Shown here one piece after another: positions 1-64,000 of a DNA stretch of 64,000 nt. This stretch comes from Phycisphaerae bacterium. GTDB lineage: Bacteria; Planctomycetota; Phycisphaerae; UBA1845; Fen-1342. The stretch covers positions 82,118 to 146,117 of the forward strand of contig CAXXWX010000028.1 in assembly GCA_963675745.2 (NCBI GenBank), written 5' to 3'. The notes below the pieces were generated by a model. The model was not told where the DNA came from. It worked only from the letters and a program-made list of their open reading frames with translations, and searched no databases. Every line of letters begins with the position of its first letter. The stretch's first letter is position 1. Position numbers and translations under genes: made by a program.

Positions 1-1676
1 TGGATCAGGTGCTGGTCAGCTCGATAGACCGCAGCCGGCATCCGGACATCAAACACGCCTGGATACTGGCGTTTAACGAGGGCGTGTTTCCATCACGGCC
101 AACGGAAGACACGCTCCTGACGACCGCTGATCGCGAATCGCTGAGCGCGGCGGGACTCGCCGCTCCCCTGCCACATCGTGACGACGTCTTTGGCGAGCGA
201 CTGCTGGCCTACATCGCCTGCACGCGGCCGTCACAAAGCCTGACGATCAGCTACGCAACCACCGATAACGCGGGCGAACCACTGCCGCCATCGCCGCTGC
301 TGGAGCACTTACGTCGCGCGCTGCCCCACCTGCGGCCCGAACGCGAGCAGGTCAACGCACCACCCACGACCATCCGCGAGTTGGTGCGCGATTACCACGA
401 TTGTCGCGCGAGCAATGACACTTCGCCCGCGATGGCGCGCTATATGGCATTGCGCGGAGAATTGGAGCGCGACCCAACTCACGCACCGCTGCTACAACGC
501 CTTACGCGTGGTGAGCGCTATGCCAATAGCCCCGAGCTAATCGGCAACTATCGGCGGCGCGCCGAAGATGCGCCGGACGTGCTGTGGACAACCTCACCTT
601 CCGAGCTGGAGACATACATCCAGTGCCCCTTCAAGCATTTCGTGCAGTACGGCTTGCGCGTCGCGGAGCAGCGCGGCCCGCAACCGCTGAGTTGGGATCT
701 CGGCAGTCTTGCACATGACTTACTTGCGGAAGTTACCCGCCGCGCGCTGGCGACAGGCCAAGTCGGCGACTTGAGCGATGGGCGTTGGCAGGAACTGCTG
801 GACGCGACACTTGCAACGCAAGTCGGTTCGCGGCCGCCGGACCTGGACAGCCTCCAGCCGCGGCGGGGATTTCTCGGCGGGTTTCAGGGCGAATTCACGC
901 GGGAGGTTCTTCAGGCCCATGTCAGTCGATGGCGCCGGGGTGAGTTTGAGCCATACCTGTGTGAGCAGTTGATCGATGATACGGACGGGGCCCTGCCGGT
1001 CCTGCGCGTGCCGCTGGCCGATGGCGGCGTCGTCCGCGTGCGCGGCCGGATCGATCGTGTGGATCGGCGGATCGATGCGCAGGGCACATGGCTGCTGCTG
1101 TATGACTACAAGACAAAGCCGCACGCGCTGACGGCACGTTTTCTCACCGGTGATCGGCTGCAATTGCTGCTCTATGCGCTGGCGCTGCGCGAAGCCGGTG
1201 GCGACACAGGGACCACGCGCATTGCGGGCGTGTTCCTCGCTCCATTGCGGCCGCAGACTGACACACTCAAAAGTGGTTACGTCGCCGAAGCCGACGACGA
1301 AACGCAGCGTATGTACCTCTACCGCCCACGCGGCCTGTTTACTCGCGCGGCGGCGCACATGCTGGACAACGGGCTCGGCCAGCAGATTTCCCCGGTGGCC
1401 CACATGAAACTCAAGAAGGACGGCGACTTCTCGGCGTCGTACAGGGATGTGATCGCTGACGACGCGCTCGACGCAAGGCTCGAACTGGCACGCGCGACGC
1501 TCTGCACAGCCGCCGATGCAGTCGCGCGCGGCGTCGTTGACATCGCCCCGCTCGTTGAGAATGACACGCTCGCCTGCCGCGACTGTTCCTACAACACGCT
1601 GTGTCGCTTTGACCGCGCGTTCAATCGGCCACGACCGGCTGAAACAGCCTTGCCGATGCTCGAGGACCAAAGCTGA
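1..1676 (+). CDS. addB: AddB/RexB-type PD-(D/E)XK nuclease subunit of helicase-nuclease (5' end outside the window)
   Basis: RGRIDRVD...YDYK...QLLLY RecB-family nuclease motifs; QCPF...CRDCSYNTLC four-Cys Fe-S staple; stop overlaps the start of an AddA-like gene (TGATG). Confidence 0.85.
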   Translation, partial: DQVLVSSIDRSRHPDIKHAWILAFNEGVFPSRPTEDTLLTTADRESLSAAGLAAPLPHRDDVFGERLLAYIACTRPSQSLTISYATTDNAGEPLPPSPLLEHLRRALPHLRPEREQVNAPPTTIRELVRDYHDCRASNDTSPAMARYMALRGELERDPTHAPLLQRLTRGERYANSPELIGNYRRRAEDAPDVLWTTSPSELETYIQCPFKHFVQYGLRVAEQRGPQPLSWDLGSLAHDLLAEVTRRALATGQVGDLSDGRWQELLDATLATQVGSRPPDLDSLQPRRGFLGGFQGEFTREVLQAHVSRWRRGEFEPYLCEQLIDDTDGALPVLRVPLADGGVVRVRGRIDRVDRRIDAQGTWLLLYDYKTKPHALTARFLTGDRLQLLLYALALREAGGDTGTTRIAGVFLAPLRPQTDTLKSGYVAEADDETQRMYLYRPRGLFTRAAAHMLDNGLGQQISPVAHMKLKKDGDFSASYRDVIADDALDARLELARATLCTAADAVARGVVDIAPLVENDTLACRDCSYNTLCRFDRAFNRPRPAETALPMLEDQS

Positions 1677-4600
1677 TGCGCTTGACAGAGAGTCAACGTG
1701 CCGCCATCGAGCATCGCGGGGCCAGTCTGCTGGTGGCCGCGTCGGCCGGCTCCGGCAAGACCGAAGTGTTGGCGCGGCGGTGCGTTGATCTGATCGCCGA
1801 CCCACGCCGGCCCTGCCCGGTCGAACGTCTGCTGGTAGTGACGTTTACACGGGCGGCGGCGGCGGAGTTGCGCGTGCGCGTGGCGCGCATGCTGCGCGAA
1901 GCCGCGGACGACCCGCACCATCGGCCGGTGCGCGAGCATCTCCGCCGCCAGGAGATGCTGGTCGATGCGGCGGACATCGGCACCATCGACAGTTGGTGCG
2001 GGCGCTTGTTGCGCGAGCACTTCGCCGAGGCCGGCGTCGATCCGGCATTTGCCGTGCTTGATGAACAAGAAGCGGCCATGCTGCGCGCCGAGACGCTTGA
2101 CGCACTGTTCGACTGGATCTATCGCGAAGACGGTGATGAACTCGCCGCGCGTGGGCGCGCATGGATTCGCCGACACGAGCGGCCGTCCGACGAATTCCTG
2201 CGCCGTCTGGTCCGCGCGCTCAACCACGCCCGCGAACACCTGGTACTGCCCGAGCAGTGGCTGGCCCGTCAGTTGACCGCCTGCGAACGCGACGCGAGCG
2301 AAGTCGCCGCTGCTGATCTACGGTTGGCAACCGGCGCGCTGCGAACCGAGTGCATGTTTCAGGAACGGCAGATCGCCGCGCTGACGGCCGGCCAGCCGGA
2401 GCTTGGCGCTGCTCTCGCAGACTACGCCACCGCGCTGGCGCGCTGGGCTGATCGCCTCACCAGTCCGGATACGACGCTTGAAGTCGCGGAGGAGATCGAC
2501 GCATTCAAACTGGCCACACGCTCAACTCTCCCGGATAGCGCCGCGGCCCGGTTCAAGCAGGTGCGTGAGCGCTGGCTGAAACGCCGCTTGCAAGGCCGCT
2601 GGGGTGGTAAGGAGCTTGAGCCGCGTATCACGCACGCCGGCCGCACGGCGGCGCTGCTGCAAACGCTGCTGGGCCTGGAACAGCGCTACGAGACAATGCT
2701 CGCCGCCGCAAAGCGCGAGCGGGCCGCGTACGAGTTTGGCGACGTGCTGCGCCTTGCACTGCGCTTGCTCGGGACACCCCGCGATGAGGGTACACTGGCG
2801 CCGACGGTAATCGCGCGTGAGCTGCGGCAGCGCTACGAACACGTGCTGGTGGATGAATACCAGGACACCAGCCCGGTGCAGGTCGAACTGCTCAGGCTTG
2901 TGACGCGCACCAAGCGTGGGGCGGCCAACCGCTTTATGGTCGGCGATGTGAAGCAGAGCATCTACGGCTTTCGCCATGCCGATCCGCGCCTTTTCGCGGC
3001 CCAGGCCGCCGCGTTTGAGAATGGAACGGAAGATGGGCGGGTCATATACCTTTCCGACAATTTCCGCAGTCACCCTGATCTGCTCGGCGGGCTGAATCGG
3101 ATATTCGCCGCCGTGTTCGACGCGCACCTGGGCGGTACACCTTTCAGCGAGCGTGAACAGCTCTCGGCCGGCCGTGAGGAGATCGCGAATCCCACGCTCG
3201 ACGGCACGCCGCGCATCCGGCTCTGTCTTCTGGAAAGCGAACGCGGGCGCAGCGCGTCAGCAGACACTGACGACGGCGGCGAGGTAACGCTCGAACGCAT
3301 CGAGCGCGAAGCCGTCGTCACAGCCGCCGCCATCCGACAGATGTTGGCCGATGGCGTCGAGATACCCGACCGTGACGATAACGACCAACTCTGCCTGCGA
3401 CCGTTGCGCCTGTCCGACATCCTGATCCTGCTGCGGTCCGCCAAATCAAACGCCGCACTCGTCGCAAGCATGGTACGCGCCCACGGCCTGCCCTGCGTGA
3501 CCGGCGGCAAGGAGACGTTGCTCGATGCGCTGGAAGTGCAGGACGTGATAAACGTTTTGCGTCTGCTGGCCAGCCGCCGGCAGGAGATCCCGCTGGCGGC
3601 GTATCTGCGGAGCCCGTTGGCGGGCTTGACCGCTGCGGAGCTGTTGGCTATCCGCCAGTTAGCGCCCCACGACCACTTCTGGGACGCCGTCAAGCAGTAT
3701 CGTGCGAGCGGCTTGGATGCAGCCCTGGTTGCCAAGCTCGAACAGGCGCTGGGCCGGTTGGAGAACTGGTCGATCGCCGCCCGGGACAGTGATCTACCCA
3801 CTCTGTTGCGGCGGATTGCCGGCGACTGCGACCTGGAGCACTTCGCCGCCGGGCTGCCTGGTGGTCGCCAACGGGCCGGCGTGCTGACGGCGTTGGTCGA
3901 TTACGCGGTCGAGTTCGCGCACAAGGGGCAGCGCGGCGTGGCTGAGTTTGTCGAACACCTTGACCAGGTTGACGAGCAGGAGCTTGACTTACAGGCGCTG
4001 GTCCCCGCGGGTGATGACGCCGTTCGGGTGATGACGATTCACTCGGCCAAGGGGTTGGAGTTCCCGGTGGTTTTTGTCCTGAACGCCGGCGCACCTTTTA
4101 ATCGCCAATCGTTGGCGAATGCCCTGCAATTTGACGAGCAAGCAGGTCTGGGGCTGCGCTTCCTTGACTATCCATCACGGACCGAACTAACAAACACCGC
4201 CCATCTGTGCTGCCGGCACGCGCGCCAGGCACGCGACATCGAAGAGGAGCTGCGCCTGCTGTATGTCGCGACAACCCGCGCCCGCGAACGTCTGTTCATC
4301 ATCGGGCACACGCAACGCGGCGCCTGGGACGAGGCGCTGGAGCTGTATCGCGACCAGCCGCCACTGATCACGCGCTTGTCCGCCGGCGGCATGCTGGAGT
4401 GGGTGTTGATGGGCGTTGCCGCCGGCCGGTTGACCGACGGCGAACAACCGTTGGCGCAGGTTGATATTCATGACTCAGCGGCGATCACGGAAGAAGCGCG
4501 CGGCGGCGAGGGCCCGGAGCAATCCCCACCACCGCTGATGGACGCCGACCATGGCTGGATGACGGAGGCGCGCCGCCTGCTCGATTCCCGGATTGACAGC

Positions 4601-5290
4601 GCGCTGTCGGGTTATCCGGCGGTGCTCTCGGTCAGCGCGCTCAAAGAGCTTGCAACGCGCGACAGTGCGGCTGATTGCCCGCACATGCCGCGCGCGCGGG
4701 AATCACAGCTCGCAGCACCGGTGTTCGCCAGAGAAGCGGCCAGCGTGGACGGACGGGTATACGGGACGGCCTGCCACCGATTCCTGCAACACGCCGACCT
4801 CACAAAGCTCGCCGGTGAGATGGAGGTACAGGCGCAAATCGCATCGCTGGTGGCGGCCGGCCGGTTGGAGCATGACCAAGCGGCGTTGCTGTCGGTTGCC
4901 GATCTTGTGTGGTTTGGCCAATCCGCCGAGGGGGACCTGCTGGCCAAGCACGCCGACCGGTGTCTGCGCGAACTGCCGCTGGTGTACTCGTTGCCCACGG
5001 GTATCGGTGACGAGCGTTCGATCATTCGCGGCGTGGTTGACTGCCTGCTGGCGACTGATGCCGGGTACGTGTTGTATGACTACAAGAGCGATGACGTCGC
5101 CGATCAGGCCACCATGCGCCGGCGCGTCGAAGGCTACAGCGTGCAGATGCAGCTCTATGCCGCCGCCGTTCGAGACATTCTGGGTCAGCCGGTCAAACGT
5201 GCGGCGCTGATCTTCCTGACGGCCCACACGGTTGTCGAAATCGGCCTGGAATCGCCGACACTGGGGCGGTTGCTGGAATCGCTGGGGTAG
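1676..5290 (+). CDS. addA: AddA/UvrD-type ATP-dependent helicase with C-terminal nuclease
   Basis: ASAGSGKT Walker A, VTFTRAAA, VDEYQDTS, GDVKQSIYGFR, MTIHSAKGLEF, LYVATTRAR; C-terminal GVVD..DYK..QMQLY; 1204 aa. Confidence 0.92.
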   Translation: MRLTESQRAAIEHRGASLLVAASAGSGKTEVLARRCVDLIADPRRPCPVERLLVVTFTRAAAAELRVRVARMLREAADDPHHRPVREHLRRQEMLVDAADIGTIDSWCGRLLREHFAEAGVDPAFAVLDEQEAAMLRAETLDALFDWIYREDGDELAARGRAWIRRHERPSDEFLRRLVRALNHAREHLVLPEQWLARQLTACERDASEVAAADLRLATGALRTECMFQERQIAALTAGQPELGAALADYATALARWADRLTSPDTTLEVAEEIDAFKLATRSTLPDSAAARFKQVRERWLKRRLQGRWGGKELEPRITHAGRTAALLQTLLGLEQRYETMLAAAKRERAAYEFGDVLRLALRLLGTPRDEGTLAPTVIARELRQRYEHVLVDEYQDTSPVQVELLRLVTRTKRGAANRFMVGDVKQSIYGFRHADPRLFAAQAAAFENGTEDGRVIYLSDNFRSHPDLLGGLNRIFAAVFDAHLGGTPFSEREQLSAGREEIANPTLDGTPRIRLCLLESERGRSASADTDDGGEVTLERIEREAVVTAAAIRQMLADGVEIPDRDDNDQLCLRPLRLSDILILLRSAKSNAALVASMVRAHGLPCVTGGKETLLDALEVQDVINVLRLLASRRQEIPLAAYLRSPLAGLTAAELLAIRQLAPHDHFWDAVKQYRASGLDAALVAKLEQALGRLENWSIAARDSDLPTLLRRIAGDCDLEHFAAGLPGGRQRAGVLTALVDYAVEFAHKGQRGVAEFVEHLDQVDEQELDLQALVPAGDDAVRVMTIHSAKGLEFPVVFVLNAGAPFNRQSLANALQFDEQAGLGLRFLDYPSRTELTNTAHLCCRHARQARDIEEELRLLYVATTRARERLFIIGHTQRGAWDEALELYRDQPPLITRLSAGGMLEWVLMGVAAGRLTDGEQPLAQVDIHDSAAITEEARGGEGPEQSPPPLMDADHGWMTEARRLLDSRIDSALSGYPAVLSVSALKELATRDSAADCPHMPRARESQLAAPVFAREAASVDGRVYGTACHRFLQHADLTKLAGEMEVQAQIASLVAAGRLEHDQAALLSVADLVWFGQSAEGDLLAKHADRCLRELPLVYSLPTGIGDERSIIRGVVDCLLATDAGYVLYDYKSDDVADQATMRRRVEGYSVQMQLYAAAVRDILGQPVKRAALIFLTAHTVVEIGLESPTLGRLLESLG

Positions 5291-5355
5291 GTGCCTTGGC
5301 GGCCGCACGTGGACACACTAGCATGGAACCACATTTGCAATCGCGGGAGCCTTAG

Positions 5356-6357
5356 ATGTTGACCAAGGCAACAGTCGTCGGCACGGGGGCGATGGGTACT
5401 ATCGTGGCCCATTTGCTGGCCACGAACGGCATTCACGTGGCGCTGCTGGCGCGTGACCACGAACGGGCACAGACGCTGTTGTTCGAGCGTGAAAACAAGC
5501 GCTACCTCCCCGGCCTAGGCCTCTCGCAGCGCATCACGCCCACCGATAATGCGGCGGCTGCGCTGGCAAACACGGAACTGATCGTATCCGCCGTGCCGGG
5601 TCAACACGTACGCGCGGTATGGCAGGGTATTGGCGGACACGTCGATGCCGGCGTGCCGATATGCAGTGTGACAAAAGGGCTCGAGATAGACACGCTCGCG
5701 CGGCCCAGCGAGATCATCCTCACGTGCGTGCCCAAGTCCCCAATCGTGGTTCTCTCGGGACCGAGCATCGCCCCCGAACTGGCGCGCTGCCTGCCGGCGA
5801 CAGTCGTGGCCGCATGTACCGACGACGCGGTCGCCGAGCTCACCCAAAGCGTGATGAGCACCTCGTGGTTTCGCATCTACACGAACAACGACACGCGCGG
5901 CGTCGAGTTGGCCGGGGCGCTCAAGAACGTGATCGCACTGGCCGCGGGGATACTCGACGGACTGCGTGCCGGTGACAATGCCAAGGCCGCACTGCTGACG
6001 CGCGGCCTGGTTGAAATAACGCGGCTGGGCACGGCGCTCGGCGCGCGCGCCGAGACGTTCGGCGGGCTCGCCGGCATTGGCGACCTGGTAACGACCTGCA
6101 TCTCGCCGGTGGGTCGCAATCGTTCCGCCGGTGAGCGCATTGGTCGGGGTGTCGCTCCGGACGACGTGGTGCGCCAGAGCCAATCGGTGATTGAGGGTGT
6201 GCCGACGACGCGCGCGGTGATAAGGCTCGCGGAGCGGGCCGGCGTCGAGATGCCGATCACTCGCGCGGTTTTTGAGGTGCTGTTTGAAGAAAAATCACCG
6301 ATCACGGCCATCAGTGAACTGATGAGCCGCCCCCAAAAGGCGGAGCAGAACCGCTGA
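5356..6357 (+). CDS. gpsA: NAD(P)H-dependent glycerol-3-phosphate dehydrogenase
   Basis: GTGAMGT Rossmann motif, TKGLE, SGPS, GALKNVIA, GDLVTTC..GRN motifs. Confidence 0.95.
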   Translation: MLTKATVVGTGAMGTIVAHLLATNGIHVALLARDHERAQTLLFERENKRYLPGLGLSQRITPTDNAAAALANTELIVSAVPGQHVRAVWQGIGGHVDAGVPICSVTKGLEIDTLARPSEIILTCVPKSPIVVLSGPSIAPELARCLPATVVAACTDDAVAELTQSVMSTSWFRIYTNNDTRGVELAGALKNVIALAAGILDGLRAGDNAKAALLTRGLVEITRLGTALGARAETFGGLAGIGDLVTTCISPVGRNRSAGERIGRGVAPDDVVRQSQSVIEGVPTTRAVIRLAERAGVEMPITRAVFEVLFEEKSPITAISELMSRPQKAEQNR

Positions 6358-6417
6358 CGCCGGTTCCAACTCGGCGTTTCGCCCGCGTCTCGCTTCGGCT
6401 TTCGACACGCCGCCGAC

Positions 6418-8172
6418 CTACAGGCCGCCGTCAAACACCGCCTGGAAATTAACGAAATCAGGCATGGAGATGTCGTCGTTTTCGTCGGCGTCACCATTCA
6501 GACATACATGGCCTTCGACGAATGTGTCGTCCGGCCCTTGCATGCAGAAGATGAAATAACCGAAGTCCGTGCCGTCGATGTCGCCGTCCACGTCGAAGTC
6601 GCCGGGGCCGGCCCACACATCACAGAGCACGATATCCAACTGGGCGAGTTCGCCCGGCCACACCGTGATGCCCGGATACGTCTTCTGCGAGCAAGCCGTC
6701 GATTCAGCCGTCACCGTATAGCTGGTCCCACCCGAGGCAGCCGGTATCAGCGTGACGACATAGATCCCGTTTCCGTCTGTCTGCACCGTCGCCAGACCGC
6801 CAACCTGGACGTCCGCACCATCAACGGGCAGCCCGGTGTTATCGTCGATCACCTGGCCCCACAGCGTGCCCTCGGTGGCCGTCGCCGGGTCACGCCACGG
6901 CATCACCGGCACGGTCGTGGCCGTCGTGAAGATGAACGTGGAAACGTACGTGTACCAGGTCCAGTCTGTTTCCGGCGTGCCGTTAATGTTCTCGTCGGCG
7001 GTCGCGTCATACGAGTAGTTGCAGGTGCCGTCCGCCCCGGCTGAGTAGCAGTATTGCAGTTGCGTCACACTGTCGATCTTGCGGTTCAGGTAGTTGCCCT
7101 GCCCGCAGATTACGTGTCGACTGTAGCTCCAGCCGATCGCCGCATCCACCCATTGGCGATACCAGGCGGCCTCGGTGGTATCAAACTCGCGCTTGTAGTT
7201 CATGGGGACGGCGATATCGAGCCAGCCGCGTTCCATCCACAAGCGCCAATTCTGGTGCAGGCGATAGGCGTCGGAGTTGCTGAAGTTGGCGGGGGCGCCG
7301 CCCCAGCAAATCAGGTCGGCCGTCAGGGCCAGTGGCTGGCTGGGATTGCTGGTAATCGATGGAATCTCCGCACGCAGACGCCGTACGAACTCATCGATGG
7401 TCTGCCGCCGGAAATTGTTCCAGGACGTCACTCCGGTGGGCGCCGGTGTGCCGACGTAGCCGGTCAGATCCTGAAAACGCGCCAGCGATGATTTGGCATA
7501 GCCGGCGTCGGCGGGATAGCCGGCGTCTTCCTGCGTATAGCGGATATAGTCGAGATTGATGCCATCGATCGCGTAGTTCTGCACGAGTTCGCGCACGATG
7601 CTGACGAGGTATTCCTGCACGTCGGGCGAACCGGGATCGAGGGTGTACTTGCCGCCGATCGTCGCCGGCCCACCATCCATATCCGCCTGCTCGACCATCA
7701 ACCACTCGGGATGGGCCGTGAGCTGGGTATTGTTGTTGGGTGGCCAGGATGTGCTGGCGCGGTAGGGGACGATCCAGGCCTGCACCTCGATGCCGTTTGC
7801 GTGCGCCTGCGTGACAAGCACCGCCAGCGGGTCGATTCCGCCGGAAATATCGGTCGCCTTGGGCACGATACTCGAATTCCAGTAGGCCCCGTGGCCGCTG
7901 CTGCCGTTGTCGTGATAGGCCAACACCTCGGCGATGATCACGTTGTAATTGCCAGCCAGAGCGCGTGAAATCAGGGAGTTGATCTGTGTGGTGCTTTTGA
8001 AGCCCTGGCTGAATGCGTCGGCCCAGAATGCACGATATTCGGGAGTTCGGTCGGGGAGGTATGCCCCGTCGTTCCAGGTGAGATCATCGCTGCCAGCCCA
8101 GACCGCACCGACCAGCCCAGTTGTTATCAAGACCAAAATCCCGCAGCGAGCGCGCATAGTCTGTGCCAACAT
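6418..8172 (-). CDS. Secreted glycosyl hydrolase-like 10 (DUF187/YddW-type) protein with beta-sandwich and C-terminal dockerin-like domain
   Basis: Signal peptide; EYRAFWAD, DPLA..V..AH..GIEVQAW, LDPG.PDVQ, Y.IDGINLDYIRY motifs; C-terminal GDFDVDGDIDGTDF...GDADENDDIS; ATG 8172 preceded by GGAAGGGA. Confidence 0.8.
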   Translation of the reverse strand: MLAQTMRARCGILVLITTGLVGAVWAGSDDLTWNDGAYLPDRTPEYRAFWADAFSQGFKSTTQINSLISRALAGNYNVIIAEVLAYHDNGSSGHGAYWNSSIVPKATDISGGIDPLAVLVTQAHANGIEVQAWIVPYRASTSWPPNNNTQLTAHPEWLMVEQADMDGGPATIGGKYTLDPGSPDVQEYLVSIVRELVQNYAIDGINLDYIRYTQEDAGYPADAGYAKSSLARFQDLTGYVGTPAPTGVTSWNNFRRQTIDEFVRRLRAEIPSITSNPSQPLALTADLICWGGAPANFSNSDAYRLHQNWRLWMERGWLDIAVPMNYKREFDTTEAAWYRQWVDAAIGWSYSRHVICGQGNYLNRKIDSVTQLQYCYSAGADGTCNYSYDATADENINGTPETDWTWYTYVSTFIFTTATTVPVMPWRDPATATEGTLWGQVIDDNTGLPVDGADVQVGGLATVQTDGNGIYVVTLIPAASGGTSYTVTAESTACSQKTYPGITVWPGELAQLDIVLCDVWAGPGDFDVDGDIDGTDFGYFIFCMQGPDDTFVEGHVCLNGDADENDDISMPDFVNFQAVFDGGL

Positions 8173-8335
8173 ATTCCCTTCCAAATCTGGGCCCAAAACG
8201 GCCCAACGGGTCCGGTCGCCGACCGCACGGGGTCGGCGAGAATGAACCCCCATTGTAGTCATTTACGACGTCAGGCGGGAGAAAAAACGCCGTTCAAGCC
8301 GGATTGGAGGGGGTATTCCCGGTGTCGGCGTCGCC

Positions 8336-8415
8336 GTTACGATCGGCGCCTCGCAGGCCGTCGGTCAGAAGCGATGCTTCCGATATGCGACGGCCGACGA
8401 GGCGCCGGCTGTGAC
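8336..8415. repeat. REPIN-like ~80-bp element (two inverted REP-like palindromes)
   Basis: gttacgatcggcgcctcgcaggccgtcg...cgacggccgacgaggcgccggctgtgac; shares arms and the gtcagaagcg spacer with 16873-16952. Confidence 0.65.
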
Positions 8416-8467
8416 GGTTCGCGCCGAACCACGGTGCGAAACACGATGTACCCTTGGTAGAGCGGCG

Positions 8468-9574
8468 CTAAGGCCGGCTGCGCTCCAGGCGCTTGAGCGC
8501 CTCTTCGTACTGGGGCATCTGCTCGGCGTCGAGCAGCTTGGTGACCTTGGCCTGGAACTTGGTCGCCAGGGCGGCCTGGGCCTCGGTATCACGGCGTTGT
8601 ATGACGCGTAACTCGACTTGGGCCTCGCGTTCGAGTTCGCGAACCTGCCCTTTCTGCGCCTCGGTCAGACGCACGCGCCGGGCGGCGCGCAGAACCGTTC
8701 GCACGTCACGCGGGCCGGTCCGCTCCTTACTCTCGGCGGCGGTCGCCTGCCCATAGCCGGTCTCCTGGCGAAAATCAGCCAGCGCCGCGCGCTGGTCCTC
8801 GCGCAAGATGCCGCCAACCTGATCCAGGAAGCCAGAGAGCGCGGCGTCCATATCGGGGCGATTGGCCTGCAACTCGGCTTCAAGCTCGGCGGCGCGTTGC
8901 ATATCGCCGGCCTCGCGCGCCTCGCGAATCGCCTCGAAGGTCGGGCGCATGTCCTGCCAGTTGTCGCGCATGCCCTGGCGCATGCTATTGACCATCTCGT
9001 CGTACTGGGCACGTTGATCATCGTCGAGATTGAGCGCATCGGGCAGTTCGCGAACCATGCGGCGGCGCTGCTGGAACGACTCACGTTCGACTTGGCGCTG
9101 TGCCATGCGCTCGCGCATGTTGTCGAGCGTGGCCAACTGGTCCTCATTGAGGACCGGTTCCAGCTCGTCGAGTGTCTTCTCCATGGCCTCCCAGGGCCCG
9201 TTCCATTCGGGCATCTCCGATCGCAATTGGGCGGCCAGCTCCGTGTTTCCGTCGCGTTCGGCCTGGCGGATTTCTCCCCAGCGCTGACCCATCTCGCGCA
9301 TGGCCTCGCGTTGCGGGGCGGTTATGCGGTCAAACTCCGCGCGTTGGGTCTCATCGAGTGCAAGCTGATCGGCGATACGATCCAGCATGCGGCCGGGCCG
9401 CATCCCGCCGCGCCGACCACCGGGGCCACCACGACCCTCGGGGCCACCACGGCCCTCGGGGCCACCTGGGCCACGGCGTTCGCCATCGGGTGGCCCACCG
9501 GGGGCAAAGGGTTGTGCGGATGCAAGAACGCTGGTGAATCCGAATGCGATGATGACGGCAAGGATGGATCTCAT
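8468..9574 (-). CDS. Periplasmic helical protein with repeated LTxxQ (Spy/CpxP-like) motifs
   Basis: Signal peptide, Gly/Pro/Arg-rich linker, six L[DNRT]xxQ motifs; TATAAT on the minus strand at 9649-9654. Confidence 0.6.
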   Translation of the reverse strand: MRSILAVIIAFGFTSVLASAQPFAPGGPPDGERRGPGGPEGRGGPEGRGGPGGRRGGMRPGRMLDRIADQLALDETQRAEFDRITAPQREAMREMGQRWGEIRQAERDGNTELAAQLRSEMPEWNGPWEAMEKTLDELEPVLNEDQLATLDNMRERMAQRQVERESFQQRRRMVRELPDALNLDDDQRAQYDEMVNSMRQGMRDNWQDMRPTFEAIREAREAGDMQRAAELEAELQANRPDMDAALSGFLDQVGGILREDQRAALADFRQETGYGQATAAESKERTGPRDVRTVLRAARRVRLTEAQKGQVRELEREAQVELRVIQRRDTEAQAALATKFQAKVTKLLDAEQMPQYEEALKRLERSRP

Positions 9575-9920
9575 GTCACGCGCTCCGTTAGGTTGCGAGT
9601 CGAGTCACCGAGTGCGCAGCCAGACAGGCAGCGCGAGAATACTGCGGCATTATAGCCTAACGGCCGCCCAGGCGTTTTATTCCAGCCCGGACAGACGAAT
9701 TGGCATAGTCGGGCAGTTAAGAGGCGGCGAACGGCTCGTCGCTTCGCGTCGCACCAGCGCCGGGCATCGTCGAAGTCCCTCCGTATTTGTCAGAAAGCGT
9801 ATACCGCGCTGGCAACGCGGCGCGCCCGTGGCCTATACTCGCCGCTTGGTCGCCGGCCCGGCCCGGTGACCTACTCACCCAACTCGGAACAGCAAACTGC
9901 GAACCAGGAGGACGTATCGC

Positions 9921-12761
9921 ATGCGATCAGGAATGCGGGTGCTAGGGCTGATGCTCTTTGTTGCCGCCGCCGTGTCGGCGGTCCCGGCGGCTTGGGCTGA
10001 AGAAGGCAAGCTCTTTGATTTTCAGCAGATCGAGCTGGACAACGGTCTCGATGTGGTCACGCTCGAGGACTTCTCGTGCCCGATCGTCACGGTACAGGTC
10101 TGGTACCACGTGGGCTCGAAGGACGAAGACCCCAACCGCCAGGGTTTCGCCCATATGTTCGAGCACATGATGTTCCGCGGGACCGACCACCTCGGCCCCA
10201 AGGACCACTTCGAGCTGATTCGCAAGACCGGCGGCACCAACAACGCCGACACCAGCTTTGACCGCACACGCTACTACCAGACCCTACCGGCCAACCAGCT
10301 CGACCTGGCCCTGTGGCTGGAGGCTGAGCGCATGGCGTTTCTGGCGGTGAACCAGGAAAACTTCGACACCGAGCGCCAGGTGGTCGAGGAAGAGCTGCGG
10401 ATGTACCGCAACCAGCCCTACGGCACGCTTGCCGACCAGATGCTCAATGAGCTCTTCAAGGTCCACCCCTACCGCTGGCTGGTCAGCGGGCGCATCTCGC
10501 ACCTGCGCGCCGCCCACGTGCAGGAGTTGCGTGATTTCTGGATGAAGTATTACCTCCCCAACAACGCCACGCTGATCATCGTCGGCGCGGTCAAGCACGA
10601 GGACGCACAGGCCAAGGCCCGGGAGTACTTTGGCTGGATCTCCCGTGGGCCGGAGCCGCCGCGAGTAACCGCACGCGAACCGATGCCGACGGCGCCGCGC
10701 GAAATCGAAATCAAGGAAGACAACGCCCCCACGCCTCTGGTCGGTTTGTTGTATCACGGCGTGCCGGCATCCCACCCGGACGCGATCGCCCTGAACCTTC
10801 TGACCACGATCCTTGGCGGCGGTGAGAGCAGCCGTCTGTACCGCGACCTGGTGGCCGAGTCTCAAACCGCCGCGATCGCGATGGCCGGGGCGTTCTCGCT
10901 GGAGCAGGCCGGCATTGTCGCCGCCGGAGCGGCTTTGCCCCCGTTGGGTGGCGAATCGGCGGACGCCGTCCAATCCACCATCGCGGAACACGTCGACCGC
11001 GTGCGCAACGAGCTGGTCAGCGAACGCGAGCTGACCAAGGCCAAGAACCAGATGCTCAAGGGCGTCATCCTGCCGCAGCTCACCGTCGAGAGCAAAGCGA
11101 TGGCACTGGGCAATACGGTGATCGACTATGGCGACGCTGCCGCGGTCAATGAGCAACTCGACCGCATCCGCGCCGTCACGCGTGAGGACCTCCAGCGGGT
11201 GGCGCGCGAGTATTTGGCGCCCGACCGCGTGCTGCGCGCCAGTGTGCCGCGCGCCGGCATGATGGGACTTGGGTCGCTGTTTGGCGGCGGTGGGAAATCG
11301 CCGTACCAGCAGGAAGGCCGCGTAACGGCCGAGCCGGAGGAAGAGGCACCGCCGCCCGGGCGTCCGGGCGTGGTACGCCCCGATTCCTATCCGGCCACAC
11401 CGCCCGTGGCCGACGCACGGCTCGACTTTGACTCGAGCATCAACCGCGTTGAGCACAAGCTGCCGAACGGATTGAAGATCATGGTGGTCGAGAATCACGA
11501 GGTGCCGTATGTCACCGCGATGCTTGGCTCGCTGAACGGCGCCTGGACCGAAGAAAAGCCGGGCACCGCATCGATGGCCCTCAGCATGCTCACCAAGGGC
11601 ACCGAGGCACACGACGAGGCCACACTCGCGGAGGAACTGGAGACGTACGCGATCTCCCTGAGCGGCAACGCCGGGATGGACACCGCCTCAATTGAGCTTG
11701 GCTGCCTGACCGAGCAGATCGAGCGTGGCGTGGATTTCATGGCCGAGATTGTCCTCACGCCCACGTTCCCCGAGGAGGAATTCAAGAAGCTGGTCAACCA
11801 GGCCCGCACCGGCATGACCATCCAGGAGACGCAGCCGGAGTACATGGCCGACCGCGAGCTGCGCCGGTTACTCTGGGGCGACCACCCGTATTCGCGGACG
11901 CCCGAGGGTGAGCTGAAGGATCTTGATCACCTGCGCGTCAGTGACCTGCGCAACTGGTGGGAGGCCAACGCGCGCCCCGAGGACAGCGTGCTGATCTTCT
12001 CCGGCGACATCGCCCCCAAGCACGCCATCGCCCTGGCCGAAAAGGCGTTCAGCTCGTGGGTCGCGAAGGCGCCCAAGCCCGAGCTCACGCTGGCCCCCTT
12101 CCCTCAACAGGAAGCGCGCCACATATACCTCGTCGATCGCCCCGGCAAGCAGGCACAGATTCGCGTGGCCCAGCTCGGCATCACGCGTAACCATCCGCAT
12201 TACTTCGTCAGCCGGGTCGTCAACGGCTATTTCGGCGGCTCCTTCGGCAGCCGTCTGATGGATTCCCTGCGCGTCGAGAAGGGCCTGACCTATGGCGTCG
12301 GTGGCGGGTATCGGGCGTATCGTTTTGGTGGTCGCTTCATCGTGTCCACGTTCAGCAAGAACCAGTCAACCGCCGAGGCGGTCCAGGCGATCTTCGATGA
12401 GATCGAGAGGCTCAGAGCTGAGCAGCCGACCGAGGATGAGATCGGCACCTTCCGGTCTTACGCGCTGGGGAGTTTCGCCGCCGAGCGGGAAACGCCTCAG
12501 CAGGTGGCCGGCAATCTGTGGCTGCTCGAGTACGCCGGGTTGTCGGATGACTACTTCCAGCGGCTGCTCGACGGTATATCGGCGACCAGTGCGGAAGATT
12601 GTCTGGAGCTGGCCAAGGCGACGCTGGACCCGGACAAGATGATTGTGGTCGTGGTCGGCAGTGCCAAGAAGCTCGAAGAGGATCTGGCCAAGATCGCCCC
12701 GGTCACCGTGATCAAGCCCGGCGAAGAAAAGCCGAAGGAGGTCGCCCGGGCCGGAAACTAG
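9921..12761 (+). CDS. M16 family (insulinase/pitrilysin-like) zinc metallopeptidase, two-module fusion, secreted
   Basis: HMFEH inverted zinc motif, NADTSFDRT, EE downstream ligand, C-terminal R..KGLTY; AGGAGG SD. Confidence 0.93.
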   Translation: MRSGMRVLGLMLFVAAAVSAVPAAWAEEGKLFDFQQIELDNGLDVVTLEDFSCPIVTVQVWYHVGSKDEDPNRQGFAHMFEHMMFRGTDHLGPKDHFELIRKTGGTNNADTSFDRTRYYQTLPANQLDLALWLEAERMAFLAVNQENFDTERQVVEEELRMYRNQPYGTLADQMLNELFKVHPYRWLVSGRISHLRAAHVQELRDFWMKYYLPNNATLIIVGAVKHEDAQAKAREYFGWISRGPEPPRVTAREPMPTAPREIEIKEDNAPTPLVGLLYHGVPASHPDAIALNLLTTILGGGESSRLYRDLVAESQTAAIAMAGAFSLEQAGIVAAGAALPPLGGESADAVQSTIAEHVDRVRNELVSERELTKAKNQMLKGVILPQLTVESKAMALGNTVIDYGDAAAVNEQLDRIRAVTREDLQRVAREYLAPDRVLRASVPRAGMMGLGSLFGGGGKSPYQQEGRVTAEPEEEAPPPGRPGVVRPDSYPATPPVADARLDFDSSINRVEHKLPNGLKIMVVENHEVPYVTAMLGSLNGAWTEEKPGTASMALSMLTKGTEAHDEATLAEELETYAISLSGNAGMDTASIELGCLTEQIERGVDFMAEIVLTPTFPEEEFKKLVNQARTGMTIQETQPEYMADRELRRLLWGDHPYSRTPEGELKDLDHLRVSDLRNWWEANARPEDSVLIFSGDIAPKHAIALAEKAFSSWVAKAPKPELTLAPFPQQEARHIYLVDRPGKQAQIRVAQLGITRNHPHYFVSRVVNGYFGGSFGSRLMDSLRVEKGLTYGVGGGYRAYRFGGRFIVSTFSKNQSTAEAVQAIFDEIERLRAEQPTEDEIGTFRSYALGSFAAERETPQQVAGNLWLLEYAGLSDDYFQRLLDGISATSAEDCLELAKATLDPDKMIVVVVGSAKKLEEDLAKIAPVTVIKPGEEKPKEVARAGN

Positions 12762-12879
12762 AGTCTCTGCGCCAGGGCGTGGCGCTTGGCCCCCGAGTTG
12801 GACGTGCGCGGCGGGACAGTGCGCGAGCGGAATGACGGCCGGCTCGGGGGCCGGCCGCCATTACATGGGAGATGGCAAC

Positions 12880-13320
12880 ATGACCGATCCGTTTTTGCTA
12901 GCCGCGCTCGATGAGGCTAAGCAAGGCGCGGTGGAGGGTGGCATCCCGATTGGATCAGTGCTGGTCATCGATGGACAGATCGTCGGCCGTGGGCACAATC
13001 GCCGCGTCCAGCGTGGCAGCGCGATTCTGCACGCCGAGATGGACTGCCTCGAAAACGCCGGCCGTTTGGGGGCGGCCGATTACTCCCGCGCGACGCTCTA
13101 TTCCACGCTGTCGCCGTGTGATATGTGCAGTGGTGCCGCCCTGCTGTACGGCATTCCGAAGATCGTGATCGGCGAGAACAAGACCTTCCAGGGCCCGGAG
13201 GATTATGTGCGTTCGCGCGGCGTGCAACTGGAGATCGTCAACGACGCCGACTGCATCCGCCTGATGCGCGACTTCATCGAGGCGCACCCCGAGCTGTGGA
13301 ACGAAGACATCGGCGAATGA
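12880..13320 (+). CDS. Cytosine/nucleoside deaminase (fungal FCY1-like fold)
   Basis: GGIPIGSVL, HAEMDCLENAG, LSPCDMC zinc motifs, WNEDIGE C-terminus. Confidence 0.85.
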   Translation: MTDPFLLAALDEAKQGAVEGGIPIGSVLVIDGQIVGRGHNRRVQRGSAILHAEMDCLENAGRLGAADYSRATLYSTLSPCDMCSGAALLYGIPKIVIGENKTFQGPEDYVRSRGVQLEIVNDADCIRLMRDFIEAHPELWNEDIGE

Positions 13321-13365
13321 GGCGCCGCCCCGCGGATGCGTAGCGTCCCAAAGACGCGTGGTGGC

Positions 13366-13457
13366 CCGAAGACACGTAGCGTCCGATCCCCGAGTCGGAC
13401 GTGCCTCGACAACGTGGCGTAGAGCCGCAGGGTGGGTCGAGCGCAGCGCGACCTGCC
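13366..13457. repeat. GTAG-type REP-like palindromes between convergent genes
   Basis: GTAG-CGTCCGA-8nt-TCGGACG (13376-13401) and GCAG-GGTGGGTCG...CGACCTGCC (13427-13457). Confidence 0.6.
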
Positions 13458-13472
13458 ATGGCAACCGTTCCA

Positions 13473-16400
13473 TCACACCCGCACATCACGCTGCGCCTGA
13501 TGTGCCTTGCCGAGCTGCTTGCGCAATATCGCCAACAGCGTTGGCGTCTCGAGGTACGCTTTCGACAAGCGCCAGTGGACGGTCTTCGGATCGGGCATGC
13601 GCGGCGAGCCGGGGCCGTCGTTGAAGAGCTCGTCGACACGCGCCAGATCATCGACCGAAAATACAACGTCCGGCGGTCTCAGCACCATCGCGCGGATGCC
13701 CCAGCCGGCCGCCAGCACGCGAATCTCGGCCAGATCGAGCAAGGTCTGCACATCGTCCGGCAACGCACCAAACGCGTCGCGCAGGTCGGCGTCAAGTGTT
13801 TTAAGGTCCTCCGGCGTCGCGCAGCTTGTCAGCCGCTTGTACACGTCCATGCGCTGCCGCTCTGAACGGATGTACGCGCGCGGGATCGATGCCGCTATAC
13901 CCAGTTCGAGATTGACCGGCTTCCACTCGCGCTTGGGCTCATTGCGCTGTTGGCGCACCGCGTTCTCCAGAAGCTGGCAGTACATCTCGTAGCCGACGGC
14001 CTCGATATGGCCGGATTGCTCGGCCCCCAGGATGTTGCCCGCGCCGCGTATCTCCAGATCACGCATCGCGATCTGGAAGCCCGCTCCCAGATCGCTGTAA
14101 TACTCGATCGCTTTCAGCCGGCGCGCGGCGTTCTCCTTGACGGGGTGCTTGGGAGAGATCAGCAGGTAGCAATACGCCCGGTGTTTCGAGCGTCCAACCC
14201 GGCCGCGGAGCTGGTGCAAATCGGCCAGCCCGAACCGTTCCGGGCGATTGATGATCATGGTGTTGGCCGTCGGCACGTCCAGGCCCGATTCGATGATGTT
14301 CGTCGACACGAGCACGTCAGCCTCGCGGTGAAAGAACTTCAGCATCACCGCTTCGAGTTCGCGCCCCGCCATCTGGCCATGGCCGACCACCACGCGCGCT
14401 TCCGGCACGATTGAGCGCACCTTGTTTGCCACAGTGTCCAGGTCGCGCACGAAGTTGTGTACGAAGTACACCTGCCCGTCGCGGTTCAGCTCACGCAGAA
14501 TCGCGTCACGCACCAGGTGATCATCCCAACGCCGCACCTGCGTCACGATGGCGCGCCGGTCGAGCGGCGGCGTCTGGAGCGACGAGATGTCTCTGATCCC
14601 GAGCATTGCCATGTGCAGCGTGCGCGGAATCGGCGTGGCGCTGAGCGTCAGCACGTCGACCGTGGCGCGCAGACGCTTCAACCGCTCCTTGGCTTCCACG
14701 CCAAAGCGTTGCTCCTCGTCGATGACCACCAACCCCAGGTCGGCAAACTTAATGTCCTTTGACAGCAACCGGTGCGTACCGATGAGGATGTCCACGCCAC
14801 CCTTGCGGGCACGTTCGACGATTCGGTCCTGCTCTTTCTTTGTGCGAAAACGCGAAATGGAATCCACTCTGAACGGGAAGTCGGCAAGACGCTCGGTGAA
14901 GGTCTCGTGGTGCTGTTCGGCCAGCACGGTCGTCGGCACGAGCACGGCCACCTGCTTTCCGTACTCGACAACCTTGAACGCCGCCCGAATCGCCAGTTCG
15001 GTCTTGCCATAGCCCACGTCGCCGCAGAGCAGGCGGTCCATCGGCCGCTGGCGGGTCATGTCGGCCTTTAGCTCGTCCAGGGTACGGAGCTGGTCTTCGG
15101 TTTCGTCGTAGAGAAATGCCCCCTCGAACTCACGCTGCCACGTGGTATCGGCGGGGTAAGCGATGCCCGGCTGGGCGGCGCGCTGCGCCTGGATCGCCAG
15201 CAGTTCGGCGGCCAGGTCGGTGACGGCTTCGGTCACGCGTTCCTTGGTCCGCTTCCAGGCCGATCCGCCGAGCTTGCTGAGCTTGGGCTTGCCGCGGAAG
15301 CCCCCGACGTATTTCTGCACGACGTGAATCTGGCTGACCGGCACATGGATCACGGCTCGGTCGGCGAACTCGACCGCCAGGTATTCCTCACGCCGTTCGG
15401 CGCGATCGATGGTCTTGAGGCCCTGGAACTTGCCGATCCCGTGCAGCACGTGTACGACGTGGTCGCCGGGACTCAGGTCGAGGAACGTGTCGATCGGCCG
15501 GCCGGCCGGCACGCGGCGTAACGTGCGCCGTTGCCGGTAGCGTCCGAAGACCTCGTGGTGCGGCACATACGCGGTGCCCCCCCACCGGAACCCGCGGTGC
15601 ATCACGCCGATGGTCGTGTGAACCCGCGTTGTCTGATCGGGCAGTTCCGCCAGCAACTCGTGAAAACGCTGCTGCTCGGGCTGATTATCGCAGATGACCC
15701 ACACATCGCACTCAGCCTCGAGCTCCACCAGGCCGCGCAGCGCGTCGGGCGTCTTGGCTTCAAACTGGGGCAGACTGCTGACGCCCAGGGACACCGACCG
15801 TTCGGCCCCCTTCGAGAACCGTTCCAGGTAGAGTTGGGCGAAGTCATTGGCACGGCGGAACAGGGCCTCGACCGGGATCATCCCAGCCCGTTCGCCGAGG
15901 CGCTGCATATAGGTGCGGCCGAGCTCCTGTATGTCGGCGGGCTCGTGAAAGGCCAGCAGCGTGTTCTCGGGCAATAGCGCCAGCAGGCTGGTAGTCTGCG
16001 CGCCGCGCTGCATGTCCGACTTCGTCACGTCACGGGCAACCGACAGCGCGGGAATCCGCACGGCCGCCACAGCCTGGGCCGAGCGTTGCGTGCCGGCGTC
16101 GAAGTAGCGGATCGACTCGATCTCGTCGCCGAAGAACTCGATGCGCACCGGGTCGGCCTGCGCGTTTGAAAAGACATCGACAATTCCGCCGCGCCGCGCG
16201 AAATCGCCCGGCACTTCGACCTGGTCGCAGCGTGTGAAGCCATGCTCGGTCAGCCAGGAGACGAGTAGCTCGGGGTCGCGCTTGTCGCCGCCTTCGATCC
16301 GCAGCGAATGTGCGTTGATCGTCTCCGGCGACGCCACCGGCTGCATCAACGCGAGGATCGGAGCGACAATGCAGATCGGCGGGCACGGCTCCTGGTTGCC

Positions 16401-16775
16401 GTCCACCCCGCTTTCCGCGGCCACGTCCCAGCCACTGCGCTGATCCAGGTTCATCAGTCGCAGGCACAAGCGCAGCCGCTCACCGGCGAGCTCGTCTGAT
16501 GCCTCGGAGTCAGTCGGCGTCGCCTCAAGCTGGGGGAAAACCTCGGGCAGCACGCCCAGAATCGTCTCAATGTCATCACGGTGGTGGTCGGCGTCATCGG
16601 CGTGGGCGGTCAACAACAGCAGCGGCCGCCCCAGCCCCGCCGCGGTCAGCGCCGCCACTATGGGCGCGGACGATCCCCACAGTCCATCGGCGGTGACGGG
16701 GGTCTGAGCTTGCCCGATCAATCGCCTCAGGGCTTTGAGTTGCGAGTCTTTGCGGATGGGTGCAAACGCATCCAC
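13473..16775 (-). CDS. mfd: Transcription-repair coupling factor
   Basis: UvrB-homology region (RGGIVDVF), RID (GDHVVHVLHGIG), GDVGYGKTE, IDEEQRFG, SATPIPRT, QLRGRVGRS, TRG motif. Confidence 0.97.
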   Translation of the reverse strand: MDAFAPIRKDSQLKALRRLIGQAQTPVTADGLWGSSAPIVAALTAAGLGRPLLLLTAHADDADHHRDDIETILGVLPEVFPQLEATPTDSEASDELAGERLRLCLRLMNLDQRSGWDVAAESGVDGNQEPCPPICIVAPILALMQPVASPETINAHSLRIEGGDKRDPELLVSWLTEHGFTRCDQVEVPGDFARRGGIVDVFSNAQADPVRIEFFGDEIESIRYFDAGTQRSAQAVAAVRIPALSVARDVTKSDMQRGAQTTSLLALLPENTLLAFHEPADIQELGRTYMQRLGERAGMIPVEALFRRANDFAQLYLERFSKGAERSVSLGVSSLPQFEAKTPDALRGLVELEAECDVWVICDNQPEQQRFHELLAELPDQTTRVHTTIGVMHRGFRWGGTAYVPHHEVFGRYRQRRTLRRVPAGRPIDTFLDLSPGDHVVHVLHGIGKFQGLKTIDRAERREEYLAVEFADRAVIHVPVSQIHVVQKYVGGFRGKPKLSKLGGSAWKRTKERVTEAVTDLAAELLAIQAQRAAQPGIAYPADTTWQREFEGAFLYDETEDQLRTLDELKADMTRQRPMDRLLCGDVGYGKTELAIRAAFKVVEYGKQVAVLVPTTVLAEQHHETFTERLADFPFRVDSISRFRTKKEQDRIVERARKGGVDILIGTHRLLSKDIKFADLGLVVIDEEQRFGVEAKERLKRLRATVDVLTLSATPIPRTLHMAMLGIRDISSLQTPPLDRRAIVTQVRRWDDHLVRDAILRELNRDGQVYFVHNFVRDLDTVANKVRSIVPEARVVVGHGQMAGRELEAVMLKFFHREADVLVSTNIIESGLDVPTANTMIINRPERFGLADLHQLRGRVGRSKHRAYCYLLISPKHPVKENAARRLKAIEYYSDLGAGFQIAMRDLEIRGAGNILGAEQSGHIEAVGYEMYCQLLENAVRQQRNEPKREWKPVNLELGIAASIPRAYIRSERQRMDVYKRLTSCATPEDLKTLDADLRDAFGALPDDVQTLLDLAEIRVLAAGWGIRAMVLRPPDVVFSVDDLARVDELFNDGPGSPRMPDPKTVHWRLSKAYLETPTLLAILRKQLGKAHQAQRDVRV

Positions 16776-16872
16776 GCCGCGATCTTACGCAACCAGGCGC
16801 CGCGACGCCACCCCGCGTTTGTGTCGTTTCCACCGGAGTGATTTGGCTGCGCCATGCGGCCCGGCATGCGAT

Positions 16873-16952
16873 GTAACGGCCGGCGCCTCGCCGGACGCCG
16901 AATGTCAGAAGCGTCGTCTTGCGCCGACGGCCTGCGAGGCACAGGCCGCTAC
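16873..16952. repeat. REPIN-like ~80-bp element
   Basis: gtaacggccggcgcctcgccggacg...cgacggcctgcgaggcacaggccgctac; 16925-16953 is 28/29 identical to 25394-25422. Confidence 0.7.
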
Positions 16953-17017
16953 AGCGCTGTTCGCGCGAACTGCAGACGACGCCAGACGCACGCTGGTCAT
17001 CGTGACCCCCGGAAAGT

Positions 17018-18068
<1,051 letters not shown>

Positions 18069-18076
<8 letters not shown>

Positions 18077-18599
18077 GCGCGCCCTGGATTGGCAAACGTC
18101 CCTCGTCAAATGCCTGCCGCAGGCGCTCATACGCCGCCCGGTAGGCCACGAAACGCAGATGATACTCGCCGCGGAGACGTTCGTCAGGCGCCTTGTCGGG
18201 GTGCCAGTCCTGCGAAACCCGGCGCCAGGCAGCCTTCAGGTCGTCGAGCGTTGCGGAAGGTGTCAGTTCGAATAGTGCCAGCGCGTCAGCTTCCGGAAGC
18301 TCGCGCGCGCCGCGCTCAACCTCGGATGCAACCGCCGTCCGCGTCTCCTGGTCAGTTACGGCGTGCCACCAGTCCCACTCCCACGCGTCCGGCAGAATCG
18401 CCCCCAGACGCGTACCCATCACAGTCATTGAGCGCGTGAACGGCCGCCCGCGCAGGCCCAGCACGCTGTCGATGAACGTGCCGGTCGCAGCGGCGAACAT
18501 CCCACCGACGCGCGCGGTCTTACGTCGCGTACGGCCACTCTTACCTTTCAGCAGCGGCGTCACGTTGTCACGCCAGACCCGCTGAAAGAAACGCCGCAT
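18069..18599 (-). CDS. C-terminal J-domain (DnaJ-type) protein
   Basis: LKAAWRRVSQDWHPDK...AAYERL J-domain with HPD; overlaps the MoxR start by 8 bp; start codon uncertain (18599 or 18638). Confidence 0.75.
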
Positions 18600-18678
18600 G
18601 GCGGGTGAATCGCCTGGTTTGCCTCGCGTCACGGCCACCTCGCTGGATCACAGCCCCGCCGCCCGTGCCGCGGGACAC

Positions 18679-18700
18679 CAGACAGGTTATAACATGTCTG
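18679..18700. promoter_or_regulatory. 22-bp palindrome, candidate operator or bidirectional promoter core
   Basis: CAGACAgGTTATAACaTGTCTG, 10 of 11 pairs, between divergent genes. Confidence 0.4.
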
Positions 18701-18755
18701 TCGAGGCCGCGGCAGGGCGCCGCCGGCCGGTTCGTCATTCGCCGGAGTCAACGCC

Positions 18756-19319
18756 GTGGTCGAGTGGATCGCACAGCACCGGGCAAACGTCGGCCTTTGG
18801 GTGTGGGTCGGTGCACTTGTCGGGCTGGGTCTCACATCAGCGCCGGTGATCGTACACTGGCGCCACAGACGCCGCGCATCGCTTGCCGACCCGGCGAGAT
18901 TGCTCGATCCGATGCCACGTCCCCTGCCGCTCTACGCCGCCGCCCTGGCGCTGGCACTGCCCGCGGGGATTACCGCCGCTGTCGCCGCGGCGCCGCTGCC
19001 GGTATGGGCCGCGGCCATCGTCTGTTTCGGCGTCGCCCATCTGACACGCTGGCGAATCGCGGCCGCATCCGGCGTGGGCCTGCTTGCCGCGGGCTGTGTG
19101 GCCTGGGGACAGCTATTCGAACCTCTGCCGGCCCGGCGCGGCGTATTGCTGGGCGCCGCTGGAGCGGTCGTGGTGCTGGCCAGCCTCGGCCGCTACTGGT
19201 CACGACAACTGCACAACCGCCACGCGTGGACGACCGCCGGCCGGCTCGTGCCATATTGCTATGCGATCGCGTTGATCACGGGGATCGCGGCGGTTGCCGT
19301 GGTGTGTTTTCTGCCGTAA
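18756..19319 (+). CDS. Hypothetical integral membrane protein
   Basis: About 5-6 hydrophobic segments; fills the gap upstream of mntR. Confidence 0.6.
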   Translation: MVEWIAQHRANVGLWVWVGALVGLGLTSAPVIVHWRHRRRASLADPARLLDPMPRPLPLYAAALALALPAGITAAVAAAPLPVWAAAIVCFGVAHLTRWRIAAASGVGLLAAGCVAWGQLFEPLPARRGVLLGAAGAVVVLASLGRYWSRQLHNRHAWTTAGRLVPYCYAIALITGIAAVAVVCFLP

Positions 19320-19409
19320 GAAGGCAGGCATTGCGGTGGACCGATAGAGGTGTGGGACTTACGGTAGGTGTTGAGCCGCGCGCGACACCGTAAGACTGGA
19401 TGCAAACAC

Positions 19410-19895
19410 GTGCCCAATAAGAAGCCCAACGCCAAGCCCAGGACCAGCGCCGGCCCAGCCCGACGCACTCGTCCTACCAGCCGCATGGCCGACAGCAACG
19501 CATCGCGCCACAACAAGACCCGGCGCGACCACGCCTCCGAGACCGCCGAAGACTATGTCGAGCTGATCAGCCAGCTTATCCGCGAGTGTGGGGAGGCGCG
19601 CGCCGTTGACATTGCCAGGCACCTGGGCGTGTCTCACGTGACGGTCACCAAGACCGTCTCAAGGTTGCAGGCGGAGGGGTTGGTGCACACGGCCCCCTAT
19701 CGCTCCATCTTCCTGACCGAAAAAGGCGAGACTCTGGCGAAATGGTCCGAGGCCCGCCATGCCCTTGTCGTCGAGTTTCTGCTCAAGCTCGGCGTTAACC
19801 CCGATGATGCCGAGCGCGACTCAGAAGGCGTCGAGCACCACCTCAGCGAAGCAACATTGGAGGCAATCCGGCGTTTTCTCGGAGCCGACGAGTAA
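19410..19895 (+). CDS. mntR: DtxR/MntR family metal-dependent transcriptional regulator
   Basis: EDYVELI, ARAVDIARHLGVSHVTVTK HTH, RH..V.EFL..LGV...AERDSEGVEHHLS; no C-terminal SH3/FeoA domain; start uncertain. Confidence 0.85.
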   Translation: MPNKKPNAKPRTSAGPARRTRPTSRMADSNASRHNKTRRDHASETAEDYVELISQLIRECGEARAVDIARHLGVSHVTVTKTVSRLQAEGLVHTAPYRSIFLTEKGETLAKWSEARHALVVEFLLKLGVNPDDAERDSEGVEHHLSEATLEAIRRFLGADE

Positions 19896-20040
19896 CGCGG
19901 ACGCTTGCCGAAGAATTCTGGTCATCTATAATCCGGCCCATGTGATCAGCACTTCGAGGGCCCCCGCGCCGGCACGGTCCACAATGGACCGCGGCGGCCA
20001 ACAGGAACGGGCCCGTCACGGGATTCGAACGGAGGCGAGC

Positions 20041-21849
20041 ATGCCTGAGCAACCAACTGAGATTCGGCGAGTCGCGTGGTCACAGGTCTTCCCGTTCATT
20101 CGGCTGTTTCGCACTTTTGGGCTCGCGGCGAACTCCACGCGCCTGGCCCTGGCTTTCCTGTGTATCCTGACGATCTACATCGGCGCACGGATTCTCGACC
20201 AGGTGTGGATCGCGGCCGGCAGCGGCGTCGCTTTGACCACAGAGTCGCTGGCCGGGCCGACGCAAGCCATCACCGAGATCGATGTGTACGCCACCGGTAC
20301 GTCCGAAGGGCTCGAACTGTGGCGGTCATTGCGCGACAGGCAGCAAGAACAGGCCGCCGAACGCGTCGCGGCATTTGAGGAGGATGACAAAACGCCCGAT
20401 CTTGCCGCCGCCGGCGACCTGGTCGATCAGTGGCTTGACCAGCGCATCGAGCAGATCAACGCGGATGAGGATGCCACCAGCGACGAACAAGCCGCGCAGC
20501 GCGAAGAAGCATACCTGGCAGCCGATGTGCTGCGGTTCTCATTGGCGGGCAAGGATTTGGCGCCACTGGGGCGAGCGACCAGCGCGCAGAACGCGATCGG
20601 GCTACTGTCCCCCGCTGATGCCACCGCGGAGCAGCAACAGCAACTGGTGCGCGCGATCAGCTACCGTGAAGCCAAACGTCAGTTGGATCGTTGCACACCG
20701 CGCGGCCCCTTTGCCGTATTGATGGAATACGACATGCGCTGCCTGGCAGCGGGGATTCAGGGCGTCTTTGCCGGCCGGCTGGGCACTTCCGGCGGGGTTA
20801 ACTCCCCCGAACCGGCGCTGCTTGGCTGCATGATCTCGGTCGGCGCCGGATCCAGTTGGCTGATCACGCAACGACCCTGCTACGCCGCAATGTTCGGGAT
20901 CATGAAGCTGGTGATTGTCGGGCTCTTCGGCGTGGCGATCTGTCGACACTCGGCCGTGCAATCCGCGCGCGACGAGTCCATCGGGTTCACCGCCGCCATC
21001 AAGTTTGCCCGCGGTAAGTGGAAGGAGTCCATCCTCGCACCGCTCATCCCGATCGGCATCATTATCATCGGCGCCGTCTGCCTGCTGGCCGGCGGGTTGA
21101 TCGGGGCTATTCCCGCGGTCGGGCACGTAGTCTCCGGCGTGCTCTATGGACTCGCCCTGCTCGGCGGCTTCGCCCTTGCGCTCGTGTTCATCGGGTTTGT
21201 CCTGGGCGCGCACCTCATGTGGCCGACCATCGCCGTGGAAAGCTCCGACGCCTTCGACGCCGTGCAACGCGGCTTCGGGTATATCGGTCAGCGTATCTGG
21301 AATGCGGCGTTTTATGGTGTGGCCCTGATGGTCTACGGCGCGATTTCCGTGGCGATGGTGCGCCTGATCGCCATGCTCGTGCTCAAGCTGACGCATGCCT
21401 TCACGGGCATCGGTATTGGATTCTTCGGCCATTTGACCAGCAGCCAGACCGCCACCGTGTCCAAGCTGGATGCGATGTGGTCGATGCCGGAGTGGAGTGA
21501 GTTGCCTCTCCTGCCGATGGCCGGACGCGTGCCCTTCTGGGGCGAGTTTGCCCTCGCACCGCTCAGCGGCACCGAGATGGTGGCGATGTGGCTGATCGCC
21601 TGCTGGGTCTTCATGCTCGTCACACTGGTCGCCGCTTTTATCATCAGCTTCTATTTCTGCGGCGTCACGGAGGTGTATTTCCTGCTGCGGCGTGATGTGG
21701 ACGCGACCGACTGGGAGGAGATTTACTACGAAGAAGATGACGATCTCCTCGCGATGGAAACCGCCGATGCGACAACGCCCTCCGACTCTCCGGCCGATGC
21801 CGCGGAGCAAGCGGAACCCGACGCGGCCGATGACTCGGAATCTTCATAG
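20041..21849 (+). CDS. Hypothetical multi-pass membrane protein with acidic C-terminus
   Basis: GGAGG SD before ATG 20041; N-terminal TM, soluble loop, then several TM helices. Confidence 0.75.
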   Translation: MPEQPTEIRRVAWSQVFPFIRLFRTFGLAANSTRLALAFLCILTIYIGARILDQVWIAAGSGVALTTESLAGPTQAITEIDVYATGTSEGLELWRSLRDRQQEQAAERVAAFEEDDKTPDLAAAGDLVDQWLDQRIEQINADEDATSDEQAAQREEAYLAADVLRFSLAGKDLAPLGRATSAQNAIGLLSPADATAEQQQQLVRAISYREAKRQLDRCTPRGPFAVLMEYDMRCLAAGIQGVFAGRLGTSGGVNSPEPALLGCMISVGAGSSWLITQRPCYAAMFGIMKLVIVGLFGVAICRHSAVQSARDESIGFTAAIKFARGKWKESILAPLIPIGIIIIGAVCLLAGGLIGAIPAVGHVVSGVLYGLALLGGFALALVFIGFVLGAHLMWPTIAVESSDAFDAVQRGFGYIGQRIWNAAFYGVALMVYGAISVAMVRLIAMLVLKLTHAFTGIGIGFFGHLTSSQTATVSKLDAMWSMPEWSELPLLPMAGRVPFWGEFALAPLSGTEMVAMWLIACWVFMLVTLVAAFIISFYFCGVTEVYFLLRRDVDATDWEEIYYEEDDDLLAMETADATTPSDSPADAAEQAEPDAADDSESS

Positions 21850-21866
21850 CGGTCACTCTCGGGCAG

Positions 21867-21947
21867 CCGAAGACACGTAGCGGCCGACGACCCCGTCGGC
21901 CGCGGGACGACGGCGAGGCATCGTCAGACGCCGAGGCTCGGCGTCAC
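21867..21947. repeat. REP/REPIN-like element
   Basis: ccgaagacacGTAGCGGCCGAC-gacccc-GTCGGCCGC followed by the hairpin gacgccgag-g-ctcggcgtc; first 16 bp identical to 13366-13381. Confidence 0.65.
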
Positions 21948-22038
21948 ATATGGGCGGGTCGTCCAGGCGCGCGCCTTCGGTGTGCCACCGCTCTTGAGCA
22001 GTGCGGTAGGTGACACCAGTTCCGCAGGGCAGTCGAGG

Positions 22039-22935
22039 ATGACACGCGAAGCACCATCGCCAGACGCACCTCCCAGGAACACGCCCGGCCCTGGCGTCGC
22101 CATTGGCACCGGGATCAGCATGCTGCGCGACACGCTCGCCAGAGTGCTGATCAGGTTCGGCGCCACGCCCAACCGCATCACCGTCCTCGGCTTTCTGCTG
22201 ACCTGCGGCACCGGCGTGTGCCTGGCGTACGGCGCCGGACACCAGGTGCCATACGCCTACTCCGGCGCCGCCGGCCCGGGCCCGACGAGCCTTTGGCCTC
22301 TTTGGGCCGGTCTGTTTCTGCTGCTCTCGGCCGCTTGCGACATGTTGGACGGCGCCGTGGCACGCGTCGGCAATATGAGCTCGAAGTTCGGCGAGGTGCT
22401 GGACTCGACGCTCGACCGGTTCAGCGATACGGCGATCTATGTGGGTTGTGCCGTGTATTTCGCCTGGCATGAGAACGTGACCTACCAGGTGCTCGCGTTT
22501 CTGGCCCTCGGCAACACGTTTCTGATCAGCTATATCAAGGCCCGCGCCGAAGATGTCGTACCGGGATGTTGCGGGGTCGGGTGGTGGCAGCGCGGTGAGC
22601 GCTACGTGGCCCTGCTGCTGGGTTGCTTTTTCGGGCACATGCCGTTTGTGCTCTGGCAACAGGCGCTTTTGCCCGCTTTCACCGTTTTCCGGCGACTCGA
22701 ATACGCGGGACGGGCAATCAGGGCCTTTGAGCGCAACGCACCGCCGCCGCCCAAGCTGGCGCTCCGCGCTTGGTGGGGACGTCTGATCCTCTGGTACTAT
22801 CCACGCGGCACATGGCAGTTTGACGTTGTCGCCGGCACCAATATCGCATCCATTATCGCCCTGCCGTGGCTCTGGTCACCGCTGCTGGGCACGGGCGCAT
22901 ACCTCGATCCACTGCGCTCCTGGCTCGGTTCCTAA
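22039..22935 (+). CDS. CDP-alcohol phosphatidyltransferase, phosphatidylinositol-phosphate-synthase-like
   Basis: TPNRIT, DMLDGAVAR...GEVLDSTLDRFSD signature, SYIKARAE and G..QRGER motifs. Confidence 0.85.
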   Translation: MTREAPSPDAPPRNTPGPGVAIGTGISMLRDTLARVLIRFGATPNRITVLGFLLTCGTGVCLAYGAGHQVPYAYSGAAGPGPTSLWPLWAGLFLLLSAACDMLDGAVARVGNMSSKFGEVLDSTLDRFSDTAIYVGCAVYFAWHENVTYQVLAFLALGNTFLISYIKARAEDVVPGCCGVGWWQRGERYVALLLGCFFGHMPFVLWQQALLPAFTVFRRLEYAGRAIRAFERNAPPPPKLALRAWWGRLILWYYPRGTWQFDVVAGTNIASIIALPWLWSPLLGTGAYLDPLRSWLGS

Positions 22936-23130
22936 GCGACCGTTGTCGCTGGCAAACCGCCGTGATCGAGAATACCGGGCCCCGTCTCATCGGCGCAGAC
23001 AGTGAGTGCATGTGCAACACCACTGCCGCTTCGGGCAACCTCGCTCACAATCAGATGGGGATTGCATTCGCCCGTCCAGTTTGCATACTGTACGGTCAGT
23101 TGGCCGAGTGCTCGACGTGGGAGAGATCAC

Positions 23131-24228
23131 ATGCGAATCGCCTACGGCGTGATGGGATATGGCCGCGGACACGCCACACGAACGGCAACCGTTTTGCCGG
23201 AGTTGACGGCGCGCCACGACGTGCTGTTGCTCGCCGGACGAGACGCTTACGCCGCGCTCTCACCAACTTATAATGTCGTGCGCATCCCGTCACTCAGCTA
23301 CGTCTATGGGCGCCGCGGCCGGCGCTCGATTGTGCGGACGGCCGTGCAGAACACGTCGGCGGTGCTCGACTTGCTGCTTCACGGCCCATCGCTGACGATG
23401 GTGATGGACGTCATCCGCGAATTCCGCGCTGACGTGATTATCTCCGATGCCGAAGCCTGGACGAACCGCGTTGGCATGCGGCTGGGCATTCCCCGGATCG
23501 CCTTCGATCACTTTGGCATCCTGACGCACTGCAATCCACCCGTGCGCGGACCGGATCGGTTTATGCTGTGGCGCGAGCGCTGTGCGTATCGCGCTCTGAT
23601 GGGGCAGCCACAGCGCGTAATTGTCTCCAGCTTTTACGAAGCGCCCGCGCGCCGGCCCGGTGTGCGCGTCGTCGGGCCGCTGCTGCGCGATGAGGTCTTG
23701 AAGACCAAGCCCGGTCGCGGCGGATTCCTGCTGGCGTATTTCAACCAGGGAGCCCACCAGTTCACACCCTGGGTGCGCAAAGCGCTGCGCGACGTCGATT
23801 GCCCCATCAAGGTCTATGGCACACAGCGGATCGGCTCCGCGGGCAACCTCGAATTCTGCCCGACCAGCAATCAGCCGTTCCTGACCGACCTGGCTAACTG
23901 CCGCGCAGTGATAAGCACGGCGGGCAATCAGCTTGTCGGGGAAGCACTGCACTTTCGCAAGCCCATGCTGGTCATGCCGGAAACCTGTGTCGAGCAGCGT
24001 TGCAACGCCAATGCGATCGAGGAGATGAGGATCGGCATGCAGGTTGCTCACCGCAAGCTCACCACCGAAGTGATTCGCGGGTTCCTCGCGCGGGAAGACG
24101 AGTTTCAGACCCACATCAGCGCGGCCACCTGCGACGGCCGCACCGAAGCTCTCGACGCACTGGAAACGTATCTGAAGGAGCTGGGTGGCAAGCGCGCGAC
24201 GCCGGCGTACATTCGGAAGGTCTCATGA
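23131..24228 (+). CDS. GT-B glycosyltransferase (MJ1255/GT28-like)
   Basis: YGVMGYGRGHATR, VIISDAE, VISTAGNQLVGEAL..KPMLVMP..EQ..NA. Confidence 0.85.
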   Translation: MRIAYGVMGYGRGHATRTATVLPELTARHDVLLLAGRDAYAALSPTYNVVRIPSLSYVYGRRGRRSIVRTAVQNTSAVLDLLLHGPSLTMVMDVIREFRADVIISDAEAWTNRVGMRLGIPRIAFDHFGILTHCNPPVRGPDRFMLWRERCAYRALMGQPQRVIVSSFYEAPARRPGVRVVGPLLRDEVLKTKPGRGGFLLAYFNQGAHQFTPWVRKALRDVDCPIKVYGTQRIGSAGNLEFCPTSNQPFLTDLANCRAVISTAGNQLVGEALHFRKPMLVMPETCVEQRCNANAIEEMRIGMQVAHRKLTTEVIRGFLAREDEFQTHISAATCDGRTEALDALETYLKELGGKRATPAYIRKVS

Positions 24229-25295
24229 GACCCCTGGCCTGGGCCCTCAGTGTTATCCAGAACCGCCTCGGGACCGTACCACGGCCGTCCTGGTGTACCT
24301 ATCTCGTCACCTATCGCTGCAATGCGCGTTGCCGGATGTGCGACTCGTGGCGCGCCAAGCCCGGGTCAGAGCTCACACCGACGCAGGTAGCCGACGTGTT
24401 CGCCAAGATCGGGCGATTGGATGTCGTACGCCTGACCGGCGGTGAGCCGTTCCTGCGTGAAGATATGCTCGATATAGCCGAGGCCGTCCTCGCCGCATCG
24501 CGCCCCAGCGGTTGTATCCACATCACGACCAATGGGTCTTTCCCGGACCGCACGGTCGAGTTTGCCGAGCGTTTTTCAAACCCCGGACTGCTGCGCTTCA
24601 TGGTCTCCTTTGACGGGCTGGCGGCCGAGCACGACGCCAATCGCGGAAAGGCTGTGTCCTTTGACACGGCGCTCGATACCGTGAAGCGACTCGCCGCGTT
24701 GCGCGATCGCATCGGGGTTCAGGTCAGCGTCAACCACACGATCATCTCTCCGCACTCACTCGCGGACAGCGCCGAGCTTAAGCGCATCATGCACGCACAC
24801 GACTGCGACGTACACAGCGTGCTCGCCTACTCCGATTCCGCGATGTACGGCGCCCAGCGACGCGGCACAAAGGCCGGTGACCTGATCTCAACGCAATACC
24901 CGCTGCACGCAAAGCTCAAAGATGCCGACGTAATCGGCTACACCAACCGCGAATTGCGCCAATTGGGCGTTTTGCGCACGTGGTGGCTGCGCTGGGGGAA
25001 ACGCTATTACCTGCGCGGGCTCCGCGCCCGCTTGAATGGAACGCCGAATCCGCGGCCGAGGCCGAAGTGCGTGGCACTGCGCAGCCACATCCGGCTTTTG
25101 CCCGACGGGCGCGTACCGGTGTGCCAGTTTAACACCGAGACGATCGGTAACTTGTTAGAGGCGTCGTTCGAGAGCATCTGGCATGGTGATCAAGCGCGGG
25201 CCGCGCGGCGGTGGGTTGACGCGTGCACCGGGTGCTGGGCGGAGTGCGAGGTGATACCCAACGCCTTGTACTCCGGCGATGTGCTCAGAGGGTAG
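24225..25295 (+). CDS. Radical SAM protein with SPASM/twitch domain
   Basis: CNARCRMC, TGGEPFLR, TTNG; C-terminal C...DGRVPVC...GNL...CTGCWAEC; ATGA overlap with the GT. Confidence 0.9.
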   Translation: MRPLAWALSVIQNRLGTVPRPSWCTYLVTYRCNARCRMCDSWRAKPGSELTPTQVADVFAKIGRLDVVRLTGGEPFLREDMLDIAEAVLAASRPSGCIHITTNGSFPDRTVEFAERFSNPGLLRFMVSFDGLAAEHDANRGKAVSFDTALDTVKRLAALRDRIGVQVSVNHTIISPHSLADSAELKRIMHAHDCDVHSVLAYSDSAMYGAQRRGTKAGDLISTQYPLHAKLKDADVIGYTNRELRQLGVLRTWWLRWGKRYYLRGLRARLNGTPNPRPRPKCVALRSHIRLLPDGRVPVCQFNTETIGNLLEASFESIWHGDQARAARRWVDACTGCWAECEVIPNALYSGDVLRG

Positions 25296-25351
25296 CGACG
25301 ACGGCAGGACTTGCCGCGCTCGCCAGAGCGTGTATATACGGCGGGAGCGAC

Positions 25352-25497
25352 ACAGGGGGCGGTGCCCCGCCGGTCGTGGAACGCCGGGAAACTCGACGGC
25401 CTGCGAGGCGCAGGCCGCTACATATGAGGGCGAGCGGCCGCTACATATGACGGCGAGCGGCCGCCGCATGTAAGCACAAGCAGCCGCTATACGTACG
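25352..25497. repeat. REP-like palindrome followed by 23-bp tandem repeats
   Basis: cgacggcctgcgaggcgcaggccgctac at 25394-25421; ggccgctacatatga(g/c)ggcgagc at 25413 and 25436, degenerate copies at 25459 and 25482. Confidence 0.65.
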
Positions 25498-25518
25498 TCC
25501 AAGCGGGCAGACGATACG

Positions 25519-25557
25519 AAAAAGGCCGGCGCCGAGTGATGCTCGGCGCCGGCCTTT
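25519..25557 (-). terminator. Intrinsic terminator of the collagen-like gene (possibly bidirectional)
   Basis: Perfect 16-bp stem aaaggccggcgccgag/ctcggcgccggccttt, 5-nt loop, T-run on the minus strand. Confidence 0.8.
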
Positions 25558-25586
25558 GACTTATCCCTATCTGCGACGGTGCCGAC

Positions 25587-26510
25587 TTACGGTTCCACAA
25601 CGACGACGTTGAAACCATCGGCGACCGTTCGCGTGCCGGTCAGCAGGTCAATCAGGACGACGCGAATGTGCATCATGTCCGGCTTTCCGCCATATGGGCC
25701 GCGCCCGTCATAGATGTACGTACCGCTGGCCAACTGCACGAAGGGCCCCGCGCTGAACGCCTTGGCGGTAATCAACACGGGCAGTTCGCCGGCCGGCGCG
25801 CCCTCGACGTCGATGTAAAGATCGAAGTACGGCTCAGGGGGGGTACCGGTGGTCTTCAGCTCGCTGATGACGGTGTTGGGGTCGGTAGAGATACCGGTGT
25901 TGGGGATGGAGAACTTCACGATCACGCCAGGATCGCCCTGTTCACCCTGCTCACCCTCCGGGCCTTGCTCGCCCTGCTCACCTTGCTCGCCTTGCTCGCC
26001 CTGTTCACCCTGGATGCCCTGCTCACCTTGCTCGCCCTGTTCACCCTGGATGCCCTGCTCGCCTTGCTCGCCCTGCTCACCCTGGATGCCTTGCTCGCCT
26101 TGCTCGCCCTGTTCACCCTGGATGCCCTGCTCACCTTGCTCGCCCTGCTCACCCTGGATGCCCTGCTCGCCTTGCTCGCCCTGCTCACCCTGGATGCCTT
26201 GCTCGCCTTGCTCGCCCTGTTCACCCTGGATGCCCTGAACGCCCTGGACGCCCTGCACACCCTGCTCGCCTTGTTCGCCCTGTTCGCCTTGTTCACCCTG
26301 GATGCCCTGGATGCCTTGCTCGCCCTGCTCACCCTGGATGCCTTGCTCGCCTTGCTCACCCTGCGGCCCGGCCGGCCCCGGAGCCCCCTGTGCGGCGTCT
26401 GTGCCATCCGTTCCGGTCGTGTCGGCCTCCGGGAAAACACACCCGCCCGCGGTCAATGCGATAACACCCAACGCAACGAGAATCGCGCCCACCACATGTC
26501 TGCGAACCAT
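25587..26510 (-). CDS. Collagen-like surface lipoprotein
   Basis: Signal peptide ending TAGG-C; ~50 uninterrupted Gly-X-Y triplets (mostly GEQ/GIQ); C-terminal beta-rich domain; AGGAGG SD. Confidence 0.85.
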
Positions 26511-26732
26511 GATCGCCTCCTATGACGTTTGTTTCATTCGAAGAGGATTCCAATCAGGAAACGTCCGTATCTCCCGCTAAGTCTTAGGCATACGTACGGC
26601 CGGAAATCAAGCAGCGCCGCCCGGCGCTGGCGCAAGTGGGTCGTTATGGGGACTCCGGCATTGCCGGCCTCACGTCCCGTCCCCTGCCGGCCGCCGCCCA
26701 GCGAGCCGACTGTCTGTCAGTCCCAACAAACC

Positions 26733-27065
26733 TCAGCGGACAAGCGTCTGCGTGCGCGAGGCGATTCCGACGGATTGGAAGTACCCGCCATCACGCTCAT
26801 AGAACGACTGGTCGTCGTAGCTCAACGTAAACGCCTGCGAAACGTCATCCAGCCGCAAGCCATGTTCAACGGCCGGCCAATCCGATCGCCGTGCGAGCAA
26901 TTCGCCGATGTAATTGTGCTCGGCGGACGGGCCAAGCGCCAGATTGGCAGTTATCGGGTCCGGCGTGGTGTGCGTGTGGGCACGCCAGACCGCCGTCGGC
27001 TGCGGGGTCGAGCAGCCGCCCAACAGAATCACGAGCGCGCCAGCGATTTTGACGAGTCTCACCAT
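26733..27065 (-). CDS. Small hypothetical lipoprotein
   Basis: LVILLGG-C lipobox; 110 aa. Confidence 0.6.
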   Translation of the reverse strand: MVRLVKIAGALVILLGGCSTPQPTAVWRAHTHTTPDPITANLALGPSAEHNYIGELLARRSDWPAVEHGLRLDDVSQAFTLSYDDQSFYERDGGYFQSVGIASRTQTLVR

Positions 27066-27254
27066 CGCCCAATGCTACGCGCTCCCGAAACGAAATCTCA
27101 ACCCGCTTCCCAGACTGAATTGCGTAATAGTCCGGGCCAAGATGCGTTTCGGCCGGCCCGGTCGACCAACCGTACAGCCGATAACACGATAGCGTCCGAT
27201 AGAACATGCGGCAAGCGTATTTGACAGGTCAAGCGCGGAAAATCTACGTCTGGA

Positions 27255-28292
27255 CTAGATGGACGCCGTCGCCACGCTCTCACCAGTCATGACGCCGCGT
27301 CTTTCGGCTTCGGCCAGCGCGATTGAGAGCCGCGACGACTCCGGCGTGCATTGTGCCACGGGCTGCCCGCGACTCACACAGCCGATAAAATACGCGATCT
27401 CACGCGACCACCCATCGCCCGCAGCGCTGGGAAGTATCTCGGGATCATCACCGCCGGCGTACAACTTCACGTCCGGGCCGTCGCTGAGGCACCAGCTCAA
27501 CGTGCCGGTCGCCCCCTGCACCGTAATCGCCATCTCGAACGGGAACGGCCTGTGGAAGCTCCACCCCCCCTCCAGGACGGCGTAATGCCCATCATCGAAG
27601 TGGTGCGTGGCCACAACGTGATCAATGCCGCCCGACGGCCCGCAGCCCCCGCAGGCCTGTATGCGTGAGGGTCGGCCCAATAAGTGATGCGCGAAATCCA
27701 CGTCGTGCACGTGCAGGTCCATCAGCGCACCGCCGCTCTGGTGGTGGTCCATGAACCAGTTCGCGGCCCCGAAAGTCGGTGGACTCGCCAAGCGTTTCAG
27801 CGAGGCGAATTGTACGGCGCCGATTTGGCCGGCATCGACCGCGGCCTTGATGGTCTCGTATTGCGGCCAGAAACGGATGCACTGTCCGACCATTAACGTG
27901 CGTCCCGTTCGCCGGGCCGCCGCGCACATTGCATCACAGTCGGCGACTGTCGGCCCCATGGGCTTTTCGCACAGCACGTGCTTGCCGGCTTCCAGCGCGG
28001 CGACGGTCAGGTCCGCGTGCAGTGGCGTTGGCAGCGCGATCACGACGACGTCGACATCAGGATCGCGGAGGAGCTCCGCCGAGTCGCGATAGCACGCCAG
28101 GTGTGACACATCCACGCGCTCACCGTCGCGCGCCCCGATGTTCCCGGTGTCGCTGTTCCAGTTGCCGGCCAGCAGATGCTCGTCGCGATCACACAGCGCG
28201 ACCACCTCCGCGTCCGCGTGGTCCTGAATGTTGCCGAAGTGAGTGCGCCCCATAAAGCCGAGGCCGCAAATTCCGAATCGAAGTGTTGGCAT
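27255..28292 (-). CDS. Gfo/Idh/MocA family oxidoreductase
   Basis: GICGLGFMG, ALEAGKHVLCEKP, GGALMDLHVHDVD. Confidence 0.92.
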   Translation of the reverse strand: MPTLRFGICGLGFMGRTHFGNIQDHADAEVVALCDRDEHLLAGNWNSDTGNIGARDGERVDVSHLACYRDSAELLRDPDVDVVVIALPTPLHADLTVAALEAGKHVLCEKPMGPTVADCDAMCAAARRTGRTLMVGQCIRFWPQYETIKAAVDAGQIGAVQFASLKRLASPPTFGAANWFMDHHQSGGALMDLHVHDVDFAHHLLGRPSRIQACGGCGPSGGIDHVVATHHFDDGHYAVLEGGWSFHRPFPFEMAITVQGATGTLSWCLSDGPDVKLYAGGDDPEILPSAAGDGWSREIAYFIGCVSRGQPVAQCTPESSRLSIALAEAERRGVMTGESVATASI

Positions 28293-28300
28293 GGTAGTGC

Positions 28301-28356
28301 TCAGAGTTCAGATTTCAGAGTTCAGAGTTCAGAGTTCAGATTTCAGGGTTTAGGGC
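28301..28356. repeat. Heptamer tandem repeat TCAGA(G/T)T, 7-8 copies
   Basis: Read directly from the sequence. Confidence 0.9.
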
Positions 28357-28378
28357 AATGAAGACCGGAACGCCCTTT

Positions 28379-28474
28379 GTTGCCTCGTTGCCTCGTTGCC
28401 TTGTTGCCTCGTTGCCTCGTTGCCTCGTTGCCTTGTGGCCTCGTGGCCTCGTGGCCTCATGGCCTCATGGCCTC
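28379..28474. repeat. Octamer tandem repeat, 12 copies
   Basis: 7x GTTGCCT(C/T), 3x GTGGCCTC, 2x ATGGCCTC. Confidence 0.92.
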
Positions 28475-28479
28475 CTTCC

Positions 28480-30033
28480 TCACTGCCACTCAATGGTTGC
28501 CGGCGGTTTGCTGGACACATCATATGCCACGCGATTGACGCCGGGGATCTCGTTGATTATGCGATTACTGACTGTGGCGAGGAGCTCATGGTCGATACGA
28601 ACCCAGTCGGCCGTCATGAAGTCGGTTGACTCGACGAGGCGAATCACGATCAGGTGCTGCCCTTCGTAGGTGCGTCCGTCACCCATCACGCCGACGCTCG
28701 CAACGGGCACAAGGACCGCGAATCCCTGGGCGACCTTGCGATACCAGCCGGCGATTGTGAGCTCTTCAAGCAGAATACGATCCGCCGCCCGCAGCAAGCC
28801 CAACCGCGCCGGCGTGATTTCGCCCATGATGCGGACGGCCAGGCCCGGCCCGGGAAAGGGGTGACGCCAAATCAGATCTTCGGGCAATCCCAACGCCTCG
28901 CCGACTCGACGAACCTCGTCCTTGAACAGCAGGCGCAGCGGTTCGACCAATTCGAAGCCGAGCTCGGCCGGCAAAGCTCCGACGTTGTGATGTGATTTGA
29001 TCACGGCGGCATGCCCGGTGGGCCCGTGTCCCGACTCGATCACGTCGGGGTAAATCGTGCCCTGGGCCAGGAAGCGGGCGCCATCGATGTGCCGCGCCTC
29101 GTTCCTGAAAACCTCGATGAACTCACGGCCGATGATCTTCCGCTTCTCCTGCGGGTCAATCACTCCGGTGAGCCTTGACAGGAAACGGTCCGCGGCGTCG
29201 ACGACGCGGAGCTGCATGCCGAAGTGGTCACGAAAGGTCTGCTCCACCAGAGCCGCCTCATTCGCGCGCAGCAGGCCGTTATCCACAAAGATGCACCGCA
29301 GGCGATCACCGATGGCCCGCTGCACAAGAGCGGCGAGCACCGAACTATCCACGCCGCCGGACAGCCCACAGATGACCCGGTCTCGGTCGCCAACCTGGGC
29401 GCGAATGCTCTGAACGGCCTCGTCGATCACGCCGGCCATGCGCCACGTGCCCGTGCAGCCGCACAGATCGTAAATGAAATTGCGAATGATCTGGCTACCT
29501 TGCGGCGTGTGCGTGACTTCGGGGTGGAATTGCACGCCGAAGACCGGCTTGGAGGTATGGGCGACGGCGGCGAAGGGGCATTGGGGGGTGCGCGCCAGGC
29601 TCCTAAAACAGTCACCGACCTCGGCCACAATGTCGCCATGACTCATCCAGACCGAGGTATCCGCCGGCAGGTTGGCCAGCAACCCATGGTTGTTTGTGAC
29701 CGACAGATTTATGCGGCCATATTCGCGTGATTGCGCCGCCGAGACGTCACCACCCAACGCGTGGCAGGCGACCTGCATGCCGTAGCAGATGCCGAGAACC
29801 GGCACGTCGAGCTCGAATATCCCAGGATCGCAGGTTGGCGCGTCGGCCTCATAAACGCTGGCCGGCCCGCCCGAGAGAATGATGCCCTTGACACTTCGCG
29901 CGCGCAGCTCATCGGGGGAGACGCCCGGATGCAGCAACTCGCTGTATACGTGATTCTCGCGAACCCGCCGCGCGATGAGCTGCGAGTACTGGCTCCCAAA
30001 ATCGAGTACGGCGATGGTTTCCTGGCGGCTCAT
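28480..30033 (-). CDS. guaA: GMP synthase (glutamine-hydrolysing)
   Basis: [50 protein letters not shown]. Confidence 0.98.
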
Positions 30034-30149
30034 GTGAGCGGGATACCATCTTGGGGAAGATCGGTCAATGACTGGCAGACGAGTGTGGCAGCGGCTGGCA
30101 TAATGTGCCGCGTCGCGGTGCCGATGAGCACGACCACACGCGCAAGACG

Positions 30150-30158
30150 TGCTATAAT
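30150..30158 (+). promoter_or_regulatory. Extended -10 promoter (TGcTATAAT) for the STAS gene
   Basis: Consensus TGnTATAAT 38 nt upstream of ATG 30197. Confidence 0.55.
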
Positions 30159-30196
30159 GGCCTCACTTTGAGCGACGACTGTATTGAGGCCGGGCT

Positions 30197-30556
30197 ATGT
30201 CTGACTCGTTTCGTGCGGTGAATGGCGATGGTGCGCTGATAGTCACGCTGGTCGGGGCCGCCCTGGAAGACCCGGAGCGCGTCGACGAGATGGGGGAGGC
30301 GCTGGACCGACTCGTCACGGACAGCCGTGACGTGCATGTGATCATCGACATGGCGGACGTGCGCTGCCTGTCTTCACAAGCCCTCGGTATCATCGTCAAC
30401 CTGCGGCGCAAAGTGGCACAACACGGCCGACATGTCGTCCTGAGTCGCACGCGCGAAGAGTTGGTCCGACTGTTCCGCCTCACCAACCTTGATCGCCTGT
30501 TCAAGTTCTTCGATTCAAACGACGACGCACTGGCGCAGCTTCCGCCGCTGGAATAG
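30197..30556 (+). CDS. STAS-domain anti-sigma factor antagonist
   Basis: VIIDMADVRCLSSQALG...LFRLTNLDRLF. Confidence 0.88.
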   Translation: MSDSFRAVNGDGALIVTLVGAALEDPERVDEMGEALDRLVTDSRDVHVIIDMADVRCLSSQALGIIVNLRRKVAQHGRHVVLSRTREELVRLFRLTNLDRLFKFFDSNDDALAQLPPLE

Positions 30557-30624
30557 GCGTGGTTGTGGGGGGGTCGCGCTGCGTCATTGTCGACTGCGCG
30601 TAATCGATCGATTGGCGACAGGGG

Positions 30625-30855
30625 TTAACGTTGGCGGTAGGTGATGCGCCCCCGCTTGAGGTCGTAGGGCGACAGTTCGACCGTCACGTGATCACCCGGG
30701 AGAATCCGGATGAAGTTCTTGCGCATCTTCCCGGAGATGTGCGCGAGAACCCTGTGCTTGGCGCCGTCGCCGAGATCCGCCTCCACCTCAAACATGGCGT
30801 TCGGCAGGGCCTTGATGACAACGGCCTCCATGATGATCGCATCTTGTTTGCCCAA
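30625..30855 (-). CDS. infA: Translation initiation factor IF-1
   Basis: [46 protein letters not shown] start after GAGGAG. Confidence 0.97.
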
Positions 30856-31121
30856 AGGCTCTCCTCGCAGATCCGGCGCGGGGTGGTCGTATCGCTGGAC
30901 ACAGTCCGACCCACCGTGAGAGTGGCCGGGTCACCCGCCGCCCGTCGAATCCGCCATACTACAGACTGTGCGGACCGCCGCGTCGCAAAAGTTGAGATGC
31001 ACAGTACCCGGCGGGACAAGGTGTGTCAAAGGCCGCCGCCTGGGGAGAGTGGCTTTTGGTGGCGGCCGGCTCGGCCTAAAAGTGGAATGTCTCCGCCCCG
31101 CTCCGTTATGATGGGGCCAAC

Positions 31122-33050
31122 ATGGGAACACTGAAAATCCAAAACGTCAGCAAGGAGTTCGGCGGCCAGCTCGTGCTGGGGGATGTTTCCCTCGAACTGA
31201 ACACCGGGGAGATCGTCGGGTTTGTCGGTGCCAACGGCAGCGGAAAAACAACCCTCTTCCGGCTGATCACCGGCGAGCTGGTGCCGGGCAGCGGCTCAAT
31301 CACCGCGTCCAGGGGCCTGCGCATCGGATACCTCGCCCAGGACCCACAGATCACGCCGACCAATACGCTTTTCGATGAGGTGGCGACGGCCTTTGATGAG
31401 CTGCGCCGGCTGGAACACACCCAACACACGCTCTCCGAGGAGATGGCACGCACGCCCGACGGCCCTGAGCTGCACGCGATCATGGCCGAGTACGACCGCG
31501 TACACGAGCGGTTTCTGGCAGCCGGCGGGTATGCCTTCGAGACTCGCCTCGGCGAGGTGCTCGGGGGTCTGGGGTTTTCTACCAGCGATTATGACCTGCC
31601 CATGTCTGCTCTGTCCGGGGGCCAGCAATGCCGCGCGGCGCTGGCCAGGCTGCTGCTCGAGGACAACACGTTTCTGCTGCTCGACGAACCCACCAACCAC
31701 CTCGACATCGACGCGGTTCGCTGGCTCGAGAAATTCCTGGCCGGACATCACGGCGGAGCGGTCGTCGTCTCGCACGACCGCTACCTGCTCGATCGCGTCG
31801 CCGACCGCATTATCGAGATCGACCGCTGCCGGGTCACGTCTTACAGCGGCAACTATTCGACATATGTGAAGACGCGTGACGTGCAACGTTTGACTCAGGC
31901 GCGCCAGTTCCGCAAGGACCAGGACTTCATTACCAAGGAGCGTGCGTTTATCGCCAAGCACATGGGCAAGCAGCGCACCGCCGAGGCCAAGGGACGTCTG
32001 AAACGGCTGGAGCGCCGACTGGCCGACGGGGACTTTGTCACCGCCGCCCCGACGCAATCGCGCGGGTTGAGCTTCAGCTTCAGCGAGCACGATGATCAGC
32101 CGCGCGGCTGGGTGCTCCAGGCCGAAAAGCTGGCCAAGGCCTACGGCGACAAGGAGCTGTTCAGCGGGCTTGCGCTCCACTTGCACCCCGGCCAGCGTTT
32201 CGGCATCACCGGCCCCAACGGCACCGGCAAGACAACCCTCTTGCGGATTCTGCTGGGTGAGGTCGAAGCCGACGCCGGCGTGTGGCAGTTCGCACCGAAG
32301 ACGCGCCTGGGCTATTTCGCGCAAGCCGACGAGGGGCTGGACGGCGAAAACACGCTGCTCGAAGAACTGTGCCTGGCGCGGCCCGAGTTCACCGAGCAAC
32401 AGGCCCGGGCCCAGCTCGGGCGCATGCTGTTTTCCGGCGATGATGCGTTCAAGAAAGTGGCGCAGCTATCCGGCGGCGAGCGCTCGCGGTTGCGTCTGTT
32501 GAAGCTGATTCTCGCCGAGCCCAACGTGCTGATACTCGATGAGCCAACCAACCACCTCGACATTCCCGGGCGTGAGGTGCTCGAGGACGCCCTGGCACGG
32601 TTTCCCGGGGCGATTGTGGCGATCAGCCACGACCGCTATTTCCTTGACCGGGTGGCCGATCGGCTGCTGGTGATGCGCCGCGGATCACACGCGACCTACG
32701 CCGGCAACTACTCCTACTACATCGCACAGTTGGAGGAACGGCAGGCGTCGTCGCCGGGACGCGGCGCCGGCCAGCGCCCCGGCACCAAACGGCGCCGATC
32801 ACCGAGCGCGGCTTCGACCGGCGCCCCGCGCAAGAAATCACGTTACCACCGCTGTTCGCTGGAAGAGTTGGAAGCGCAGATTACCACGCACGAGCAGCGG
32901 CTGACGCAGATCAGCGCGGCGTTTGGCGACGCAGCGATCTACCAGGATCCAGGCGCCCCGGCGCGTCTGCGCGAAGAGTTGGAGGAGGTGAAGGCCGAGT
33001 TGGCCGAGCTGCACGCCGCTTGGGAAGAGAAGGTCGACGGGCTGGCTTGA
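31122..33050 (+). CDS. ABC-F family ATP-binding protein (Uup/YheS-like)
   Basis: Two ABC domains (GANGSGKT/LSGGQ/LDEPTNHLD; GPNGTGKT/LSGGE/LDEPTNHLD), no TM segments, C-terminal coiled coil. Confidence 0.93.
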   Translation: MGTLKIQNVSKEFGGQLVLGDVSLELNTGEIVGFVGANGSGKTTLFRLITGELVPGSGSITASRGLRIGYLAQDPQITPTNTLFDEVATAFDELRRLEHTQHTLSEEMARTPDGPELHAIMAEYDRVHERFLAAGGYAFETRLGEVLGGLGFSTSDYDLPMSALSGGQQCRAALARLLLEDNTFLLLDEPTNHLDIDAVRWLEKFLAGHHGGAVVVSHDRYLLDRVADRIIEIDRCRVTSYSGNYSTYVKTRDVQRLTQARQFRKDQDFITKERAFIAKHMGKQRTAEAKGRLKRLERRLADGDFVTAAPTQSRGLSFSFSEHDDQPRGWVLQAEKLAKAYGDKELFSGLALHLHPGQRFGITGPNGTGKTTLLRILLGEVEADAGVWQFAPKTRLGYFAQADEGLDGENTLLEELCLARPEFTEQQARAQLGRMLFSGDDAFKKVAQLSGGERSRLRLLKLILAEPNVLILDEPTNHLDIPGREVLEDALARFPGAIVAISHDRYFLDRVADRLLVMRRGSHATYAGNYSYYIAQLEERQASSPGRGAGQRPGTKRRRSPSAASTGAPRKKSRYHRCSLEELEAQITTHEQRLTQISAAFGDAAIYQDPGAPARLREELEEVKAELAELHAAWEEKVDGLA

Positions 33051-33073
33051 GAGTTTGCGCGGCCCGTGCCCGC

Positions 33074-33152
33074 GTGTACGGCCGCACCCCGCCGGCCGTT
33101 GGGCGGAACGGCGTTTATGGTGCTCTACGGCCGTCGGGGCGCCGGCCGCTAC
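33074..33152. repeat. REPIN-like ~79-bp element between convergent genes
   Basis: gtgtacggccgcaccccgccggccg...cggccgtcggggcgccggccgctac. Confidence 0.65.
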
Positions 33153-33214
33153 GTTGTCTCCGCGTGGACGCACCTCCACGCAGGATTGTCAGCCGAGACT
33201 CAAACGACCTGCGA

Positions 33215-34006
33215 CTATTGCGCGCTCTTTCCGCTGTCGCGCCACGATGCCCAGAACGGCTTGCGTTTCTCCAGAAACGCGCCGACTCCCTCCTTGGCAT
33301 CGGAGCAACTGAAGCACAGGCCGAACTGCTTGATCTCATCGTTAAGGAAGATCGCCTTTTTGATGCGGGAGATCGCACACGGCGAGCCTGGCGCGAGAAA
33401 CTCGAACCAGCGCTTGATGGCGGCATCGATGTCCTCGACTGAGTCGAGCAGCTCATCGACCAGGCCGATCTTGTGCGCTTCTTCGGATGAGATCGCGGCG
33501 CCGCTGAACAGCAGTCGCCGCGCGTGCATGTCTCCGACCACCTTGGGCAGACGAATCGTGCCGCCCCAGCCGGGAATCAAGCCCAGCTTGCTCTCGGGCT
33601 GACCGATGCGGGCACCTTTGACCATCAGGCGAAAGTCGCACGCCAGGGCCAACTCGCAACCGCCGCCCATCGCATGCCCGTTGATCGCGGCGATCGTGAC
33701 CTGCGGTAGCGCCGAGACGGTGTTCATCACGCGGTGACCGGCGCGCGCAAACGCCTCGCCCTGGTCTTCGGTGAAATGTGACATCTGGTAGATATCGGCG
33801 CCGGCGACAAACACGCTGCCCTGACCGCGAAAAACGACGAAACGCAGGCTCCCATCTTCGGCAATCTGCTCCAGGCGGTTGCCAAGCTCGGCGATCACGC
33901 GTGACGAGAAAATCGCCGGCCCCTTTTCGTCGGCCAGGCGGATGGTCGCAACCGGGCCTTCTATATCACAGGTGACCTGTGTCGTGGATTTCTCATTTGT
34001 CGTCAT
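33215..34006 (-). CDS. crt: Enoyl-CoA hydratase (crotonase)
   Basis: FVAGADI, AAINGHAMGGGCELALACD, GQPESKLGLIPGWGGT. Confidence 0.9.
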   Translation of the reverse strand: MTTNEKSTTQVTCDIEGPVATIRLADEKGPAIFSSRVIAELGNRLEQIAEDGSLRFVVFRGQGSVFVAGADIYQMSHFTEDQGEAFARAGHRVMNTVSALPQVTIAAINGHAMGGGCELALACDFRLMVKGARIGQPESKLGLIPGWGGTIRLPKVVGDMHARRLLFSGAAISSEEAHKIGLVDELLDSVEDIDAAIKRWFEFLAPGSPCAISRIKKAIFLNDEIKQFGLCFSCSDAKEGVGAFLEKRKPFWASWRDSGKSAQ

Positions 34007-34859
34007 AGTCGTAGAACCCTCTTTTGCTCTTGCGGCCCAGGAAACCCGCGCGGACCATCGTGCGGAGGAGCGGCGTCGGCCGATAGCGATCCTCGCCCAG
34101 GTCACGGTGCAGGACTTCCAGTATGAACAGGCACACGTCCAGCCCGATCAGGTCGGCCAGCGCCAGCGGCCCCATCGGGTGGTTCATCCCCAGCTTCATG
34201 ACTTCGTCGATCGTCTCGGCATCCGCCACGCCGTCGCTGTAGCAGGCGATGGCCTCGTTGATCATCGGCATGAGGATGCGATTGCTGACGAAGCCCGGAT
34301 GGTCCTTTACCCGCAGCGGCACCTTGCCGAGCTCCTCGGCCAGTTTAATCGTGGTCGCCACCACGCCCTCGTCGGTCTGGAGCCCGATCACAACCTCGAC
34401 GAGGCTCATCAACGGCACCGGGTTGAAAAAGTGCATGCCGATGAAACGGTCGGGTCGCCCGCTGACTCGGCCAAGGTCGCTGATGGAGATGCTGCTGGTA
34501 TTACTGGCGAATATCACGTCTTCGGCGACGCTCTGCTTGAGCTGGCCATATAAGGCACGCTTGATCTTGGGGTCTTCGCTGATCGCTTCGACAATCAGAT
34601 CGGCGCCGGTTGCATCTCCGAGGGTGCTGCCCACCAGGTTGGCCTTGGCCTGCTCCGCGCTATCGGCCTCAAGCTTGCCCTTACTGACGGCCTTGTCGAG
34701 GAACTTGCCGATGCGCGCGATGGCCTTGTCCACGGCGCCGGGTAAGGCATCACTCAACAGCACCTCGCGCCCGGACTGGGCAAAGACCTGTGCGATGCCG
34801 GCTCCCATCGTGCCGGCCCCGATCACGGCGACAGTCTGGATTTTCGTGCGATGTGGCAT
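33993..34859 (-). CDS. hbd: 3-hydroxybutyryl-CoA dehydrogenase
   Basis: GAGTMGAGIA, ASNTSS, GMHFFNPVP, PGFVSNR, HPMGPL.LAD.IGLD. Confidence 0.93.
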   Translation of the reverse strand: MPHRTKIQTVAVIGAGTMGAGIAQVFAQSGREVLLSDALPGAVDKAIARIGKFLDKAVSKGKLEADSAEQAKANLVGSTLGDATGADLIVEAISEDPKIKRALYGQLKQSVAEDVIFASNTSSISISDLGRVSGRPDRFIGMHFFNPVPLMSLVEVVIGLQTDEGVVATTIKLAEELGKVPLRVKDHPGFVSNRILMPMINEAIACYSDGVADAETIDEVMKLGMNHPMGPLALADLIGLDVCLFILEVLHRDLGEDRYRPTPLLRTMVRAGFLGRKSKRGFYDYDDK

Positions 34860-34946
34860 TTTGTCCCTTTGCTAACGGTAACTGTGGCTGCGGGCGGCCG
34901 GCGCACACGGCAAATGCGCGCCGGCGCCCGGAGCTCATATGAGATG

Positions 34947-36125
34947 TCAGACCATTTCGACAGCCATGGCCACAGAGTTGCCACCACCGAGGCACAGTGC
35001 CGTAACGCCGCGTTTGCCACCGCGAGTCTTCAGCGCGTGCAGCAGTGTGGTCAGCACGCGGGCGCCGCTGGCGCCGATCGGGTGTCCGAGGGCAATCGCG
35101 CCGCCGTGTACGTTGACCTTTTCCGGGTCGACCTCGAGGCCGTTGAGACATGCGATGGACTGGGAAGCAAACGCCTCGTTCAGTTCAAACAGATCCACGC
35201 TGTCGAGCGTCCAGCCGGCCTTCTCGCACGCCATCCTGGTTGCCGCGATCGGTGTGAAGAACAGCTCGCGCGGCGGCCCGCCGGCAGTAGCGCTGCCTGC
35301 GATCTGTGCCAGCGGAGTGAGTCCGGCTTTCTTGGCTCCCGCGGCACTGGCCAGCAACGCGATCGCCGCCCCGTCGGAGAGTGAAGACGCATTGCCGGCG
35401 GTAACGGTGCCGTTCTTGGTAAACGCCGGCCGAAGTCCACTCAATCCTTCCATGGTCACGTCGGCACGGTACGTTTCGTCGGCACAGAACTGGCCCTTGC
35501 CACGCGGCAACTCAATCGGCGCGCGTTCGTCGTTGAAAAGTCCGGCGGCGTCGGCCTTGGCCGCCAATTGATGACTGCGCAGGGCCCACTCGTCCTGTTG
35601 CTGCCGCGTGACGCCGGCCTTCTCGGCGGTGTACTCGGCAATCTCGCCCATCAGGCTGCCGTCGTAGACATTGGTCAGCCCGTCGTGGAGCATCAGGTCG
35701 ACAAACTCCGTCGTGCCAAACTTGTGACCCTGGCGCACGTTGCGTACCAGGAACGGAGCCTGGCTCATCGACTCAATACCCCCCGACAGAATTATGTCGG
35801 CGTCGCCGGAGCGAATGATCTGATCGGCGTAGATCGAGGATTGCAGGCCGCTGCCGCAGACCTTGTTCACCGTGCAGCACGAAATCGTATCCGGCACACC
35901 GGCGCCGAGGGCAACCTGTCGCGCAGGGTTCTGGCCACAGCCACCCTGCAAAACCTGCCCGACAATCACCTCGTCGATAGCGGCAACATCAACCTTGCTG
36001 TCGGCGATCACCGCCTTGGCGACCTGCGCACCGACGTCGGTCGCGGCCAGATTTGACAAACTACCCAGGAAGCGTCCAACACCACTGCGCTTGGCCGCGA
36101 CAATAAAAGTACGTTCGTTTGCCAT
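34947..36125 (-). CDS. Acetyl-CoA C-acetyltransferase (thiolase)
   Basis: NKVCGSG, NEAFA, NVHGGAIALGHPIGASG, CLGGG. Confidence 0.95.
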   Translation of the reverse strand: MANERTFIVAAKRSGVGRFLGSLSNLAATDVGAQVAKAVIADSKVDVAAIDEVIVGQVLQGGCGQNPARQVALGAGVPDTISCCTVNKVCGSGLQSSIYADQIIRSGDADIILSGGIESMSQAPFLVRNVRQGHKFGTTEFVDLMLHDGLTNVYDGSLMGEIAEYTAEKAGVTRQQQDEWALRSHQLAAKADAAGLFNDERAPIELPRGKGQFCADETYRADVTMEGLSGLRPAFTKNGTVTAGNASSLSDGAAIALLASAAGAKKAGLTPLAQIAGSATAGGPPRELFFTPIAATRMACEKAGWTLDSVDLFELNEAFASQSIACLNGLEVDPEKVNVHGGAIALGHPIGASGARVLTTLLHALKTRGGKRGVTALCLGGGNSVAMAVEMV

Positions 36126-36131
36126 GATGCC

Positions 36132-37295
36132 CTACCCTCTCGCAACCCATTCCGGATCAGTAGTTAACGCACGTGCAATCACCAGGCGCTGAATCTCGCT
36201 GGTGCCTTCGTACAATTCCGTGATTTTCGCGTCGCGCAGCAGGCGCTCAACGGGATAATCCTGGCAATAACCATAGCCGCCGAATACCTGCACCGCCGCG
36301 TTGGTCACGCGGCTGGATACTTCACTGGCAAAGACCTTGGCCATGGCCGACTCGGTCGCGAATGGTCGCCCCATCTGCTTCAACCACGCCCCGCGGCGCA
36401 CCAACAGGCGTGCGGCGGCAATCTCCGTGGCCATGTCCGCCAGCTTCCACTGAATCCCCTGGAAAGCGCCGATCGGCCGGCCGAACTGTTGGCGCGTGTT
36501 GGAATATTCCACGGATGCCTCGAGGGCCGCCTGCGAAATGCCAACGGCCTGCGCGGCGACACCCAGGCGGCCGCCATCGAGCGTGGACAGTGCTATGCGC
36601 AGACCCTTGCCACACTCGCCGAGCATCTGCTCTTTGGGAACCAGGCAATCCTCAAAGATCAGCTCGGCCGTACTGCTGGCCCTGATACCGATCTTCTTCT
36701 CCAACTTGCCCAGTTGGAAACCGGGCGTGTCCTTCTCGACGATGAACGCCGACATGCGCCGCCGAGGATCATCGGGGTTGGTGACGGCAAAGACCACGAA
36801 CACGTGCGCCTCGCGGCCATTGGTGACAAAGCACTTGGTGCCGTTGAGGCGATAGCTGTCACCTTCTTCGACGGCCATGCAGCGCGCCGCGCCGGCGTCA
36901 CTGCCGCTGCCCGGCTCGGTCAGCGAATAGCAGCCGATCCACTCGCCGCTGGACATCTTCGGCAGGTATTTCTGCTTCTGCTCCTCGGTGCCGTATACGA
37001 GGATCGGGTCGACGGCGAGTGAATGGTGGGCGGAGACCAGAATGCCCGTGGCGCCGCAGGCGCGCGACAGCTCCTCGACCGCCATCACGTATGACACTAC
37101 GTCGAGCCCAGCGCCGCCGTACTCGGCCGGCACGTACAGGCCGAACAGGCCCATCTCGCCAAGTTGCTCTATCAGTCCCTCCTCGTAGCCGCCCTGTTCG
37201 TCGCGCGTGGCGGCCTTCGGGGCTATCTCCTTGTCGCAGAATGAGCGCAACGCGTCCTGCAACGACCGCTGATCTTCATCCAACTCGAAGTCCAC
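36132..37295 (-). CDS. Acyl-CoA (butyryl-CoA-type) dehydrogenase
   Basis: SLTEPGSGSDA, NGTKCFVTNG, R.QFG.PI..FQ, FGGYGY, YEGTSEIQ. Confidence 0.93.
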   Translation of the reverse strand: MDFELDEDQRSLQDALRSFCDKEIAPKAATRDEQGGYEEGLIEQLGEMGLFGLYVPAEYGGAGLDVVSYVMAVEELSRACGATGILVSAHHSLAVDPILVYGTEEQKQKYLPKMSSGEWIGCYSLTEPGSGSDAGAARCMAVEEGDSYRLNGTKCFVTNGREAHVFVVFAVTNPDDPRRRMSAFIVEKDTPGFQLGKLEKKIGIRASSTAELIFEDCLVPKEQMLGECGKGLRIALSTLDGGRLGVAAQAVGISQAALEASVEYSNTRQQFGRPIGAFQGIQWKLADMATEIAAARLLVRRGAWLKQMGRPFATESAMAKVFASEVSSRVTNAAVQVFGGYGYCQDYPVERLLRDAKITELYEGTSEIQRLVIARALTTDPEWVARG

Positions 37296-37598
37296 TGGCT
37301 TTCCTTCCTGCGTGCGGTGTCAACGATCCTGTGGGCTGATGCCGCTATCACGTGGCAATCCGCCGTTGTCTGGCGCGCCGGCCGCGCCCCCGTCGGGCAT
37401 TGGTGCGGGTGCAGTCTTGACGCCGCCCTTGTCACCGTCCGCCAGACGGCCACGACATGTCCCCGGCGTCGAAATCTTCGAAGTGCCGCATGGAGCTGAA
37501 GCGCACCAACGCAGGCCCCATCTTAGGGGCAATCCGCGCGGAAATAAAGACGCCGTACGGCACACAGAAACCGGCACCTCGGCGGGGCCGATGCCGCC

Positions 37599-37626
37599 TT
37601 GACACACACCCTGGCGTTCGTAGAAT
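37599..37626 (+). promoter_or_regulatory. Sigma70-type promoter for the ABC/Gld-like operon
   Basis: TTGACA-16 nt-TAGAAT. Confidence 0.7.
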
Positions 37627-37788
37627 CCTACTCCGATCCGGTCCACGGGCTCTGGAGTGGATGGGCGGCTTGGGCGGCAGGCGAATGTCGCTGGGATTGG
37701 CTGTCCGCGGGATCGCGAATACTCCAACGATTGGCGGGCGAGCGTAATCTGATTGAGGGTGTGTTCCCATTTACGGGAGGCTAGCTCT

Positions 37789-38739
37789 TTGATCGAGGCA
37801 AAGAACCTGTCGAAGCACTTCGGCGGGCACCGCGCGGTGGACGACATCTCCTTTCGGGTCGACGCCGGCGAAATCGTCGGCTTCCTCGGTCCCAACGGCG
37901 CCGGGAAGACCACGACGCTCCGCGTGCTCACATGTTTCCACCCGGCGACGTCGGGCGAAGCCAGTGTCGCGGGCTTTGACGTCTTCACGCAATCCAAGCA
38001 GGTGCGCGCCGCCGTCGGATACCTGCCGGAAACGGTGCCCCTCTACCCTGAGATGCGCGTCCGCGAGTACTTGCGGTTCCGCGGACGACTGCGCGGACTT
38101 GATAGCGCGGCGCGTGACGAGGGAATCCGGCGTGTCGTGGAACAATGTTGGCTGGGCGAGGTGATTGACCGTCCGATCGGGCATCTGTCGAAGGGGTTTC
38201 GCCAGCGCGTCGGACTGGCCGACGCGTTGCTGCACGACCCCGAAGTGCTCATTCTGGATGAGCCGACCGTGGGGCTTGACCCGTCGCAGATTCGCGAGAC
38301 GCGCTCGCTGATCAAGGACCTGGCCCGGAAACACACGGTGATGCTTTCGAGCCACATTCTGCCCGAGGTTGAGGCCACTTGCCAGCGCATCATCATCATT
38401 GATGCCGGGAAGATTGTCGCCTCCGGCACGCCCGACGAACTGCGTGAACGGGTCACCGGTGCTTCGCGATTGATCGCCGAGATCAAGGGCCCCGAACGAG
38501 AAGTCGCCCGGGCAATCGGCGCTGTCAACGGTGTGAGCGGTGTGGAGGCGCTGTCAAGCGGCGATTGGACGCGCGTAGCCGTCGCCGCCCAGGGTGACGC
38601 GCGTGAGGCGATCGCGTCTCTGGCGAGCGCCCGCGGCTGGGCACTGCGTGAACTGCGCCGCGAGGTGGCCACGCTCGAAGACTTCTTCGTCAAAATCGTG
38701 GCCGATGCGCGCGGCGCGCAAGTCTCTGATGAGGGCTAA
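37789..38739 (+). CDS. ABC transporter ATP-binding protein (GldA-like)
   Basis: GPNGAGKTT, LSKGFRQRVGLA, ILDEPTVGLDP; TTG start after GGGAGG. Confidence 0.9.
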   Translation: MIEAKNLSKHFGGHRAVDDISFRVDAGEIVGFLGPNGAGKTTTLRVLTCFHPATSGEASVAGFDVFTQSKQVRAAVGYLPETVPLYPEMRVREYLRFRGRLRGLDSAARDEGIRRVVEQCWLGEVIDRPIGHLSKGFRQRVGLADALLHDPEVLILDEPTVGLDPSQIRETRSLIKDLARKHTVMLSSHILPEVEATCQRIIIIDAGKIVASGTPDELRERVTGASRLIAEIKGPEREVARAIGAVNGVSGVEALSSGDWTRVAVAAQGDAREAIASLASARGWALRELRREVATLEDFFVKIVADARGAQVSDEG

Positions 38740-38742
38740 GGC

Positions 38743-39456
38743 ATGCGAAATATCTCGGCGATTACGAACCGTGAGCTGCTCTCGCTGTTCTGCTCACCCG
38801 TCGCCTACATCGTCATCGCCGGCTTTCTGCTGATCACCGGCGTGCTGGCGATGGACGCCTTTCAACCCGGCCAGCCGGCCACGCTGCGCGTGGTGTTCGG
38901 CTTTGCCCCGTACGTGCTGGCAATCATCGTGCCGGCGATTGTGATGCGCACCATCAGTGAGGAATATCGCAGCGGGACAATCGAAGCTCTGATGACCACA
39001 CCGCTGTCTGACACCGAACTGGTGCTCGGCAAGTTTCTGGCGTCGCTGATCTTCTACGTGATCATGCTCGCGACGACGGTGGCGTATTACGTGCTGATGG
39101 CGATCTACGGCAACCCAGACCTCGGGGCATCGCTGGCGGCCTATCTGGGCTTACTGCTGGTCGGCATCGCGTTCATCGCCGTCGGCGTCTTCGCCAGCAG
39201 CTTGACCAGTAATCAGATTGTGGCCTGGATGATCGCCGCCGTCCCGCTGATTGTCTTCGTCTGGTTCTCGGGCTTCATCGTTGGAAAGGCCGAAGGCTGG
39301 CTGCGCGAGGTATTCCGGCGCATCGACATCAATTGGCACGTCAGTCAGTTCAACCGCGGGCTGGTCGGTACCGAGAGCGTGATCTTCTTTCTCGGGACGG
39401 CGATTCTGTTTCTGTTCCTGGCGGTCAAGGTAGTGGAGTCGCGACGATGGCGGTGA
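38743..39456 (+). CDS. ABC-2 type permease (GldF-like)
   Basis: SPVAY, MRTISEE..SGTIE.L.T.P, GKFLA, SSLTSNQIVA; about 6 TM. Confidence 0.88.
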   Translation: MRNISAITNRELLSLFCSPVAYIVIAGFLLITGVLAMDAFQPGQPATLRVVFGFAPYVLAIIVPAIVMRTISEEYRSGTIEALMTTPLSDTELVLGKFLASLIFYVIMLATTVAYYVLMAIYGNPDLGASLAAYLGLLLVGIAFIAVGVFASSLTSNQIVAWMIAAVPLIVFVWFSGFIVGKAEGWLREVFRRIDINWHVSQFNRGLVGTESVIFFLGTAILFLFLAVKVVESRRWR

Positions 39457-41654
39457 AAACACACACGCGTGACGCATCCGAACGGCACCTGGTCTACGGG
39501 CTGAATGTAACCGTCAGCATCGTGCTTGCCATCGCGATCCTGGTCGCCGCGTTGCTGCTCGGCGGTGAGTACCGCACGCAGTTCGACTGGACTCGCAGCG
39601 GGCGCAACAGCCTCAGCCCGCGCACGCTCAAGCTGCTCGGCGGCCTCGACCAGAACATCACCATCACCGCTATCTACCCAATCCGCACGGAGAGTGCCGA
39701 GCTGGATCAGCGACGTCAGGACGCCGTGCGCGACCTGCTCGAGCTGTACGAAGGGGCCGGGGGCGGACACGTCAAGGCCGAGCTGTTCGATCCGCTGAAA
39801 AAGCCGGGGAAGGTCACGGCGCTCGAAGAGCGCCTGAGCCAGAAGCCGGCCTATCGTGACGAGGCAACAGCACACCGCGAGGCGCTGGAGCAATTCGCGC
39901 GGTTTGCCGAACAGGTGCGCGCCACGGTCGGGAACACGGTGCAGCAATTGCAGTCGCTCTCCGAGCAGAACCCGGCGTTGGCGCAGAGCCGCGAATGTCA
40001 GATCATCGGGATGAACCTCCAGCATGTGCTCGGCGAACTGGACAAGACCTCCGGGGCGGTCGCGGAGTACAGCGCCGAGGCGATCCCGCGCTACGGCCGA
40101 GCCGTCGGCATCGTGAAGAGCTTCCTGACACTGGCGCAAGCGTCGGTGGACGAGGCGCGGCGCTGGCTTTTGGGCGAGATCGGACAACTGCCCCAGGTCG
40201 ATCGCGCCACGCTGGCTGAGTTTGCCGAAACCAGCAAGCAGTGCCAGACGTTGCTCGACGAGCAGGCGACACTTCAGAAGCTGCTCGATGACCTGCCGAA
40301 GCTCAAGCTGGAGGAGATGTATGAGGCGCTGCGGCGTCGCACCGACTTACCCCCAGTGCTCGTCGAAACCGAATCAGAGGCCCACGTCGTAACCTTCGAT
40401 GACGTCTGGGCCTACCGGATGGACCAGAATGCCCCCGCAGGTACCGGCCCCGATCCGTCGCGGGATTTCGTCGGCGAGGCGGCGGTCTCGTCGGCAATCT
40501 TGCGGCTGACCCAGAAGGAAAAGACCGGCGTCATCTTCGTGCGCTGGGGGGGGAGTCCGCTGCTCACGCCGGACTTCTCCAATTTCAACCCGAACATGCG
40601 CCGCATGCCGACAGCGCCATACCAGGCGTTGAACGCGTACCTGCAGCGTGCCAACTTCGAGACCGCCGAGTGGAACGTCAAGGAAACCAAGGAACCTCCG
40701 GCGCTGGAGGACGTCGCGCGCACGATTTACGTCGTGTTCGCCCCGGTGCCACCACAGCAACCCAACCCGATGCAACCGCCGACCGAGCCGGGCATCAGCG
40801 AAGCCGACAAACAGCTTGTCCTTGACGCGATCGGTCAGAGCGGGATGGCGGTATTCATGTCGCGCTGGCAGGCCCCGCTCTCGCCTTACATGCCGATGGC
40901 GCGCACGTATGAGTACGCCGACTACTTGAAAGACAAGTGGGGCATCGACGTTAAGTACTCGTACGTGGCGATGCCCTTCGCCCCTTCGCCTGACAAGCCG
41001 GATCTGTGGGTGCCGGCGATGCGCGATCAGAGCAGTGTATTGCTGCTGACCTCACCGATCCTGCGCGTAACCGATCACCCGATAGGCGCACCGCTGAAAT
41101 CCGAGCCGATCGCCTTCTGGATGACGACGCCAATCGAGATCGTCACCGGCGAGGGTAAGCCGGAGGGCGTCAACGTCGACGTGGTCGCCGAGGTGCGCGA
41201 GACAGAGCGCGTCTGGGCGTTTGAGAACATCCAGGCGCTGGAGGCCGACTTCCGTGAGAAGAACGGCACCGCGCCGAAGGACTCCGATATCCTCGCGCCG
41301 TTCCCCGTCGCTGTTGCCGCCACCAACGGGGCCGGCGGCAAGCTGGTCGTGTTTGCCTCCGAGCAGTTTCCCGCTGACAACCTGACGCAGGCCAGCCAAC
41401 TGGCCCTTGCCGGCGGTGGCCTGGTTGCCTACCTGCTCTATCCCGGCAACACCGACCTATTCGTGAACTCGCTGCACTGGCTGACCGGCGACGCCGACCG
41501 CATCGCCGTCGGACCGCGCAAGGGTGCCCTGCCCCGGCTCGACAAGCTGGCGGATGGCTTTGCAACGCAATTCTGTCAGGTATTCATCGTGGGAATCTGG
41601 CCCGGTATCGCGCTGCTGGCCGGCGGCGCGGCCTGGCTGATTCGGCGGAGGTAG
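39447..41654 (+). CDS. GldG-like ABC auxiliary membrane-anchored protein with helical insertion
   Basis: N-terminal TM, DWT....SLS..T..LL..L, N.DLF.NS..WL, C-terminal TM ending WLIRRR. Confidence 0.75.
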   Translation: MAVKTHTRDASERHLVYGLNVTVSIVLAIAILVAALLLGGEYRTQFDWTRSGRNSLSPRTLKLLGGLDQNITITAIYPIRTESAELDQRRQDAVRDLLELYEGAGGGHVKAELFDPLKKPGKVTALEERLSQKPAYRDEATAHREALEQFARFAEQVRATVGNTVQQLQSLSEQNPALAQSRECQIIGMNLQHVLGELDKTSGAVAEYSAEAIPRYGRAVGIVKSFLTLAQASVDEARRWLLGEIGQLPQVDRATLAEFAETSKQCQTLLDEQATLQKLLDDLPKLKLEEMYEALRRRTDLPPVLVETESEAHVVTFDDVWAYRMDQNAPAGTGPDPSRDFVGEAAVSSAILRLTQKEKTGVIFVRWGGSPLLTPDFSNFNPNMRRMPTAPYQALNAYLQRANFETAEWNVKETKEPPALEDVARTIYVVFAPVPPQQPNPMQPPTEPGISEADKQLVLDAIGQSGMAVFMSRWQAPLSPYMPMARTYEYADYLKDKWGIDVKYSYVAMPFAPSPDKPDLWVPAMRDQSSVLLLTSPILRVTDHPIGAPLKSEPIAFWMTTPIEIVTGEGKPEGVNVDVVAEVRETERVWAFENIQALEADFREKNGTAPKDSDILAPFPVAVAATNGAGGKLVVFASEQFPADNLTQASQLALAGGGLVAYLLYPGNTDLFVNSLHWLTGDADRIAVGPRKGALPRLDKLADGFATQFCQVFIVGIWPGIALLAGGAAWLIRRR

Positions 41655-41660
41655 CACGGG

Positions 41661-44012
41661 ATGAGTTTCCGCACGACCATCATCCTGGTGGTTCTACTGG
41701 CGGTTCTGGGCGGCATCTATCTGCTGGTTCCCAAGCCCGAATCCACAGACCAGGGCAACGCAACTGAGCCAAGGACCGGCACAACAGAGCGTGCGTTTGT
41801 CTTCGACCCCCGGCCGGAGGTCAAGAACCTCGTCCGCATCGACGTGCAGCGCGCCGGCAAGCCCGCGCTGCTCTTTGAACGCCCGCTGCTGGCCGACGGC
41901 ACACCGGACACCGAAGCCTGGCAGATGCGCACCCCGCTGGACGTGGCCACCGATCGCTGGCGCGTTGATGAGATCGGTCGCACGTTTGGGCAACTGCGCT
42001 TGCGCGGCCGGGTCGCGGCCGACGGCGGCGGCGGAATCACACCTGCCGACGCCGGCCTCGAACCCCCGCGCGCGACCGTAACGTTGACAGACAAGGATGG
42101 TCAGGCATACGTGCTTGACGTGGGCGGCCCCGTCGCGCTCAGCGATGACACCTATGTACGCCGTGCCGGCGATTCCGAGATCCTGGTTGCGGCGCGCGAC
42201 CTGTCAAAGGAACTCGACCGCGAACTGCACGAATATCGCTCAAAGACGGTCCTGGAAATCGACCCCGCCGAAATGGTGCGCGTCGAATTTGCGAGCGATG
42301 ACCAGAACTACAAATTCGTGAAAAACGAGACGGTGGGTTGGGTCATCGAGGCACCGATCCGCGGATTCGCCGACGAAAAGGCGCTGGCTGACTCGCTGCA
42401 CGATCTGGCCAACCTGCGCGCGGTGTCGTTTGTCGAGCTGAAGGCGGATGCGCCGGTGTGCGGCTTTGATGATCCCTACGTGGCTGTGCGGGTAACCACC
42501 GAAAAGCAGCAGCCGATTGTCGTTGAAGACGCCGATCCTGCCGAGACGCAGCCGACCGAACCGGAGTTTGAGACAGTCAGGGAGACCGTCGGGCTGGTCA
42601 TCGGCGCAACCGTCGATCTCGAAGGCGAGAACCGTTACGCCCATCTGGCCGACCAAACGTGGGTCTTCACCGTCACCAGCGCTCTGGCGAACAAGCTCAA
42701 ACCCGCCTTTTCCAAGCTGCGCGACCACCGAGTGACCCGCCTGGCCGAGAATGACATCACACAGATCAATATCACGACCGGCGACCAGACCGTGGTGCTC
42801 GAACGCAGCGACGGAGCCTGGCGGGGATCGGGGGCCATCGATGAGATTGACGAAGCCACGGTAGCCGAGTTGGTCAAGACGCTCGCGGGGCTGCAAGCCA
42901 TCGACTTCGTCGACAACCCCGACGCGCTCAGCGACTACGGGTTGGACAGCCCCCGCGCTACGCTGGATATACAAGCCCGTTCACTGCCTTCGCCGTTGCG
43001 GCTGAAGATCGGCGCGGCTTCGAGCAGCGGGCGCAACACGTTCGTGCAGGTTGCCGGGCGCGACAGCGTGCTGGTGGTCGCCGCTTCGGGCGCCGACAAG
43101 ATCGCGCTGACGCCGCTCGACCTGCGCTCGCGCCAGGTCCTCGATCTCAGCGACAAGCACATCAAGCGCATCGAGCTTACGCGCGACACTCAGCGTTACG
43201 TGCTGGTTCAGACCGATGGCCAGTGGCAGTTTGAGACGCCGGCCGGTGCTCCGGTTGATGCGGCCGGTATTCGCTCGCTCACGACCAACCTGGCGGCGCT
43301 GCGGGCACAGCGCGTGCTGGCGCCCGACGCGGCTACCGCGGCCGCGTTGCAGACGCCCAACGTTGTGGTGCACATCGAGGGCGACGCGCCGACGACGCAG
43401 CCGGCGGATGCGGTGGGCCCCGCCGCCGTCGCCGGCTTCAGCCACACGCTGACGGTCGCGTTTCCGGGCACAACGATCTTGTGCCAACGCGATGACGATC
43501 CGTACATTTATGAGCTGGAGGCCACGCTGGCCCTAACGCTGCGCCAGGAGCTGATCGACCGCAGACTGTTCGATTTCACCGTCGATGACGTGCGTGATTT
43601 CAAGGTTGAGGCGCCCGATGGCACACTGCACCTGGTGCGCAAGGGTATCGACTGGACCTATCCGGCCGACCCCTACCTCAAGCTGTGGCGCAAGAAGATC
43701 CGTGACTTTCTCAAGGAGTTGGCGGAGATGCGCGTCGAGCGTTACCTCCAATATTCGGATGCGGATGCCGAGTCTGTCGGCATGGCGGACGCCGCGGTGA
43801 CCGTGACGATCGGCCTGGATGGTGACGAGACCATCACGCTCAAGATCGACCAGCACCAGCGCGGCGCGCTGCCGCGCCTGGCGCTGTGGCCGGAAGCCCA
43901 CCGGACATTCATGTTGCGTGCGGCGGACGCCGAGAGACTGCTGCGGTCGGTCGATGCCTACGTTCAGCCTGAGAATGCCCCCGACACCGCGCCGGACGGC
44001 CAGGCGCCATAG
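41661..44012 (+). CDS. DUF4340-like protein with repeated domains
   Basis: N-terminal anchor; repeated W....P...AD and YGL..P motifs; typical position after GldG-like genes. Confidence 0.7.
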   Translation: MSFRTTIILVVLLAVLGGIYLLVPKPESTDQGNATEPRTGTTERAFVFDPRPEVKNLVRIDVQRAGKPALLFERPLLADGTPDTEAWQMRTPLDVATDRWRVDEIGRTFGQLRLRGRVAADGGGGITPADAGLEPPRATVTLTDKDGQAYVLDVGGPVALSDDTYVRRAGDSEILVAARDLSKELDRELHEYRSKTVLEIDPAEMVRVEFASDDQNYKFVKNETVGWVIEAPIRGFADEKALADSLHDLANLRAVSFVELKADAPVCGFDDPYVAVRVTTEKQQPIVVEDADPAETQPTEPEFETVRETVGLVIGATVDLEGENRYAHLADQTWVFTVTSALANKLKPAFSKLRDHRVTRLAENDITQINITTGDQTVVLERSDGAWRGSGAIDEIDEATVAELVKTLAGLQAIDFVDNPDALSDYGLDSPRATLDIQARSLPSPLRLKIGAASSSGRNTFVQVAGRDSVLVVAASGADKIALTPLDLRSRQVLDLSDKHIKRIELTRDTQRYVLVQTDGQWQFETPAGAPVDAAGIRSLTTNLAALRAQRVLAPDAATAAALQTPNVVVHIEGDAPTTQPADAVGPAAVAGFSHTLTVAFPGTTILCQRDDDPYIYELEATLALTLRQELIDRRLFDFTVDDVRDFKVEAPDGTLHLVRKGIDWTYPADPYLKLWRKKIRDFLKELAEMRVERYLQYSDADAESVGMADAAVTVTIGLDGDETITLKIDQHQRGALPRLALWPEAHRTFMLRAADAERLLRSVDAYVQPENAPDTAPDGQAP

Positions 44013-44124
44013 CCAGGCATCCAAGACGAGGCCACCCAGGTAGCGTGCGGCTTGCCGCACCGCTGTCGTTACGCGCGCGGAACGCGACTCGCCACTCCAG
44101 ACATTGCGCGCGAACTCCCCCCGA

Positions 44125-45027
44125 TCATTCAGCCAGCAGTTGCTGACCGCCGATGGCCGCGAGCAGTGCGTCGCGATTCTGGTCCCAGCACTGCGGTCCC
44201 GGCAGCTTCTTGGGCAATTCGAGCGTAATAACCGGGTAGCGCTGGTCGATGCCGGCCCAACTGCCAAAACTGCCGGGCGTTGGATAACCGATGCTCGCCT
44301 TTGGTGGGTAACGGTTATGGCGGCTCATGATTTCCGCCAACTGGCGTGCCGGGCCGTCATAGTTGTTGCACTCGCGACCGCGCGTGATCGAGTGAATCGA
44401 GATGATTGCGCGCGGTTGCAGCATGTTGACCACCCGGATCAGGGCACGCGTCTCCGGTTCACTGCCGGCGCTCGCCCCGCCGTGGCTGCTGCGCGCCGCG
44501 GATACCGACCAGTTTCGTGCGGGGAAATTGCGGTTGCAGTCCACGCCCCGAGCGTTACCGCGCTCCCCCGCCGCCAAACCGTCCGGATTGGCCGACGGGA
44601 TGATCGCCACATTCAGTGCCAGTTGACTGGCGGCACCTTCCCGCAGATACCGGACCAGCGCGTCGGCTACCTCGGCACTGTTGCGCTCATCGCCGTGAAT
44701 GCCGCCGAATACCAGCACCGGGCGTGGCCCGCTGCCAAAGCGGTGCATCCGAATCGGACGTCCGTGGATTGAGTGGCCGATGACCGTGACCTGCTCGCGA
44801 ACGAGCGGGCGGCTGGAGATGTACGGCTGGCGAGAAGTCGGTGTGCGAACGGGCACGTCAGATCGGCGCGCCTGCGGTGCAGGTCGGCGAGCCTGCGGTG
44901 ATGGTGGCCGGTGTTGCTGTTGACATCCGCTCATTGATGCACAACCCAGTAGAAAAGCGAACGCGACAGTTGTTCGCCACCGCGCTCTCCATCCGAGTAA
45001 TCGTACCGTTCGTTTGTGCATCGCCAT
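44125..45027 (-). CDS. M14 zinc carboxypeptidase, MpaA-like murein peptide amidase, probable lipoprotein
   Basis: GGIHGDE, NPDG....R.NARGVDCNRNFP, SEPET, ISIHS, TPGSFGSW, ITLEL; start approximate. Confidence 0.8.
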   Translation of the reverse strand: MAMHKRTVRLLGWRARWRTTVAFAFLLGCASMSGCQQQHRPPSPQARRPAPQARRSDVPVRTPTSRQPYISSRPLVREQVTVIGHSIHGRPIRMHRFGSGPRPVLVFGGIHGDERNSAEVADALVRYLREGAASQLALNVAIIPSANPDGLAAGERGNARGVDCNRNFPARNWSVSAARSSHGGASAGSEPETRALIRVVNMLQPRAIISIHSITRGRECNNYDGPARQLAEIMSRHNRYPPKASIGYPTPGSFGSWAGIDQRYPVITLELPKKLPGPQCWDQNRDALLAAIGGQQLLAE

Positions 45028-45289
45028 GCAATCCCGTGTCTGAAGTGCAAGGTTCTCTCCCGCAGCCGGCGCGCCGCGCGCGGCCGCAACCAGCGCGGCC
45101 GCGCCGCCGTGCTCGTCGGGACCGGGTTTTAACCGACACCCCTCGCAAAATCCAGTTGGATGCGGTGCTGGCAGGTCACAATAGGCGGTGGCGATGGTTC
45201 CAGCGCGCAAAACGACGGTAAGAACACCTCACCCGGCGGACGAGGCGTTCCTACCGTCGTCATTTAGTTCAATGCCCTGCCGCAGACGA

Positions 45290-45913
45290 TTAACGGCGGC
45301 GCAACGCCAATGCGCCGAGGCAAAGCAGCAGCAAGCTGGCGGGCTCGGGCGTCAAGGAGGCGTTGTCAATCCACGAGCCACCGCCACCGGCCCCACCATT
45401 ATCGACGTTGCCGAAGCGTACCACGACCGGCAGGCCGAGTTCGTCACCGGCGGTGCCCGTCGTGTAGCTGACGCCGGCCATCTCGGACCAGGCGCCGCCG
45501 GCACCCTTGCCGGAGGCGACGCACAGATTGACGGCGAGCTCGACAAAGTTGTCAGCGATGCTGTCGCCGCCGGACAGGTAACCGATCTGATAAGGAACGG
45601 TCACATCCTCGCCGCCGCCACCGACCAACCAGCTCGTAAATGCGTAGTCCATTTCGGGCTCGAAGACCAGCGTGGAGACCTGCCCCATTATCTCGGCCGT
45701 GTTATTGCTGTAGAAAATGAAATTGAGGCCGAGCGTGCCGTTGTTTGGTGCCGGGAAACCGGCGTGGTCCGCCCAGCCGCCGCCTGTCACGCGCCAGCCT
45801 TCGGCGGTCGAGAACATCGCGCCGGGCTGGTACTCCATGTCCGCGTTGTAGAGGTTCGCGCTCGCCGAAGCGACCAATACCAACGCTGCTGTGATTGCCA
45901 TGAGGTGCCGCAT
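45290..45913 (-). CDS. PEP-CTERM sorting-domain protein
   Basis: Signal peptide; C-terminal TPEPASLLLLCLGALALRRR; GGAGGAGG SD. Confidence 0.9.
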   Translation of the reverse strand: MRHLMAITAALVLVASASANLYNADMEYQPGAMFSTAEGWRVTGGGWADHAGFPAPNNGTLGLNFIFYSNNTAEIMGQVSTLVFEPEMDYAFTSWLVGGGGEDVTVPYQIGYLSGGDSIADNFVELAVNLCVASGKGAGGAWSEMAGVSYTTGTAGDELGLPVVVRFGNVDNGGAGGGGSWIDNASLTPEPASLLLLCLGALALRRR

Positions 45914-46101
45914 TTCTGATCCTCCTCCAGTGTTTCCACTACACGCGGATGTGAATGACCCGCCACAGATTCGCCAGGATAGCCGGGTCCATGGGGGAAT
46001 GCGCGCCGGCGCATCCAGCCCGCCGTCCAATCCTCTCTCGCCACGCACACAGCGCAGCGCCCTTAGTCCTACACTTTATACTCTACACACCGCCCCCCAG
46101 T

Positions 46102-46131
46102 TTGATCTTTCAACTATCAGGATGGTATAAT
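46102..46131 (+). promoter_or_regulatory. Sigma70-type promoter, probably giving a leaderless araC transcript
   Basis: TTGATC-18 nt-TATAAT with extended TG; ATG only 7 nt downstream and no SD. Confidence 0.6.
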
Positions 46132-46138
46132 TTCAAAC

Positions 46139-47035
46139 ATGGCAGAAGAAGCGCTTATTCCGCGTGTGGCACATGATCTGGCCCGTATCGAGGCCATGCG
46201 GCCCTTTCGGGCGATCCCGGAACTGGTGATCGTCGGAGCCGACACGTCCCATACCGCCAGAGACCTGGGACCGCACTCACACCCGGGATTATTCGCGGTC
46301 TGCTGTATCCGGACGGGCTCGGTCCAGTGGCGGGTCGGGCGTGAGCAGCATGAGCTACACGGGGGACAGGTGTTCTGCGCGTGGCCGGGCGAGGTCTTGG
46401 GCGGGGTTGACGACGTGTTGCACCCGTGCAGCTTGTACTGGCTGTTGCTGGAACTGCCGAAACCGTGTACGCGAGGCTTCCTCGGCCTCCCCACCACCGA
46501 AGCCCGCGCGCTGCACCGCAGGCTTTGGCGCCTGCCCCGACGCGTGTTCGCCGCCGCCGAGTCGATCCCCGCGTGTTTTGCCAGCCTGTTGTCGGCCAGC
46601 CAATCGTCGGACCGCCTGGCCGAGATCGGAGCCAGGTCGGCGTTGGTCGGATTGCTCGTCGATGTCTGTCATTACTCGGCTGAGCCCAGCGACCGCACAA
46701 CTTACGCGACGCCCGTGGCAAGCGCGCTGGACTTGATGGCCAGCCACATCGCCGAGCCATTGTCGATTCCGGCCCTGGCAAAACGCGTGGGCTTGAGCAC
46801 ATCGCACTTCCATCGCCTGTTCAAAACGCAGACCGGGCTCGCGCCGGGCGATTACTACCTCCGGCGGCGCGTCGCCGCAGCGCGCGAGATGATCAGCCTC
46901 ACGGGTCTGCCGCTGGTGGAGATTGCCCTGCGCTGCGGCTTTGGCAGCAGCCAATACTTCGCCACGTGCTTCAGGCGCGTCACCGGCCAACGGCCGTCCG
47001 AGTACCGCCGCCTGTTTCAAGCCGATCATGGCTGA
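46139..47035 (+). CDS. AraC family transcriptional regulator
   Basis: N-terminal cupin (PHSH); C-terminal LA..VGLS.SHF..LFK...G and EIALRCGFGSSQYF..FR..G..PSEYR. Confidence 0.93.
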   Translation: MAEEALIPRVAHDLARIEAMRPFRAIPELVIVGADTSHTARDLGPHSHPGLFAVCCIRTGSVQWRVGREQHELHGGQVFCAWPGEVLGGVDDVLHPCSLYWLLLELPKPCTRGFLGLPTTEARALHRRLWRLPRRVFAAAESIPACFASLLSASQSSDRLAEIGARSALVGLLVDVCHYSAEPSDRTTYATPVASALDLMASHIAEPLSIPALAKRVGLSTSHFHRLFKTQTGLAPGDYYLRRRVAAAREMISLTGLPLVEIALRCGFGSSQYFATCFRRVTGQRPSEYRRLFQADHG

Positions 47036-47060
47036 CCCGAACACGGCGACTGATCCCGAT

Positions 47061-47330
47061 TCACTCCTCGCTGATTTCGTCCACTATGCCGATGATGACC
47101 GAGCGAATCGGGGCCTTGTCGTCGTTTACCACCTGGCGGGCGGAATTGCCTTCGTCGATCACCAGCACCGTCTGGCCGACGCCCGCATCGACGGCGTCGA
47201 TGGCTACCAGATAGCTGCCGAGCTCGCGCCCGTCCGGGGCGATGCGGTCAAGCATCAGCATCCGTCGACTGGCATAGGCCGGGTGCTTGATTGTGGCGAC
47301 CACCTCACCTTTCACGCGTCCGAGGATCAT
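47061..47330 (-). CDS. BMC vertex pentamer (EutN/CcmL family)
   Basis: MILGRVKGEVVAT.K, VAID.VDAGVGQ.V....EG.SAR, P....I.GIVD. Confidence 0.9.
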   Translation of the reverse strand: MILGRVKGEVVATIKHPAYASRRMLMLDRIAPDGRELGSYLVAIDAVDAGVGQTVLVIDEGNSARQVVNDDKAPIRSVIIGIVDEISEE

Positions 47331-47611
47331 TGCGCTTGCCACCCTTCGCGACTAACCTCATCGACCAGGCCCACGATCGTGTGGTCGACGGGCACAAACC
47401 AGATCTTCAGGGCGAGCGCCGCCTCGCGGCCACCCTCGTACGTCACCAACTGACCCGGACCAGCCATCCGCGTAGCATCGGCGGCGACAACCGGGCTCCC
47501 CGTGTCGGAACCGGTCCGATCGAGTGGCTGCACCAGCAGCATCGGCACGCCTGCAAGTCCCGTATAGCAGACGCACGGCGTCACGGTTCCGATGACACGG
47601 CCTAGCTGCAT
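47327..47611 (-). CDS. BMC vertex pentamer (EutN/CcmL family)
   Basis: MQLGRVIGTV, VVAAD...AGPG..V....G.EAA, PVD.TIVGLVD. Confidence 0.88.
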   Translation of the reverse strand: MQLGRVIGTVTPCVCYTGLAGVPMLLVQPLDRTGSDTGSPVVAADATRMAGPGQLVTYEGGREAALALKIWFVPVDHTIVGLVDEVSREGWQAQ

Positions 47612-47654
47612 CGCGGCTTCCCCCATGCACCTGTCAGAATGCGCGGCGCGGGCG

Positions 47655-48227
47655 TCATGAATGGAACTCCGTGGCATGGTTGATCCGCTCACGCAAATCG
47701 TCGTGCTGAATCGGGATCACCGTATGGCAGATGCTGCCGCCGAGCGCTGTGGCCGCCGCCAGGGCCGCCTCGACCGCGGCGTTTACATCGTGGACAGCGC
47801 CGGCCAGGTGTGTGACGCCCTTTCCGCCCAGGCCGTCGCCAAGCCGAATCTCAACAATCGTGATCTCGGCAGTTTTCACAGCTTTGTCGGCACCGGCGAT
47901 CGTCAGCGGGATTGAAGCTGACTCCAATATTGCGAGCGCATCGCCGGTGTTGGGCCGGCGCTTGCGGCCAACCGCCTCGTAAACCTGCAAATGCACGTCC
48001 GGCAGGAAAATCTCGGTGCGAATGGCGTGCCCCCCCACGCGCAGCCCCTCGGACCGCGACTCCTCGACCGCGGCAACTGATCCGCCGATCAGCACCACGT
48101 ATTTGCCCGGGTGGACCGTGCCGACACGGAAGATGTCGATCGGCGCCCGCTTGACCATCGCGTCGGCCGCATGCGTGCCGAGCGCGATACTGTCAAACTC
48201 GAATACAGCAATCGCAGGTGGCGTCAT
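47655..48227 (-). CDS. Tandem BMC-domain shell trimer (PduT-like BMC-T)
   Basis: E..SIA.G..AADAMVK.A, TVHPGKY...IGGSVAAV; second domain AD.AVK.A...EIRLGDGLGGK. Confidence 0.85.
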   Translation of the reverse strand: MTPPAIAVFEFDSIALGTHAADAMVKRAPIDIFRVGTVHPGKYVVLIGGSVAAVEESRSEGLRVGGHAIRTEIFLPDVHLQVYEAVGRKRRPNTGDALAILESASIPLTIAGADKAVKTAEITIVEIRLGDGLGGKGVTHLAGAVHDVNAAVEAALAAATALGGSICHTVIPIQHDDLRERINHATEFHS

Positions 48228-49669
48228 CACACTATCCGGAAGTGGTCCACCAGAACACATCGCCGCTCGCGCGAAAAGGCGCGCGGGCCGGTCAATCCCT
48301 CGCCGGTCGGACTGGCGATCGAGAACGACGAATATCCTTCGCCGCCCTCACCCAGCCCCGCAACGGCCGGACCGTTCTTGACGAAGATGCTGCAGTTCAT
48401 GGCACGCGCCATGCGGCTGAGCTTGTTGATGTTGCGCGAGTACATGACGGCGGTGTGGCGGCGACCGCCCTCAGCCGCGACCGCCGCGTCGATCGCCTCG
48501 TCCACGTTGGCGACGCGCACGACCGGCAACACCGGCATGAGCTGCTCCGTCCAGACGAGGGGATTGTTCATATTCACTTCGACCACGGCAAGACGCACAT
48601 CGTCACCGACATTCATGCCGATGGCGCTCAAGATGACGCCGGCGTTCTTGCCAATGAAGTCCTTGTGCATGACGCCGGCGGCGCGCGGCCCGTGTCTCTC
48701 TTTGAAGATGACGTTTTCGAGCTGCTTCGCCTGACCGCTGTCGAGCACCACGGCCCCATGCTGCTGCATGGCGGCCAACAGCTTGTCGGCTACCGAGGCC
48801 ACGACGAACGCCTCTTTCTCATCAACACAGATGATGTTGTTGTCAAACGAAGCGCCACGGACAACGCCTTCAGCGGCTTCTTCGATATCCGCGGTCTCAT
48901 CGACGACAATCGGCGGGTTGCCGGGTCCGGCGCAGATTGCCCGCTTGCCGCTTTTCATCGCGGCGTTGACAACCCCCGGACCGCCGGTGACGACCACCAG
49001 CCGGACACCGGCGTGGGTCATGAGCGCCTGGGCCGACTCAACGGTCGGCTCTGTGATCGTGGACACGAGGTTGGCCGGGCCGCCGGCGCGCATGATCGCC
49101 TGGTTGATCAGGGCCACATTGTGAACCGAGACGCGCTTGGCCGCCGGATGGACGTTGAATACGACGGAGTTCCCGGCAGCAACCATGCCAATCGTGTTGC
49201 AGATGATCGTGGAAGTCGGGTTTGTGCACGGAGTGATGGCCGCGATCACGCCATACGGAGCGCGCTCCATGAGCATCAGGCCGCGGTCACCACTCTTGGC
49301 CACCGGTGGCAGATCCTCGGTGCCTGGCGTCTTGATCGCAACCAGCCGATTCTTGATGACCTTGTCTTCGCAGCGGCCCAGCCCGGTTTCCTCGTGGGCC
49401 TGGCGTGCAAGCGGCTCGGCGTTGGCCAACATCACCTCGCGGATGCTCGCGATGATCTTATCGCGCACCGCCAGGCTCATCGCATCCAGCGCTTGGTATG
49501 CCTTCTCGGCGGCACCCACAGCGGCATCAAGGTCGTCAAACACGCCCGGCTGTGCCGGGGCGGCGGCGGATCGGGTAACCGCGGCCGGCTGCGCTGCCGC
49601 CGCCGGCCGGAGCCCCTCGAGCACACGACGGGCAATCTGATCCACATGTTGATCGGTCATTCGGGACAC
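48227..49669 (-). CDS. CoA-acylating aldehyde dehydrogenase (EutE/PduP-like) with N-terminal encapsulation peptide
   Basis: EETGLGR..DK..KN, PYGVI.AITPCTNP, VTGGPGVV, AGPGNPP, FDNNIIC, TGEG; N-terminal DQHVDQIARRVLEGL helix followed by an Ala/Pro linker. Confidence 0.92.
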   Translation of the reverse strand: MSRMTDQHVDQIARRVLEGLRPAAAAQPAAVTRSAAAPAQPGVFDDLDAAVGAAEKAYQALDAMSLAVRDKIIASIREVMLANAEPLARQAHEETGLGRCEDKVIKNRLVAIKTPGTEDLPPVAKSGDRGLMLMERAPYGVIAAITPCTNPTSTIICNTIGMVAAGNSVVFNVHPAAKRVSVHNVALINQAIMRAGGPANLVSTITEPTVESAQALMTHAGVRLVVVTGGPGVVNAAMKSGKRAICAGPGNPPIVVDETADIEEAAEGVVRGASFDNNIICVDEKEAFVVASVADKLLAAMQQHGAVVLDSGQAKQLENVIFKERHGPRAAGVMHKDFIGKNAGVILSAIGMNVGDDVRLAVVEVNMNNPLVWTEQLMPVLPVVRVANVDEAIDAAVAAEGGRRHTAVMYSRNINKLSRMARAMNCSIFVKNGPAVAGLGEGGEGYSSFSIASPTGEGLTGPRAFSRERRCVLVDHFRIV

Positions 49670-49732
49670 GAGAGTGCTCCTGATCTTCGCCCGCCAGTTG
49701 ATACCGGCAAGCCGCCGCGCAGCGTCACCGCG

Positions 49733-50029
49733 CTACTCGTCGCCCTTGCGATATCGAATCTCACCGTCAACCTCCCAGTTGTCCACAATCGCCATGATCA
49801 CCGCGTCGCACGGGCGGTTCGTGGTGATCTGCGTCTGGCGTCCGGAGCTGCCGGTGGCATAGAGGATGTACTCACCCGGACCGGCGCCCACGGCATCAAC
49901 GGCGACCACATGGCCCCCCGTCGGCTTCGCGTCCGCATCAACCGGCTGGACGAGCATGAAACGCAGCCCTTCCATGCTGCCCTCTTTCCTTGACGACACG
50001 ACCGTGCCCACAACCTTGGCTAGTAGCAT
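49733..50029 (-). CDS. BMC vertex pentamer (EutN/CcmL family)
   Basis: [27 protein letters not shown]....[16 protein letters not shown]. Confidence 0.93.
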
Positions 50030-50183
50030 CTGCACGCTCCACTGCGCTGCCGCGCGGTAGTCATCACTCGACGGTAAACACTCGGTCGCCGTCGCACCGT
50101 GGGAAGAGCGCCCGCGCGCGAGACCTTCAGCGCCACACATCCGCGCTGCGATATCTCCGCCGGGCCCCGACTCGGCGGCGCGT

Positions 50184-50492
50184 CTACTTGCGTTTAGCCT
50201 CGTTCGCCGCCTGCTCGGTGCGGCCCAGCGGCAACACCAGGTCCACGTTGGTGTGCGGGCGGGCAATCACGTGGACGGTGATGATTTCGCCAACCCGCGA
50301 CGCTGCGATCTGGCCGGCATCGCAGGCCGCCTTCACCGCGGCGACATCTCCGCGAATCGTGGCCGTGACGTAGCCGCCGCCCACTTTTTCATACGAAACA
50401 AGCTCGACCTTGGCGGCTTTGACCATAGCGTCGGAGGCTTCGACCATCGCGGCAAACCCGCGCGTTTCAATCATTCCCAGAGCATCTGCCAT
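50184..50492 (-). CDS. BMC shell hexamer (EutM/PduA-like BMC-H)
   Basis: [41 protein letters not shown]. Confidence 0.96.
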
Positions 50493-50543
50493 TGCGAGAC
50501 TCTCTCCTGTGTTGTTCCGGACCCTGCGGCCGGACTGTACCTA

Positions 50544-51168
50544 CTATTTATCCGCAACCCGGCCGGAGACACTCTCGACGGCGGCGATCGCGGCCCGATA
50601 CCCGACTTCTATGTCACGTTCTTCACCACCGAGGTAAAGGCGTCCGAAACTGCCAAACGAACGCACCTCGAGCACGTTGATCTCGGCGGCCTTCTCAGCT
50701 TCGTTGGCGGCCAGCGCCGAGTAGGCCGCCGGCACGCACTCCATGATGTAAAGCGTCTGAGCCGGCAGAATCATGTTGCCGTGTCTCATACGGTTGATCA
50801 GTTGAGTCTGGTAGTCGTCCATGCGGCGAATCACCTGGCTCGAAATCACGCGCGGCTTCTGGCGTTGATCTTCGGTCAGGCCGATGGCATCCAGGATCGC
50901 CTGGCCGGCCTGGCGGATGTCGGCCTGCGAATCGGAGTGTATCTCCAGCATGCCGTAGAGACGCTCGACGATCTGCATTCCAGGAGTGACGCGCGTGGAT
51001 TTGAGGGCAATATCGGTGATGCGGTTGATCTCGATGCCGGGCGAGATCTCCACGAACAGTGCCGCCTGACCGGCGACGGGCAGAAAGCCCTGCGCGATGG
51101 TCGCCAGGAAAGAGGCGTATTGCGGCTGCAGGCTGTCGAGGAACACATACGCTCGTAGATCTACATTG

Positions 51169-51176
<8 letters not shown>
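50544..51176 (-). CDS. Permuted tandem BMC trimer (CcmP/CsoS1D-like, gated pore)
   Basis: [39 protein letters not shown]...[19 protein letters not shown]. Confidence 0.88.
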
Positions 51177-52647
<1,471 letters not shown>

Positions 52648-52661
52648 TGTTGACCGCCTGG

Positions 52662-53360
52662 TCAGTCAATGTCGCAGTCGAAGTTCGACGCGCGCCCGGC
52701 GTGGGTCGCGCGACCTGAAACCACCCGCTGGCCTGCCTCCACCGCAATACCGTCTGCCAGCTCAACGTAAGACTCGTCGACAAACTTCGCATAGACGCTG
52801 GTAATCCGCGGATGCGCGTGCCCGAGCTGACGCTGGACAAAGAGCAGATTACCCCCGGTTCTCAAATACGCCAAATGACCATATGTGTGCCGCAAGAGCT
52901 GTACGCTCGCCCGCGTCCCCAGCCCCGCTTCGGTCAGAATCCTCACAACGCGCCGATACAGGCCGGTCCGCTCATACGCCCGCCCGCGCTCATTGAGCAC
53001 CAGAGGCTGAGCCGCGTCCGTCCGACTGATCTCGGCCGGTAAACTCCCCGGCCGGACGTCCCTCACGTAATCCTGCACCAGCGCGCTCAGCGTTTGCGGA
53101 ACATACACGGTTCGCGCCCGGGCCGCACGCCCGCGCACCACAAAGACCGACTGCCCCGTGCCGACGATCGTGTCGCTGACTTTCAGCCCGCAGAACTCCG
53201 AGTTGCGCAGTCCTGAGAATAAGAGCGCCTTGACTATCACCTCATCAAGCCGAGCACTCGCCAACCGATCACCGCGCGCGCCGGCCATCCGCTGGCGCAG
53301 GTGCGCGACCAACTCGTCAACTTCCGTGACGGACAGAAATTTGTCAGGCGTAAGCTCCAA
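52662..53360 (-). CDS. Tyrosine recombinase, catalytic domain only
   Basis: SGLRNSE, QLLRHTY, VQRQLGH, TSVY; 232 aa with no N-terminal core-binding domain; TTG start. Confidence 0.82.
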
Positions 53361-53374
53361 CTCGCGCTCGCTGT

Positions 53375-53404
53375 CGAGAGCATTATATCTTGATTATGTT
53401 GCAG
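53375..53404. promoter_or_regulatory. -10 box (TATAAT, minus strand 53382-53387) embedded in a dif/cer-like sequence
   Basis: CGAGAGCATTA-TATCTTGA-TTATGTTGCAG. Confidence 0.4.
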
Positions 53405-53664
53405 TAATACCGAATTGTCGCACCGTGTAAAGGCCCCCGCGGCGATAATTCTGTGGATAATATCACGTTTGTGATATCTCTTGTTGCGTATGATGCTGGC
53501 GAGTTTTGGTGATACGTCGGCACACGTGCTCTAGACTCGCCCCCGCGCGTTCCCTCGGTGGTAGACACGCTAGACGCGACGCAGCAGGAAGCTCGTGCCG
53601 ATCGAAGCCGCAACCGTCACGCACAACTGTGACGCGTAGAATATGCCACGCGTAGCATTAGACT

Positions 53665-54600
53665 ATGGTCACACGTCAGCGCGAGGTGCAGTGCACGATG
53701 GCCGCTTACAGGATTCGCGAGTTCCGGGGTTTGGAGGACGCCCGTGCGCAATACCGGCTTTGGCTGCGCGCTACTGAGGCTCTTCCGCGCGCATGGCGTT
53801 CTTCCTTGCGCAACGCCGAACACCAGCTCGCGCAAGCCGAACGCTTCCCGAAAAGCCGGCTGTACGCCGAGCGACCTGACGGAACATTGCTCGGCTACAT
53901 CGGCACGCACCCGCCGTTCGAATGGGTTGCCTCCCAACATGGCCCGCCGGCGGATACGCTCGGCTGGGCGATTCCATTCGGGTTTCCCTGGACGTATCCG
54001 CTGAACGCCGCACTGCAAGCCGAGCTGTACGAGGCGATGATCCGCCTGACGCCGGAGGTCTACAGCGAGTTCGCGTGTGATATCTACATTCAGCGGTTTC
54101 GAGAATCATGGTCGCACCACCTGACGTTTCTTGAGCAACGGGGCTGGAAGCGTTACCAGCGGTTGCCACTCCTGGGCCGGGGACTTGGCAATCCCGACAA
54201 GCCGCCGCATGAGCTTGTTGGCGTGGTGCGTGATGATCTGGAACTGGCGAGCGCGCTCAGCCAAGCGGACAAGACCGCAACAGACAAGTTTCCAACTGAG
54301 GAGCTTCAGCAACGTTACGACGCCGGCTGGATTGCGTGCGACACATTCTGGCGGCTGGGCGAGCGCGGGGCGTTTGCGCTGGAGCACCGCGGGCGCTGGG
54401 CGGGTGTGACCTTCTTCTCAGCCCGGCCCGATGCGTGGGATGAGACACTCCGGGCGGCCGCAGCGCAGAGTGCGGCTTTGGGCGCGAGCGAGATGTACTT
54501 TACGATCGAGGCAAGCGAGCAGCGGCGGCGTGAGGCGCTTGAAATCGCCGGGTTTCGTGAGGTTGACGCCGGCGTCTACTACGTGCGCGAGGCCGATTGA
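53665..54600 (+). CDS. Hypothetical protein, possibly tandem GNAT-like fold
   Basis: 311-aa ORF with coding-like usage; FLEQRGW and LEIAGF segments resemble GNAT C-terminal motifs; alternative start 53698. Confidence 0.55.
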   Translation: MVTRQREVQCTMAAYRIREFRGLEDARAQYRLWLRATEALPRAWRSSLRNAEHQLAQAERFPKSRLYAERPDGTLLGYIGTHPPFEWVASQHGPPADTLGWAIPFGFPWTYPLNAALQAELYEAMIRLTPEVYSEFACDIYIQRFRESWSHHLTFLEQRGWKRYQRLPLLGRGLGNPDKPPHELVGVVRDDLELASALSQADKTATDKFPTEELQQRYDAGWIACDTFWRLGERGAFALEHRGRWAGVTFFSARPDAWDETLRAAAAQSAALGASEMYFTIEASEQRRREALEIAGFREVDAGVYYVREAD

Positions 54601-54666
54601 GTCCGGCCGACTTACCGGCGTGCAGTTTCAATTGTGATGGAATAGTGGCGTCGTTACGATGGACTG

Positions 54667-56298
54667 ATGCGATTCGCAGCGGGATTCTTCCTGATAACGC
54701 TCAATCTGTCCGTCGTCAGCAACGCCGGCGGACAGACGATCATCGTCGATAATGCCGATCCCGAATTCGCCGTGCTTTCAGGCACGTGGAGCAGCGGAGC
54801 ATATGGCTCGCCGTATGGCGAGGACTACAACTGGGCGCTCACCACCGGCGCGGGCGGCGCGCCGGCCGAAGTTGAATGGCGTCCCAACCTGCCCCACGCA
54901 GGCGAATACGAGGTCGCGGTTCACTACGTCAGTGGTCCGAATCGCGCCGTAGACGCCCCCTTCACGATTCATCATGCCGGTGGGACCACCACAACGATGG
55001 TGGATCAGCAACTCAACAGCGGTACCTGGGTTCCGCTGGGGAGCTTTGCCTTTGACACTGGCACAGGCGCATATGTCACGCTCGACAACGCCGCCGGTCC
55101 GACCGTTGTGATCGCGGACGCCGTGCGGTTTCGATCGGCCGACGCGTTGGTGTTGTACGATGACCCGCGGATCAGAATCGGCGGCGCCCTGTTCCCCCAC
55201 GCAACGGATTACGCCGTGCGGCTTGATCGCATTGATCCGTTGTTGCTGGCAGACCCGGACGACCTGTTCTCGCCGGCGGTGGCCGTGCTCACGACCGGCG
55301 TGACCGTCAACTTCCGCACGGACAGTGCCTCGATACGGGCTAACTTCAACCACCTGTCTCACGTGGTCACCGAAAACACGGGCTACGTCGTGTACCAGAA
55401 CGGCGTATTTGATCAACTCGTCAACGAGCTCGACGTTGTCGAGATCACATCCACACAACCCGGCACACCCGTAACCTATGAGATCGTCTGCCCGAGCTAC
55501 GACGAGGTCACGTTCGCGGATCTGGAACTGGCATCCGGCGCGTCGATGTTCCCGCTGCCTGTGGATCGACGACCGCGGTACTTCGCCCTCGGCGACTCGA
55601 TCACGCACGGCAGTGAGATCGACGCCGATACAAAGGCCGACAGTACGACGAGCTACCCATGGGTGCTGGCCGCGACCAGAGGCTGGCACCTGCACAACCT
55701 CGCCGTGGGTGGGTCCGAAGTAGCGCCGGCGTTTGGCAACATGCTGGTCGACGAGCGTGCTGACGCCATCACGATTCTCTGGGGCCTGAACGACAAGTCG
55801 CACGACAATGATCTGCCCCTGTTCATAGGCAAGTATGAGGATTTGCTGGACAACTTGCGTGCTGCCCAGCCGTGGACGCCGATCTACTGCGTAACGATGA
55901 TCGCCTGCTCGGGCGAAGGCCCCGGCAGCAACGGCTACACACTGGACGACTATCGCGACGCCATCGCCGGTATCGTCGCCGCGCGCCAGGCGACCGGCGA
56001 TTGCCACTTGCACCTGGTCCGCGGTGAAGAGCTGACCACGCTGGCCGACCTGAGCGACGGTGCGCATCTCAGCGTTCCGGGCGCGGCCCGCTTCGCTGAT
56101 GAGCTGAACGGCGTAATTGGCGCCGCCTGGGGTGATCTCGACTACGACGGCACATGGGGCGCCGGCGACTTCGCACTGCTCGCGGGTTGCCTGACCGGTC
56201 CGGACGCGCAGCCGGCGGCGGGGACGTGCGATGACGCCGACTACGACTGCGACTGCGACGTTGATCTGCACGAGATAGCGGCTCTGCAAGTGAGATGA
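54667..56298 (+). CDS. Secreted SGNH/GDSL hydrolase with N-terminal golvesin/xanthan-lyase-like beta-sandwich and C-terminal dockerin-like domain
   Basis: IIVDN.D..F...G.W, G.Y.V, VDQ....G.W..LG.F, VIADAVRF; GDSITHG, NLAVGG, GLND, DGAH; GDLDYDG...CLTGPD...C..ADYDCDCDVDL. Confidence 0.82.
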   Translation: MRFAAGFFLITLNLSVVSNAGGQTIIVDNADPEFAVLSGTWSSGAYGSPYGEDYNWALTTGAGGAPAEVEWRPNLPHAGEYEVAVHYVSGPNRAVDAPFTIHHAGGTTTTMVDQQLNSGTWVPLGSFAFDTGTGAYVTLDNAAGPTVVIADAVRFRSADALVLYDDPRIRIGGALFPHATDYAVRLDRIDPLLLADPDDLFSPAVAVLTTGVTVNFRTDSASIRANFNHLSHVVTENTGYVVYQNGVFDQLVNELDVVEITSTQPGTPVTYEIVCPSYDEVTFADLELASGASMFPLPVDRRPRYFALGDSITHGSEIDADTKADSTTSYPWVLAATRGWHLHNLAVGGSEVAPAFGNMLVDERADAITILWGLNDKSHDNDLPLFIGKYEDLLDNLRAAQPWTPIYCVTMIACSGEGPGSNGYTLDDYRDAIAGIVAARQATGDCHLHLVRGEELTTLADLSDGAHLSVPGAARFADELNGVIGAAWGDLDYDGTWGAGDFALLAGCLTGPDAQPAAGTCDDADYDCDCDVDLHEIAALQVR

Positions 56299-56372
56299 AG
56301 TTCGGCGAAGAGGCCGCTGGCGTGCGACCATGCATGCGTGAACGGCCATTCAGCGCTGGCGTCAGGTACATC

Positions 56373-56401
56373 TTGACAGGCGGCGGGAGGGTGTATACGC
56401 T
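56373..56401 (+). promoter_or_regulatory. Sigma70-type promoter of the tRNA
   Basis: TTGACA-17 nt-TACGCT, 12 nt upstream of the tRNA. Confidence 0.65.
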
Positions 56402-56413
56402 GCGTTACTCGAT

Positions 56414-56486
<73 letters not shown>

Positions 56487-56502
56487 GTTCGGTAAGCTCC
56501 TT

Positions 56503-56532
56503 AGGGACAAGACTTAGGCTTGTCCCTTTTTT
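56503..56532 (+). terminator. Intrinsic terminator after the tRNA
   Basis: AGGGACAAG-7 nt-CTTGTCCCT followed by a T run. Confidence 0.8.
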
Positions 56533-56660
56533 GTGCGCCGGCCGCGAAAACGGGCGTTTTTGCTACCAATTTGTAACCACGCCCTGAAATCGAACCGGCC
56601 GGCTCGCCGCTCTCGGGATGGAACAAGCCACCAGGTACCGAGAGCGACGAGGAGCTACCC

Positions 56661-57909
56661 GTGGCCGCCATCTACAAACGCGGAAAGAAGGGCATCTGGT
56701 GGATCAAGTACTATGTCGCCGGAAAAGCGGTCTACTACTCGCTGCGCACGACCAACGCCCGCGCCGCCGAGCGCATCAAGAAACAGATCGAAGGCGACGA
56801 AGCCAAGGGCGAACTGCTCGCCCCCTCCCGCACGCCGCTGCCTGAACTGCTCGAGGACTACTGCCAGTTCATGGCGACGTTCCGCACGCCGAAGTCGTGC
56901 TCTGCGGACGTCTCGATCCTGCGGATCGTCTTCGGTCCCATCACGCCGGCGCTGGAGCTCGGCTCGCACGTGAACCGGCGGTTCCGCACCGACAGCGCCC
57001 GCCGGGTGCGCGACACGTTGGTCCCCCGCCACATCCTCGCCAAGCACCTCGAAGATGTCACCGGCCGCGTGCTGGAGGACTTCATCACGACACGGATCCG
57101 CGAGGACGGGATCTCGGCCAAGACCGCCAACCGCACCCGCGAGGTGCTGCACAAGCTGTTCAACTACGCGATCAAGAAATGGGGCTTCGTGGCCCCCGAC
57201 CGACGGCATCCCAATCCCGCCGCGCTCGTGCAGCGACGCTCTGAGCCGCCGCGCGTGATCCGATTCCTGACCGCCGAGCAGGTCACCCGGCAGCTGGAGA
57301 TCCTCGCTGATCAGCCCACGCTGCACGCCATGGTGGCCACGCTGATCTATGCCGGGCCGCGCCGCGAAGCGGTGCTCTGGCTCACGCCCGAAGATGTCGA
57401 CCTGGAGCGACGCCTGCTCCACATTCGGGCGAAGAAGATCGCCGGTGAATCCTGGCAGCCCAAGACCAAGCGGAATCGCGTGGTGCCGATCAGCAGTGCC
57501 CTGCATGCGATCCTTAAGCGCGTACAAACCGCCGACCGAAGGGCCGTGGTTCTTCCCCTCGCCGCGGGGCTGCCGTTGGAACCCGGACAACTTCTCGCAG
57601 ACGCTGCGGGAGATCAACAACGCGCATGGCCTGGCGTGGTCGTGCTTGGATTTCCGGCACACGTTCGGCAGCTTGCTCGCTCAGAAAGGCGTGTCGCTCT
57701 ACAAGATCGCCGAGTTGATGGGCAACTCGCCGGAGATCTGCCGCCGGCACTACGCGGCCTGGTGCCGGAGAAGATGCACGACGTGGTCGAGTTCGACGAG
57801 GAACCTGAGAAGCCGACACCGACCGATGACCTGCTGCGGCAGGTGCTGGCCAAGCTCGACCAGCTGCCGCTGGACGAGGACAAGCCGAAGTCTGCGCGTG
57901 GTCTCCTGA
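56661..57909 (+). CDS. Tyrosine integrase with apparent indels near 57516, 57759 and 57891
   Basis: N-terminal IYKRG..WWI.Y arm; YAGPRREA, KTKRNR.VP; after the frameshift LDFRHTFGS.L...GVSL..IA.LMGNS..ICRRHY. Confidence 0.82.
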
Positions 57910-58008
57910 GTTGCGAAGGGCTCGTCTCATTCATGCGGAACGGAAACCACCGCGGACGTGGCGTTTCGTGATGTCGTAGTGGGCGCGGCAGCGCGAAAGG
58001 GTGGGTCT

Positions 58009-58235
58009 TTAGTCGACGTATTCGCGCGAGGCGAGCCAGGCCTCCACATCGGACCAGCGGTAACGGATGGCGCCGTTTTCTGGTCACTGACGGCGATGGG
58101 CTGGATGCCCGCCTCGCGCAGCCACCGGCGCACCGACGAGCGGTGGGCATCCAGCCGTAGGGCCAGTGTCTTCAAACTGACCGCCAGCGGGTGGCGCTCG
58201 TCCGGTTTGTGCGGCTGGATGCCCTGGCGTGGCAT
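58009..58235 (-). CDS. Excisionase-like HTH protein (one indel near 58080)
   Basis: SLKTLA..LDAHRSSVRRWL in one frame joins NGAIRYRWSDVEAWLASREYVD* in another; GGAGG SD. Confidence 0.65.
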
Positions 58236-58255
58236 GGTGAATATCCTCCCGTAAT

Positions 58256-58564
58256 TCAGTCGGTGACCGCGCCTTCGTGTTCGACGGCGGCGGCCCCGGG
58301 TTCCGCGTCCGGGTCGCGCTCATTCAGCACGATGAACTCATAGGCCTTCTCGACCACGAGCCTCAGCTTCGGTAGATCGCTCGCGAAGAAGCAATCGGTT
58401 TGGATCCAGTTCTGGGTCCGGGGATCGCGATAGCTCTTCTCGATTCGAATGCTGTGGCTGACGCGTGGAGCCTCACCACCGCGCTGCTCATTCCTCCAGA
58501 TTGCGGCGCGGACGCCGCCGGCGCGAAACTCCCGGACCGGGCGGTTGGGGGTGGCATCAGACAT
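58256..58564 (-). CDS. Small protein, putative PC4-like ssDNA-binding protein
   Basis: P..EFRAG.VRAAIW.N...S..IEKSY.D....W.....F...DL pattern with acidic tail; AAAGGAGA SD; fold assignment from memory. Confidence 0.5.
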   Translation of the reverse strand: MSDATPNRPVREFRAGGVRAAIWRNEQRGGEAPRVSHSIRIEKSYRDPRTQNWIQTDCFFASDLPKLRLVVEKAYEFIVLNERDPDAEPGAAAVEHEGAVTD

Positions 58565-59625
58565 CGTATTTCTCCTTTTGGAAGCGGATGTACCGTCGGC
58601 CGCGCTCAGCGCGGCCGTCCCGGAAACGCGGTGAACGCTGCAGCGCGGGTCGCAGAAGGGTCGAATCGCGGGGTCCTCGCAGCCGCAGCCCCGATACGGT
58701 TTGGCGTACGCGCTCGCCGTTTGCTCGACGATTTCGTCGGCCGTGATGATGGCCTTCCCGTCGCAGGGACGATTCCTGCCGGACCAGTCGCATAGGGCGG
58801 CCGCTGCAAGGTCTTGGGGAAGACCGGCCTTCTTCAGATGCACGGCCAGGCGGAAAGCAACTAACACGCTGAAGCTCGGTCACGCCCTCCGCGAGCATGC
58901 GCTGAGCACACGGCGGCAACCCATACGATGCCTGCCCGTTGGTCGGCCGGTGCGCCGGATCGTGGTCCTTGCGGATGTGCGGGGACGGCGTGAGGTCGTT
59001 GAGTTCGATGAGCTCGTCGAGCTGGTGCTCCGTGATTCGGACGACGGTTTCGAGCACCTGCCACTGCTCAGGGTGCGGCTTGAACCCGTTGTCTGGATCG
59101 AGGAAAACGGTCCGACCATGCGGGACCAGTGCGCCGAACAGTGGCGCGTAGATGTAGTTGCCGTATATGGCCCTGGTATCGAGCCGGTCGTGCTTGGGGA
59201 AGACCTCGGTGTTGGGCTGGCCGATCTGGTCCAGAATGCAGCGAACGACCAGCCGCGCCTTGGCAAGCCGGGACGCGGGCCTCATCGAAGAACATCCAGA
59301 CGTGGTGGCCCTTCGATTTGCTGCGCTCGATGTACGTGACCAGACCGTAGCCCAGGGCGCCTTCGCGGAAGCGCATCGGCGGGTCGAGGTCGTCCACGTC
59401 GAAATCCACGGCCACGGCGCGGGTCAGATCGTTGACCAGCAGGTACACACCGTATGGACGCCGGCCCTGCAGATGAGCGACGATGACCGCATTCGTCACC
59501 GGCTGCTTGACCTGCCGCGCGCGACCGGTGGCCGGGTCGTATGTACCGTATACGTGCGGCAGTCCGCTGAAGCACGCACGGAACACGGCCACCTTCTGCT
59601 CGGTCGTCCTCGTGGTCCGCGACAT
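58557..59625 (-). CDS. Archaeo-eukaryotic primase (AEP) with Cys-rich PriL-like C-terminus (indels near 59265 and 58855)
   Basis: HL.G....GVY.L, AVDFD, YIERSKSKGHHVW.FF, EVFPK....GN.I..PL; then LPPC...YRGCGC...FCDPRC. Confidence 0.75.
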
Positions 59626-59703
59626 AGGCACGCGCGCTGCTCCCTTCGGAGGCGGAACGCAAAGGCCTCCGTAGGATCATGCGGAGCGGTCGCGCCGTGG
59701 GTT

Positions 59704-60345
59704 TCAGGAGGGGGGGGCTTCCCGGCGAAAGAAGCCGGCGAAGACCCGCTTCAAGAGGCTGTCGGTCCAAAGGTGCGTGTCAATCAGACCGAACACGTCT
59801 TCGGCCCACTGTTCCGGCGAACACTGGCGCAACTCGGCAGGCAGATACTCACGGTGTTGCTCGAGCAGAATGGCTGCCATGGCGCATTTCGTGGGCCAGT
59901 CGGCTGAATCGACGTACGAGCACTCGATCCAGCGAATGTGCATCTGGCGGCGCTCGTTCTTAATCAGCTCCGCAAGCCGGGTCAGGACTAGCTCCATCCC
60001 CGGGCTGGATGTGTTAGCGGCGTCGAGAATCGCCCCCTGGTAACCGCCGGCGTGCGTACCCTGGTAGGCCCTTGACAGGAGAGCCACGGCTTCGTCCCGG
60101 GCCTGAGATGCCGTGGGCTTCCTGCTACCAGGCAGTGCCTTCTCGTAGACGTGGGCAACGAACCGGGCAGCAGTATCTATGAATCGCAGCTGCGAGTAGC
60201 CGTCGTCTTCCGGGCAGTTGAATTCATCGAGGGCCTCGTCGATCGGCGCGTCGATGCGCTGGGCAATGAGGTGTTCGTCGAGCAGACCAGCTACGCGGTC
60301 AAGCGTTTCAGCGGCCCGGCGTAGGATTGACTCAGAGTTCGTCAT
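59704..60345 (-). CDS. Unknown ~210-aa helical protein (paralogue A)
   Basis: Intact ORF overlapping the ATPase stop; shares motifs with 62936-63527 and 63540-64000. Confidence 0.7.
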   Translation of the reverse strand: MTNSESILRRAAETLDRVAGLLDEHLIAQRIDAPIDEALDEFNCPEDDGYSQLRFIDTAARFVAHVYEKALPGSRKPTASQARDEAVALLSRAYQGTHAGGYQGAILDAANTSSPGMELVLTRLAELIKNERRQMHIRWIECSYVDSADWPTKCAMAAILLEQHREYLPAELRQCSPEQWAEDVFGLIDTHLWTDSLLKRVFAGFFRREAPPS

Positions 60346-62866
60346 GGCCGAACGACTCGTCGTTGAGTTGACCCGCCGACACGTGTGAACTGAAACCTGC
60401 GTCGGTACCTGCCAAGAGCCGCTGCTGAACCAGCGGTTGTGACAGCGGCGTCTGCCATCGCCGGCTACGCGTATCGACGACGTGCTGGACATCCGCGGCC
60501 GGCCGGCAGTACTTCGCATGGGACCGGGCGATGATCAGATCCCGGCAGTTCTCTTCTTGGATATCCAACGGGGGGTGGGTTGCCAGTCGGACCACATGCG
60601 TGCCGATTCGGGCGATCGCCTGCCCGATATCCAATGTGATCAGATCCTCCACCTCGACCAGGCCGCGGAGGTCTTTCCTGAGGTGCTGGGCGTCCTTTGT
60701 GTCGACGTTGAAGACGATCGTCGAGCCCACGCTCGACAGCGCATCGCTCTTGCGCGTCGTGAACTGGCTCATGTACTGATGCGCGACGGTGAGTGACACA
60801 TCGAACTTGCGGGTCTCGGCGATTAGATCCTCCATGGCATCGGTCATGAAGCGGTGGCGCCTCATCGCAGTAGATGTGGAAGGGCCGACGTTGGCCCGTT
60901 GGCACGCTCCCGCGGCCCAAGGGCCGTCAGGTGCAATAGCGAGAGCATGAAGCAGCCCAGGATCTCGCGCACCTCCGGGCCGACTTTCGAGAGGTCCACC
61001 AGCAGGATCTTCCCGGCTTCCATCACGTCCTGGAAATCGAATCGCCGACTCATCCTGCGACAGCATGAGCGACACCGTCCCCGAGGTCAGCAGCTTGCTG
61101 AGCTTGTGCTGCGCGGGTGCCAAATCGGACGGTTTGTAATCCTTGAAGTCATGCTGCCAAAACAGCTTCGCCACAGCATTATCGACGGCCTTCAGCACCT
61201 CACCGCGCAGGTGTCGGCTTTCGTCGGACTTCGATCGCAGTAAATTCGACACGTCGAAAAGACAGCTGCCCGGCATGTGCAGGAGGGCGAAGATCGCGTG
61301 ACGCAGCAGGTGGCTCCAGGCGGTCGCCCCAGCCGGTGACAAAGCTCTTGAAGGCACGCACCAGGTCATCGGCAACCCGGCTGATTTCCAGGTCCGCGCC
61401 ACAGCGAAGCGGGTTCCAGCGCGGAACCCACTGGGGGTCGCCAGGGTCGAGGTAGATGACACGGTCGATGTGTTTCAGCGGGCAGCAGGCCCAGGATCCG
61501 CTGGACGAGCCGCCCGTGGGGATCCAGCACCGCCACCCCCTGGTCCTGGCGCACGTCGTGAATGATCATCGATTCCATGACCGTAGATTTGCCCGTCCCG
61601 GACCGTCCAATGAGGTGCACGTGTTTCCCACGCACATCCGGCGGGATGCACACGGGCTGCCGTACGCCGGCGCAGTCGCAGTGGCCGATGGGAACGCCGA
61701 CCATGAGCTGCTGCCGGTGGCGGGAGGGTCTCCAGCGCATTCGTATCCGTTTGGACGTGTGCGGATATGTCCGGCGGCGGGACGTGAGCCCAGGCTGGTC
61801 AGCTCCCAGGAGTTCATGAGGAACCCGGGCCGATGCGTGGCTCCGCTGACGAACATCCGCCGGATGTCCGAAGCAGACAGCTTCGACCGGTAGTCGAATT
61901 CGCCTCAGCCAGTCCAACGGCCGGCCACCGTGTTGAAAGAGGCTCGCGACGACCGCCAGCGCCCTCAGCTCGTCCACGGCGGTGTTCGCCGCCATCAACG
62001 ATGCCGACACGCAGCGCGGCGGCGAAAAACGGCTTGTCACTGTGTGATTTGACCTCGACCTCTGCCGACATCTGCCGCAGATCACCCGAGGGCGCCTGTT
62101 GGGCGAATTGCTGTGGGTGGGGCGAGCTCCGCCGAGCAGTTTGATCGTGTATTCCAGATCCAGGAGGGCCTGGACGTTTTGGTGCCAGTTATGCGCCGGT
62201 GGGACGGGTTCAAAGACGACCTGGTAAACGCCGATCGCTGGGGCTGGGATCTGGACCAACACCGCGATCAGCGTGGCGTAGGGAGACCGTCTGAGCTCAT
62301 CGGGCCGTGTGAACAGGTGCGAATAGGGCGGAGGCGGGTAAAAATCACGGAAGACCGCCTTGTCCCAGACCTCCAGCGGGAGGCCTCGTAGGAGGTCGAT
62401 CCCGTTGTCGGCGAGCAGGCACTGCTCGAACTGCCCGTTGAACGCGGCCGATATGATTCGGCCGATCGTCCCGGTGGCAGAGCAGCTGGAACCAGATCCG
62501 TTCCGTATTGCCGAGGAGTTCCAACCCGATTCGTCGACGAACGTGGGAGAGCTGCTTGAGCAGGAGTTCGGACCGGACCCAGTCACACTTCTGCTCCGGC
62601 GAGGTCCAGATCTGCAGGCGGACGAGATCGTCCTCGGGGGGCGGTTCCTCATATACCCAGTTGACAGGCGAGGTCGCGCGGCGTCTCGTGGTCGCTTCCG
62701 AGAATGAGATCATACGCAGGTTCCAGCGCCACCGGCTCGGGCCAGGATGTCCGGCAGACACCCTTTGCCGACCTCTTGCTGCACCAGCGCCTTGGCCTTG
62801 GCCGTCAACATGTACGACCGGGCCTTGCCCAGCAGCGCCTCTTTCGATCGACATCGCCGTATTCAT
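60332..62866 (-). CDS. VirD4/TraD/HerA-like P-loop ATPase with large N-terminal domain (multiple indels)
   Basis: HVHLIGRSGTGKST, GVAVLDPHG, GKILLVDLS, FHIYCDEA, E.RKF.VSLTVAHQY..Q spread across frames; start approximate. Confidence 0.75.
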
Positions 62867-62935
62867 CCACGCCTCTGTACGAAGAAGCGTGCGGATGAAT
62901 CGGCGTCTGGATTTCAGCCGACCATTGGCGGAGCG

Positions 62936-63527
62936 TCAGCTGCGACCAATCTGGCCGAGGCGCTGCATCATCCTGGGATGCTCGGCCAGCACCTTGAGGA
63001 AGTTCATCTTCACGCGCCCGGCGCTCCGTGCTCGGTCAGCTCGGACGGTAGGAGACGCCCATACTCGGCCAGGTACTCGTCCGTGGCGCGGAGCTTCTCG
63101 TCCGCGGAGAGTCCCTCCCAATAGCGCGAGATCCGCCCCTTGATTTCATTCTCGGCGTATTCGCGAGCCTGCACCTCGGCGAACTTCCGGAGCACGGCGT
63201 TGAGGCCCCCTTCAACGCCCGTGCGGGCCATCTCGAACGCGGTCTGGTATCTCGCCATTGGATTCGAAGGCTCTTTGCAGCAACACTTTGCTGTAATGGC
63301 CCCACGCGAAGTTCTGGTCTATGTCAGGCATCGTGTGTAGACGCAAGATCCGCGTATCCACGTGCCGGCCGAAACGGATGATACACTGCCGAAACTCATC
63401 CCAGTCGGCGATGCGCGCCGCTTTGACAGGGAACGTGTTGATGGCCTCGTCAGCCCTTCGAGCCGTCTGGTCCAGCGTCCTGTCTCGGGTGAACGCTGTT
63501 CAGCAGTTCCTTGAGTGCGCTTGCCAT
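62936..63527 (-). CDS. Unknown ~195-aa helical protein (paralogue B; indels near 63485, 63250 and 63025)
   Basis: Reconstructed MASALKELL..DEAINTF..DEFRQCIIRFGRHV..LLQRAF..AFEMARTGVEGGLNAVL..LPSEL..GRS*. Confidence 0.62.
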
Positions 63528-63539
63528 GGCATCGTCCCC

Positions 63540-64000
63540 CTATAGCCTTCGGAACATGGACGAGGTCCCTTGCAGGCTCCGGACATAGGATCGGATCAGC
63601 TCCCCGTAGTTTTGCGCGTACCGCTCAGGCTGGCTGGCGTCGATGGATGAAGCCAGATTAGCCCCGCACTGGGCAATGAACTGGCGGATGATCTCGACCT
63701 TGTCCTCCCAGGAGTTCGGCGCGACGTGTTTGTCAAACATCTCGCGGATGTACCGCTCGACCGACTCAGTCTTGAGCCCTTCGGCGAGTGTGTCCAGGAT
63801 GACGCGCAGACCGCCGTTGGTGCCGTCCCGCGCATCGTTGAACGCCGCGACAATGTCTCCATTGCGGCGGCGATATGCCTGTTCCAGAATCTCCTTGGCA
63901 CGACCAGCCGCCTCGGAGCGCGGCAACGCCCCGCCGCCGGAAACGCATCGCGTGAACTGGTGATTGTAGTAGTCAGCGATAATGTCGGTAAACCGATCGA
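63540..64000 (-). CDS. Unknown helical protein (paralogue C; 5' end outside the window)
   Basis: Frame is open to the window end: RFTDIIADYYNH..ILEQAY..AFNDARDGTNGGLRVIL..SWEDK..PERYA. Confidence 0.7.
   Translation of the reverse strand, partial: DRFTDIIADYYNHQFTRCVSGGGALPRSEAAGRAKEILEQAYRRRNGDIVAAFNDARDGTNGGLRVILDTLAEGLKTESVERYIREMFDKHVAPNSWEDKVEIIRQFIAQCGANLASSIDASQPERYAQNYGELIRSYVRSLQGTSSMFRRL

Follow-up and report, generated by a model that had tools for sequence, protein, structure and literature searches.

A tyrosine-recombinase-fold protein, predicted to be catalytically disarmed, heads a sugar-phosphate microcompartment operon in Phycisphaerae and may be a domesticated regulator

Introduction

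The nearest described parallels to the protein considered here are two repressors with the fold of a tyrosine recombinase (YR), namely MrpR (YopR) of SPbeta, which binds promoter elements (PMC10516654), and SroF of phi3T (bioRxiv 2025.11.27.690993). According to the accessible parts of these reports, both combine the YR fold with lost catalytic residues, as does the YR encoded in the window (the whole stretch of 64,000 nucleotides that was analysed). However, MrpR and SroF retain a core-binding (CB) and a catalytic (CAT) domain, bind as monomers and control prophage lysogeny at many sites, whereas the family of the window YR is CAT-only, has a palindromic candidate site and shows one site per genome, on the chromosome and beside metabolic genes. 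The losses also differ, as MrpR, in the same accessible text, lost arginines and histidines and kept the lysine and tyrosine, while the YR family lost the lysine and a histidine and kept the R-R-H-Y set. By analogy, the window YR would work most like MrpR and SroF, but it is not a member of their group. The authors of PMC10516654 guess, in the part of the text available, that YR-fold proteins have been recruited as repressors more widely than in SPbeta-like phages.

Two further groups share features with the window YR. FimB/FimE-type invertases are likewise about 200-230 aa long, consist of the catalytic domain only and lie near a promoter; unlike them, the YR lacks the catalytic lysine, no paired inverted repeats or inversion were found, and it scores 25.1 bits against a cut-off of 221 with the profile NF007370. 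XerC, XerD, XerA and XerH provide the closest solved structures and profiles, all far below cut-off, and differ from the YR in having a core-binding domain, the lysine and the box-II histidine. The available text of the YR classification (PMC8138268) describes no such group and does not contain 'Planctomyc'.

The operon headed by the YR belongs to the sugar-phosphate utilisation (SPU) microcompartments as defined in the accessible parts of PMC8217296 and PMC11585597, where an RpiB-DeoC fusion is reported in 20 SPU3 loci. The head-of-operon gene has a YR fold here, while the SPU6 operon has a GntR gene in that position (PMC11585597, text seen in part); neither 'integrase' nor 'recombinase' occurs in the main text of the latter paper. 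Where the accessible text of the microcompartment (BMC) catalogue refers to integrases, it does so solely to indicate transfer (Sutter 2021), and its text supplements contain neither PF00589 nor 'integrase', although locus diagrams in picture form may show such genes. No paper joining a tyrosine recombinase to a microcompartment operon, or a tyrosine recombinase, an acyl carrier protein and Planctomycetes, was found in a literature search outside which most subscription journals lay.

Here, the YR is proposed to be a domesticated regulator of a promoter shared by the YR and BMC genes, a reading with a probability of roughly 0.5. A sequence-only reading of the locus had suggested that the organelle is controlled either by a DNA switch or by a domesticated recombinase acting as a transcription factor. 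The second branch gains real support from the loss of the lysine and histidine, a near-invariant recognition helix, a single promoter palindrome, conserved adjacency and the loss of most native promoters, while the first is unsupported. If the proposal holds, the YR family would extend recombinase-fold repressors to chromosomal metabolic genes and would represent a new build, with a catalytic domain only, different lost residues and a defined palindromic candidate operator. An SPU subtype would also gain a candidate regulator, and the family would offer a case of re-wiring, in which a regulator passed from the gene of an acyl carrier protein to the operon of an organelle and left traces in the sequence, as a decayed operator and a replaced promoter. 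In addition, it would serve as a warning that an integrase beside a BMC locus need not signal transfer.

The Microcompartment Locus and the Recombinase-Fold Protein

The features of the locus are listed in Table 1. The operon is an SPU locus, as it encodes DeoC, RpiB, AldDh, BMC-H, BMC-T and three BMC-P proteins, and it matches SPU3-like loci, as far as these are described in the accessible text, in the RpiB-DeoC fusion, AldDh and the set of shell proteins. The fusion, rather than the shell-protein models of the authors who defined the subtypes, is the basis on which the operon points to SPU3.

Table 1. Features of the YR-BMC locus in the window
Feature	Position	Strand	Evidence or remark
CAT-only YR-fold gene	52662..53360	(-)	ORF, TTG start, 232 aa
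YR residues kept	R52, E55, R157, H181, Y190		sequence/alignment
YR residues lost	hairpin Lys -> Arg78; box-II His -> Gln154		alignment
YR recognition helix	R131-T-G-L-Y135-R136-R137		matches Xer DNA-recognition helix
C-terminal hexapeptide FDCDID of YR	52665..52682	(-)	ends BMC-clade proteins after variable linker
Sigma70-like YR promoter	53404..53431	(-)	-35 TTTACA 53431-53426, 16-nt spacer, -10-like TATTAC 53409-53404
Putative remnant operator right arm (begins GCAACAT)	53388..53402	(-)	8.5 bits, right-arm matrix; left arm decayed
RpiB-DeoC fusion (SPU signature enzymes)	51169..52620	(-)	PF02502 + PF01791; TIGR00126 above cut-off
BMC-T-type shell protein	50544..51215	(-)	PF00936, weak match; 75-91% identical in related loci
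BMC-H shell protein	50184..50492	(-)	PF00936
BMC-P vertex protein 1	49733..50029	(-)	PF03319
Aldehyde dehydrogenase (AldDh)	48227..49669	(-)	PF00171
BMC-T shell protein, two BMC domains	47655..48260	(-)	PF00936 x2
BMC-P vertex protein 2	47327..47614	(-)	PF03319
BMC-P vertex protein 3, last gene of operon	47061..47342	(-)	PF03319
AraC-family regulator	46139-47035	(+)	convergent with BMC operon end, divergent from PEP-CTERM gene
PEP-CTERM gene	45290-46048		divergent from AraC gene

The YR had been described from the sequence as a catalytic-domain-only recombinase of 232 aa, and the open reading frame, a Pfam match to PF00589 alone (above cut-off) and the predicted structure bear this out. No Pfam match to a core-binding (SAM-like) domain was obtained for the protein, and its predicted model has the YR catalytic fold (pLDDT 88, with a low-confidence tail). 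XerA and XerH are the top Foldseek matches of the model, SroF appears weakly at rank 38 (E 4e-3), and a search of the ESM Atlas returned generic phage-integrase clusters only. The genome of the window contains two other YR matches, both full-length.

The same reading placed the end of the YR gene 14 nt before rpiB-deoC. The adjacency on the same strand stands, but the distance probably does not: the first in-frame ATG lies at 52647, the probable start is the second methionine at 52620 (MPEPGQ), and since homologues begin at this second methionine, the gap is probably 41 nt. In agreement with that reading, a scan detected no promoter- or terminator-like site in the gap, and the absence of a DeoR-type regulator 5' of the operon was likewise borne out, yet the AraC-family gene abuts the 3' end of the operon. 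The latter had no tblastn match in 168 related loci and is not a conserved neighbour.

On the other side of the YR, a divergent open reading frame (53665-54600, (+); 300-311 aa) has no Pfam or NCBIfam match and is not adjacent to the YR in other loci. The divergent intergenic region harbors a perfect 7-bp inverted repeat (ATATCAC-4 nt-GTGATAT, 53461-53478), possibly a site for another regulator, which was not noticed in related upstream regions.

Family, Partner Genes and Phylogenetic Distribution

A protein search with the window YR yielded 798 matches at E <= 1e-10, the top 120 being 54-66% identical to it. Of 92 genome loci and 240 metagenome loci, the best 80 each were compared, together with 8 from relatives, and 146 distinct loci were left once the distant YR L008 and duplicates had been removed; as these sets were ranked by likeness to the window YR, its own clade is over-represented. 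The relatives are labelled Planctomycetota, the closest being Phycisphaerae, which points to the latter class for the window.

The default partner of the family, which the sequence-only reading had missed, is an acyl carrier protein (ACP, PF00550) gene, found directly 3' of the YR in 103 of the 146 loci. The stop codon of the YR often lies within the ACP gene or directly against it, and the two genes overlap in 36 of 76 cleanly called pairs. The YR stands at the head of rpiB-deoC in 13 loci, 10 of which show shell genes while the other 3 lie on contigs that end earlier; it has another neighbour in 18, and in 12 the contig is too short to tell. An ACP remnant was read by eye in at least 5 of the 18 loci with other neighbours (L026, L054, L078, L117 and L166). 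Excision of the ACP gene by the YR was considered and rejected, as the 375-nt loss in L026 spares the ACP 3' end and resembles an ordinary deletion.

The YR-ACP pair occurs in unrelated housekeeping contexts overall, with synteny common to close kin. It forms a conserved two-gene unit of a disarmed YR and a planctomycete-type long ACP with a palindromic candidate operator, away from fatty-acid operons; L014:3541-4732 and L020:164-1279 are examples, and about 100 further loci have it. A holo-ACP synthase gene is convergent on the pair in six loci that form a cluster (L033 and L143 among them), and a few loci (L045, L063, L066) have a second ACP-like open reading frame 3' of the unit. The complex predicted for the cognate YR-ACP pair of L020 scored 0.16 against a mark of 0.32, a value that says nothing either way. 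A divergent lone family member beside ruvB (L185:4449-5510, in G061) has a hairpin lysine, a box-II glutamine and a similar acidic C-terminus. Among 8000 candidates of 504-2000 aa no fused longer form of the YR was found, which is weak evidence; 407-503 aa lies outside this range.

The BMC-type YR proteins (15 rows plus the truncated L092) form one clade nested among the ACP-type proteins, with an SH-aLRT support of 97 in a quick tree with a midpoint root; one genome, G252, has a copy of each type. All 16 BMC-type loci end in the motif F[DN]C[EAD][ITV]D, the third positions of which vary synonymously. The motif closes 24 of the 120 proteins in the alignment of close homologues (A1), and similar acidic ends also occur in a few non-BMC relatives. 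In most members of the clade the start has shifted to a TTG or ATG at an ancestral tryptophan codon. Substitution rates show purifying selection on the clade: dN/dS is 0.13-0.24 in the 14 pairs compared, the distant ones of which are saturated in dS. Conservation of the YR-BMC adjacency in other genomes had been proposed as a check, and its recurrence at 13 distinct loci with a YR of one clade indicates more than chance.

This distribution also bears on whether the YR is a decaying mobile-element remnant, or the integrase of an element that brought in the BMC operon, which we consider very improbable. Such an origin would fit the patchy spread of the family, which was found in 15 of 72 genomes of the taxonomic family and in 4 of 401 of a phylum sample, and the fact that distant loci are alike only in the promoter-YR-ACP unit; the accessible text of Sutter 2021 takes integrases by two RMM2 loci as a transfer sign. 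However, the reading frames are intact and under purifying selection, close relatives share flanking synteny on both sides, the GC content is flat over the operon, the rpiB-deoC tree puts the YR-headed operons together, no relative of the YR was found in the viral contigs searched, and no att-like repeats were seen flanking the YR and the operon. A real island lies nearby and has its own integrase: the region 56413-64000 begins at a tRNA-Met and contains an integrase that looks frameshifted (56661-57971), a fragment of an AEP-TOTE primase and an ATPase resembling TrwB/HerA. This region, which is covered by divergent contigs, is a separate integrated element that is probably decaying.

Active Site Residues Lost and Kept

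The sequence-only reading had noted that R, R, H and Y are kept, that HxxR reads QLLR and that the hairpin (VRGRAAR) has no evident lysine, and the alignment agrees, placing an arginine at the XerD lysine position. In A1, R52 is present in 119 of 120 proteins and R157, H181 and Y190 in every one, while the box-II position is glutamine in 117 and histidine in none. A lysine occupies the XerD hairpin position in 5 of 120 proteins and any hairpin position in 19. The tip of the hairpin is hypervariable and offers no conserved residue in place of the lysine. In an outgroup of 101 proteins ranked below the YR family, taken as the rows of 185-310 aa among the 150 profile-search matches listed, the hairpin lysine is present in 95 and the box-II histidine in 90. 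Since both residues are common in the outgroup, their loss is derived in the YR family. A large group of CAT-only YRs of 200-230 aa with intact lysine and histidine (P0144-P0271) likely represents the active ancestors of the family.

The two losses differ in weight. According to the accessible text on Cre (PMC2943603), most substitutions of His289, glutamine included, still recombine, with accumulation of the covalent intermediate in the glutamine variant, whereas none of the Lys201 substitutions gave measurable recombination in vitro and K201R was weakly active in vivo. The QLLR motif is thus present as described but would not be disabling alone, and the loss of the lysine is the informative one. 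On these grounds the window YR is predicted to be catalytically disarmed and probably does not cleave DNA, although Arg78, by analogy with the weak activity of K201R in vivo, leaves room for trace activity and speaks to that extent against a pure regulator.

The residues that are kept raise the alternative of a phosphoryl-transfer enzyme with changed chemistry, which would use R-R-H-Y to nick, relax or form a tyrosine adduct with its own operator, or whose substrate would be a phosphoester other than DNA, for example the phosphopantetheine link in the ACP partner. The invariance of R157, H181 and Y190 is more than a pure repressor would obviously need, and MrpR, in the text available, lost its arginines instead. 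Such an enzyme would also agree with the tolerance of Cre for the histidine-to-glutamine change and the build-up of its covalent intermediate, with the overlap of the YR and ACP genes and with the convergent holo-ACP synthase genes. However, the general-acid lysine is gone and has no conserved substitute in the hairpin, and Arg52 is replaced in L011 (by lysine, in a BMC-type copy) and in L085. Moreover, 27 alignment columns, many of them non-catalytic, are as invariant as the active-site residues, so that the invariance of the tyrosine is no specific evidence for catalysis. An enzyme of this kind appears quite unlikely. In the recognition helix, R131, Y135, R136 and R137 do not vary among the 151 locus proteins, including the 15 of the BMC type, which would suit a DNA-binding role.

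A Palindromic Candidate Operator on the Promoter of the Recombinase Gene

In ACP-type loci, the sigma70-like promoter of the YR is spanned by a 15-bp inverted repeat, the order of elements being TTGACA, GATCAGTAATGTTGC, a spacer with the -10, GCAACATTACTGATC, a ribosome-binding site and ATG, so that the -35-like hexamer lies directly 5' of the left arm. With a matrix trained on the same ACP-type upstream regions that it scores, the palindrome overlaps the promoter at 18 bits or more in 88 of 92 distinct regions (median 40). The spacer varies from 8 to 16 nt (12 nt in 47 of 90). Each arm has two conserved patches separated by mismatched middle columns, as expected for protein contacts. A hairpin or cruciform was considered as an alternative, because double changes number 81 against 39.7 +/- 5.3 in shuffles; as kinship inflates this count and the middle columns pair in only 43-58%, it is not favoured.

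Searched with a degenerate pattern of the operator, four of five whole genomes have exactly one site, which is the one at the YR promoter, and the fifth has none; a reversed control pattern found no site in the same five. Across 1.79 Mb of flanks, a search for a second copy recovered only the promoter of L034 itself and one match of 19.2 bits in L047.

In the BMC clade, the promoter is kept and the ancestral operator has decayed. The YR promoter satisfies a promoter rule (a -35 of TTGACA or TTTACA, with a -10 consensus partly derived from the loci tested) in 10 of 12 BMC-type loci, against a background of 0.2-0.3%, and in 11 of 14 upstream regions viewed (13 BMC-type plus L092) the distance from the -35 to the start of the match is 69-72 nt. 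By contrast with the ACP-type median of 40 bits, the full operator scores -8.7 bits in the window and between -14.5 and 17.5 bits in the 12 BMC-type upstream regions, all below 18. At the inner half-sites, 6 of the 12 score above the 95th percentile of random DNA (10.2), the window lying below it at 9.6, and GTTG/CAAC half-sites flank the -10 in several BMC-type lineages (L012, L089, L090 and L120). No replacement palindrome common to these upstream regions emerged, and in the 5.2-Mb genome of the window the best full site of the ancestral type reached 19.2 bits, with nothing near the 40-bit promoter sites. Owing to this decay, which includes the window, control of the BMC genes by the YR is an inference, and the case at the level of the family (a disarmed YR, its own operator and an ACP partner) is stronger than that for the BMC copy.

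Promoter Replacement and a Model for Regulation

Under the promoter rule described above, a promoter precedes rpiB-deoC in 8 of 9 shell-linked loci without a YR, and 7 of these promoters sit between -97 and -106 relative to the rpiB motif, whereas only 1 of 13 YR-headed loci has one (G001, at -102). This contrast indicates that the YR promoter probably also drives the BMC operon, with which the YR would be co-transcribed. In relatives the majority of SPU operons lack a YR, a point that the earlier reading had also overlooked. An RpiB-DeoC match was obtained in 16 of 251 genomes of a class sample, with shell genes in view in 8, of which 2 are YR-headed; among the 72 genomes of the taxonomic family there are 10 matches, and the 8 with shell genes in view comprise 3 that are YR-headed, 1 cut by the contig end and 4 without a YR. 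In the rpiB-deoC tree the YR-headed operons group at a support of 87 with three YR-less rows inside, in loose agreement with a single arrival. The simplest history suggested by these comparisons is a single arrival of the YR gene and its promoter 5' of an SPU operon, followed by decay of the native promoter in most descendant lineages.

Two loci are of note in this respect. L193, from the window's own genus (G001), keeps a native-type SPU promoter in the YR-rpiB spacer, the -10 of which is flanked by a perfect 9-bp inverted repeat distinct from the YR operator palindrome. L194 (G665) is a YR-less SPU operon that groups with YR-headed ones. Its TTTACA promoter lies 3' of a tRNA-like gene, its rpiB-deoC is interrupted by a stop, and it possibly reflects secondary loss of the YR.

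In the proposed mechanism, the disarmed catalytic domain would act as a sequence-specific DNA-binding regulator that most likely represses its own sigma70 promoter, with two YR subunits occupying the 15-bp inverted repeat over the -10 and start site. Co-expression with the ACP gene would be the ancestral and commonest state, from which an ACP-less copy would have come to lie 5' of the SPU operon, once, in a Phycisphaerae lineage. With the operon's own promoter decayed in most descendants, transcription of the YR, of rpiB-deoC and of the genes for the shell would start at the YR promoter; the YR protein, if it still binds this promoter in the BMC clade, would set the output for itself and the organelle genes. 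The decay of the ancestral operator in 12 of 12 BMC-type regions with no common new palindrome, the native-type promoter in the window's own genus and the many YR-less SPU operons (2 of 8 YR-headed in the class sample) weigh against this regulatory reading.

The same evidence leads to the main alternative for the BMC clade, that the YR is a promoter donor only: its promoter would drive the BMC genes, while the protein would no longer regulate it and would be kept for another job, for example binding elsewhere or a protein contact through the C-terminal FDCEID motif. Loss of the operator with retention of promoter and protein, the lack of an ancestral-type site above 19.2 bits in the genome and the existence of SPU operons without a YR are what such a donor would leave behind. 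On the other side, none of the 15 BMC-type proteins departs from the invariant recognition helix, half-sites flank the -10 in the four lineages named above and the YR has been kept in place over deep branches, which makes the donor reading somewhat unlikely.

A bolder extension of the regulatory reading, unlikely and speculative, is that the family represents a class of ligand-sensing transcription factors derived from a bare recombinase catalytic domain, in which the R-R-H-Y pocket would read a phosphate-bearing signal and free the operator. For the ancestral pair, the signal might be holo-ACP, or the acidic ACP might act as a DNA mimic, by analogy with Sar on SroF; the median net charge is +6 for the YR and -11 for the ACP. 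In the BMC clade, a nucleic-acid breakdown product such as deoxyribose 5-phosphate might take this role, in which case a former DNA-cutting enzyme would switch on an organelle that recycles DNA sugars.

The DNA-Switch Alternative

The remaining branch of the sequence-only reading, a DNA switch in which a FimB/FimE-type invertase phase-varies the BMC promoter, is suggested by the similar size, the CAT-only build, the adjoining promoter region and the weak NF007370 match. The score of that match is far below its cut-off, the catalytic lysine is absent and no convincing inverted repeat flanks the gene or the promoter. A repeat search over 46000-57000 returned weak GC-rich coding matches only, and the strongest local repeat (13 nt around the -35) is specific to the window. 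The candidate operator also differs from the sites on which such enzymes act. Recombinase crossover sites have a fixed spacer of 6-8 bp, whereas the operator spacer runs from 8 to 16 nt with a mode of 12, and a single variable-spacer site on the gene's own promoter looks more like an autoregulatory operator than a crossover site. The loci examined have their -35 on the side that faces the gene, and no second family site was found in the 1.79 Mb of flanks. A DNA contig of run X1 spans 51592-56437 without differences, though contigs drop rare variants, and no strand-change joint was found among the 15 joints listed of 18, in assembled contigs of one study. With no second site, flipped promoter or inversion found, the switch is unsupported and highly improbable. 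One joint connecting 46202 to 54754 occurs in runs X1 and X2 (depth 12 and 20). It jumps over the YR and all of the operon, 32 other letters standing between the two sides, and is probably a chance match from another organism.
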